DNA of 43,471 nucleotides, taken from positions 1 through 43,471 of IMG/VR virus record IMGVR_UViG_3300032261_000021. One strand, written 5' to 3'. The position numbers were made by a program, and so were the translations under genes. Under the pieces are notes generated by a model. That model saw only the letters and a program-made list of their open reading frames with translations. It made no database searches and was not told where the DNA came from. This document shows, piece after piece, positions 1 to 43,471 of this stretch (positions are counted from its first letter, which is position 1; each line of letters opens with the position of its first letter). The DNA is from a virus (lineage: Duplodnaviria > Caudoviricetes).

Positions 1-1253
1 ACAACCCAAGAACCTGAGTCTAAGTGCATGTTTGGACTACTCTCTTGATCATCTTCAGCTGAGATATTTAATGGGTCTTTTGCGGAAACTTCAAGGACAG
101 TCTGACCACCACTACTAGGCCAACGAGTCTTGACATTTTTAGCATACTCAATAGCTGATTCTTTGTTGAAGAAGACGCCAGCACCTGTAATACCCATACG
201 GAGAATCGGAGAAGTTCTCTCAATTACTGGAGAGGTATTATTACGTGTAAGAGGACCACCTTGATAGATCTTCTCCTCAAGCTCTTTTCCATCAGGCATA
301 ACAACGTATCGGTCAGATGATACGATAATATAACCCTTATCAATTACCTTCTCTGGAGCGATGTTGCTATTAATACCCTGTAGGATAGTAAACCAGTTCT
401 CCATACGCATATCTATTGCATTGACCTGCTCTTTTCTTTCATACTCTTTCTCTACCTTCTCCATTAAGCCGTACAGGTTGTCTGTGGAGAACTCCTGATT
501 TGTCTCAAATACAGTCTCAACACTGGCACCATACATTCCGGACAACTGATCCTTAGCCTCCTCCCATGAGGAAATGTCCAACTTGGTGATGGCGACTGCC
601 AGCTTCAACATGTCTTTCTTGGAGATCTTGAATCCACGGACCTGATACTTTGCAACTCGGAGCAATGAGATGATTGGGTACAGGGTATCTACGTTAATGC
701 ACAGTCGGCGCTGAGATAAATCCTTCAAGAAATCTTGTTGGAATTCAAATTCATCTTTTGCGAAATCGTATGCCGCCATGTTGATAGTCCAGTCGAAGCG
801 TTTAAAGATGTCTGCCGGACTTTCAAATGTGTTAAGTACGATGACCTGCAATGTGTGATCTCGCTTACCTGTATACATCACTGACTTTGAAGTTCTTCCG
901 ATATTAATACACTCCGCAGTATAGGCAGGGAAACCATCGTTTGACGGGTCGAACTCCTCTAAAGCTTCGCGGCTGTTAGGCTTTAGTGTGGTTTCAACAA
1001 TCTTAACGTGATCCTTTGATTCGAATCCCTCAACTCCGTGGCAGAACAAGATGAAATTCTGCATGTCTTCTTGAGTGCGGAAATACAGGTCGATATCGTT
1101 AGCATCTTGGTTAGAGAACAAAGATGTAAGTGTTCCTCCGGCTACAATGGCATTACACTTACGTAGACCTTTCAACATCCCATCTGAAATCATGCTGAAC
1201 AGTGCATTACGTTCACTGGAGAATCGGGAGCCTTTATAAATATCAGTTTTCAT
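1..1253 (-). CDS. Nucleotidyltransferase, Pol-beta superfamily, CCA/poly(A)-polymerase-like head; runs off the left edge
   Basis: Not in the ORF track. Manual translation gives MKTDIYKGSRF...AIVAGGTLTSLFSNQDANDIDLYF...KRFDWTINMAAYD, i.e. a GG..DxD motif plus an RDFTINA-like motif. SD GAGGA precedes the ATG at 1253. Confidence 0.8.
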   Translation of the reverse strand, partial: MKTDIYKGSRFSSERNALFSMISDGMLKGLRKCNAIVAGGTLTSLFSNQDANDIDLYFRTQEDMQNFILFCHGVEGFESKDHVKIVETTLKPNSREALEEFDPSNDGFPAYTAECINIGRTSKSVMYTGKRDHTLQVIVLNTFESPADIFKRFDWTINMAAYDFAKDEFEFQQDFLKDLSQRRLCINVDTLYPIISLLRVAKYQVRGFKISKKDMLKLAVAITKLDISSWEEAKDQLSGMYGASVETVFETNQEFSTDNLYGLMEKVEKEYERKEQVNAIDMRMENWFTILQGINSNIAPEKVIDKGYIIVSSDRYVVMPDGKELEEKIYQGGPLTRNNTSPVIERTSPILRMGITGAGVFFNKESAIEYAKNVKTRWPSSGGQTVLEVSAKDPLNISAEDDQESSPNMHLDSGSWV

Positions 1254-1285
1254 TTTATTCCTCTGTGTGTTTGGTTAGTTGTTGT

Positions 1286-1314
1286 ACTATACACGTAGGG
1301 ATCTTAGATTGCAA
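1286..1314 (-). promoter_or_regulatory. sigma70-type promoter of the NTase gene
   Basis: Minus strand TTGCAA-17nt-TATAGT. Confidence 0.7.
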
Positions 1315-1316
1315 GC

Positions 1317-1343
1317 AAAAAAAAAATCCCTCCGAAGAGGGAT
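1317..1343 (-). terminator. Intrinsic terminator
   Basis: Minus strand ATCCCTC-TTCG-GAGGGAT followed by a T run. Confidence 0.85.
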
Positions 1344-1379
1344 GAAGAGGAGAGGAGATATTATTATAAACCTCAAAGT

Positions 1380-1417
1380 AAAAACGCCAGCTACCAACAC
1401 GTAGTCGATAGCTGGCG
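1380..1417 (-). terminator. Intrinsic terminator ending the tRNA cluster
   Basis: 14-bp stem CGCCAGCTATCGAC/GTTGGTAGCTGGCG (with G-U pairs) followed by TTTTT. Confidence 0.7.
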
Positions 1418-1478
1418 CTAATATAAAAGCCCAGTGACGAAGTGGCTATATTTGCCAGATCACCCCAAGCATCATTAT

Positions 1479-1555
1479 TGGTCCGTATAAAGTGACTCGA
1501 ACACTTGACCCCTCCATCCCAAATGGAGTGCTCTGCCAGACTGAGCTATACACGG
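1479..1555 (-). tRNA. tRNA-Pro(TGG)
   Basis: Full cloverleaf; anticodon arm CTCCA-TTTGGGA-TGGAG; TTCGA T-loop; encoded CCA. Confidence 0.93.
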
Positions 1556-1560
1556 AATGT

Positions 1561-1690
1561 GCCATACTAACGCAATGGCTTCGGGGCTTTATCGTCTTCC
1601 GAGTAGCGACATCTCTCGCCGTTTTTATGAGGAGTTGCGCCGTATTGCCCGAAGACAACCTAAGGCTGATCCTACCACACGACTCTGGAT
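1561..1690 (-). ncRNA. Putative structured RNA in a tRNA spacer
   Basis: Long stem TTGTCTTC/GAAGACGA enclosing a GGCGA/TCGCT hairpin; no credible ORF. Confidence 0.4.
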
Positions 1691-1750
1691 TGGTGGGCGA
1701 GGTGGGATTTGCATGACTGCATACCCACACGACTTATCCAGTCGTTCCCA
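1691..1750 (-). ncRNA. Miniature tRNA-like element with ACCA end
   Basis: Hairpin ACGACT/AGTCGT; T-stem-like GTGGG/CCCAC with enlarged loop; 3' end CTCGCCCACCA; no anticodon arm. Confidence 0.45.
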
Positions 1751-1755
1751 TTGTT

Positions 1756-1836
1756 TGGCATGAAGGCGAGGAGTCGAACCCCTTACTACTGGTTTTGGAG
1801 GCCAGCTTGCATCCGATGCAATTAAGTTACCCGCAT
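1756..1836 (-). tRNA. Atypical tRNA-Trp(CCA), possible pseudo-tRNA
   Basis: Anticodon loop CTCCAAA, GTTCGAC T-loop, GCCA end; D arm replaced by the palindrome TTGCATCGGATGCAA; mismatches in three stems. Confidence 0.6.
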
Positions 1837-1839
1837 ATT

Positions 1840-1925
1840 TGGCGTGGAGTGCTGGATTCGAACCAGCATAGAGCTCTCGCTCACGGATTAACAGTCCGCC
1901 GTTCTACCTAATGAACCAACTCCAC
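1840..1925 (-). tRNA. tRNA-Asn(GTT) with long variable arm
   Basis: Acceptor GTGGAGT/ACTCCAC; loop CTGTTAA; variable hairpin GAGC-GAGA-GCTC; CCA. Confidence 0.92.
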
Positions 1926-1929
1926 ATAA

Positions 1930-2544
1930 TTATTTAAATTTTACCCGCATAAGGTGTTCAACATCCTTGGAGTTGCAGTTATACAGTGCCTCCAAGTATT
2001 CCGGTCTTAAATTAGGATTGTTATGGGCGTATCCTACAACATGGTCTACACAGTTGTCCCAGATCGGTTTTTCACCGCTAGGGTTTGTAAGTAGGCCAGA
2101 CTCATAGGCCCATGAATCTTCCTCTTCAATCTCCGAGATGTAGTCAGAGATTATAACCCTACCTGAAGCTTTGATTATATCAGGTATATTATTAAACTGA
2201 CCCGCTTGGTCGATGGCTATCAATGGAATGAACTCATCAACATTTAAGTCATCAACACTTAGGAACTTAATCTTAACTGTCTTACCTTTGTAAGGAGCAG
2301 TAAGGATACCAGATACCTTAGAGTAACGTGATTTTGGGAACTTATTAAGCATCCCTTCAACATGCCATTTAATTTGCGATTGAGTTCTACGCAGAAAAAC
2401 ACCCATATTCCTAGGGTTGTTTGCTGCCTCATCCAAGAGCTTAACTATCAGGGCTGTAGTTCTACCGGACCCAGCCTGTGCTGTTAATACAACAACACGC
2501 TTCTTGGAATTAATCACATCTTCTTGCATCTTGAGTAATTTCAT
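1930..2544 (-). CDS. Terminase large subunit ATPase-like protein, truncated and degenerate
   Basis: TAQAGSGRTT (Walker A-like), FLRRT, IAIDQ (Walker B-like), NNPNLRPEYLEAL; no nuclease domain; SD AAGGAG. Confidence 0.65.
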   Translation of the reverse strand: MKLLKMQEDVINSKKRVVVLTAQAGSGRTTALIVKLLDEAANNPRNMGVFLRRTQSQIKWHVEGMLNKFPKSRYSKVSGILTAPYKGKTVKIKFLSVDDLNVDEFIPLIAIDQAGQFNNIPDIIKASGRVIISDYISEIEEEDSWAYESGLLTNPSGEKPIWDNCVDHVVGYAHNNPNLRPEYLEALYNCNSKDVEHLMRVKFK

Positions 2545-2597
2545 ACATATCTCCTTCGCGGATTATTACTGCCAGCACAGCGCAAGCAGTTTAAATA

Positions 2598-2728
2598 TGG
2601 GGTCGGGGCTGGGATTGAACCAGCGACCTAAAGGCTAAATATCGAATCGTTGTCTATGACCAGCATAAGCTGTCTACCGAAGTAGAAACGATATGTCGCC
2701 CCTTTGTTCTACCACTGAACTACCCGAC
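2598..2728 (-). ncRNA. tRNA-scaffolded RNA with a 66-nt structured insert in place of the anticodon loop
   Basis: Acceptor GTCGGG/CCCGAC; D arm GTTC-AGTGGTA-GAAC; stem AAAGG/CCTTT; variable AGGTC; T arm GCTGG-TTCAATC-CCAGC; CCA. Confidence 0.8.
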
Positions 2729-2741
2729 TATAATAGATAGG

Positions 2742-2867
2742 CCAGTGACGGATAGCCTTTCTCCTCGCTAAAGGATACGTTCGGAATGCCTCAAGGGCGT
2801 CGATAGGACAGTGCCGCTCCACTGTTTACCCTATCCTACTACTCGCCAACTAAGGCTTTCGTTAATC
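2742..2867 (-). ncRNA. Putative multibranched structured RNA between tRNA genes
   Basis: Nested stems AGCCTT/AAGGCT, GATAGG/CCTATC, ACAGTG/CACTGT. Confidence 0.45.
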
Positions 2868-2943
2868 TGGTTGAGGATACAGGAGTCGAACCTGTGACCT
2901 ACGGGTTATCTGCCCGCTGCTCTGGCCTCTGAGCTAATCCTCA
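2868..2943 (-). tRNA. tRNA-Ile(GAT)
   Basis: Cloverleaf; anticodon arm GCGGG-CAGATAA-CCCGT; ACCA end; A at position 33. Confidence 0.9.
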
Positions 2944-2949
2944 TTTGTT

Positions 2950-3060
2950 TGTTGCGCCCCTTCAGTTGTGATTGTGCATCTACAGAACACAGATAATCTG
3001 TGGGAGTTCGTACACATCAGGGAACATCAGTTGGACGTCTTGCGGTTAGCTAATCCGCTT
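2950..3060 (-). ncRNA. Putative long-hairpin RNA in a tRNA spacer
   Basis: Apical CACAGA/TCTGTG stem extended by GAAC/GTTC and TGATGTG/CACAATCA; separate GCGG/CCGC hairpin. Confidence 0.35.
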
Positions 3061-3067
3061 CTTCTTC

Positions 3068-3144
3068 TGGTGGACCGTCGAGGACTTGAACCTCGGACTC
3101 CTCGATTAAAAGTCGAGTGCTCTAACCAACTGAGCTAACGATCC
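3068..3144 (-). tRNA. tRNA-Lys(TTT)
   Basis: Cloverleaf; anticodon arm CTCGA-CTTTTAA-TCGAG; ACCA. Confidence 0.95.
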
Positions 3145-3147
3145 AAT

Positions 3148-3227
3148 CGGTTACTCCATTAGGATTCGAACCTAACTTAATCCGCCATCACTACAAGGGC
3201 TTTGGGCACCTTGATACGGAAGGAGCA
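3148..3227 (-). ncRNA. tRNA-like element: acceptor plus T arm, with one long stem replacing the D and anticodon arms
   Basis: TGCTCC/GGAGTA acceptor; TTAGG-TTCGAAT-CCTAA T arm; TCCG/CGGA and CAAGG/CCTTG stem; ends ACCG. Confidence 0.55.
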
Positions 3228-3232
3228 TTGTT

Positions 3233-3316
3233 TGGTGTGGGCAGATGGATTCGAACCACCGCGCCTTTCAGAGAGTATTTACAGTCCCCCGCAATCGACC
3301 ACTCTGCCATGCCCAC
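3233..3316 (-). tRNA. tRNA-Tyr(GTA)
   Basis: Acceptor GTGGGCA/TGCCCAC; loop CTGTAAA; long variable arm; ACCA. Confidence 0.92.
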
Positions 3317-3321
3317 GTAAT

Positions 3322-3562
3322 AAAGTAACTTGCTTTTGTTCGGGGGAGTCAACTCTGACGACCTCCGCAATCCACATGCGGCGAGCTACGACACCAAGAT
3401 TCCTGTAACCGTCGCCTCTAGAAAGCTAAGATATGGGTTTCTAAGTGCTCAAAGTGAATCATTGATCTCTCAGGTCATGACTCCTGAGGTTGATCAAAGA
3501 CACACATAATAATCTGCTCTATCCACCGACAAAAGCAGCCTCGCAAGAAGCTGCGTTACTTT
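3322..3562 (-). ncRNA. Large (~240 nt) multibranched structured RNA leading the tRNA cluster
   Basis: Terminal pairings AAAGTAAC/GTTACTTT and TGCTTTTGT/ACAAAAGCA; at least five internal helices. Confidence 0.6.
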
Positions 3563-3921
3563 TAAGCCTGTTTCTTAAACTCTGCAATTTCAAGAGTGAT
3601 AGGTAGTGACCCTGCTTCAATCTGTCCTGCATGAGCTGTAGACGACGGTGAAACACCGCCGCCAGCCGCATCGTTCTCATTATCCTCTTGGATGTAAGAG
3701 TTGCGGGCTTCTTTAGCTTCACCGATAATAAACTTGGCTACCTGCTCCTGAGTCTTCTCAGATTTACTTTTCAGTAAATTCTGGAGGGTTGTGAGGGCGG
3801 GTACAACCAAATCGGCAATGCCTTTGTTAAACTTAATCATCGCAATATCCATCGCGATTGCAGCAGACTCTTCGGAAGTTGGTCTGCCTTTATTCCTTCG
3901 GACAATTGGCGCTTTAGCCAT
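3562..3921 (-). CDS. Terminase small subunit-like / helical DNA-binding protein
   Basis: Basic N-terminus with KGRPT motif, helical core, SD GGAGG; assignment is inference. Confidence 0.4.
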   Translation of the reverse strand: MAKAPIVRRNKGRPTSEESAAIAMDIAMIKFNKGIADLVVPALTTLQNLLKSKSEKTQEQVAKFIIGEAKEARNSYIQEDNENDAAGGGVSPSSTAHAGQIEAGSLPITLEIAEFKKQA

Positions 3922-3953
3922 TCCAAACCTCCGTCAAATCAAACAGTAAAGCT

Positions 3954-3982
3954 ATGTTACCAGTTATTTTGGCAATATGCAA
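3954..3982 (-). promoter_or_regulatory. Possible promoter for the TerS-like gene and tRNA array
   Basis: Minus strand TTGCAT-17nt-TAACAT. Confidence 0.4.
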
Positions 3983-3987
3983 TACTT

Positions 3988-4146
3988 TTAACTTGACTTT
4001 GGTTTAGGAACGCAATTAGTGCATAGGCGTTGTAGTTTCTCACCAATGAACTGTCTGCCGCACTTAACACACGCGCTTAAATACTCACCTACGGGCCAGT
4101 CACCTTCTTTCCTTGAGAAGTCTGTCCTACGTTTAGAATCCATCAT
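3988..4146 (-). CDS. Small zinc-ribbon protein (52 aa)
   Basis: Manual translation MMDSKRR...CVKCG...LCTNC; below the track cutoff. Confidence 0.65.
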   Translation of the reverse strand: MMDSKRRTDFSRKEGDWPVGEYLSACVKCGRQFIGEKLQRLCTNCVPKPKSS

Positions 4147-4156
4147 ACTCATCCAA

Positions 4157-4417
4157 TTAAATCTCCTTTGTTATCGTCAAACGATATCGTGATGTCCGGT
4201 CATCATCGTTTGGATAGAAATAATATAGCATTCGACCTTCTCCGAAGTCAAGTCCTAAATCCCAACTATCCATCGAGAATCCGACATTCTTAAATGCTTG
4301 GTCATTTGCTTCTTCGTAGGCGTCGTCGAAGCAATAGTGATGAGAGATATGCTCGGGGTGTAATCCATCAGGTGTTACAAAGCTGATCTCCAATTTAAAA
4401 GGTTTGACATTATCCAT
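4157..4417 (-). CDS. Hypothetical acidic protein
   Basis: ORF with SD GAGGA. Confidence 0.7.
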   Translation of the reverse strand: MDNVKPFKLEISFVTPDGLHPEHISHHYCFDDAYEEANDQAFKNVGFSMDSWDLGLDFGEGRMLYYFYPNDDDRTSRYRLTITKEI

Positions 4418-4478
4418 AGGTCCTCATGAAACAGTTAGTTATTGAATACTTCCATGTTATCGTTGAGGACCTTGATTG

Positions 4479-4826
4479 TCAATCGCGTAGCAGGGCTTTG
4501 GCTATCTCGTAAGTAACCATATAAACATCTTCATTCCTCTGGACTAACGCGAGGATAACCTGACCGACTGTTCGTATCTGTAACGAAATGCCTTGTTGCT
4601 CATAAACTAAGCTATCTATAAGGGAATTACAGGACTTTAGTTCATTGTTTATTGATTTCTTAAGATTTGGGAAATCAATCATACGTTGGTTTAGGTACGA
4701 GCGCGTTTCACGTAGATCGTTAATCTTATTGCTTAACTCGTCAAGCTCGCGATGTAGTCGGCGGAAGTATTTACCTGCGGACTCTCCAACTTGGTGTCCA
4801 TGCTCATTACTCAGTGTCTTGCTCAT
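4479..4826 (-). CDS. Hypothetical coiled-coil protein
   Basis: Heptad pattern; overlaps the upstream gene. Confidence 0.7.
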   Translation of the reverse strand: MSKTLSNEHGHQVGESAGKYFRRLHRELDELSNKINDLRETRSYLNQRMIDFPNLKKSINNELKSCNSLIDSLVYEQQGISLQIRTVGQVILALVQRNEDVYMVTYEIAKALLRD

Positions 4827-5205
4827 TATTTACCCCTTTGAATTGCTCGAAGATGTGTGGGTTGTTAACCACAATGTAATTCTTTGCCTTGGTCTTACCG
4901 TCTATGAACCGCTTTGTCCTAATCTGTTTAATGTAACCTACTTCTTCCATCCTTGCAAGGAACTCTGATACTTTACTCCTTGATCGGATACTGAACCCCA
5001 ACAACTCTGCAAGTCTCTCTTGCGATTCCCAGAACACTCTCTCAATGTCGTAGCTCTCGCCTGAAGCCACATGGCATTGAATGAAGAACGTATAACGTTG
5101 CTGCAACATCATCAATCGGCCCAAATCTGCCATCGTTATTTTCTTTTCTGTCATCCACGCTGTAGGTACTACACTGAAAGGTGTGAGCGATCTGCTTGTT
5201 GCCAC
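4807..5205 (-). CDS. Winged-HTH protein, replication-initiator-like
   Basis: SQERLAELLGFS..RSKVSEFLARMEEVGYIK pattern; SD AAGGAGGT before GTG. Confidence 0.6.
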   Translation of the reverse strand: MATSRSLTPFSVVPTAWMTEKKITMADLGRLMMLQQRYTFFIQCHVASGESYDIERVFWESQERLAELLGFSIRSRSKVSEFLARMEEVGYIKQIRTKRFIDGKTKAKNYIVVNNPHIFEQFKGVNNEQDTE

Positions 5206-5269
5206 TTTGCACCTCCTTTATCATCTCTCCATAAAGCTTATACCAATACCTGTTACTTGTCAAAGCGTG

Positions 5270-5500
5270 TGTCCCCAAAAAGGGACAGTATATTAAAACT
5301 ATACTCCATGACTCACTCCGTTCGTCATATATCTACAATTTATTCATTACATTCATAAATTATTTAAAAACAAAAGAAAGATCTTAAGATCTAGATCTTT
5401 ATTATATTGAAAATCTTTTAAATTACAACCCTTGACTTGAAATAATTTTAGTGTATGATTCATCTCATCAAACGAAATTAGTTTTATTAAAGGATAAATT
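5270..5500. other. AT-rich divergent control region, candidate replication origin
   Basis: TGTCCC/GGGACA inverted repeat, three AGATCT palindromes, very high AT, coding-strand switch point. Confidence 0.45.
5432..5459 (+). promoter_or_regulatory. sigma70 promoter
   Basis: TTGACT...TGTATGAT followed by TCATCTCATCAAAC, the same downstream sequence as the 11619 promoter. Confidence 0.7.
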
Positions 5501-5502
5501 AA

Positions 5503-5781
5503 ATGAATATTATTAAAAAACGTATTGGATACAGTGACTTTGAGTTGAACCGAGTTAACACGATGCGTCATGTGTGGCACACAGCGAAGGCTGATAAGAA
5601 GGTCTGTCTGGTGTCACCACGTGAAGTGACATGGGAAGAATTGTTTGGTAACTTCTACGATGTTATGTATCGCTATGTGGAATCAGGTATGGTATACTTA
5701 AGAATCTTGAATGATGATGTGGATCAGGTTGTGGTATCCGATCTGGAGAATGAACTGGTAGAAGTCTGCGAGGCAATATAA
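5503..5781 (+). CDS. Hypothetical protein
   Basis: ORF with SD AAGGA, downstream of a promoter. Confidence 0.7.
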   Translation: MNIIKKRIGYSDFELNRVNTMRHVWHTAKADKKVCLVSPREVTWEELFGNFYDVMYRYVESGMVYLRILNDDVDQVVVSDLENELVEVCEAI

Positions 5782-5877
5782 GAGCCTCTGTGAGGTTCTG
5801 TGGTGAGGTTGGTACGATTTATCAAGTTGTGGGAGAAAACTTCCCACAATCGGTTCTGTGGTGAAATAGAGGGTATT

Positions 5878-6180
5878 ATGAAGCATATTTTAGTTGATGA
5901 TCAAGAGATGGTTAATAAATTCGTAAAAGACCTACCTCCAAATATGAGATTGGCATTGGCACATCAGTTAGAAGCAGTTGACAACGAGATTGGGAATCGG
6001 TACAGTGGAGCAACGGTTAAGATGATTGGCATCCAACGTCGTCAGTCCAATATCCATGTCCGTCTAGAGAGCTCTGTGGATGGGCTTGTACAGGCATTAG
6101 ATATGAGCTTGATAACTTACCAGCATTATGAGAAAGTAATCAACTGCGTGGTTCTGGAGGAGTGGAAATATGTACACTAG
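5878..6180 (+). CDS. Hypothetical protein
   Basis: Start moved to the ATG after SD GAGG. Confidence 0.7.
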   Translation: MKHILVDDQEMVNKFVKDLPPNMRLALAHQLEAVDNEIGNRYSGATVKMIGIQRRQSNIHVRLESSVDGLVQALDMSLITYQHYEKVINCVVLEEWKYVH

Positions 6181-6230
6181 ATGGTGGTACAGTACCTGTA
6201 GATTTATAAATCAATAAACTAGGAGATATA

Positions 6231-7481
6231 ATGAAAATTGAAATGAGTTTAAGTGCCCATTACGTATCCCACTGGGGATGGGAACAAGCGTTTAGAGAAT
6301 TACTTCAGAACGCCTTAGACTGCAAAACATTCGTGACTGAATATGACCATGAAAATCAATCAGTGGTGATCTTTACAGCGGACGGAGCGATCCCCAGACA
6401 ATCACTACTTCTCGGTGAATCCGGTAAGAGGAACGGAGACACTATTGGTCACTTCGGTGAAGGTCTTAAGCTGGCTATGCTTATCTTGGCCCGTGAAGGA
6501 TACCCAATGCGGGTTTATTCCGGTAAAGAGATCTGGATCCCTCATATGGAACATTCTGAACTGTACGATTGCCAAGCTTTGGTGATTGACATTGAAGAAA
6601 ACCCAGAAGGGGACGCCGACGCTGTTGAGATCATCGTCGATGGTATCACCCCTGATATGGCAAGTGAAATCGACGGAATGTATATCAAACCGGATCAATA
6701 TCAAAAGGCATTGGCTACATCTAACGGGAGCCAATGCTTTGAGCCGATCCACCTTCTAACTGAATCAGAAGAAGCCGACATGATCGATAAGTTTGGAGAT
6801 TGCGAGTCTGACTGGGAGATTAAAAGTAAGGTGTACGTTGGCGGTCTGTTTGTATCGTACCTGAACGGAAACTTCCGTTACAGCTACAACTTCAAACCTT
6901 CATGCGTTAAGCTGGATCGTGACCGCATGACGGTGAATACTTGGGATATCCAGTGGGAAATCTCAAAACTTCTCGCTGCCGCCGGACGTGCAGATCTTGT
7001 TGTTGATCTGACTGAGGGTAAATATGCGGATATGGATGGCTACAGCCAATCGCACACATCTTACTATGGTGGTTCATCCGGTGGTTGTAGCTCTGGTGTA
7101 AGTTACAGTGATAAACTTAAAGATTTGGCGGTTGATTCATTCATTAAGCGATTTGGACAGAAGGCGATCCCAATCTCCAAGGATGAAGATGAGAATAAAT
7201 CTGCTTATTATGCACAACAATGTGTCAAACTAGGCTATACTCCTATCTATATTACGGGGAAAGAGTTCTCAATGCTTGACGGGGCGATCAAGATGCCTGA
7301 TAATCTTATCTCTGTAGATAAGCCTCAGGTTCTCCGTATCCTTCGCTCTTGGGTTGCAAAGTATACTGAGCCAGATGCCAACAAAGATGATGGCGTTATC
7401 GAGATCATGGAGTTGGTGGACCAACTTAACAGCTACGAACAATTCATGGGTATTGCGGAGGTTGAGGAAGATGAAGACTGA
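6231..7481 (+). CDS. GHKL (HATPase_c) ATPase domain protein
   Basis: RELLQNALD and IGHFGEGLK motifs. Confidence 0.8.
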   Translation: MKIEMSLSAHYVSHWGWEQAFRELLQNALDCKTFVTEYDHENQSVVIFTADGAIPRQSLLLGESGKRNGDTIGHFGEGLKLAMLILAREGYPMRVYSGKEIWIPHMEHSELYDCQALVIDIEENPEGDADAVEIIVDGITPDMASEIDGMYIKPDQYQKALATSNGSQCFEPIHLLTESEEADMIDKFGDCESDWEIKSKVYVGGLFVSYLNGNFRYSYNFKPSCVKLDRDRMTVNTWDIQWEISKLLAAAGRADLVVDLTEGKYADMDGYSQSHTSYYGGSSGGCSSGVSYSDKLKDLAVDSFIKRFGQKAIPISKDEDENKSAYYAQQCVKLGYTPIYITGKEFSMLDGAIKMPDNLISVDKPQVLRILRSWVAKYTEPDANKDDGVIEIMELVDQLNSYEQFMGIAEVEEDED

Positions 7482-7782
7482 AGTTGAACAGCTTATCCAA
7501 GATATTGAAGAGGAGGGATATGTGATCCGGCGCGATGGTGTAGTTCTCGGCAAGGATGGCTTCCGTAAGCCTCCTTTCGATGCCCACGACCCGTACTCTG
7601 TGGAGATTGATTTGAAAGGTAAAGTATACTTCATGCCTATTGACTTGTTGGTGATGTTCAAATATAATCCTCCGGTAGATGGTAAAACAACAATGCGGGT
7701 TGTAAAGCATCGTAATTCACTTAAGAGTGATAGCTCTGTGGATAATATTTACTGGGTAGGAGAAGAAAATGTCTTATCGTGA
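7471..7782 (+). CDS. Degenerate HNH-like protein
   Basis: VVKHRNSLKSDSSVDNIYWV resembles the HNH_3 motif; start at MKTEV. Confidence 0.5.
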   Translation: MKTEVEQLIQDIEEEGYVIRRDGVVLGKDGFRKPPFDAHDPYSVEIDLKGKVYFMPIDLLVMFKYNPPVDGKTTMRVVKHRNSLKSDSSVDNIYWVGEENVLS

Positions 7783-8095
7783 TTATATTAAGGACATGGA
7801 TCTCTGGGATCTTAACAACCTTTCAGAGGTTATTGAGGAGAAGAAGGCTCAGATAGCGTCAGAGGCCAAGATGATTGTATGGCGGATCTTTGATCGCGGA
7901 GGGATGTGCTTAGGTAATTATAAACAAGAAGATTATGAAATTGCTTCAAAAGCTCTTGCAAGATGGTCACTGGAGCGATATCGTGAGGAGATTGATTCGG
8001 GTGGCCCACTTAGTATTCGTTACCTTAGCCTTGAGATTAGAGGCGAGCGTACCGCGATCAGTGAATACAATAAATATGAATTCGACAAGGAATAG
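7769..8095 (+). CDS. Hypothetical protein
   Basis: ORF, SD AGGAG. Confidence 0.7.
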   Translation: MSYRDYIKDMDLWDLNNLSEVIEEKKAQIASEAKMIVWRIFDRGGMCLGNYKQEDYEIASKALARWSLERYREEIDSGGPLSIRYLSLEIRGERTAISEYNKYEFDKE

Positions 8096-8103
8096 GAGAA
8101 AGC

Positions 8104-9222
8104 ATGACAAATCAAACTAACCCAACTCTGTACGCGAAAGATAAAAGCGGTGGCCTGAAGGTATGGTCAGTAACTACAGATGGTTCAAGCATCTATGTGC
8201 AACATGGTAAACTTGGTGGTAAACAGCAAGTCAAGGAAACTGTATGCGAGCCTAAGAACGTGGGCCGTGCCAATGAGACATCACCGGAGGCTCAAGCTGA
8301 AATTGAAGCACTCGCTAAGTGGGTTAAGCAGACGAAGAAGGGTTATTTTGCTACTCAGGAAGAAGCACTGGCATACGTCAGCAAAAAGCCAATGAAGGCA
8401 CATGACTACAAAGATTACAAGGATCGCGTTAAGTACCCTTGTTATATTCAGGCTAAGCTTAACGGCCTCCGTGCAATGTCTGAAGAAGGTAACGGGATCC
8501 AGTCAAAATCCGGAGAGGCGTACAAGCAGCCTAAACATTGGGCAGATGAGTTGGATACAGTTCTTTCTGTCTATGGTTGCGTGGATGGTGAGGTGTTCGA
8601 GAAGTACATGAAGCAGGGCGGTCTGTCATTGCAGAAAATCAACTCTGCATTCAAGAAACCTAACGAAGACACTCATCGTCTTAAGTATTGGATCTATGAT
8701 GTTCCGTCAGATAAGCCGTTCTCAGAACGTGTAAAGGATCTTAATGCCCTTTCTAGCTTTATTGCGGAAAACCAACTGACATCTATGCGTACTCTGTACA
8801 CCCAGTTAATCAACTCCGAAGAAGAGGGTGATGCATTCTATACTGATGCTCTTGAGCGTGGCGCTGAAGGTGTTGTTTACCGCAACCTTGATGGTTTGTA
8901 TGAATGCGACTATCGCTCTTACAACCTGATTAAGCGTAAACCTCGCCCTGATGCGGAAGCCCGTGTTCTCTCTGTTGAGAAGGACAAAAACAACTGGGGC
9001 ATTATGACCTGCGAACTGAAGAACGGTATCCAGTTTAAGGTTCAGATGCGTGTGGACTCGCACCCTACGATCAACTACCGCGAGTATGAAAATGCTGTTA
9101 CTCTGATTGGTGGATTCATCACTTTCGAGTATGAAGAGTTCTCAGATGCTGGCGTACCAACAAAACAGGTTGGGATCGGACTACGTGATGTAAACCCATT
9201 GACATGGGAACCTAAAGAGTAA
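8104..9222 (+). CDS. ATP-dependent DNA ligase with N-terminal WGR-like domain
   Basis: QAKLNGLR (motif I), DGE, YDV, EGVVYR, LIKRK. Confidence 0.9.
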   Translation: MTNQTNPTLYAKDKSGGLKVWSVTTDGSSIYVQHGKLGGKQQVKETVCEPKNVGRANETSPEAQAEIEALAKWVKQTKKGYFATQEEALAYVSKKPMKAHDYKDYKDRVKYPCYIQAKLNGLRAMSEEGNGIQSKSGEAYKQPKHWADELDTVLSVYGCVDGEVFEKYMKQGGLSLQKINSAFKKPNEDTHRLKYWIYDVPSDKPFSERVKDLNALSSFIAENQLTSMRTLYTQLINSEEEGDAFYTDALERGAEGVVYRNLDGLYECDYRSYNLIKRKPRPDAEARVLSVEKDKNNWGIMTCELKNGIQFKVQMRVDSHPTINYREYENAVTLIGGFITFEYEEFSDAGVPTKQVGIGLRDVNPLTWEPKE

Positions 9223-9252
9223 TATAATATTGGGGAGCAAATACGCTCCCCA
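9199..9252 (+). promoter_or_regulatory. Promoter plus 5' hairpin
   Basis: TTGACA-18nt-TATAAT, then TGGGGAGC-N6-GCTCCCCA. Confidence 0.65.
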
Positions 9253-9269
9253 GCCAAAGAGGAAAGACG

Positions 9270-9746
9270 ATGTTATTAATAAGTATCATGGTTATAGGTG
9301 TGATCACCTACATATTCGCTAACTGGTATGATAAAAAATACTGCGAAGCTTGGCTTTACGACCAATGCGGGCAACCAGCCAAGGTTATCATCACACTATT
9401 CCGAACAGGTGAGTACACTGATTATTTCAAGCTTTCAAAGGCTGACAGAAGCGCCTTTAAAGAAACAGATAGAAAGGTCCCTAGCTATACTATTACAAAC
9501 AATTCAACAGGCCGTGTAACGGAAATATACCTTCACCCGTATGGTATTACTGGTGACATGAGTTGGATGTCTGATATAGAACGTGATCACCTGTGTCATG
9601 AGGTTGATATGATTGACCGCCGGACATACTGGGATGGTGTAGAAGATAAAAGAACAAAAGACAGATCCGAAGGTGAAATCCGTAAGGATGAAACCTATGA
9701 GCAGTTTAAACACCTAATCCACGAATCAGAAAGGAGAGTAAAATAA
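9270..9746 (+). CDS. Hypothetical protein with N-terminal membrane anchor
   Basis: Hydrophobic first 18 aa; WMSDIE motif. Confidence 0.75.
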   Translation: MLLISIMVIGVITYIFANWYDKKYCEAWLYDQCGQPAKVIITLFRTGEYTDYFKLSKADRSAFKETDRKVPSYTITNNSTGRVTEIYLHPYGITGDMSWMSDIERDHLCHEVDMIDRRTYWDGVEDKRTKDRSEGEIRKDETYEQFKHLIHESERRVK

Positions 9747-10522
9747 TGACCGAATTTACACGCAACCAAATCGAATTCATTGAATCTTTTGAGCGCCGTG
9801 CATGTTATGTTCCGTTCCTAAACCGAGTCATTTCTTGGAACCTTTTAGCCAAGGGTAAGCACCTTACAGATGTTGATACTATCAAGCTCCAACACGATCT
9901 GGTAAAAGAAGAGCTGCGTGAGTTAATCGAGGATGGTATCATTGCACACAGCCCCGTAGAGTTCCTAGATGCGATTTGTGACCTTTTTGTAGTCGCTTCT
10001 TACGAAGCTTTTATCAGCCGTATTAGTTACTTGAGAAGTGTTCGTCCAAGTGAAGACCCGATTGAAGATATCGAGAGATCCGCACACAGTTATGTTTGCG
10101 ATCTTATCGACGTGGCGGGCCACAATTACGGACTGAAAGAGTTGGTCCAAGATCTAGTCGAGGCAGTAGAAGATAGAGACTACAGTGCCACAATTAACTT
10201 GGTCGCCCACATGATGCATCAGTTTGATGCAGACATCCATGAGGCAATGAATGTTGTATTGGATTCAAACGACTCTAAGATGCCAACTCTTAGCCGCTTG
10301 AAAGGTGCATTATATGGCACTGTTCCATTCGGAACTGCTGGCTTGATCAGTTACCACGCAGATCAGTTAAATGAAAAATACAAAGGGCGTTACAGCGGGA
10401 TTTCTGGTACAGTCACACCTTCTGGTCGCGTAGTGTTCCGTAACGATGCAGGTAAGATCGTTAAACCATGCACATTCTTTGAGCCTACCGAAGGTCTGTT
10501 GAAATTGCTTCCAGAACTTTGA
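9746..10522 (+). CDS. MazG-like / PRA-PH NTP pyrophosphohydrolase
   Basis: EELREL, DAICDL, SNDSK, GKIVKP motifs. Confidence 0.8.
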   Translation: MTEFTRNQIEFIESFERRACYVPFLNRVISWNLLAKGKHLTDVDTIKLQHDLVKEELRELIEDGIIAHSPVEFLDAICDLFVVASYEAFISRISYLRSVRPSEDPIEDIERSAHSYVCDLIDVAGHNYGLKELVQDLVEAVEDRDYSATINLVAHMMHQFDADIHEAMNVVLDSNDSKMPTLSRLKGALYGTVPFGTAGLISYHADQLNEKYKGRYSGISGTVTPSGRVVFRNDAGKIVKPCTFFEPTEGLLKLLPEL

Positions 10523-10532
10523 TAAAAAGTTA

Positions 10533-10561
10533 TTGACATAGGATTGTGGGTATGTTTTAAT
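10533..10561 (+). promoter_or_regulatory. sigma70 promoter
   Basis: TTGACA-17nt-TTTAAT. Confidence 0.55.
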
Positions 10562-10595
10562 ATCCCCACTGAAACGAAACAACCAAGGAGACACT

Positions 10596-10784
10596 ATGAA
10601 CAATGTACAAACTGATATCTTCAACAACAACTGGCCTAAGGTTGTCCGCTTTAAAATGAAAAAGCGTTGGGGCAAGTGGCGTAAGGTTGATGTTCCTGTT
10701 GCAAATATCCATGAGCTGAAGATGGCGATGGATAAACTGGAAACATTCGGTGATACAGTGCAACTGATCGGTATCGGTCAGTAA
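10596..10784 (+). CDS. Hypothetical protein
   Basis: SD AAGGAG. Confidence 0.7.
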   Translation: MNNVQTDIFNNNWPKVVRFKMKKRWGKWRKVDVPVANIHELKMAMDKLETFGDTVQLIGIGQ

Positions 10785-10806
10785 TAAAATAGTTCAAGTA
10801 ATTCGT

Positions 10807-10835
10807 TGACATACCAAAATAATTCAGGCATACTG
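10807..10835 (+). promoter_or_regulatory. sigma70 promoter
   Basis: TTGACA-17nt-CATACT. Confidence 0.7.
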
Positions 10836-10866
10836 CCTGCACTTTAAATACATAGGAGATATACAT

Positions 10867-11214
10867 ATGACTACCAACGCAAACAAAGCAACTTCTGGCC
10901 TGATCGACTTTCTGCCAAGCAGCACCCAAGACCGTAAAAATCTTCTTGCTGCCGTGATGAATATCGTTCAGCTTAAGCAGGATCGTATCACAATCCAGAA
11001 CCAGATGAAAAACATCACCACGCAGATCAACGAAGCTCGTAAGTCTGCCAAGAAAGATGGCGGTTACGACCTGAAATTCTTCGATGCCTTGGTTACACGT
11101 GCATTCGACGCCAAGTACCAATCTGACCGCGATCTGGCGGCTCTTGAAGCAAAAGCTGAAGCCTTCAACGAAGCGGATATCCTGCTGAAGTCTGAAGAGA
11201 CTGAAGAAGCTTAA
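10867..11214 (+). CDS. dsDNA-binding protein, T4 DsbA/GapR-like
   Basis: Coiled coil then ARKSAKKDGGYDLKFFDALV; strongly biased codons. Confidence 0.5.
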   Translation: MTTNANKATSGLIDFLPSSTQDRKNLLAAVMNIVQLKQDRITIQNQMKNITTQINEARKSAKKDGGYDLKFFDALVTRAFDAKYQSDRDLAALEAKAEAFNEADILLKSEETEEA

Positions 11215-11276
11215 TAATCTGAATGTAAACTTTGGGGCCTTGTTGGCCCCTTCTAATAAGAATAAAGGAGAAATCA

Positions 11277-11570
11277 ATGAATATTAATTTCCGCGAAGAT
11301 ACCTACCAGATGCTGTGCCACTTAGCCACCCGTGATGAGCGATCAGTTGCTGCATTTGTTGCCAATCTGTGCTACCAATACACCCGTGCCAAGGTGCATG
11401 TCGAGTACACAATCAAGAATGAAGATGATGCTCCAATCATTGACAGTATTGACGGACAGCCGTTAAAGGCTCATATTTTGCCTTCTGATCAGTTAACTGC
11501 ATCCGGTTATAGTGTAAACACGACAGGGCGAGTTGGTAATATCAGTGTAAATGGTTTCAGTAACATCTGA
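11277..11570 (+). CDS. Ribbon-helix-helix DNA-binding protein
   Basis: MNINFREDTYQMLCHLATRDERSVAAFV; SD AAGGAG. Confidence 0.65.
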   Translation: MNINFREDTYQMLCHLATRDERSVAAFVANLCYQYTRAKVHVEYTIKNEDDAPIIDSIDGQPLKAHILPSDQLTASGYSVNTTGRVGNISVNGFSNI

Positions 11571-11581
11571 TCAGGGAAAGT

Positions 11582-11613
11582 AAAGGCCACCTTCGGGTGG
11601 CCTTTTTGTTTTT
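11582..11613 (+). terminator. Intrinsic terminator
   Basis: AAAGGCCACC-TTCG-GGTGGCCTTT plus T tract. Confidence 0.9.
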
Positions 11614-11618
11614 ATCTC

Positions 11619-11646
11619 TTGCAATGCAAAACCAAAAGTGTATAAT
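11619..11646 (+). promoter_or_regulatory. sigma70 promoter
   Basis: TTGCAA-16nt-TATAAT. Confidence 0.7.
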
Positions 11647-11676
11647 CATCTCATCAAACAACGAAGGGGATAAAAT

Positions 11677-12165
11677 ATGGAAAATAATTACTATTCTGAA
11701 CTGAAGAACTTTGTACGTGCTACGGCACTATACCCGCCATCGGAGATCTGCTCCGGAACCTACGGCAAGAAGGCAGCAGCAAAGGAGAAGCGACTTATTG
11801 ATATTTGCGAAGATCTCTACCGCTTTGAGAACCAAACCATCCCAGCAATGCGTGAAGCATTCAAAGAATTCGATACAATGATTAAGATCAGTAATGGTGT
11901 GGAGATTAAAGCTTTAGCCGCTACAAGTATTGCAGGTAAGTTGATCTTTTTCACAGACAATGCAATCAAGGCATTGGAGATGATGCATAAGAAAGACCAA
12001 GCACTCATGTACTACTATAATGACTTCAAGATTACAAGACACTATGCTGAGGGGCTGATCCGAGAGTGGACGTTGATTCTTTTAAAACGAAGCCAGCACA
12101 CTGGTGCAGAAATCCAGATTATGATCACCGATGCAGTAAAATCTCAAAAGGAGGCACACAAATGA
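11677..12165 (+). CDS. Hypothetical protein
   Basis: ORF downstream of a promoter. Confidence 0.75.
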   Translation: MENNYYSELKNFVRATALYPPSEICSGTYGKKAAAKEKRLIDICEDLYRFENQTIPAMREAFKEFDTMIKISNGVEIKALAATSIAGKLIFFTDNAIKALEMMHKKDQALMYYYNDFKITRHYAEGLIREWTLILLKRSQHTGAEIQIMITDAVKSQKEAHK

Positions 12166-12371
12166 AATTCTGGCCTGTAGTTGTAACGTTAGTTGTTTTA
12201 CTATCTGCTATTTTCTTCTCTCTGCAAGCACGTGCAGCAAATACGATGGATCTTGTGGATGAGTACCGCAATGGCAGTAAAAAGATTTGTGTTTACTCCG
12301 ACGGACGTAACACAGCAACAACTACTAAATCATTAGCTGGCGCTTGCCCATCAAAACACACTTTCCATTGA
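12162..12371 (+). CDS. Small exported protein
   Basis: Signal peptide ending ARA-A; two Cys; SD AAGGAGG. Confidence 0.7.
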   Translation: MKFWPVVVTLVVLLSAIFFSLQARAANTMDLVDEYRNGSKKICVYSDGRNTATTTKSLAGACPSKHTFH

Positions 12372-12381
12372 GGGATAGATA

Positions 12382-12711
12382 ATGAAAATTGAATATACTA
12401 AAACTGGTCGGATCCTGTTATCCCTGAGCAATATCGTAGCTGCTGCAATCTTCACAGCTCTTGGCACATACCTGTGGCTGTTTATGGTAACTACCTACGT
12501 GATCTGGGGAGATGTATTGAACAGTCTGCAAGTCTACGGTGACGCTCTTAAGAGCCCGATAATCCAAGAGACTATGATGTACTCAATGATTAGATCTTTC
12601 AGCTGGTTAAGTCCAATCTGGTTAGTCATGGGCAACATGTTCGACATTAACCACCTTAAATTCATCTTCTTCCGTAATTTCCGTGTCAAGGACGGTACAC
12701 TTGGATGGTGA
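12382..12711 (+). CDS. Membrane protein
   Basis: Hydrophobic segments. Confidence 0.7.
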   Translation: MKIEYTKTGRILLSLSNIVAAAIFTALGTYLWLFMVTTYVIWGDVLNSLQVYGDALKSPIIQETMMYSMIRSFSWLSPIWLVMGNMFDINHLKFIFFRNFRVKDGTLGW

Positions 12712-12929
12712 GTGTGATTCTAAATAATATCCTCATGCTTCAGTGGATGTATTTAGTTTGGAATATTGCGGGGTATAGCGCTTACTATCATGGGGAAAGC
12801 ACTGTTGACAATTTCCCGATGTTTGTGTACAGTGTTACGTTCTTTATTGTGTCAGTCATGATTATCGTTATGGAGGTTAGCCGTGAAGCTAGAAATAGAG
12901 CTCGTACCAAAAACAGCATGGGGAAATAA
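12705..12929 (+). CDS. Small membrane protein
   Basis: Two TM-like segments and a basic tail. Confidence 0.5.
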   Translation: MVSVILNNILMLQWMYLVWNIAGYSAYYHGESTVDNFPMFVYSVTFFIVSVMIIVMEVSREARNRARTKNSMGK

Positions 12930-13362
12930 TGTACGAGATCGTTTGACTCAGAGTCAGTGGGATAAGGTACGTCGAAAGTCATATGCAGAAGCAAATCATA
13001 CATGTGAGATCTGCGGCGGTAAAGGCGGTAATGGTAAGAAGCATCCAGTGGAGTGCCATGAGATCTGGGAGTTCGATAACATCAATCATCGGATCATCTT
13101 GAAAGGTCTTATTTCCCTGTGCCCTCCTTGCCATGAGGTTAAGCACATCGGCAGAGCAGAGGCTAATGGTACGGCCCAGCGGGCGCTCAATCACTTCATG
13201 CGTGTTAACGGAATGAACAAGCAGGATGCTATCGCCTATATGAATAAGGTAGCAAGGGAATACCACAATAAGAGCCGGATCTCAGATTGGACACTGGACA
13301 TCTCGTATTTGATCGAGTACATGGGGCAGGATTTCTACGACAAAATCAAACACAAAGTGTAA
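12883..13362 (+). CDS. HNH endonuclease
   Basis: CEICG, ECHE, LCPPCHEVKH; SD GGAGGT before GTG. Confidence 0.85.
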   Translation: MKLEIELVPKTAWGNNVRDRLTQSQWDKVRRKSYAEANHTCEICGGKGGNGKKHPVECHEIWEFDNINHRIILKGLISLCPPCHEVKHIGRAEANGTAQRALNHFMRVNGMNKQDAIAYMNKVAREYHNKSRISDWTLDISYLIEYMGQDFYDKIKHKV

Positions 13363-13371
13363 GGAGAGTAA

Positions 13372-14493
13372 ATGAGTTACCCACAATATGAAGGGGATAT
13401 TAAGGATATTTTGACAGATGACTGCCATATCTGGCTGGATGCCGATCAGTCATGCTTTGTTGCAGCGTCGGCGGCAGAGAAGAAGACTATCAAAGCCGTC
13501 CACAAGGTTTCTGGTCGTGAGAAAGAGTTCAAGAACAAGACAGAGTTCTGGGGCAGACAAAAGAACGTAGCAGGTGGCTGGCTGGCAGACCAGAACACCA
13601 ATATGGCAGCTAAGGCAAAGAAGGCGGGAAAGGAGTTCGTACCTTGGACACGTGAAGATTTCGATATCATTGATGTTCAGACACCTGAACCTATTGAGAA
13701 CTGTCTTCATATCCTCAAGCTGACAATCAATGCCATCATGGATCAGATCGGGGTGTCTAACCACACAGCCGTACTTGGCGGGAAGGGTAACTTCCGACTT
13801 AAGATCCCAACCCCTAAGATCTACAAGGGGAACCGTGAAGATACGCTCCGTCCTCTACTTTTGGAGAAGACCAGAGAGTATGTGGAGAAGAAATACGGCG
13901 CGATCATTGTAGATGGGATCGAGGCAGATGACTTCTTAACAATGAAGGGGTATGAAGGTTATCTTCACTATGAAAAGACAGGTAAGTTTAACCACATCAT
14001 TGCATCCTTTGATAAGGATCAGTTACAATGCCCGAGTGGGATCTTCAACACTCAAAAAACCGAGGGTAAGGATAAGACGTGGCTGTACCCTAAACTGATG
14101 ATTATCGACCGTTCAATTGGTGAACTGTGGATGAAGAATGGTAAATGCAAGGGATGGGGCCACAAGTTCTTTGGATACCAGATGCTTTGCGGCGACGATA
14201 GTGATAACGTTCGCCCTTATCAGGACTTCGATATCAGATTCGGGGATAAGTCCGCATTTGAGATCCTAGCTCCAGTTGACACTCCCAAGGAGATGTGGGA
14301 AGTCATTGTTGCCAAATATAAAGAGTGGTTCCCAGATTTTGTAGAATTTACGGATCATATGGGAATTGAGCGTAAGTATACTGCTGGGCAATGGGCAAGC
14401 ATTATATTCCAACTTATTTACATGAAAAGAACCCCTACAGACAGTACAACGTTGAGTAAAGTTCTTAAACATTACGGAGTCATTGATGAGTGA
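13372..14493 (+). CDS. 5'-3' exonuclease (phage FEN / T7 gp6-like)
   Basis: LDAD, YKGNR, EADD, DKD, GDDSDN motifs. Confidence 0.88.
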   Translation: MSYPQYEGDIKDILTDDCHIWLDADQSCFVAASAAEKKTIKAVHKVSGREKEFKNKTEFWGRQKNVAGGWLADQNTNMAAKAKKAGKEFVPWTREDFDIIDVQTPEPIENCLHILKLTINAIMDQIGVSNHTAVLGGKGNFRLKIPTPKIYKGNREDTLRPLLLEKTREYVEKKYGAIIVDGIEADDFLTMKGYEGYLHYEKTGKFNHIIASFDKDQLQCPSGIFNTQKTEGKDKTWLYPKLMIIDRSIGELWMKNGKCKGWGHKFFGYQMLCGDDSDNVRPYQDFDIRFGDKSAFEILAPVDTPKEMWEVIVAKYKEWFPDFVEFTDHMGIERKYTAGQWASIIFQLIYMKRTPTDSTTLSKVLKHYGVIDE

Positions 14494-14830
14494 TAAAGTG
14501 GAAGTTAAGATGGGACCTATTGACACCAAGATCACTGATGCGGTGGAGGCTGACCGCCATGCTCGTAGTGTATTCGGGAACAAGGAGGGGACATTCCTTG
14601 TCCTAACCGACAAATGGTCTATGTCTGACAAGCCTTGGGCTGTTTATTGGAACGACGAGGAAACTGGTGAGCGGGCGGCGGCTTACATTGCTGGCCCTAT
14701 CATGCAGGGGGAGAAGTTGGTTATGATCCCGTGCAGTTTAGATGGAAAGTCATTATTCAACGTCGTCGCTTTCCGAGAAGAGTATGCCATCATGGATTCA
14801 GGATCTTCCACAGAAGAGGAGAAGGAATGA
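14486..14830 (+). CDS. Hypothetical protein
   Basis: ORF coupled to both neighbours. Confidence 0.7.
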   Translation: MSDKVEVKMGPIDTKITDAVEADRHARSVFGNKEGTFLVLTDKWSMSDKPWAVYWNDEETGERAAAYIAGPIMQGEKLVMIPCSLDGKSLFNVVAFREEYAIMDSGSSTEEEKE

Positions 14831-15396
14831 GAGTATTAACTATCGACCAGAGTATGGCATCATGCGCTTTCATCGTTATTGATGGAGAAGAGCCGATCTA
14901 CAAGGAGGTTATGCACACAACTGGATCCGATAATCCAAAAGCTTATCAGACAAAGTTCGATAATCCGGTAGAGCAGATGCGTTTTATTGCTCAACGTATT
15001 GCCGAAGTGGCTTGTTCTTTCAAGGTAGAACACATCGTGTCGGAATCTCTAAGTTTCGGATCAGCAGGTAACGCAACACGTGACCTTGCTGGCCTATTCT
15101 TTGTGATTCAGTCAACATTGTTAGATTCAGGCTTCTCTATGAGCCAGATCCACATGGTGGCACCTACATCTGCTAAATCTTGGGCCCGTAACATCCTTCC
15201 AGAGGAAATTCGTGGCGTTAAGGGTAGCCTTATCAAGATGGGCAAGGATGAGATGATGCAAGCCTGTAAAATCTTGGTTCCGAATCTCCTTGACGGGTAT
15301 ACCAAAACAGGGAAGAATGGCGGGTCAACAGACCTTGCAGATGCCTACTTGATTGGTCGGTGCTTCATTGAGCGGTACGCCGCCGGAGGTAAGTAA
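14827..15396 (+). CDS. RuvC-like Holliday junction resolvase
   Basis: MRVLTIDQS, E in VSESLSFG, PTSAK, DLADA. Confidence 0.8.
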   Translation: MRVLTIDQSMASCAFIVIDGEEPIYKEVMHTTGSDNPKAYQTKFDNPVEQMRFIAQRIAEVACSFKVEHIVSESLSFGSAGNATRDLAGLFFVIQSTLLDSGFSMSQIHMVAPTSAKSWARNILPEEIRGVKGSLIKMGKDEMMQACKILVPNLLDGYTKTGKNGGSTDLADAYLIGRCFIERYAAGGK

Positions 15397-15956
15397 TCGC
15401 CAGAGCATACAGACGGCGAAAGGCGGCAACAGCCGCCAAGCCTCGGGCCAGAAAGAAGCCTGTGAAAGTTAAAAGTGATCTAGGTGATAACTGGGTATAT
15501 GACTCTGCTGAGATAAAGGCCGAGAGACTTCGACTGATAGAAGAACAGGGCGGCATAGACCCAATAACTGGCTTTAAGCTTGTTAGGCCATGCCTCGACC
15601 ATGACCACTTCGAAGGGAGGGTTAGGGGTGTTCTTAGCTCCAAGATCAACCTATTCGAAGGGCAAATCCTTCGGTATTGGCAGAAGCATACTCAGGATCA
15701 TCCGGAGTGGAACTTAACAACTGCGTTGCGTAATATGGCAGACTATCTTGAGAAGGATGTCTCTCATATGAAACTCCACGGAAATTATTTGGAAGATATG
15801 AAGAAGTTCTTATGGCGTTGCACAACGGAGACTATTATCCGTAGAGCAAAAGAGGACTTTAATGTTGATTTAATTACAGATTCTGTTGACAAAGCAAACC
15901 TAATAGGGCAGTATATATTGCTATTGGCTAAACAGGCAGAGGAGAATGACTGGTGA
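15396..15956 (+). CDS. Endonuclease VII-like protein, probable ATC start
   Basis: LDHDHFEGRVRGVL..IN motif; GGAGGT 5 nt before the in-frame ATC at 15396. Confidence 0.8.
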   Translation: MARAYRRRKAATAAKPRARKKPVKVKSDLGDNWVYDSAEIKAERLRLIEEQGGIDPITGFKLVRPCLDHDHFEGRVRGVLSSKINLFEGQILRYWQKHTQDHPEWNLTTALRNMADYLEKDVSHMKLHGNYLEDMKKFLWRCTTETIIRRAKEDFNVDLITDSVDKANLIGQYILLLAKQAEENDW

Positions 15957-16195
15957 CAGAAGAAGAAGGGTTGTATTTTGATAGGAGCCTTGGCTGCGAA
16001 CTTCCATTCTTGGAGTTCGACTATGTGAACTATAAGGGTGAAGCTTCCCGCCGGAAGGTAGAGGGATTGCCTCATTTGTGGTATGGAAGCACTGAGTATC
16101 ATCCAGACCCACAGTGGTTGATGACAGCATTTGATGTAAACAAACAAGCACTACGCGACTTCGCACTATGCGATATTAAATTCTTGTCCAAATAA
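15953..16195 (+). CDS. Stand-alone WYL-like domain protein
   Basis: YVNYKGE..RRKV, QWLMTAFD..KQALRDF. Confidence 0.75.
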   Translation: MTEEEGLYFDRSLGCELPFLEFDYVNYKGEASRRKVEGLPHLWYGSTEYHPDPQWLMTAFDVNKQALRDFALCDIKFLSK

Positions 16196-16204
16196 GGAGT
16201 ATAT

Positions 16205-17179
16205 GTGAATACATTTACCATCGAAGAGATCTTAGACTTAAAGAAACAAGGCTTAAGCAACCGAGCTGTAGCCCGTACTCTAGGCAAAGAGTCGCAAGAA
16301 TCCACAGTGCGTAATATGCTTTCCCGTTATGAAGACCAATACGGCGATAGTCAGATCCGTGGGGAGATGGTACGTTATGCCCGCCCAGATACTGAGGCTC
16401 TTGTTCCGAAAGGTCCACGTGTCCTTATTCTGGATATCGAGACAGCGCCGATTTTAGGGCAGTTGTGGTCACTGTGGCAGCACGGCATCGGCCTTGTTCA
16501 GGTTGACCGAGATTGGTCTGTCCTGTCATACACAGCAAAATGGTTAGGTGAAGACGAGATCTTCTATAACGATCTCCGTAACAACAGCAATATTGAGGAC
16601 GACTACGACCTTATTGAGGATATGTGGCACCTGTTTGACCAAGCGGATTTCATCGTGGGACACAACGTCCGTAAGTTCGATATCCGCAAGATCCGAGCCC
16701 GAATGCTGATCCAAGGCCTACAGCCACCATCAACCTTCCGTGTTATTGACACCTTGGAGATGGCGAAAGCTAACTTTGCATTCACATCTAACAAGTTGGA
16801 ATATCTGACAGATAAGTTGTGTACCAAGTATAAGAAGTCAAAACATGGTAAGTTCTCGGGCCATGAACTGTGGAAGCAGTGCTTGTTGGGTAACATGGAA
16901 GCATGGGAAGAAATGCAGGAGTACAATAAGTTCGACGTTCTTTCCAACGAAGAGCTATTTGAGATCCTGATCCCTTGGGATCGTAAGCTTCCTAACTTCG
17001 ACCTGTATATCGACGACAACACCGATATGTCTGCATGGGAAACCTGTGGGTATCATTATACTAACCTCGGCAAATACCGTCGTTACCGTCATCGTGTTAC
17101 TGGTCAGTTCCGCCGTGGGCGTACTAACCTTCTCTCTAAAGAGAAGCGTAAGAGCTTGCTGGCTAACATCATCGCGTAG
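16205..17179 (+). CDS. HTH plus DnaQ-like 3'-5' exonuclease
   Basis: N-terminal GLSNRAVARTLG; LDIET, GHNVRKFD, YNKFDV. Confidence 0.85.
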   Translation: MNTFTIEEILDLKKQGLSNRAVARTLGKESQESTVRNMLSRYEDQYGDSQIRGEMVRYARPDTEALVPKGPRVLILDIETAPILGQLWSLWQHGIGLVQVDRDWSVLSYTAKWLGEDEIFYNDLRNNSNIEDDYDLIEDMWHLFDQADFIVGHNVRKFDIRKIRARMLIQGLQPPSTFRVIDTLEMAKANFAFTSNKLEYLTDKLCTKYKKSKHGKFSGHELWKQCLLGNMEAWEEMQEYNKFDVLSNEELFEILIPWDRKLPNFDLYIDDNTDMSAWETCGYHYTNLGKYRRYRHRVTGQFRRGRTNLLSKEKRKSLLANIIA

Positions 17180-17190
17180 TATTCAGAGCA

Positions 17191-17214
17191 TAAGGAGCCA
17201 TTTGGCTCCTTTTA
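17191..17214 (+). terminator. Intrinsic terminator
   Basis: AAGGAGCCA-TT-TGGCTCCTT plus T. Confidence 0.7.
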
Positions 17215-17283
17215 TTGTATCTAGGCCTTGATAAGTTTGAATATTCGTGTATCATATTGATAACTTGGTGGAGAGGAGAGAGT

Positions 17284-17943
17284 ATGAGTAAATCAGTTAC
17301 GGTTGTTACTTTAAATGGTCCTGCTGGTTCTGGTAAAGATGCGATTTGTGAGCAAATGCGTTTAGATTCTCTGAGTAATGGTTCTGTGTTTGTCCATTTA
17401 GAGATTAAGGCGTTCTTGTTCAACGTAGCACTGAAGACAAGCGGCCTCAGCAAGAAGCTATGGGAAGCCCTGTACGAGCGTGAATATAAAGAAGTTCCAA
17501 CGCCATACCTTCAGGTTAATGGTAAGCATGTAAGCCCGCGACAGTGGATGATCCATTGCTCTGAGAATGTAATCAAACCATTATTCGGTGACACAGCTTT
17601 CGGTGATGCTGCGGCCCGCGATTTGCAGAAGGTTGTTGATGCTTATGCTGATGATGATCGTGATCTGGTGATTGGATTCTCTGATGGAGGTTTCCCTATG
17701 GAGTCTCTACCACTGATGAAGGTTGTTGGTGATCAGAATTACTTCATTTGCCGTTTGCACCGAGAAGTCCCTGATCAGGCGGGTGTTAACTACAGCTTTG
17801 CGGGAGACAGCCGTTCGTATCTGTATCCAAAAGATTTTGAGGGGACAGGCCACATGCCTAACTTCGTTGACATCCAAAACATCAATGGGGCGATAGAGGT
17901 AACAAGCCAGAAAATATATCAATTAACCAAAGAGTTAGGTTGA
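17284..17943 (+). CDS. Deoxynucleoside monophosphate kinase
   Basis: LNGPAGSGKD P-loop; SPRQW, SDGGF, DSR. Confidence 0.8.
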   Translation: MSKSVTVVTLNGPAGSGKDAICEQMRLDSLSNGSVFVHLEIKAFLFNVALKTSGLSKKLWEALYEREYKEVPTPYLQVNGKHVSPRQWMIHCSENVIKPLFGDTAFGDAAARDLQKVVDAYADDDRDLVIGFSDGGFPMESLPLMKVVGDQNYFICRLHREVPDQAGVNYSFAGDSRSYLYPKDFEGTGHMPNFVDIQNINGAIEVTSQKIYQLTKELG

Positions 17944-18131
17944 TGGATTCGCTGGAGGAGTGTATACTCCGTGCTGTTAAGGGTCTTGAGCGTAAAGGAA
18001 TAGACCCTACAAAAACAAATGTGTTCCAGTACATGATGTATGGTGGCATATTTAAGAAGGATTGGTCAGAAGTAGAATTGAACAAAATAAACCATTACGT
18101 AGATATTTACCGAGGAGATAAAGATGAGTAA
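17940..18131 (+). CDS. Hypothetical protein
   Basis: Coupled short ORF. Confidence 0.6.
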   Translation: MMDSLEECILRAVKGLERKGIDPTKTNVFQYMMYGGIFKKDWSEVELNKINHYVDIYRGDKDE

Positions 18132-18723
18132 GATGCCTATCGCGATTGACGTGGATCTGGTTGTATATGACTCAGGTAGTGAGTGGATGAGCTGGTTGGC
18201 GCGTGTCTATGGTAAAGCACCAAACATTATCGGGGTGCATGGCGAAGGTCCAGTGGATCAGTTGAAATATAACCTGACCAAATACTTCCCAACGCCGCCG
18301 TGCGATAACAGCGTTAAGCCTTTCGACTTTTGGGAAGATCCTTACCTGTACGACAAACTTAAGCCGATTGCTGGCTGTGTTGAAGCTGTAAAACGAATGC
18401 ATGAAGCGGGCCACCCGATCTACTTCGTCAGCCACTGTAAGAAAGGACATTACAGCTCTAAGGTTCGGAGCTTGAAGCGTGACTTCCCATTCTTAGACCT
18501 TGAGGTTGGTAAAGATGGGTTCTACGCGACAAAGAATAAGGGTGGTGTACGTGCAGGAGCACTGATCGATGACCGTAACTCGTTCCTTAACCAAACGGCA
18601 GAAGACGTTCTGCGTGTACGATTCAAGACAGTATACGACCAAGACGCTGAGCTTTCACAGCCTCTTGATATGGACAGCAATGACTGGAGCGAAATTGCGG
18701 ACTTCGTAATTGACATGTTATGA
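18124..18723 (+). CDS. HAD-family 5'(3')-deoxyribonucleotidase-like protein
   Basis: IAIDVDLV and LIDDR motifs. Confidence 0.8.
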   Translation: MSKMPIAIDVDLVVYDSGSEWMSWLARVYGKAPNIIGVHGEGPVDQLKYNLTKYFPTPPCDNSVKPFDFWEDPYLYDKLKPIAGCVEAVKRMHEAGHPIYFVSHCKKGHYSSKVRSLKRDFPFLDLEVGKDGFYATKNKGGVRAGALIDDRNSFLNQTAEDVLRVRFKTVYDQDAELSQPLDMDSNDWSEIADFVIDML

Positions 18724-18905
18724 AATGTCGGAAAGGTGACTGGGTGATCCTCTACCATGATTGGGTAGAGATCATCAACGAGGGTGGAGACATCCTCGGT
18801 TCCTTCATCGCAAGGAGCAATATGTGCAAGGCAGAACTTGATCGCTATGTTCGTATGAACTTAGACGTATCAGAAGAATACAGAATAAAAAGGAGAAGCA
18901 ATTGA
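18720..18905 (+). CDS. Hypothetical protein
   Basis: Coupled short ORF. Confidence 0.55.
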   Translation: MKCRKGDWVILYHDWVEIINEGGDILGSFIARSNMCKAELDRYVRMNLDVSEEYRIKRRSN

Positions 18906-19882
18906 TTAAAGAATTACATGGTAAATCAAACATTATCGTTAAGGTTATCGCTGACTCAATCTCTGGTGTTGACGTTCGACTCACAACTTTCGAGTTGACC
19001 TATCCTCGAATGATCCACAGCGAGTTAATGACTCACCGACTGTTTAGCCGAAACGCCATGTCTAGCCGTGCAGTTCCTATCAAGACAATGATCGATCTTG
19101 TCCGGACAGCGCCAGCTAAACCTGTGGAGTGGGGTAAGAACAATGCAGGTATGCAATCAAAATCTCTTCTGGATCCGGAGATGGCTCAGTATGTTGAGTC
19201 CGAGTGGGAAACAGCCGCCGCTAACGCCGCCAGATCTGCGGCATTGATGGACACATACGGGGCACACAAGCAGATCGCTAACCGTCTACTTGAACCGTTC
19301 CAGATGATGCGTACAATCCTTACGGCGACTGACTTTGCAAACTTCTTCTGGCTGCGTGTAGACGCTGATGCGGATCCTACGATCAAGGAAGTTGCAACAT
19401 TGATGCATGAGTTGTATAAGACCCATGAACCGGAGACATTAGAGAATGGTCAATGGCATACGCCATACGTAGATCACTACTATGACCAAAATGATGACGG
19501 TACATTGACGTTCGCCGGATATTGTGTTGACAACACACCAGAGGATATTGAACTTGGGGCGGGGCCATACAAGCTGCTGACTCAGGAAGAGGCATTGGGC
19601 ATCTCCGCATCATGTTGCGCTCAGGTAAGCTACCGCCGACTGGATAGCACAAAGGACAAGGCGCTCAGTATCTATGAACGACTGCTGTCTGGGAATAAGG
19701 TCCATGCGTCACCTTTTGAACATCAAGCCACGCCGATGAGAGAAACTGAAGATCCGATGTGCTCAGATGATTGGGATGCTGGCACAACACACGTTGACAT
19801 CAATGGTGAGCGTTGGTCTGGTAACTTGCGTGAGTGGGTTCAGCACCGACAATTGCTACCGAATAATGTAATCGGTGGTTGA
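18902..19882 (+). CDS. thyX: Flavin-dependent thymidylate synthase
   Basis: ELMTHRLFSRNAMSSR and HASPFEH. Confidence 0.9.
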   Translation: MIKELHGKSNIIVKVIADSISGVDVRLTTFELTYPRMIHSELMTHRLFSRNAMSSRAVPIKTMIDLVRTAPAKPVEWGKNNAGMQSKSLLDPEMAQYVESEWETAAANAARSAALMDTYGAHKQIANRLLEPFQMMRTILTATDFANFFWLRVDADADPTIKEVATLMHELYKTHEPETLENGQWHTPYVDHYYDQNDDGTLTFAGYCVDNTPEDIELGAGPYKLLTQEEALGISASCCAQVSYRRLDSTKDKALSIYERLLSGNKVHASPFEHQATPMRETEDPMCSDDWDAGTTHVDINGERWSGNLREWVQHRQLLPNNVIGG

Positions 19883-19943
19883 CAAACAACATAGTAATCT
19901 GTAGAATAAATAGCTCAAATCGGGGAGCTAAAATGCTCCCCGA
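19879..19943 (+). promoter_or_regulatory. Promoter plus 5' hairpin
   Basis: TTGACA-17nt-TAGAAT, then TCGGGGAGC-N6-GCTCCCCGA. Confidence 0.7.
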
Positions 19944-19965
19944 ATCTTTCATAAAGGAGAATCAA

Positions 19966-20421
19966 ATGGCTTTAATCAAGAAAACCAACGTAGACATCGC
20001 AGTGACCATCGACTTCTTGCGAACTATCCCTGACTTCGATATCAAAATTGAATCACAACTCGCTGCCGCCCTCTACGCAATTGGTTTCCAGTCGGTAGAT
20101 GAAGATCTGAAGCCAGCGCGTGTTGAACGTACACTTTGTAATGTTCGCCTACGTAATGCCCCTTATAAGTACCGTGAAACACTGGTCTTCTCCGGAAAAA
20201 TGCGTGAAGACTTTAAGTATGCATCCATCTATGAAGGCCACGACATTCTAGATGTTGCAGTGTACACGGGAGTTTCTTTCGAGACAGGTGGTCTTAAGTT
20301 TGACATCCCTGTCTTGGAGAAAGCAAACACTCGAAAATATACCCGCCGTGAAGATCGAGAGAATTTCATCGACATGACTCAGGCGAACCTCGACGTATTA
20401 TCTGAAATTATGGGAGAATAA
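19966..20421 (+). CDS. Hypothetical protein
   Basis: Start moved to the ATG after AAGGAG (MALIKK). Confidence 0.75.
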   Translation: MALIKKTNVDIAVTIDFLRTIPDFDIKIESQLAAALYAIGFQSVDEDLKPARVERTLCNVRLRNAPYKYRETLVFSGKMREDFKYASIYEGHDILDVAVYTGVSFETGGLKFDIPVLEKANTRKYTRREDRENFIDMTQANLDVLSEIMGE

Positions 20422-20425
20422 CTAT

Positions 20426-20614
20426 ATGACTGACCAAGTTAACGCTGTTGCAATGCCTAAGTGGGAAGCTTTGGGTTTCACTGACAAACATCACTACGTT
20501 GGCTGGTTACAGTTTAACGATCTGGCAGATGAGAGTATGGGTTTTGATGACACATACAAAGACGAGTACACAGGGAAGACAGTACGTCTGGGCAAAGAAG
20601 TAACCGTACACTAA
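20426..20614 (+). CDS. Hypothetical protein
   Basis: SD GGAG. Confidence 0.7.
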   Translation: MTDQVNAVAMPKWEALGFTDKHHYVGWLQFNDLADESMGFDDTYKDEYTGKTVRLGKEVTVH

Positions 20615-20633
20615 TTAAAATAAGGGGTATAAA

Positions 20634-22883
20634 TTGAGTATTCAGGTAATCAAGGCAAATGGTAGTAAAGAAGAGTTTATGGCTGAGAAGGCCAACAAGG
20701 TAGTTATTTGGGCGGGTGAAGAACTAGATGTATGCCCTTCCGATGTTTTGATGCGAGCTAAGATCCAACTGGTTGATGGTATGCGGACCTCTGATATCCA
20801 CGACATGCTGATCAAGTCAGCTGCCGACCTTATCTCCGCCGAAGAGCCTGATTACCAGATCCTTGCAGGTCGTCTACTGTTGTTCAAACTACGTAAACAG
20901 GCCTTTGGTACTTTCGAGCCGCCGCGCCTGTATGACCATGTTGTAAAGATGGTAGCCGCCGGACGTTATGATAAACACTTGCTGGAGGACTATACAGAAG
21001 AAGAGTTCGACCAAGTTGATAGCCGAATCGACCACGATCTGGATCTAAACTACGCATATGCAGCTATGCGTCAGTGGCAATCCAAGTACCTTGTTAAGGA
21101 CCGTGTAACAGAAGCTATTTTCGAGAGTCCTCAGATTGCTTTGGCATTGATCTCCATGTGCTTACATGCAAATGAAGAAAAGACTGCCAAGCGTATGTAC
21201 CACGTTTACGATATGTACCACGCCGTTGCTGGAATGGAGATCTCTCTTCCTACTCCGATCATGGCGGGTGTTCGAACACCAACTCGTCAGTTCAGTTCTT
21301 GCGTACTGATCGAAGCAGGTGATGATATTAGTCAGATCTTTGCTGCCAGTGAAGCACAAGGCAAATATGCCGCACAACGTGCAGGTATCGGCCTAAACTT
21401 CGGGGCTATTCGAGGGAAAGGGGCCCCTATCCGAGGCGGTGAGGTAAAACATGCGGGAACCGTGCCGATTGTATCAATGTATCAGGCATCGCTTGGTTGG
21501 ACATCTCAGGGCGGTCTGCGTAAGGCTTCCGCTACTTACTTCTACCCGATGTGGCACTGGGATTTTGAAGAGCTGATTGTCCTTAAGAATAACCGAGGAA
21601 CAGAAGAGACACGTGTTCGCCATGTTGACTACGGCTTGCAATTGAACAAGTTGATGTATAAGCGTCTTCAGACTGGAGGTAAAATCTCCCTGTTCCATCC
21701 GAACGTGGCGGGAGGTGAACTTTACCGACTCTTCTTTGAAGATCAGGATGGATTTGAGGCGTTGTATACTAAGCTTGAAAAGGATCCTACGGTTCCACGA
21801 AAAGAGATCGATGCATTGGAAGCTTTCTCTGTTACAGCGCAGGAGCGTACACAGACTGGACGTATTTATATCCAACACGTTGACCACTGTAACACGAATA
21901 GCCCGTTCAATCCGATATTGGCAGCTATCCGACAGTCAAACCTGTGCATGGAGATTGCCCTGCCAACCACATTGTTGCGTAACATTAACGATGAGGATGG
22001 TGAAATTGCACTGTGTACACTGTCTGCCTTCAACTTGGGCAAGATTGAAGATTACTCGGATATGGAACGACTGGCAGAGATCTCTGTACGAGGGCTAGAT
22101 AACCTGTTAAGCTATCAGAACTACCCTGTACTGGCGGCACGGAAGACACTTAAGCGCCGAACTCTGGGTATTGGCTGGACAAACTTGGCTTACTATCTTG
22201 CTAAGCGCGGATTGAAGTATTCTGATGGAAGTGCCAACAACGAAGTACACCGTTTGGCGGAGGCATTCCAGTTCTACTTGTTGAAGGCTTCAAAGAATCT
22301 GGCAAAAGAGCGTGGACGCTGTGAGTATTACGATCAGACATCCTACTCACAAGGTATTCTACCTATTGACCGATACAAGAAGGACGTAGATGCTCTGCAT
22401 ACTCAGGAACTACGTTACGATTGGGAATATCTGCGAAAAGAGATCGCAATTCATGGACTTCGAAACTCCACACTGTCAACTATGATGCCGTGTGAAACAT
22501 CAAGCCAGATTACGAACTCAACAAACGGTGTGGAGCCGCCACGAAGCCTTTCTTCATACAAAGGTGCATTGCCTCAGGTAGTCCCTGATGTGCAAAACCT
22601 TCGGGAGGTATACGAGTGTAAGTGGGACATGCCTAACCCACGTGGGTATCTGAACCTGATGGCGATCATTCAGAAGTTTATTGACCAGTCGCTCTCTACC
22701 AACGTGCCTTATAAGCCTTGGGAGTTCCCTCTGGGCCAACTACCGATGAAAGAGGTCATTAAGGATATGATGTACGCCTACAAGATTGGTCTGAAGACGC
22801 TGTACTATCAAGAAACAAAGGACAGCATCGACGCTGAGGAAGTGGAGGACGATTCATGTGGAAGTGGTGCTTGCAAGCTGTAA
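20634..22883 (+). CDS. nrdA: Ribonucleotide reductase class Ia alpha subunit
   Basis: ATP cone, QFSSC, QSNLCMEI, CTL, TLYY, C-terminal CGSGAC. Confidence 0.98.
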   Translation: MSIQVIKANGSKEEFMAEKANKVVIWAGEELDVCPSDVLMRAKIQLVDGMRTSDIHDMLIKSAADLISAEEPDYQILAGRLLLFKLRKQAFGTFEPPRLYDHVVKMVAAGRYDKHLLEDYTEEEFDQVDSRIDHDLDLNYAYAAMRQWQSKYLVKDRVTEAIFESPQIALALISMCLHANEEKTAKRMYHVYDMYHAVAGMEISLPTPIMAGVRTPTRQFSSCVLIEAGDDISQIFAASEAQGKYAAQRAGIGLNFGAIRGKGAPIRGGEVKHAGTVPIVSMYQASLGWTSQGGLRKASATYFYPMWHWDFEELIVLKNNRGTEETRVRHVDYGLQLNKLMYKRLQTGGKISLFHPNVAGGELYRLFFEDQDGFEALYTKLEKDPTVPRKEIDALEAFSVTAQERTQTGRIYIQHVDHCNTNSPFNPILAAIRQSNLCMEIALPTTLLRNINDEDGEIALCTLSAFNLGKIEDYSDMERLAEISVRGLDNLLSYQNYPVLAARKTLKRRTLGIGWTNLAYYLAKRGLKYSDGSANNEVHRLAEAFQFYLLKASKNLAKERGRCEYYDQTSYSQGILPIDRYKKDVDALHTQELRYDWEYLRKEIAIHGLRNSTLSTMMPCETSSQITNSTNGVEPPRSLSSYKGALPQVVPDVQNLREVYECKWDMPNPRGYLNLMAIIQKFIDQSLSTNVPYKPWEFPLGQLPMKEVIKDMMYAYKIGLKTLYYQETKDSIDAEEVEDDSCGSGACKL

Positions 22884-23047
22884 ACCTGCTCAGGTGGTTC
22901 TTATTTCGACGATGGAAATTTAAACGTTGGACAAAGGACCTTGATAAGGAACCTCTGGTTGGTAACATGTACCGTTGCAATATTGCTAAGTGCCTGACAT
23001 ATCCGGTTATCTACAGGGATATTGTAAGGATTATGAGTAAATAACTG

Positions 23048-23073
23048 AAGCCACCCCTTCGGGGGTGGTTTTT
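23048..23073 (+). terminator. Intrinsic terminator
   Basis: GCCACCCC-TTCG-GGGGTGGT plus T tract. Confidence 0.88.
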
Positions 23074-23094
23074 CTGTTCATACTGAAATACTTA

Positions 23095-23123
23095 TTGACA
23101 GAGCATTTCATTATGATTAGAAT
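23095..23123 (+). promoter_or_regulatory. nrdB promoter
   Basis: TTGACA-17nt-TAGAAT. Confidence 0.75.
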
Positions 23124-23150
23124 ACCTGAACTAACACAAAAGGAGAGAAC

Positions 23151-24251
23151 ATGTCATACACCACTTTCAACCGTAACGAGTTCAACTTCATGGACCAGCC
23201 GATGTTCTTCGGTGAGGGCGTAAACACTGCCCGCTTTGATCAGCAAAAGCATCCAAAGTTTGAAAAGCTTACCGACACACAGTTAGCCTTCTTCTGGCGT
23301 CCTCAGGAAATTAACGTTCAGAAAGATGCTGCCGAGTTCCAAGATCTTCCGGCACATGAACAACATATCTTTATCAGTAACCTGAAGTACCAGACACTGC
23401 TGGATTCTATTCAGGGCCGTAGCCCAACAACAGTTCTGCTACCAATTGTTTCTGACCCTGCGTTGGAGAACTGGATCGAAACTTGGGCGTTCTCTGAAAC
23501 TATCCACAGTCGTTCATACACACATATCCTGCGTGGGATCTTTACAGAGCCGTCTATCATCCTTGATGATATTCCTCGTAACGAGTTCATCATGAAACGT
23601 GCAGAGTCAGTAACTGCATTGTACGATGAGTTGTATCTGATGAATGCCCGCAAACATTGCGGATTACCAGTGGATAAGTATGCCCATGCACGTCTGCTTT
23701 ATCTGTGTATGCACAGCATTAATGCCCTAGAGGCAATCCGATTCTATGTGAGCTTTGCATGTTCTTTTGCGTTCGCAGAACGTGGTATTATGATCGGTAA
23801 CTCTAAGATCATCAAGCTTATCGCCCGCGATGAAGCGTTGCATATGTCCGGCACTCAGTATATCTTACGTGAGATGCAGTCTGGACGGGAGGGTGACTTA
23901 ATGGCCCGTGTAGCTGAGGATTGTGCAGAAGAGGCTTCGGATATCTTCATGACAGCTTCTGTTCAAGAAAAAGAGTGGGCCAGCGATTACCTGTTCAAAG
24001 ACGGATCAATGGTAGGTCTAAATAAGGAGATCCTAGGTGTATACATTGATCATCTGACTGACCAACGTATGCGGGCTGCTGGTTTGGATTCTGTATTCAA
24101 GAAACCTATCAAATCTCCGTTCCCGTGGATCAACAAGTACCTGAATAATGATGCCGTTCAGGAGACACCTCAGGAAGGTGAAACTGGTCAGTATCTGACT
24201 GGGCAGGTTGATACTGCTATGGACAAAGAAGATTTCGCATTTGATTTATAA
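23151..24251 (+). CDS. nrdB: Ribonucleotide reductase class Ia beta subunit
   Basis: FFWRP, QTLLDSIQGR, ETIHSRSY, EAIRFY, DEALH. Confidence 0.98.
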   Translation: MSYTTFNRNEFNFMDQPMFFGEGVNTARFDQQKHPKFEKLTDTQLAFFWRPQEINVQKDAAEFQDLPAHEQHIFISNLKYQTLLDSIQGRSPTTVLLPIVSDPALENWIETWAFSETIHSRSYTHILRGIFTEPSIILDDIPRNEFIMKRAESVTALYDELYLMNARKHCGLPVDKYAHARLLYLCMHSINALEAIRFYVSFACSFAFAERGIMIGNSKIIKLIARDEALHMSGTQYILREMQSGREGDLMARVAEDCAEEASDIFMTASVQEKEWASDYLFKDGSMVGLNKEILGVYIDHLTDQRMRAAGLDSVFKKPIKSPFPWINKYLNNDAVQETPQEGETGQYLTGQVDTAMDKEDFAFDL

Positions 24252-24260
24252 GGTGGTTTT

Positions 24261-24575
24261 ATGTTTATTGTTTATGGACGTGATAACTGTAAGTATTGTA
24301 CAAAAGCAAAAGAGCTCCTTACCGAGCTGGGTTTAGATTTCAAGTATATTGATGTTGTGGCCTCACAGGCCGATAACTTATTTATGCAGAGACATGTCAT
24401 TCGGGCTACCGGAGAGATGGCTAGAACTGTACCCCAGATATTCTCGGTGACGACAATCTCAGGAGGGTCAATCCACATTGGAGGTTATGACAACCTTCGG
24501 GAAATATTGCTGCATGATGGGTACATTAAGGCCGATGAGGTCAAGGATACCGACAGTTTCCAAATGGATCTTTGA
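24261..24575 (+). CDS. Glutaredoxin
   Basis: CKYC, TVPQIF, HIGGY. Confidence 0.92.
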   Translation: MFIVYGRDNCKYCTKAKELLTELGLDFKYIDVVASQADNLFMQRHVIRATGEMARTVPQIFSVTTISGGSIHIGGYDNLREILLHDGYIKADEVKDTDSFQMDL

Positions 24576-24648
24576 AACAAGTGCAGTGTTGGAATTGGGC
24601 GCTATCCATGATAAGGTAATATAACCATATCGACAAAGAGGGATTATT

Positions 24649-25038
24649 ATGTTGTCAGAAAGACTGAATTTCGAGGTGGTAGACCCTTCCTCACTGTGCG
24701 TGTGGGATCTTAACGTCTTTGCAGGTGAACTTCTTGGATACCTAACAGAGGATTCTAGCGGGACACCTGTTATTAAAGATCTTGGAGAAGACGGTGAGTG
24801 GGAGTTGATTGACGTATACCTGCCGACGGATCACGGAAGGCTTATGTGGCTTGTTGACGGGTACAAAGTAAACCTTAACTGGGTGGAAGAATACGATGGT
24901 GTGTACCTGAAGGCTTCCTTGCTTTCAGGTTGCGACTATTTCGAGTCTAAATCCAACGACGGTATGAGGGCAATCCTCGACGTGGTAGTTAAATTCTTGA
25001 TGTTTAAACAGGAGAAACAAGATGGCAGTATTAACTGA
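24649..25038 (+). CDS. Hypothetical protein
   Basis: ORF with SD. Confidence 0.7.
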   Translation: MLSERLNFEVVDPSSLCVWDLNVFAGELLGYLTEDSSGTPVIKDLGEDGEWELIDVYLPTDHGRLMWLVDGYKVNLNWVEEYDGVYLKASLLSGCDYFESKSNDGMRAILDVVVKFLMFKQEKQDGSIN

Positions 25039-25411
25039 GCATGAAGCGTTATTGAAGCGAGTTGGCGAATTGGTGGCAGAGGATTCGATCCGTTCAATCA
25101 TTGATGAGACAGCTAATCTGGTTAACTTCCTTACTGAGGTTAATGAAGATGTGATCACTGAGAACAAGGAAGGCCTAGCTAAAGCACAATCCCAGCTGGC
25201 GGCTTTCCAATCACAAGACTACAAATCAGCGGTTGAACTGTTGGTGTGTGAAAGCTTCTCTGGTCTTGACGACAATCAGTTGAGAAAGTCGATTGAGAAT
25301 CTGGAGTTGAACCGTGCCCTTAACAAAGCCTACATGGCTATGGAGATGCGACTCGAAACACTGAGCAATGACTTTGTTAACGGGGACTATGTTAAACCAG
25401 TGGTACACTAG
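25022..25411 (+). CDS. Hypothetical helical protein
   Basis: ORF, SD AGGAG. Confidence 0.7.
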   Translation: MAVLTEHEALLKRVGELVAEDSIRSIIDETANLVNFLTEVNEDVITENKEGLAKAQSQLAAFQSQDYKSAVELLVCESFSGLDDNQLRKSIENLELNRALNKAYMAMEMRLETLSNDFVNGDYVKPVVH

Positions 25412-25418
25412 GAGATTT

Positions 25419-25922
25419 ATGGTAGACAAAAATAAAGTAGCAAAAACTTTGGAGCTCGACGAAGGTTTGGATACAAAGATTTATCCAGACCACTTAGGGT
25501 ATCCAACAGTGGGTATCGGTCACTTACTGACGATGAAAAAGGATTTTGCTCTCGCTGAGCAGATCCTTGACAAACAAGTCGGACGTAAGACTGGCGGTAA
25601 GATCACAAAGGAAGAAGCATATAAGTTGTTTGAGTCGGACATGGCGAAGGCCTTGACTGATATCAACAACAACGATGTACTTCGTAAGGTTTACAACCTT
25701 CTTGATGATAACCGCAAGGTTGCACTGATCAACATGGTGTTCCAGATGGGCCCTACCAGACTGGCGGGTTTCCGTAAGGCTTTGACAGCCATGTCACAGT
25801 CTGACTGGGCGACTACAGAGAAAGAGCTTATCGACTCAAGCTGGTACAACCAGACAAAGAATCGAGCAAAGCGTATCATCTCTATATTTAAAACTGGAAA
25901 TCTTGGAGCTTATGGATTATGA
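25419..25922 (+). CDS. Endolysin, T4 lysozyme family (GH24)
   Basis: DEG..IYPDHLGYPTVGIGH (E-D-T triad), ALINMVFQMG, WYNQTKNRAKR. Confidence 0.95.
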   Translation: MVDKNKVAKTLELDEGLDTKIYPDHLGYPTVGIGHLLTMKKDFALAEQILDKQVGRKTGGKITKEEAYKLFESDMAKALTDINNNDVLRKVYNLLDDNRKVALINMVFQMGPTRLAGFRKALTAMSQSDWATTEKELIDSSWYNQTKNRAKRIISIFKTGNLGAYGL

Positions 25923-26050
25923 TTGAACCTTTAATGGATTACTCTCTATTGCAAGAGTTTATTAATTCAGGCCTTAAAGAAAACAAGAGTCGAGAAGGTG
26001 TTGGCTTTGGTGAAGGTATTAAACACGAAGAGGAGAACTGGGATGTGTAA
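25919..26050 (+). CDS. 43-aa acidic peptide
   Basis: Manual translation MIEPL...GVGFGEGIKHEEENWDV; ATGA-coupled to the endolysin. Confidence 0.55.
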   Translation: MIEPLMDYSLLQEFINSGLKENKSREGVGFGEGIKHEEENWDV

Positions 26051-26135
26051 CGAAGAAAACTGGGCATTCATGAAGTCTGAAGAGGACTGGGGTGTACACG
26101 ATGAGCACCCTGATATCGGATACGGAGAAGGTTAA
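26043..26135 (+). CDS. 30-aa acidic peptide
   Basis: MCNEENWAFMKSEEDWGVHDEHPDIGYGEG; SD GAGGAG; TAATG-coupled to the next gene. Confidence 0.55.
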   Translation: MCNEENWAFMKSEEDWGVHDEHPDIGYGEG

Positions 26136-26755
26136 TGTATTATACTGGGGTAGGTTCTAGAGAAACCCCAGTCGAGATCTGTAGCATCATGGAAGATGCT
26201 GCTTATCGACTGGCAAGAATCGGTGTGATCCTAAGGTCAGGAAAGGCAAAAGGTTCTGATTTCTCCTTCCAAAAGGGTGTTGAAAGGTACATTAGAGAAA
26301 GTGGTTGCTCCCACTGGGCATCTTTGGCGGAGATCTACATACCTAATAAATACTTCGGTGAAAGATCCTTGAAGAATTATTGGGATATGGATCTGGACAC
26401 TATCGACTACATGTTTGAGCAGGAAAAGCTCAGTCATGAGATATTGAGCACAGTGCATAATGCAGATTATCTCCGTGATGAGAGGCAGAGTGCCTACAGG
26501 CTCCATCGTAGGAATATCCACCAAGTTCTAGGCCCTAATTTAGAGATGCCTTTGCCGTCGAAGTTCTGTATCTATTATTGTCCGGAGACAAGAACTGGCA
26601 ACCCTAAAGGTGGAACAGCTACAGCAGTTAAGCTGGCAAAGCAATACGGAACAAGAACACTTAACCTTCTCCACGAAGAGAATCATGCAACACTGGAAAA
26701 GTTCATCCAATCCTTGGAGGTTAAACGTGGCATTCGATCTGAGATTAGTCAATAA
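26135..26755 (+). CDS. SLOG-superfamily (DprA/SMF-like) protein
   Basis: YTGVGSRETP, LRSGKAKGSD, KGGTATA. Confidence 0.75.
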   Translation: MYYTGVGSRETPVEICSIMEDAAYRLARIGVILRSGKAKGSDFSFQKGVERYIRESGCSHWASLAEIYIPNKYFGERSLKNYWDMDLDTIDYMFEQEKLSHEILSTVHNADYLRDERQSAYRLHRRNIHQVLGPNLEMPLPSKFCIYYCPETRTGNPKGGTATAVKLAKQYGTRTLNLLHEENHATLEKFIQSLEVKRGIRSEISQ

Positions 26756-26756
26756 G

Positions 26757-27038
26757 ATGTTTGTATTGGCAAAGGATAATAAAGACAAGTGGGCAGTCCA
26801 CCAGATCCTAGGTAATCGAATATGGACTCTCGGTGTGCCTAGTGAGAAAGTTGGAACGCTCAACAACCTGAAGAAGTTCAGATACCTTCGTAATTGCAAG
26901 ATTGTGAGTAACAAGTTTAAACTTGACGTTGGTGATGTTGTTTACGATACCGATGAAAAAGGCCACAGAAGTGTGTACTATATCCTGTCTGTTATTGAAC
27001 AAGACGATGGGAATTTTGAAACAGTCATTGGACAGTAA
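26757..27038 (+). CDS. Hypothetical protein
   Basis: Start uncertain; ATG directly after the previous stop chosen. Confidence 0.6.
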   Translation: MFVLAKDNKDKWAVHQILGNRIWTLGVPSEKVGTLNNLKKFRYLRNCKIVSNKFKLDVGDVVYDTDEKGHRSVYYILSVIEQDDGNFETVIGQ

Positions 27039-27046
27039 GGAGACAT

Positions 27047-27517
27047 ATGAGCTACAGCCTAACAGCGGTGATCCCACATAAGCGTTTGATGGAACTGAAG
27101 GGATGTGGGGCAGTAATGCCTAGTGTAATCGGAGAGTTAGTCGAGAATATCTACAGATCTGCCATTGATCGTATGACGGATGCTGAAATGGAGAAGTTTA
27201 CCATTAAATTCTTCAGTCCTAGCCGTAAGACTGTCAAGTACCGACAAGAGCGTATGTTTGATACAGCAGAAGAGATGGTTAATCACCTTTATGCCGTGAA
27301 CTGCACCTCTCAACTGGTCCATATGACAGAAGAAGAACAAAAGGATATGGTGTTCCTGTCTAAGGCTGAAACAGCTGCGCGGCGGTGCCAAGAAGTTCTG
27401 GAGTTGTTCAGAAACCACGATGAAGTTACGGCGGATGCTGCCACTTGTGGTATGGTTGATTGGCTTATCCGGAATGAGCGCGTAATCCGCAAAATTGTAG
27501 AGGAGAAAGGACAGTAA
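27047..27517 (+). CDS. Hypothetical protein
   Basis: SD AAGGAG. Confidence 0.75.
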   Translation: MSYSLTAVIPHKRLMELKGCGAVMPSVIGELVENIYRSAIDRMTDAEMEKFTIKFFSPSRKTVKYRQERMFDTAEEMVNHLYAVNCTSQLVHMTEEEQKDMVFLSKAETAARRCQEVLELFRNHDEVTADAATCGMVDWLIRNERVIRKIVEEKGQ

Positions 27518-28077
27518 TGGCGGCATTAAAACCTAAAGGCCAGCGCCGAGAGTACGATGTGTATGAAACACCTGAATGGTGCGTTAAGGCCTTGCTGAAG
27601 ATCATCCCGATCAATAAGGACTGGACCTATGTTGAGCCATGCCGCGCGTCCGGAAGGATCTATAACCACTTACCTATCGGAACAGCTTGGGGAGAGATCC
27701 GTGAAGGTGTAAATTACCTTACTGAGGATTACCCACATGTTGATTGTTGTATTACTAATCCTCCATATTCGGAAGCGCAAGCGTTCGTCGAGAAAGCGAG
27801 AGGTCACAGCGACGTAGTTATCATGCTACTCCGTGGAGGGTTCTTGGGGTCATATGTTCGCCATGAATGGTGGAAGCTAAATAAACCAACATCTCTTTTG
27901 GTGTTCTCCGACAGACCATCGTTCACCGATGACGGGAAGACCGACGGATCTGAATACTTCTGGTATGTATGGGACCCGAAAAACCGACTAGGCTTGGACC
28001 CATTCTACTTCCTGTCAGCAGAGGATGGCGGGTGGAATAAACCACGTGACCGTGGCAAGGGCAAGACTAAAAAGTAA
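27517..28077 (+). CDS. Orphan DNA amino-methyltransferase (probably m6A)
   Basis: YETP, EPC..SG, ITNPPY. Confidence 0.85.
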   Translation: MAALKPKGQRREYDVYETPEWCVKALLKIIPINKDWTYVEPCRASGRIYNHLPIGTAWGEIREGVNYLTEDYPHVDCCITNPPYSEAQAFVEKARGHSDVVIMLLRGGFLGSYVRHEWWKLNKPTSLLVFSDRPSFTDDGKTDGSEYFWYVWDPKNRLGLDPFYFLSAEDGGWNKPRDRGKGKTKK

Positions 28078-28089
28078 TACTCCCTACAG

Positions 28090-28119
28090 AGGCCACCTTC
28101 GGGTGGCCTTTTTGTTTTT
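28090..28119 (+). terminator. Intrinsic terminator
   Basis: AGGCCACC-TTCG-GGTGGCCT plus T tract; same sequence as at 11584. Confidence 0.9.
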
Positions 28120-28123
28120 ATTC

Positions 28124-28153
28124 TTGACACACAGAGATAAAAAGCATTATACT
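28124..28153 (+). promoter_or_regulatory. sigma70 promoter
   Basis: TTGACA-18nt-TATACT. Confidence 0.7.
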
Positions 28154-28177
28154 CTCACCATACACAGGAGATACCAA

Positions 28178-28444
28178 ATGAAATACTTCATCTACAGTAA
28201 GCCACTAGTAAGCGTCAAGTATCAAAAGTTCATTGGTACACTAATCCAAGTGAGCCGAGAAGAGATTGATGGAATTGAAGCCCGCCGGACTGTTGTAATC
28301 GGAACAGAAGAAGAGTATAATCGCTTAGACAAGATGATGAGTCTTTCAAGAAGTTCAGAAGATGATGGTTGGTGTGTCCTAGATAACAAACGCACAGAGA
28401 AGAATTTAATCGAACTTATAAAATATTGGAGGAGTTTAAAATGA
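28178..28444 (+). CDS. Hypothetical protein
   Basis: Start at MKYFI after AGGAG. Confidence 0.7.
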   Translation: MKYFIYSKPLVSVKYQKFIGTLIQVSREEIDGIEARRTVVIGTEEEYNRLDKMMSLSRSSEDDGWCVLDNKRTEKNLIELIKYWRSLK

Positions 28445-28686
28445 CAGAAGACAATAAGGAATGGAGAGTAGAGTTTGCGTTTGAAGACGACGAGTCAGCG
28501 GACATGGATCTTCTAGGCGAGATCACAGCATACAAGGATATGTGGGTATCTTGCATAACTGTAATTGGAAATTCAATCCACATGACTGTTGAGTCGGCTT
28601 CAGGACATGCTGAGTACGATATCCGACGCATTGCTGAACATTATTCTTATTTGGTGTATTCCAAACCGGAAGAGGTAATGTATTGA
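28441..28686 (+). CDS. Hypothetical acidic protein
   Basis: SD GGAGGAG. Confidence 0.7.
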   Translation: MTEDNKEWRVEFAFEDDESADMDLLGEITAYKDMWVSCITVIGNSIHMTVESASGHAEYDIRRIAEHYSYLVYSKPEEVMY

Positions 28687-28922
28687 TGATTAAGAATTAT
28701 TACAAGTTCCTATATATCATACCAGAGGCATTCCTGAGGGATGCTAGTAATAGGGTGGATCACCACACGTTCCTAGGAGACATCTCCATTGGTGTTCCTT
28801 ACGATGGTACAATAATTGTCTGCGTCAATTGCGATGCAGAGGAGTCTCTTGATTACTGGTTAGAAGAGTGGGAAGAATACAGGGTGAAAGTAGTACAGGA
28901 GAGCAATGATGACAAGTCGTGA
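28683..28922 (+). CDS. Hypothetical protein
   Basis: Coupled ORF. Confidence 0.65.
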   Translation: MMIKNYYKFLYIIPEAFLRDASNRVDHHTFLGDISIGVPYDGTIIVCVNCDAEESLDYWLEEWEEYRVKVVQESNDDKS

Positions 28923-29199
28923 ACAGTTTGAGAAAGCATGGGAAACAAACAACGAATGCGACCCTATGGATGGCTGGGAAAACCTACGTTGTGAAGATGG
29001 CTACACTGACGAGGTAATTGACGGTCAATGGTGGGCATGGCAAGCAAGCCGCGAGGCTGTGGAGGTAGAGCTTCCAACAGCAGAGCCAGATAGAGGATCC
29101 GATTCTCAAGTCGATATTAGTGCGGGTTTTTCTAACAGGATGCGCTCTAAATGTATTGAATCTATCCGCGCCGCTGGCATCAAGGTTAAGGGGGAGTGA
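28906..29199 (+). CDS. Conserved phage hypothetical protein (SREQFE...WQASR type)
   Basis: Motifs typical of small enterobacterial phage proteins. Confidence 0.7.
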   Translation: MMTSREQFEKAWETNNECDPMDGWENLRCEDGYTDEVIDGQWWAWQASREAVEVELPTAEPDRGSDSQVDISAGFSNRMRSKCIESIRAAGIKVKGE

Positions 29200-30482
29200 T
29201 GAAAATTTATAGGGTTGGTGGTTGTGTCCGAGACTGGTTAATGGGCATTACCCCTCGCGACTATGACTACGTTGTTGTCGGTTCAACACCGGAGGAGATG
29301 CTAAGCCTAGGCTACACTCAGGTTGGATCATCATTTCCTGTGTTCTTACATCCCGAGACAAAAGAAGAGTATGCTTTGGCCCGAAGTGAAATTTCAACAG
29401 GACCTCTTCATACTGACTTCGCGGTTGATTTTTCACCAAACACATCTCTGGAAGACGACCTGAAACGTCGTGATCTAACAATCAACGCCATCGCTTTTGA
29501 TGTTGAAACAGGTGAGTTTATTGACCCTTACGGTGGATTGGAAGACATTGAGAACAAGGTGGTGCGGGCAACATCTTCAGCTTTTGCTGAGGACCCACTA
29601 CGTGTTTACCGTGTAGCTCGGTTCATGGCAACCTTGGAGGGAGAATGGACACTTGATTCTTTCACGTTCGCAATGATGAAGGAATTGGCACCAAGCTTGA
29701 CGTACATGCACATTAACCGACGATGGACTGAGTTCAGCAAGATGCTATCACACCCAAAAGCAAAAGTACGTAACTGGTTCATCGTTCTGGAGGCGTTGGG
29801 TGTTGAGTACGTCATGAAAGACATGCATGATATCCCGCAACCTGCCCTGCATCATCCGGAAGGAGATGTGTGGGAACATATCATGCAAGTTGTAGAAGCT
29901 GGCGGGGAATATTGTTCAGGCATCGTTCGATATGGGGCCTTATTGCACGATATTGGTAAACCTTACTGCTTCCAACGTCAAGGGAATCTGCACGGTCACG
30001 AAGGGGAGGGAGAACGTCTGGCTGGGATCATTAGCGCCGCATGGGGGGCACCAAAGAAATGGAGGACATTTGCTGAGGTTGTTGCCAAATATCATGGAAA
30101 AGCCCACGGAGTGTTTGCAATGAAGCCAGTAAACGTGTACCGTATGCTGAAAGATATCGCCCGCCGTGGTGTGGATATGGAAGATTTTATCCGTGTATGT
30201 GAAATGGATTCAAGAGGTCGTGGACCTGATAACTTCAACAGGGATTACTCACAAGCAAAATACATCCGTGCCGTGTACCGTGCAATGATGAACCCATACA
30301 TCCGTGATAAGGTTTCATCTGAGATAATTTCTCTCCGTGAGAAAGGTCGAGGGCCGGAGGTCTTGAAGGACAGATCTCTTGCTTTGTGGGGTGATATTGT
30401 ATCTAATGTATCTAAGACGTATAAATTGGTCGAGGATGAGATGGCAGATATCGAGGAGATTTTAAAAGGAGAAAGAACATGA
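29196..30482 (+). CDS. cca: tRNA nucleotidyltransferase (CCA-adding) with HD domain
   Basis: VGGCVRD..DYDYVV, RRDLTINA, EDPLR, HHPEGD, LLHDIGK. Confidence 0.93.
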   Translation: MMKIYRVGGCVRDWLMGITPRDYDYVVVGSTPEEMLSLGYTQVGSSFPVFLHPETKEEYALARSEISTGPLHTDFAVDFSPNTSLEDDLKRRDLTINAIAFDVETGEFIDPYGGLEDIENKVVRATSSAFAEDPLRVYRVARFMATLEGEWTLDSFTFAMMKELAPSLTYMHINRRWTEFSKMLSHPKAKVRNWFIVLEALGVEYVMKDMHDIPQPALHHPEGDVWEHIMQVVEAGGEYCSGIVRYGALLHDIGKPYCFQRQGNLHGHEGEGERLAGIISAAWGAPKKWRTFAEVVAKYHGKAHGVFAMKPVNVYRMLKDIARRGVDMEDFIRVCEMDSRGRGPDNFNRDYSQAKYIRAVYRAMMNPYIRDKVSSEIISLREKGRGPEVLKDRSLALWGDIVSNVSKTYKLVEDEMADIEEILKGERT

Positions 30483-30805
30483 CAGGTGAACAGTTTGTAG
30501 AGTTGTGGTTTGGATCTTTGTTTTGTGGTTGGGATTTCTTAGGGGAGAATACAGCACTGACCTATTTCTTAGTTGGCGCAGCCATAGGTGCTATTTTATG
30601 CAACAACATCTTTTGTAAGGGGTACATAGAGGATGTGGATGCATTAGGTGCGGGGATAATTTATGTGGCAATTTTCTCACTCTCTACTTTATTCTGGGGA
30701 TTATTGCCCGCAGTAGTTATACCAATTTATGTGCTTGTGGTTTTACTTGCCACTATCAACGACCAAATTGGGAAATCAAGAACAGACGTCCGGAGGAAGA
30801 AATGA
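30479..30805 (+). CDS. Membrane protein
   Basis: Multiple hydrophobic segments. Confidence 0.7.
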   Translation: MTGEQFVELWFGSLFCGWDFLGENTALTYFLVGAAIGAILCNNIFCKGYIEDVDALGAGIIYVAIFSLSTLFWGLLPAVVIPIYVLVVLLATINDQIGKSRTDVRRKK

Positions 30806-31260
30806 AAGTCAGTGAACTAATTAAAGAATTACAGAAGTGTGATCCAAACCATACAGTTGCGATCAATGTCCAAACTTTAGGGTTATCTCTGGGGCCATCT
30901 CCCTCTGTGACGCCAGATAGGGTGATTAAAGGTTTCGATTGGAACAGTGGATCAGTTTTCCTTACTTTCGGAGAGAAAAACCTTGCATTGCTGGAGCGAG
31001 AGGAGTATCTTAACCTCATTAAGTTCTTGCAGAGCTCCGGAACAATGAGCACTCATGAAGTTAATAAGCGGTATCTGGCCCGACGTGAAGAGGCACTGAA
31101 GCAAGAGATCGTTGAATTTATACGGGGCAGTTGTAACGGTGATGTACCAAACTGCGAGGAGGATGTTTACCAAGTGGATAATTTCCTGATCAACGCACCA
31201 GAGGTTTTGGACAAGATCTGTAAGAAGTTTAATATTTATACTGAAGGAGATGATGAATAA
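30802..31260 (+). CDS. Hypothetical protein
   Basis: MKVSELIKELQK phage-type N-terminus. Confidence 0.7.
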   Translation: MKVSELIKELQKCDPNHTVAINVQTLGLSLGPSPSVTPDRVIKGFDWNSGSVFLTFGEKNLALLEREEYLNLIKFLQSSGTMSTHEVNKRYLARREEALKQEIVEFIRGSCNGDVPNCEEDVYQVDNFLINAPEVLDKICKKFNIYTEGDDE

Positions 31261-31637
31261 TGATTACCCCTATTGTTCTAGTTTACATTTTGTTGGCAGC
31301 AAACGTAGTATCGGTTATTTTAACCCTGCGTACACTTGGGGCTGTCATCAAGAAAGGACCTAAGTTGACAGATATGACAAAATCGTTGAAGATTCTCACA
31401 ACGTTTGTGGCATTTGTTATCGGTTCGGCATACTACGTAGTAGCCACAACATTTGGAGGTGTTACTGGGTACTTGGTTGCTGTTTTATGGGTATCATCTT
31501 CTCTGCCCTCCATTATCCAAGTGTTGGGGGCAGGACGTAGTGTTCTTTTGGAGTCAAAAGATAATCTATACGCCGCTTTGTGGGTAGGACTGTTCCAGTC
31601 TATCCTTTTCATTATCTTGGCTGTAAGCTACTCATAA
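31260..31637 (+). CDS. Four-TM membrane protein
   Basis: Hydrophobic segments. Confidence 0.75.
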   Translation: MITPIVLVYILLAANVVSVILTLRTLGAVIKKGPKLTDMTKSLKILTTFVAFVIGSAYYVVATTFGGVTGYLVAVLWVSSSLPSIIQVLGAGRSVLLESKDNLYAALWVGLFQSILFIILAVSYS

Positions 31638-31681
31638 ATAAAAGGGGCACTTTGTGCCCCAAACTCTAAGAAGGAAAAAAT

Positions 31682-32743
31682 ATGAAATCATATCAACTGT
31701 TAACATGTTTAAGCGGTAGCCGAGCATACGGCACAGACCTTCCAGAGTCAGACACCGATATTCGAGGTATTTTCTGTGCTGAGCCGAAATTTATCCGCAC
31801 CCCCTTCTTTAACTGCAATGAACTGAGTATTGCAGAGGAAGAAGATACCAAATATTATGAACTTACTAACTTCATGAAGCTCTTTGTTGGTCAGAACCCA
31901 AATATCATGGAGATCCTTTTCTGTGATGATCAGGATGTGCTTAGGATGACTTCAGAGGGAGCATATCTTCGAATGATGGCCCCTGATCTTCTGTCAAAAG
32001 AGTCAGCAAAGAAATTCTGTGGGTTTGCCAATGGACAACTAAAACGTATCACTGGGCACAATAAGTGGATTATGAACCCACAGCCTGATGAATGCCCTGC
32101 GATGATTGATCATATCCATTTGGTTCAGAGTTTCCTACACAATAATCAGGGTGGAATGACTACCAAACGGGCCCGTCATATCCTTAAGGTTCAAAACTCA
32201 ACGCATAAGCTTATTCCTTATGGTGGTAACATGTACGGGTTGATTGAGGATTTCCATAATGGTGGTTGCATTGCAGATGACGGGAGTATCATAAAGCGTG
32301 ACTACAAAAACTTCTCAGACTCCGAGAAATCAATGACACCGATAATGATCGTGAGCTATGACCCAGTTGAGCATGAGAAGGCCAAGAAGGATTGGACTAA
32401 TTACTGGGAGTGGAAGAAGAACCGTAACCCTGTACGTCATTCTCTGGAAGAGCAATTTGGATATGACACAAAACATGGTATGCATATCGTAAGGCTTCTA
32501 CGTATGGCTGAGGAGATCTTGACAGAGGGTACTGTTATTGTTCGCCGCCATGATGCTGATGAGTTGAAAGCTATCCGAGCCGGATCTTGGACATTACAGC
32601 AGATGTTGGAGTGGGCAGAAGAGAAGAGCGACCTGATCTTAGGGAAGCTATACAAGGAGTCAACTCTTCCAGAAACAACAGACTTAAACCTCGCAGCAGA
32701 TATCTTGATGGAGGTGCAAGAGTCATGCTGGAAGGAGATCTGA
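31682..32743 (+). CDS. Nucleotidyltransferase, RlaP / T4 NrdC.11-like
   Basis: GSRAYGT..ESDTDIRG, NPNIMEIL, YDTKHGMHIVRL. Confidence 0.85.
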   Translation: MKSYQLLTCLSGSRAYGTDLPESDTDIRGIFCAEPKFIRTPFFNCNELSIAEEEDTKYYELTNFMKLFVGQNPNIMEILFCDDQDVLRMTSEGAYLRMMAPDLLSKESAKKFCGFANGQLKRITGHNKWIMNPQPDECPAMIDHIHLVQSFLHNNQGGMTTKRARHILKVQNSTHKLIPYGGNMYGLIEDFHNGGCIADDGSIIKRDYKNFSDSEKSMTPIMIVSYDPVEHEKAKKDWTNYWEWKKNRNPVRHSLEEQFGYDTKHGMHIVRLLRMAEEILTEGTVIVRRHDADELKAIRAGSWTLQQMLEWAEEKSDLILGKLYKESTLPETTDLNLAADILMEVQESCWKEI

Positions 32744-32967
32744 TGGCATCGTTTGCTGTTTTATGCTTGTTGGTGTATGTTGTGATCTCGCTTTGGTTCT
32801 TTTCTATGACAGTCGGAGATAAAAGACTCAGGGATCACTTCGGAGTCACATCAAAGACTGCTTGGGAGGACAAGTGTTGGGTCATGGGGGTATGGTGGTT
32901 CTTGTTTTTACCTTTTGTTTGGTATGTGTATTGGGATCTGAATAGAAATTCAAATAAAGTGGTATAA
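32743..32967 (+). CDS. Small membrane protein
   Basis: Start MASFA after AAGGAG; two TM segments. Confidence 0.7.
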   Translation: MASFAVLCLLVYVVISLWFFSMTVGDKRLRDHFGVTSKTAWEDKCWVMGVWWFLFLPFVWYVYWDLNRNSNKVV

Positions 32968-33004
32968 GCCGCCTTAAAAATTGTGCATTTTGTTATTAAG
33001 GTAT

Positions 33005-33128
33005 TTAATCTTAATTAATCGCATTTAATCACAAATCGTCACAAAGTAGTGCCAGAGTACAACAAACAGTGGGCTTGGCTGATCCGCTGGTTATTTTACG
33101 TTTTCTTCTTGTTGTACAGACATACTAC
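33005..33128. repeat. Helically phased short repeats plus inverted repeat
   Basis: TTAATC at 33005, 33015, 33025; TCACAAA at 33029, 33039; GTACAACAA/TTGTTGTAC. Confidence 0.55.
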
Positions 33129-33204
33129 GGGATACCTGAAGGTACAGCTGTTCCATCAAACACCTTTGTGATAAAATGGCACCAGACGCAGAAGGAGAAT
33201 AAAT

Positions 33205-33687
33205 ATGTTTTACTCTTATGTTCGAAATCTGCCGATGGTGGACCAGAACTTTTCGGCCCTGTTGCGGGGAGCATTAATAAATACTAAGTCTGGGAGCATC
33301 CGGATGGTTAGAGAGGATAGAAAGGGAAAAGACATACGATCCTTCTCTATCAGGGACAGCCATGAGGATATTATGTTCCACCTTGAGGATAAGGCCATGA
33401 CGGTTACTCACAACCTAAGGACAGGTCGTGATGTTAGGACCTATACCATAAAGCCACATTCTCCACTTCGACCATTCGCTATAGAGAATTTTGAGATCGG
33501 TGATCGGCGCGATGTCAGACGGATGCTCCACCTTATACAGACCTTGAGTGTTGAGTACCGGAAGCAGAGAAGTCTTTTGTCACGAACAAGGAAAGTTTTA
33601 AGGGATCCTAAAACACAAATTAGTTTGATTTGCGGTTCAATTTATGTCATAGTGACAGTGTTCTTAATGATACACGACTTCCTATGA
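33205..33687 (+). CDS. Hypothetical protein with C-terminal TM anchor
   Basis: SD AAGGAG; hydrophobic C-terminus. Confidence 0.75.
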   Translation: MFYSYVRNLPMVDQNFSALLRGALINTKSGSIRMVREDRKGKDIRSFSIRDSHEDIMFHLEDKAMTVTHNLRTGRDVRTYTIKPHSPLRPFAIENFEIGDRRDVRRMLHLIQTLSVEYRKQRSLLSRTRKVLRDPKTQISLICGSIYVIVTVFLMIHDFL

Positions 33688-33706
33688 CTCAAAGACCGCC
33701 ATTTTA

Positions 33707-33741
33707 AGGCCGGACCTCTTTGGGGTTCGGCCTTTTTGTTT
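33707..33741 (+). terminator. Intrinsic terminator
   Basis: AAGGCCGGACC/GGTTCGGCCTT plus T tract. Confidence 0.75.
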
Positions 33742-33752
33742 GGAGAAAATAA

Positions 33753-34376
33753 ATGATCGATCCAGAAGAATACCTAGAGATCAACCTGCGAGATGATAAT
33801 CTACAAAGGTATGTGAAACTTATGAAGCGTTGGCTACCAGAGACAGAAATCCACAGCCGAAATGACGGTGGAGTGATAATCCCCTCACCGAAGACACTCT
33901 CTGGTATATACCGAAGCGGGGCAGGAGAGGTAGGGTATGATAAGAAGGGCAGTAGTGATTACGACACAGGCGTGATATCCCTTATAGGAACAAGGTTAGA
34001 GGTTTCTAGTGGTGTGTCTTTCCTAACAATAAGAAAGGACTATAACGATACCAAATCTAAGAGCTTGTCACGAATGACGGGAGTGTCGCAAGATAAGACA
34101 AACTACTGGGCAATTATGGATTCTAATGCCATTAGTAACGAAGCTGAGATATCAACAGAGGGTTTGCTGGTAGATGAACTGTCTTCTACCATCTCCGCCA
34201 GAGAGCTTAAGCTGATCACTATGCTCATGCCTGATTTCTTAAACCACTTTGAATGGTTCATGGAGGTATACAGGAAGTCTCTGGCTAAGGCGATCACCAA
34301 GTCGATATTGAACCAGAACGTGTCTGACGGGGTGGCTTTTTTGAAGGAATCTTTGTATAAGGCGGAGTTCCAATGA
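33753..34376 (+). CDS. Hypothetical protein
   Basis: ORF, SD GGAG. Confidence 0.75.
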   Translation: MIDPEEYLEINLRDDNLQRYVKLMKRWLPETEIHSRNDGGVIIPSPKTLSGIYRSGAGEVGYDKKGSSDYDTGVISLIGTRLEVSSGVSFLTIRKDYNDTKSKSLSRMTGVSQDKTNYWAIMDSNAISNEAEISTEGLLVDELSSTISARELKLITMLMPDFLNHFEWFMEVYRKSLAKAITKSILNQNVSDGVAFLKESLYKAEFQ

Positions 34377-34885
34377 ATAAAGAAAAACTTTCATGCATGA
34401 CACCTTCTGGGATAATGAGTAATAACTGGTATGCCGCATTTACCAAAGACTTTGAAAAGGCTGGAGTCAGAGATACCTCGGAAAACTTCGGTGCTGGTTT
34501 AATCTACTTTGGCCTTTCTGATACAGGTACGGATACAAAGTATGAGTTGGAAATAACCAGACCAAATGCCTTGATGGACTCCTTGAATGTGGAGGTGACT
34601 TACTCTGGGGATGTCCTTTTCAGGTTGTTCATTAGTGACAGAGAGGTGTACTGTGCGTGGTATGAGGATACTGGGATCATCCTTGTTGCGGAGACAAGTG
34701 ATGAAGATTTCAATAATCCTTGCTCCGTGACAGAAAAAGAGTATAATTTGTATGCTATGGTAAATCCTGTGGAGTTATCTCACCTTGATGCCTTGTGGGA
34801 GTCGTTTGAGAAGTTCAACGATATCTACAACGGAGCCGTGGATGAGAATGGAAATGTGGATCGCTCACTAATACAGAGCTGTTAG
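34373..34885 (+). CDS. Hypothetical protein
   Basis: Coupled ORF. Confidence 0.75.
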   Translation: MNKEKLSCMTPSGIMSNNWYAAFTKDFEKAGVRDTSENFGAGLIYFGLSDTGTDTKYELEITRPNALMDSLNVEVTYSGDVLFRLFISDREVYCAWYEDTGIILVAETSDEDFNNPCSVTEKEYNLYAMVNPVELSHLDALWESFEKFNDIYNGAVDENGNVDRSLIQSC

Positions 34886-34896
34886 TCCACAGGAAG

Positions 34897-34979
34897 GCCT
34901 CTGTACGGCCCGTGGTTTAGTTTAAATAGGTTCAGGTATCCAACCGTACCAGTAGGTAGTAAAAATGCCTTACAGAGGC
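34897..34979. repeat. Intergenic inverted repeat
   Basis: GCCTCTGTACGGC / GCCTTACAGAGGC (13 bp, one mismatch). Confidence 0.6.
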
Positions 34980-34993
34980 TTACAGGAGCTTTA

Positions 34994-35689
34994 ATGGAAA
35001 CAAAGACGAGTTGTCAACGTGCTAACTACATCCTCCTGACACATTGCTTCAGAGGGTCTATAATGCTGTCTTCGGCATTTCAGCACTTTAAGAAGACTGT
35101 GACATCAGACCTTCCATATGATGGGAAGAATCAGCGTAAGCATACTGTATCTACCCACATACCCGCTTCATGGGTTGTTATGGAGTGGTCTGGGACAGAG
35201 AAATACAAATCCGGTAGGATTGATGTCCTAAGGGACCATGCCCAGCCAAAAGTTAGCTTCAGGTATGACCCGTCACGGAAACAGTGGGTTATCTGGGCCA
35301 ATATGCCAAGTAAGTCTTACATCTGGCGGTTCCGAGAGGACAAGACGTTCCAAATGGTTATTGTTGACTACAGATCTAAGCTGTACGAGCCAGACCGTGT
35401 TGACATCAGTGATTGCTTTGCTGATATCCGCCGACCAACAGATGCTGAATGTAAGATGATGCAGTTGTTGTACGGTGATGAGCATATAGCGGCTATCAAG
35501 TTGTTCCTTCTGGCGATGAAGGAAATAACTGAGACACTGTTTGATAACCATAAAGAACATCAGAGACTCCAGAAGATAAAAGCTCTAAAGAATGAAGAGA
35601 AAAGGGCCCGCAGGAAAATGGTTGCTGAATTCAAAGAGAAGATTAACAAAGAGATGAACCTAAAATGGGGGCAGAATGACTTACGATGA
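34994..35689 (+). CDS. Hypothetical protein
   Basis: SD AGGAG; basic coiled C-terminus. Confidence 0.7.
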   Translation: METKTSCQRANYILLTHCFRGSIMLSSAFQHFKKTVTSDLPYDGKNQRKHTVSTHIPASWVVMEWSGTEKYKSGRIDVLRDHAQPKVSFRYDPSRKQWVIWANMPSKSYIWRFREDKTFQMVIVDYRSKLYEPDRVDISDCFADIRRPTDAECKMMQLLYGDEHIAAIKLFLLAMKEITETLFDNHKEHQRLQKIKALKNEEKRARRKMVAEFKEKINKEMNLKWGQNDLR

Positions 35690-36404
35690 GTATCTTGCAG
35701 GTAGGGTTATCGTCACAGGGGAGAAGATCCATAGTGTGACAGGACGTAGCGGGAGCGGTAACTGGGAGGATGCCCGATTCACAGAGAAAGAGTTCAAGAT
35801 TATCCGGATGGTTGAACCGTCTATTATTCAAACACTGGAAGATATCCATAGAGGGATGGAGGCAGGGAGTCATATTGGTGGTGGTTTGATGAGTAAAGCT
35901 TACAACCATGCTAACGGTTTCAATGATGACTTTATGGAGTACACTGGCAGCTACTTCCGTTTCAGGGTTGGATCCAAATGGATGAAGGATGTAACCCTTC
36001 TTCCCTCTAAGATGGCACTAATATCTGAAACAACAAATATAATAAAGAATATAGGATACAATAGGGCGCTAGTGGAGAGTTTTATCTCCGAGGTCTACGA
36101 CTATTGCCTCAATGGCGCTGCGAATGTAAACATGTCGATTGAATGCATGACCAGTGAAAGAAGTACGGCTATTGTGAATGTACAAGGATTGGGGAGTAAA
36201 AAGGGGTCAAGAGAACTTGGTATTTATAGGAAAGATAAGCCACACGGGAATTCATTATATGTAGCCTCTTGGAAGTGTCTTGAAAAACAGTTAGAAGAGA
36301 GTGCAACACTTGATGCGGTTGTAGATAACGCATTCATATGGGATATCATTCATAACGCAGGGTACAAGTACCCACTGGAGGGTAAATATGTTCATAATCT
36401 ATGA
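35676..36404 (+). CDS. Hypothetical protein
   Basis: Long coupled ORF. Confidence 0.75.
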   Translation: MTYDEYLAGRVIVTGEKIHSVTGRSGSGNWEDARFTEKEFKIIRMVEPSIIQTLEDIHRGMEAGSHIGGGLMSKAYNHANGFNDDFMEYTGSYFRFRVGSKWMKDVTLLPSKMALISETTNIIKNIGYNRALVESFISEVYDYCLNGAANVNMSIECMTSERSTAIVNVQGLGSKKGSRELGIYRKDKPHGNSLYVASWKCLEKQLEESATLDAVVDNAFIWDIIHNAGYKYPLEGKYVHNL

Positions 36405-36585
36405 AGAAGACCGAGTTCGGGTATTGCAGCATGACCACTTAAGGGTGTTTAATGTGCAAGAGTACGGGGAGACACTTGACAGCTCATACATGCAATGGCA
36501 TACTGTCAAGCAAGTGTTCAGTATCGAAGAGGTACGTGAACTTGTCAAAGAAATTTGGGATAGAAAATCGGAGGTGTTGCCATGA
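36388..36585 (+). CDS. Hypothetical protein
   Basis: SD GGAGG. Confidence 0.7.
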   Translation: MFIIYEEDRVRVLQHDHLRVFNVQEYGETLDSSYMQWHTVKQVFSIEEVRELVKEIWDRKSEVLP

Positions 36586-36641
36586 CTATTTCTCTACTTG
36601 AGTGGAACGGTGTGAGCCTTAAATTATCTGGCGGGGATTGA
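36582..36641 (+). CDS. 19-aa minigene
   Basis: MTISLLEWNGVSLKLSGGD; SD GGAGGT; ATGA coupling. Confidence 0.4.
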   Translation: MTISLLEWNGVSLKLSGGD

Positions 36642-36658
36642 GGAGGAGCTTAAACAAC

Positions 36659-37138
36659 ATGAAGAGAGCATTCTGGTCGGGGGACAAAATACGTCGTCTT
36701 AATGGCAAAGAGATCTTTGTATTTGGATCTAACCCACAAGGCCGTCACGGGGCTGGAGCTGCCAGAGATGCAATGTCATTCGGTGCTGTCCGTTTCAACG
36801 GTAGAGGGCTTCAGGGGAGCTCCTACGCCCTAGTAACAAAGAATCTAAAAGCTGGATTCAAAGAGAAGAGTACAGGCATCGTCTACGAGAAGGAAGGGTA
36901 TCTGAGCGTAAGCGATGAACAGATCATAGATAACATAAAAGAGCTCTACGCTTGTGCAGAGAGTATGCCGGATTATCGCTTTTACATCCCATACCGTCTG
37001 GAGTGTTGGCCCAACGGCGGTGTGAAGAAGTCATTAAACGGTCACGGGGCGATTAAAATGCTTGACTTGTTCTTCAAGGCGGGTACAATCCCTATAAATA
37101 TCTCGTTTCACACAAGTTTAAAACCTTATTGGAGGTAG
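36659..37138 (+). CDS. Macro-domain-like phage protein
   Basis: IFVFGSN..GRHGAGAA..A and GLQGSSYAL motifs. Confidence 0.6.
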   Translation: MKRAFWSGDKIRRLNGKEIFVFGSNPQGRHGAGAARDAMSFGAVRFNGRGLQGSSYALVTKNLKAGFKEKSTGIVYEKEGYLSVSDEQIIDNIKELYACAESMPDYRFYIPYRLECWPNGGVKKSLNGHGAIKMLDLFFKAGTIPINISFHTSLKPYWR

Positions 37139-37139
37139 T

Positions 37140-37394
37140 ATGTTTATAGATAGTTCAGGTTACACAATTGATTACTGGTTTGATGACCTAGTTGAAGGGT
37201 CAGATCTGTGCGCCATCCGTACTGGATTGCCTTGGGCCCCGCTGTCTTCTGAATGGCGGGTGTCTGAAGTCTTTAATGAGTTGGATGGGCAATACAAGGC
37301 TTTTATCATCGCTGTCGATGACTCAGATAAACGGATCATCAATTCCAGTGAGTTGTGGCACTTCTCTCTTTACGTAGGAAAAGATAATGATTAA
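37140..37394 (+). CDS. Hypothetical protein
   Basis: SD GGAGGT. Confidence 0.7.
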   Translation: MFIDSSGYTIDYWFDDLVEGSDLCAIRTGLPWAPLSSEWRVSEVFNELDGQYKAFIIAVDDSDKRIINSSELWHFSLYVGKDND

Positions 37395-37617
37395 GTTTAT
37401 TGGCTTTGATGAGGTAAATGGGATCCCAGAGGATAAATTCGCTGTTCTGTGGGAAAGGGCCAAGGAGATGACTTTGCGCCGAGAAGCCTCAGCTAAGCAG
37501 GTAACTCCTTGCGTAAAATGTGGGTCAGATCAGGTTCAGCTGTATGACTGGTCCACACCAACACTCAAGATGAAATGCCGTACATGCAAACATAAATTCA
37601 CAAAGGAGTTGCAATGA
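37387..37617 (+). CDS. Zinc-ribbon protein
   Basis: CVKCG...CRTC. Confidence 0.7.
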   Translation: MIKFIGFDEVNGIPEDKFAVLWERAKEMTLRREASAKQVTPCVKCGSDQVQLYDWSTPTLKMKCRTCKHKFTKELQ

Positions 37618-37790
37618 AGAATCAAGAAGGGTATAGTGAAGTTGTTGCAGGGTTTGAGTCCTACATCACCAATAACGGTAAAGCTCCACTACCTGAAAAG
37701 GGTAATGACGGCAAGTACCTAAGCGCCCAGATGCAAGCCCGTTTTTACGGCTTCAAGGCGGCATACGATATGTACGTAAACAACAAATAA
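37614..37790 (+). CDS. Hypothetical protein (58 aa)
   Basis: Manual translation MKNQEGY...YVNNK; SD AAGGAG. Confidence 0.65.
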   Translation: MKNQEGYSEVVAGFESYITNNGKAPLPEKGNDGKYLSAQMQARFYGFKAAYDMYVNNK

Positions 37791-37801
37791 AAGAGGATAC
37801 C

Positions 37802-38146
37802 ATGACTACTTTAGAGATGATTTTTATCGCACTTGCGCCTTTAAGTACAGCTGCTGCAATCTTCTGGGCTCTTTATACAACAAAGAAAATTATCGAAGCG
37901 GGCAGTTGGCTGAAATCAAACAGAATCCGTATTATTGAACGCCTTTCTGCCGCCGGATACGAGTTGCACACTGTTAAAAGCGGCAAAGGTCTGTTCTTTA
38001 TCTCGGAGCGGGGCCGAAACCACAAGATCGGCAAGCCTTGCGGGGTTATAACTTCTTACGAGAACCTTAAGATGATTCTGTCAACAACAAGCTTACCAGT
38101 TATTGAGCTGTTTGCTAATACAATGATGCGTGGAGGAAAGAAATGA
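37802..38146 (+). CDS. Membrane-anchored hypothetical protein
   Basis: N-terminal TM segment. Confidence 0.7.
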   Translation: MTTLEMIFIALAPLSTAAAIFWALYTTKKIIEAGSWLKSNRIRIIERLSAAGYELHTVKSGKGLFFISERGRNHKIGKPCGVITSYENLKMILSTTSLPVIELFANTMMRGGKK

Positions 38147-38358
38147 TCAAACCATTACCTGTTGATTTCATGGGTAAATTGTTGAATGTGGGAGATTCAG
38201 TAATAACCCCATTTGGATCAGGAACTGTGGCTCTGGTTCACGGTAAAGTGAAAGAGCTCAGAGGATGGAGAGTGCTTGTCAGCATTTCATGGGAAGATCT
38301 TGGTGAAGTAAAGACGTCGGTGGTTGATCGCTACTGCGAGGGTCTATTAAAACTATGA
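38143..38358 (+). CDS. Hypothetical SH3-like protein
   Basis: DFMGKLLNVGDSV pattern. Confidence 0.65.
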   Translation: MIKPLPVDFMGKLLNVGDSVITPFGSGTVALVHGKVKELRGWRVLVSISWEDLGEVKTSVVDRYCEGLLKL

Positions 38359-38546
38359 AAATGCCGCCTGCAGCTTGGATTGTTGTTGAGGGTCTTGATG
38401 TTTTATCAGCGAAATACCTTAAGTTGCTTGACAAGCTGAAGGCGGAAGGATACCTTGTCTATGCTGTTCAAAAAGATTATGAGTTTCTTCACATACTAAC
38501 ACAACCAGAAAAGGTAATTTACCTAGGAGAATATGACAATGAGTAA
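38355..38546 (+). CDS. Hypothetical protein
   Basis: Coupled ORF. Confidence 0.6.
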   Translation: MKMPPAAWIVVEGLDVLSAKYLKLLDKLKAEGYLVYAVQKDYEFLHILTQPEKVIYLGEYDNE

Positions 38547-38925
38547 TTTAAACTACGGACCACTGATCTCAGGTGTAAAAGGCCGAGAAGACCTGCATGA
38601 GAAAACTATGCTGTGGGTTGTTATGGGGGTTTACTACGGGTATAAGCCCTACGATATCGTGCAGTTCTACAAACGTATCAGTAAAGGTATTCCCGCACCA
38701 AGCGGTACACCCCTATCAGGTACTGGGTACATTACGGTATCTGTTTGTGATGAGTTCTGCACCAGCGAAAAAGATATTTTGAACTACATCAAGATCCATC
38801 GTTATTGCCCGCGCCCATTCCCACAGAATCTGAGCGCACAGGATGACATTGACAACGCCAACATCCTCCTAGAGATGGATGCTGAGTTCCGTGTACAAGT
38901 ATACTCAATTATTGAGGCGCTATAA
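38533..38925 (+). CDS. Hypothetical protein
   Basis: SD AGGAG. Confidence 0.7.
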   Translation: MTMSNLNYGPLISGVKGREDLHEKTMLWVVMGVYYGYKPYDIVQFYKRISKGIPAPSGTPLSGTGYITVSVCDEFCTSEKDILNYIKIHRYCPRPFPQNLSAQDDIDNANILLEMDAEFRVQVYSIIEAL

Positions 38926-39314
38926 TGACTAATGATAAACCGGAAGGACTTGATTTAAGAAAGAATGTGATCATGACGTTGGCAGGTGTAAGGGTGGAAC
39001 CATACAACGGGCCGACCACAATCAAGGTTGCTGACCTGACATTATTTGATGTGCTGACGATCACCGATTGTCGTACAGATAAAAAGCCTAACCGCTTGGA
39101 GTTTATGATGATGTCAAATGACTCAGAGCAGTTTGTTCTGAGCATAGCCATCAACACAGACAAGGCAAACGCCATTCTGAAAGAGTTCCAACGGGCACTC
39201 CAGTATGGTCTACTTAATGCACGTGACTGTGATGTATTCAGAGAGAAATTTGAGGAAACATACACAGATATCGTTTTCGAGTGTCTAAATGTCTACAGAC
39301 CAGTCAAAGACTAA
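38925..39314 (+). CDS. Hypothetical protein
   Basis: TAATG coupling. Confidence 0.7.
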   Translation: MTNDKPEGLDLRKNVIMTLAGVRVEPYNGPTTIKVADLTLFDVLTITDCRTDKKPNRLEFMMMSNDSEQFVLSIAINTDKANAILKEFQRALQYGLLNARDCDVFREKFEETYTDIVFECLNVYRPVKD

Positions 39315-39336
39315 GTTCAGTCATAAAGGTGCAAAA

Positions 39337-39606
39337 ATGATGCTGTGGAACTCGGGAGGGTATATATTTACACCATCCACCTCTGGTGGGGTAGGTACAG
39401 TAATAGAGGTTGAGGGGTGCGTTTCAGAACTCCTATACTCTGACGAGATGAAAGCCTTCTGTGCTGTTGACATACCAGAGAGAGCTATACAGCTTATGCG
39501 TATGATTTATCCATTAACATACCAGCGCTGGGTTAATAAGTTTGAGGCCCAGCGGGATGGTACATGGGATGAGGAAGAGGAGATGTATTATGAAAGTAAC
39601 ACTTGA
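39337..39606 (+). CDS. Hypothetical protein
   Basis: Start MMLWN after AAGGT. Confidence 0.65.
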   Translation: MMLWNSGGYIFTPSTSGGVGTVIEVEGCVSELLYSDEMKAFCAVDIPERAIQLMRMIYPLTYQRWVNKFEAQRDGTWDEEEEMYYESNT

Positions 39607-39796
39607 TTTTTATGGAGAAGATTACATAACGATCCAGAATAAGACAGCCACGATCAGTGAACACCAAGCTGCCCACGGTGATAAGTTCAACGGTGAATTC
39701 CTGTATGTGGTCAAGACTGAGCAGTATTCCATGTGGAAAAATATGGGGGCTAAGCGCAGCGATATCAAGGTTAAGATCGACGGTGAAGAACTGTAG
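39590..39796 (+). CDS. Hypothetical protein
   Basis: Start MKVTL after GAGGAG. Confidence 0.7.
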   Translation: MKVTLDFYGEDYITIQNKTATISEHQAAHGDKFNGEFLYVVKTEQYSMWKNMGAKRSDIKVKIDGEEL

Positions 39797-39809
39797 GTGA
39801 TAAATTTTA

Positions 39810-39840
39810 AAGGGAGCCCTTGCGGCTCCCTTTTCTTTTT
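39810..39840 (+). terminator. Intrinsic terminator
   Basis: AAGGGAGCC-CTTGC-GGCTCCCTT plus T tract. Confidence 0.85.
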
Positions 39841-39876
39841 GCTATAGTCTACAAACACAAACGAATGGAGGAAGTT

Positions 39877-40395
39877 ATGAGTATAAACAAGTACACTGGG
39901 CGGTCAATCAGGGACTCAAAGGCTTGGGGTATTATTGATTCTAAGTACCGCAATGCCGATAAAGTAGCAACAATCGCCCGCAGGGAGAGAAACACAGGGG
40001 AACCAGTAAAGACGCTCATAAGGCTGATACGTGAAGAATTTGAGGAAAGATTCATCATCCAAACTATAAGCAAGGAGGGAGATTACGAGGAAGTTGTCAG
40101 AGTAACAGACAAGAAATCTGGTTTTAGATTTGAATTCTCACGGAGGACGTCGAGCTGTGATTGCGGGTTTGGTTCTAAAGGAAAAGTATCGATCTATCCT
40201 CAGGAAGGGTACTTTGAAGCAGGGCGCGGAGTAGAATGGATGAATTGCTATGAAATAACAGCCCTGTGCATAGAGATTGCCAACCAGAAGAATAAGATCT
40301 ACCAAAGAAATGTCAAAAGTAAGCTCGCCGCTGCCAAGATGTCTGAGATTATGGGTAGGAAGAAAGTTGCTGAAATTTATGGAGTTACCCTATGA
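39877..40395 (+). CDS. Hypothetical protein
   Basis: Start MSINK after GGAGG. Confidence 0.75.
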   Translation: MSINKYTGRSIRDSKAWGIIDSKYRNADKVATIARRERNTGEPVKTLIRLIREEFEERFIIQTISKEGDYEEVVRVTDKKSGFRFEFSRRTSSCDCGFGSKGKVSIYPQEGYFEAGRGVEWMNCYEITALCIEIANQKNKIYQRNVKSKLAAAKMSEIMGRKKVAEIYGVTL

Positions 40396-40688
40396 GTGAG
40401 ACTAATCGTAAGCTGGCAAAGTGCCGAATAAATACGTACTGTCGATTTTGTTCAGCGGAAGGTAAGAAGAAGGTTAAGTGCATCTGGAAGGCCCGATACA
40501 AGGCGACAGACCACAACAAACACTTCGCATGTTCAGAGCACAAACACCTTATCGAGGACACAGATCCTGACGGTAAACTCGCACTGTGGAATAGCCCAGA
40601 GCAAAAAGCTCTCCGTAAACGTCAAGAACGCGAGTCACGCAGTGAACATTACACTGAAGCTGATTACCAAACTTGGATGAGGTACTGA
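40392..40688 (+). CDS. Hypothetical Cys/His-rich protein
   Basis: CRFC...CSEH possible Zn site. Confidence 0.7.
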   Translation: MSETNRKLAKCRINTYCRFCSAEGKKKVKCIWKARYKATDHNKHFACSEHKHLIEDTDPDGKLALWNSPEQKALRKRQERESRSEHYTEADYQTWMRY

Positions 40689-40882
40689 TGAGTAAAAAAT
40701 ACAATATTTACTTTGTGGTAGACGGTAGAGAGCGGCTTCTGACGGTTGCTGACCTGAAAGAGGTCCCAGTTACTAGGAAACACCATACCTCGCTGTACAA
40801 CCTGCTGGAGGGTATACGTATAGGTATAACATTTGCTGATGAGAAGTACAGAACTTTGGAGTTTAAATATGAAGAGTGCTAA
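40688..40882 (+). CDS. Hypothetical protein
   Basis: TGATG coupling. Confidence 0.65.
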   Translation: MSKKYNIYFVVDGRERLLTVADLKEVPVTRKHHTSLYNLLEGIRIGITFADEKYRTLEFKYEEC

Positions 40883-41156
40883 GTTAACACAGGCCCAAAC
40901 ATACACACTACTGCGTCTGCGTACAGACAAGTTCATAGCGAGCCATGACGGTAAACGTGGGATGGAGCGGCGAGTAGAGGGGAGATATGCTTATCGTGAC
41001 GTTAACTGTCCAAGTCTGCCAGTGCTAATACGGGACGGGTATGTTGATTATATATCAGCCAAAAACCCTGTTGACCGTGAGAAAGGTAAGTGGTACTATG
41101 TGGCCTTAACAGATAAAGGCTGGAAGGCCGTTAAAGAGGAGTTGAACAATGGCTAA
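40869..41156 (+). CDS. Hypothetical winged-helix-like protein
   Basis: KLTQAQ...LIRDGYV...LTDKG pattern. Confidence 0.65.
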   Translation: MKSAKLTQAQTYTLLRLRTDKFIASHDGKRGMERRVEGRYAYRDVNCPSLPVLIRDGYVDYISAKNPVDREKGKWYYVALTDKGWKAVKEELNNG

Positions 41157-41424
41157 GGTAACAAGAGAATCATTAAGCAAGCGGATCAGCCGACTTGAGT
41201 GTGATTGCATCACAGAAGGTATATCACTCAACGAGGAATATCAGCTAGAAGCGTATAAGATGCTGCTGGATGTTATGTCACATGAGGTTGTTGGGTACAC
41301 AAGTCAACGGGCCATCGAATATGAGATTTGGAATAGTGGCTCCACGGTTATCAAACACAAACCGGAATCTGGTGATGTCCCGATGATGGTTGCCCCAGAT
41401 TTTATTATCGAAGATAAACAATAA
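41149..41424 (+). CDS. Hypothetical protein
   Basis: SD GAGGAG. Confidence 0.7.
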   Translation: MAKVTRESLSKRISRLECDCITEGISLNEEYQLEAYKMLLDVMSHEVVGYTSQRAIEYEIWNSGSTVIKHKPESGDVPMMVAPDFIIEDKQ

Positions 41425-41430
41425 GGTAGG

Positions 41431-41700
41431 ATGACAATGACCAAAGAAACTGAATTTAAAATGCCGACGTGCATGTTCGATTTGTGGAATCGCTTTCAGA
41501 CTGGGGAATTCTATTCCCGAGGAACTGAGGCTGTAAGCATAGGCAAGGGCTATGTCAGTATCGTTACTATCGTCCACATGCCGACTGGAAAGGTATTCTA
41601 TACTTTCATTGACGAGACAGAGAACTACGCACCTTATCTGAAAGATACCAAAGAACAAGCAGTTAAGTGCTGGGAATGGTATTGTAAGGAGGTATTATGA
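41431..41700 (+). CDS. Hypothetical protein
   Basis: ORF in operon. Confidence 0.7.
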   Translation: MTMTKETEFKMPTCMFDLWNRFQTGEFYSRGTEAVSIGKGYVSIVTIVHMPTGKVFYTFIDETENYAPYLKDTKEQAVKCWEWYCKEVL

Positions 41701-41933
41701 TCCTGACACGTAAGGAAGCTAAAGATATTTCAGATATGGCTCGTTGTGGTCAAGGACCTTCAGAACTGATGCGGGCTATAGAACATAAAGCCCGACAGGG
41801 AGGGATCGCCCTGCACGGTCAGACCATCTCTCAGAGAACAATTGACGGGCTGATATCTCTAGGTTATGATGTAATAAGCTATAACGGCGGGGCATTCTCA
41901 ATCTTATGGGGAGATGATCACTTTGAAAACTAA
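41697..41933 (+). CDS. Hypothetical protein
   Basis: SD AAGGAGGT. Confidence 0.7.
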   Translation: MILTRKEAKDISDMARCGQGPSELMRAIEHKARQGGIALHGQTISQRTIDGLISLGYDVISYNGGAFSILWGDDHFEN

Positions 41934-42324
41934 AAGTACAGAAAAATCGCCTATCTCTGGGTTCTTACATGCAGTCAACTGTGCATCCCATGCTGGTGCG
42001 ATTAGTGAACGTTTCGATCTGGATTGTGAAATCAGCCCAGATGTTGACTGGAGGCTGGTGCGGTACGATATGGCTATGATTGATAAGGAAAAAGATGTTG
42101 TTGTTCAAATCGCCTTCACCGCGAGCTCTGGGCCAGAAGAGATCTTTGATATTTCAGTCCCAGAAGAATTTAGCTGGACTACTGACAAGGAACGGGTTAA
42201 AGTGGCTAAAGCTTTACTTCGTTACCACCAAACCAAGAAGAAACGTGATGACTCTTTGGCGGATTACCGACTAAGAGAGGCTAAAGCAAAGAACAGAGCA
42301 AAAATGGCGTCTGTATATAACTAG
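41914..42324 (+). CDS. Hypothetical protein
   Basis: ORF in operon. Confidence 0.7.
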   Translation: MITLKTKSTEKSPISGFLHAVNCASHAGAISERFDLDCEISPDVDWRLVRYDMAMIDKEKDVVVQIAFTASSGPEEIFDISVPEEFSWTTDKERVKVAKALLRYHQTKKKRDDSLADYRLREAKAKNRAKMASVYN

Positions 42325-42332
42325 GAGGGATT

Positions 42333-42554
42333 ATGACTAAAGATATGGAGGGTTTATCTGAGAAACGTCTGTTTGATATCACCCAGTCACCAAATGGATC
42401 TAAGTTTGCATACGAGCACCGGAGTATGGCGAGCGAACTTCTTAACTTGCGTAAATATGTTGAACACCTAGATCAGCGTGTCAGCGATGCAGGTTGGGAA
42501 TCGACGGCGGCAGCTGAGCGTGAATCAATCAACAACCAGTATGATTGGAAATAA
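42333..42554 (+). CDS. Hypothetical protein
   Basis: SD AGGAGG. Confidence 0.7.
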   Translation: MTKDMEGLSEKRLFDITQSPNGSKFAYEHRSMASELLNLRKYVEHLDQRVSDAGWESTAAAERESINNQYDWK

Positions 42555-42564
42555 GGATAAGTCT

Positions 42565-42942
42565 ATGATTAGCAATGCAGTTTCTAACTTTACAGCTGAA
42601 ATCCTGAAGGCTATTAATGGGATGAATAAGTCAAGGTTCGATCTAACTTTTCGGACTTCTCGTTGGGGAAACAGACCAACAACCCATTACAACCTAAAGG
42701 ACCAAATGACAGGGATCACTGTAGGTTTCACCATAGAAGGTCCACCAGAATACACCTATGAGCCTGTTCTTGGAGACATCTCCTGTTGTTCAAAATCACA
42801 GTGGATGAATAAGGAGGAGTTGCTTACTATAGCCAAAGTATGCCTGAGATATCGGATGATGTTGGATACAGCTAGTAGGTTGAAAGAATTATCAAAAGAA
42901 GAGAAAAACCACATGAAGCTTTTCATGGCGCACTATAAATAG
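42565..42942 (+). CDS. Hypothetical protein
   Basis: Start MISNA after AAGGA. Confidence 0.7.
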   Translation: MISNAVSNFTAEILKAINGMNKSRFDLTFRTSRWGNRPTTHYNLKDQMTGITVGFTIEGPPEYTYEPVLGDISCCSKSQWMNKEELLTIAKVCLRYRMMLDTASRLKELSKEEKNHMKLFMAHYK

Positions 42943-42950
42943 GAGGTAAC

Positions 42951-43442
42951 ATGAAATATCCAGAGAGTGGACCAGTGGTTTTTAGAGGGTTTACTTGGAA
43001 ATTGGGGGTATCTAGACCATACTCTACATTTTCAATTGGTGACTACTATATCAACAGGGCAAGCCTGATCTGCCAAGTGATGGATGACCAACAAAGTGAT
43101 AAAATTGTTGGGGGTTTCAATGCAAACAAACCTAAAGATAATGACTACATGCTCCCCTTGGTCAGAGGAGTTGAAGTGAAAGACAATCCTGAGCTATGTG
43201 GTGGTAAGGAGTTGAGATCCGCAGATATGATGATCACTGAGAAACTGTTTAAGGATGTTGTTAACAACGAGATGTTTACAACTTTGCAGGACAGGGCGGA
43301 AGTATTTATTAAGCTTGATGATTTAAACGGGTCTAGCAAAATAGTGCATCTTGGTGATCCGTACTCTGGACGGTACGATGGTACGAGTAAGTTCTACCCC
43401 AGCTGTGTGGTAAGAGTAATAACATTTCCTATGGAGGTTTAA
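42951..43442 (+). CDS. Hypothetical protein
   Basis: SD AGGAGGT. Confidence 0.75.
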   Translation: MKYPESGPVVFRGFTWKLGVSRPYSTFSIGDYYINRASLICQVMDDQQSDKIVGGFNANKPKDNDYMLPLVRGVEVKDNPELCGGKELRSADMMITEKLFKDVVNNEMFTTLQDRAEVFIKLDDLNGSSKIVHLGDPYSGRYDGTSKFYPSCVVRVITFPMEV

Positions 43443-43471
43443 TGGAACACCTAAATACAGGACCTCAATGG

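Follow-up and report, generated by a model that had tools for sequence, protein, structure and literature searches.

A phage RNA family that carries a conserved structured module within a tRNA body

The 43,471-nt stretch of phage DNA analysed here (the window) carries, on its minus strand, a complete RNA gene of about 132 nt (2598–2729) in which a tRNA body holds a structured insert at the anticodon loop. Comparison with its homologs indicates that the gene belongs to a real, selected family of phage RNAs with a clear anatomy. The family comprises 24 distinct sequences, including the window copy, from rV5-like, N4-like, lambdoid, jumbo and plasmid-like phages. We propose that this tRNA-scaffolded RNA works in trans on a host protein, either by inhibiting it or by serving as a decoy for it; the protein would most likely be an anti-phage defence enzyme. 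We give this reading a probability of roughly 0.45. An earlier note on the window, written from its letters, had described a natural tRNA scaffold displaying a structured domain, and this description is borne out by the match to the tRNA model and by covariation across the family.

The Rfam tRNA model RF00005 matches positions 2729–2600 with 40.7 bits (cut-off 29) and places 65 nt inside the anticodon loop. The strand, which the earlier note left unstated, is minus (2729–2598), and we discarded a plus-strand fold of the element as the wrong strand. Nothing besides the tRNA family scored on the element in an Rfam scan at E values up to 5. Default ARAGORN missed the element and called five normal tRNAs in the same cluster (Pro, Asn, Ile, Lys and Tyr); the 150 calls made under relaxed settings were set aside as noise.

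Most of the tRNA body is as first described, including the D arm (2706–2720), the variable loop (AGGTC) and the T arm (2608–2629), which are placed by the Rfam alignment and by family covariation. The acceptor end had been read as a 6-bp stem followed by CCA and needs correction: in the tRNA register it has seven positions, with A1 of the 5′ strand (2723–2729) mismatched to C72 of the 3′ strand, and is followed by C73 and just "CA" (2598–2607), leaving the CCA short by one base. Between AAAGG and CCTTT lie exactly 66 nt (2700–2635), as the note had claimed, and the 5′ strand of this anticodon-stem remnant (2698–2704) pairs with 2630–2635 in the window copy only. All the helices that the note listed within the insert are present. 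In 5′ to 3′ order, the insert contains the first strand of a closing helix (ATATCG, 2689–2694), a UU dinucleotide with hairpin 1 (2673–2688), hairpin 2 (2661–2672), hairpin 3 (2652–2660), an AACGA-YY segment (2645–2651) and the second strand of the closing helix (CGATAT, 2639–2644). Folding z-scores are modest, both for the whole RNA (-2.41, with 4 of 200 shuffles as good) and for the insert alone (-2.43, with 2 of 200), and the strong support for the structure comes instead from covariation across homologs.

BLAST found the insert first in Escherichia phage Jgk1 and then in Pseudomonas phage Littlefix, and pattern searches of contigs from viruses, metagenomes and genomes supplied the further members. 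Two public contigs (L005 and L131) are identical to the window at this locus; they may be its source and were counted with it as one sequence. Alignment A1 has 23 rows and A2 has 24; neither includes L012, which nearly duplicates L004. Pattern matches attributed to chance were dropped (L055 and L066, 2 of 20; L032, L037 and L047, 3 of 18; 33 of 49; and 42 of 61), as was a match in Aeromonas phage AhSzq-1 that consists of a short hairpin without a tRNA body; L037 also failed a filter applied to the matches. The module lies inside a tRNA body in 15 of 15 metagenome matches and in the single genome match; in a looser viral scan this was true of 19 of 61 matches, the other 42 being those judged by eye to be chance. 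Members in the training set of our family model, R1, score 97–155 bits, among them the window element at 126.6 bits, and ordinary tRNAs and other insert-bearing tRNAs score at most 63 bits. One member, L144, was recovered without any constraint on the insert, in a search of 7 of the 64 parts of the collection, and scores 106 bits; it is the only member from such a search.

Across alignment A2, 98.5% of cells are paired and two-sided changes occur at 19 of 36 pairs. None of 500 shuffles reached this level, and sliding the partners left 34–50% of cells paired. A2 was fitted to the structure under test, but an unfitted MAFFT alignment gave 96.4% paired cells and 17 pairs with two-sided changes, and RNAalifold predicted the same helices unprompted. 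The members are related, so these paired-cell counts overstate the number of independent events. Two-sided changes fall at all seven acceptor pairs, all four pairs of hairpin 2, three of five in the T stem and two of three in hairpin 3, and all seven acceptor pairs are formed in 19 of 23 aligned members. Other parts of the RNA never vary in the family: the hairpin-1 stem TCTAC/GTAGA (24 of 24), the UU that precedes it and AACGA, with variation in hairpin 1 confined to its loop of 3–5 nt. Column identity is uneven, at 0.58 for the acceptor, 0.92 for hairpin 1, 0.93 for the D arm, 0.98 for AACGAYY and 1.0 for UU. Some of the core's invariance reflects ascertainment, since most search patterns contained these motifs; scans with hairpin 1 left free, and the insert-unconstrained sample covering 7 of the 64 parts, found no member with a different hairpin 1. 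When inserts are folded one sequence at a time, several members score weakly (z from -0.1 to -4.0). These comparisons indicate strong selection on both the structure and the sequence of the insert, with the elbow and a paired acceptor kept as shape rather than as identity.

How the insert is closed is less clear-cut. The earlier note saw a perfect four-way junction without unpaired bases, closed by ATCGTT/AACGAT, and mentioned ATATCG/CGATAT as an alternative. Both helices are available, since CGAT occurs twice in tandem and ATCG can find a partner in each copy. Register A joins 2687–2692 to 2646–2651, and register B joins 2689–2694 to 2639–2644, which contains the second tandem copy. The isolated insert has register A as its predicted minimum, as the note had it, whereas the whole RNA prefers register B (-41.3 versus -38.1 kcal/mol), and folding ensembles are split between the two across family members. 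In the 24-row alignment both registers pair 98.4–98.5% of cells. Register A, however, incurs one broken pair and one wobble on the family alignment. Register B absorbs the variation in the tandem: three changes give U-G, and a further one, two-sided, turns C-G into U-A (L144/L263). We favor register B on the strength of this one informative compensatory event. The junction is probably not perfect, because that change fits the alternative closing helix, and under register B the UU and AACGAYY segments would likely be unpaired junction strands. The closing helix may also slip between the two registers by way of the CGAT tandem.

The family is rare and its genomic settings are diverse. In phage-plasmids, which from their neighboring genes we take to be P1-like and SSU5-like, the module gene follows tRNA-Asn or Asn-Tyr and has the acceptor GCCGGTT/AACCGGC-ACCA. 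Four related plasmids (L258–L261) have an ordinary tRNA-Thr(UGU) with an identical acceptor in the same slot. By these comparisons, the module moves between tRNA bodies as a cassette would. Plasmid records with the module number 11, and those matching the tRNA locus around it number 1227. It is also present in 6 of 5426 E. coli genomes, all six copies being on plasmids and annotated "tRNA-OTHER". Other copies lie in tRNA clusters, on N4-like phage contigs and on phage contigs of 135–380 kb, and a genome bin of Orrella has the module too. The range of hosts includes at least Escherichia, Salmonella, Pseudomonas and that bin. When we looked for the orthologous slot in close relatives, only an identical contig was found, and the loci of Klebsiella phages 05F01 and Seu621 had no match to the family. 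Three loci contain rearranged or unusual tRNA bodies. An annotated tRNA-Ile of Shigella phage Moo19 (L018:2463–2535) is chimeric: its 5′ half is like the tRNA-Ile of Jgk1 and its 3′ end resembles the body of the Jgk1 element, consistent with recombinational deletion between tRNA arms. In plasmid L259 (621–697), a tRNA-Arg(UCU) arm sits on the acceptor that holds tRNA-Asn in sister plasmids, an instance of arm swapping. Littlefix (L015, about 2415–2490) has a second tRNA body with a shortened anticodon arm directly upstream of its family member.

At four lambdoid loci, the module occupies the loop of a stem directly upstream of an N-like gene, and the acceptor of the module's tRNA body forms the upper end of a long stem that is a homolog of the N-leader stem of lambda. 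Matches to N-like genes were found in L034 and L035, and the element follows cI in L034 and rexA-rexB in L036. In lambda, the N leader is transcribed early and its stem is processed by RNase III. The position of these copies thus implies very early transcription. One study, in the part consulted, says no more than that lambda has several RNase III cleavage sites, with the N-leader paper cited there (PMC5371410). The loop of the N-leader stem differs in content between phages: lambda and three Yersinia phages have folded RNAs there that are unrelated to the module, and Hafnia phage Pocitis76 has a tRNA body whose arm is abnormal. This stem is a hypervariable slot for RNA cargo in lambdoid phages (L324–L328, L034–L036 and L042). 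Lambda PreS/LPR1 was considered as a precedent for the slot and rejected, since the consulted part of its description places it between ea10 and ral, outside the N leader (10.1101/2024.10.31.621285).

In our proposed mechanism, host RNase P and 3′ trimming would release a stable RNA of about 130 nt, and RNase III would release it instead from lambdoid N leaders. The tRNA body would secure processing and stability, much as the available account of engineered scaffolds describes (PMC3753655). The invariant hairpin-1 stem, UU and AACGA would form the binding surface, with hairpins 2 and 3 serving a structural role, and this invariant face would bind a host molecule in trans. Among the 77 of 196 flanking open reading frames (ORFs) that were scanned, no family was common to different phage groups except HNH endonucleases, which makes a host-encoded partner more likely. 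We place a defence target first because the distribution is rare, patchy and allele-swapped, the lambdoid position is early and no partner gene is linked. An accessory function of any kind, counter-defence among others, would be compatible with a patchy distribution and with early expression. A more far-reaching version of the idea, which we hold more tentatively, is that phages arrived at the scaffold principle by their own evolution, that tRNA genes and the N-leader stem are interchangeable display slots for folded RNA effectors, that the module inhibits a host immune enzyme without any protein component and that recombination through the D and T arms spreads it among unrelated phages.

The RNA might instead bind a housekeeping machine of the host, such as RNA polymerase or a Nus factor, an RNase, or the ribosome or a translation factor, and thereby tune host or phage expression. 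Its placement within long tRNA transcripts and, in lambdoid phages, within the N leader, its conserved elbow and a host range that takes in Escherichia, Salmonella, Pseudomonas and the Orrella genome bin would all suit such a target. We nevertheless consider this unlikely, as a universal target should have led to a wider spread than 11 plasmid records against 1227 with the matching tRNA locus, and as neither acceptor length nor CCA is kept in the way that delivery to the ribosome requires. The acceptor helix measures 8–9 bp in L015, L034 and L035 and 15–17 bp in L119 and L134. Each of the four bases is found at the discriminator position in some member, and only 9 of 23 members encode CCA at positions 74–76. 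The same features speak against an effector of the ribosomal A site, which had been among the first suggestions. Nor is the element predicted to read codons. It has the D arm, T arm and paired acceptor of a decoding tRNA, but in place of a 5-bp anticodon stem and a 7-nt loop with U33 and R37 there are 65–66 nt of insert; positions 27–31 and 39–43 form five pairs in the window copy alone and at most three in 22 of 23 aligned members. An acceptor identity of 0.58 and the free discriminator base are likewise at odds with recognition by a particular synthetase.

We regard as improbable a third reading, in which the module acts as a small self-cleaving ribozyme and halves the tRNA body, for example to yield cyclic-phosphate fragments that trigger host RNA repair (RtcR). 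A four-way junction with an unpaired core that never varies and peripheral hairpins that do is indeed reminiscent of a ribozyme. Yet in the window and 10 homologous loci no Rfam covariance model of a ribozyme scored, the module was never found outside a tRNA body, and cleavage would cancel the stability that the scaffold confers. The same Rfam search returned no group I intron, no riboswitch and no known family beyond the tRNA body; a match to a known Rfam family was one of the outcomes that the earlier note had named as refuting it.

We put just as little weight on the module being an aptamer, or a switch with two states, that responds to a small ligand, of which an immune nucleotide signal is an example; the CGAT tandem would provide the two states. 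That both registers pair in 98.4–98.5% of cells, that their energies lie within about 3–4 kcal/mol and that the isolated insert prefers register A are what such a switch would lead one to expect. Besides the lack of a riboswitch family match in Rfam, however, the element has no expression platform and no fixed downstream gene, and a stoichiometric RNA sponge would be costly.

If the insert were an intron, its removal by splicing should leave a normal tRNA, and unexplained introns have indeed been reported in the tRNAs of Lak phages, as far as the consulted part of that report goes (10.1101/356790). We enumerated every single excision and accepted as canonical an arm with at least four pairs, Y32, U33 and R37. 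Such an arm could be obtained from 18 of 49 distinct insert-bearing tRNA bodies used as comparators (drawn from 53 single-body cases among 122 parsed loci), against 6% of shuffles, with the break mostly after position 28. In the window copy, the one copy with a 5-bp stem in the anticodon register, no single excision yields a canonical arm in the standard register, and one off-register solution has four pairs. Only 2 of the 24 members give arms at all, both weak (4 of 5 pairs) and with differing anticodons, which is close to the shuffle rate. In RNA-library contigs with the phage-plasmid allele, possibly derived from DNA, no joint spans the insert, and one raw-read run yielded 0 reads. By the excision counts splicing is very improbable, since a weak arm in 2 of 24 members contrasts with 18 of 49 comparators; by sequence there is no restorable intron, and splicing of the insert was an outcome that the earlier note had named as refuting it. 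A functionless dead tRNA or selfish cassette spread by recombination between conserved D and T arms, which could point to the swapped arm in L259 (an Arg arm on the Asn-slot acceptor), the chimeric tRNA-Ile of Moo19 and the imperfect acceptor end of the window copy, is equally hard to credit given compensatory changes in four helices, an invariant core in unrelated phage groups and no linked mobility gene among the flanking ORFs scanned.

The inhibitor or decoy that we favor has relatives in form among known RNAs. In tmRNA, a large domain replaces the anticodon arm of a tRNA-like body. The element differs in keeping a full D stem, in having no alanine identity, tag ORF or pseudoknots, and in its size of about 130 nt, and neither ARAGORN nor Rfam called a tmRNA in the window. 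YrlA, a bacterial Y RNA, has a permuted layout. It is like the element in being, as far as its consulted description goes, a non-decoding RNA that joins a tRNA-like domain to a second module. Its model (RF02553) gives no score on the element and 21–31 bits in homologous loci, a weak, cross-gene similarity against a cut-off of 69, and no Ro60 gene was seen among the 77 of 196 flanking ORFs scanned. A role comparable to the decoy considered here appears in the available part of Hughes et al., where YrlA is proposed to be a competitive inhibitor of an anticodon nuclease (PMC7790460). Engineered tRNA scaffolds from the Ponchon and Dardel group, in which host factors process and protect the cargo, keep the acceptor, D and T arms and use the anticodon stem-loop as the insertion site, according to the part of that work consulted (PMC3753655); the element shares this plan, but it is natural, its cargo is a selected and conserved module, and most members have no paired anticodon stem.

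Oversized phage tRNA genes offer a further comparison. An RNA anti-CRISPR role by mimicry of a Cas12a repeat, a hairpin with a conserved U at the first loop base and an AU-rich 5′ flank, was rejected for hairpin 1, where that base is U in 16 of 24 members and G, A or C in 8 of 24 and the 5′ flank is the paired closing helix. A resemblance of the linker to a sarcin-ricin loop or kink-turn was dropped by eye, as the linker varies. The KVP40 pseudo-tRNAs are likewise oversized phage tRNA genes with inserts, and the D and T ends of the window copy are 93% and 89% identical to those of pseudo-tRNA-3 over 27 nt each. Pseudo-tRNA-3 can restore an anticodon arm (Asn GTT), however, and the element family cannot. 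The "enigmatic" tRNA introns of Lak megaphages (10.1101/356790) are also conserved inserts in oversized genes; the comparison with them covers their published description, as far as consulted. RNA C and RNA D of T4 (NC_000866; PMC9697503) also come from a phage tRNA cluster and are described in the text available as stable, with an unknown function; the element has no similarity to them. The module is absent from T4 RNA C and D, from the T5 cluster region and from the KVP40 pseudo-tRNAs.

A separate class of phage tRNAs has inserts of 45–65 nt after position 28 with a perfect anticodon arm downstream (L138, L142, L181, L191, L194, L198, L199, L206, L234, L237 and L244, together with KVP40 pseudo-tRNA-3 at L003:2003–2118). 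Their anticodon arms are of Asn, Lys, Arg, Phe, Cys and other types, and many of the inserts have a common hairpin followed by ACAGCAA, or GTTACTTC at the end. These inserts are candidate non-canonical phage tRNA introns.

We rate the architecture of the element as precedented (tmRNA, YrlA, engineered scaffolds and oversized phage tRNAs) and the module itself as undescribed. A targeted literature search of a collection with few subscription papers found no account of this RNA, nor is it described in the consulted parts of reports on Retron-Kva2 (10.64898/2026.07.11.737809), Minerva (10.64898/2026.09.22.753630) or AcrIIIA1 (PMC11662646). Annotation pipelines label such genes "tRNA-OTHER" or overlook them, and an RNA family common to lytic, temperate and plasmid-like phages stays hidden as a result. 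Insert-bearing tRNA bodies are frequent in viral contigs and fall into several classes. If the module does inhibit a host protein, it would be a new, RNA-only type of phage effector and would give insight into odd phage tRNA genes. The system is tractable, with 132 nt, no evident partner gene, an allele of a tRNA-Thr slot and defined invariant bases.

The window is a fragment of a phage genome and encodes ribonucleotide reductase, ligase, thymidylate synthase and tRNA nucleotidyltransferase. Its NrdA is closest (67–70%) to those of 137–155 kb enterobacterial phages such as UPEC06, W70, CR9 and SSBI34, a group that we take to be rV5-like. The element lies in a minus-strand cluster (1479–3316) of tRNA genes (Tyr, Lys, Ile, Asn and Pro), tRNA-like genes and structured RNAs, with which it is likely co-transcribed; a promoter scan of the cluster gave nothing above chance. 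A CCA-adding tRNA nucleotidyltransferase on the plus strand (29196–30482; PHROG 2244, E = 7e-105; Pfam PolyA_pol) could complete the 3′ end of the element. It is one of three nucleotidyltransferase-family genes, the others being at 3–1253 (minus) and 31682–32743 (plus), and the trio also includes an RNA-repair type of the RlaP family.

The cluster has several other unusual members on the minus strand. Within it, 1930–2544 encodes a P-loop ATPase-like protein of 204 amino acids whose sole phage relative in GenBank, 37% identical, is likewise in a tRNA cluster, that of Klebsiella phage 05F01. A tRNA-Trp(CCA)-like gene (1756–1839) has a 6-bp D stem, a 9-nt loop in the anticodon region and a weak match to the tRNA-Sec model (22 bits); together with the next element, it is 86% conserved in Klebsiella phage Seu621, where it is unannotated. 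Two further tRNA-like RNAs lie at 1688–1752 and 3146–3228 (z -2.9 and -2.2); one has an extra hairpin within its T loop, and the other has a T arm and acceptor and no D arm. More structured non-coding stretches, with no Rfam match, occupy 3320–3560, 2735–2862 and 1556–1690. By eye, Jgk1, an unannotated N4-like phage, appears to have a permuted tmRNA with a tag peptide at about 1950–2680 of its sequence (L001), where default ARAGORN makes no call. Finally, separate from the element, 2946–3060 shows weak similarity to T4 RNA D (species II), at 80% over 35 nt (3017–3050; E = 0.014), and is possibly a homolog of T4 RNA D in an unrelated phage group.
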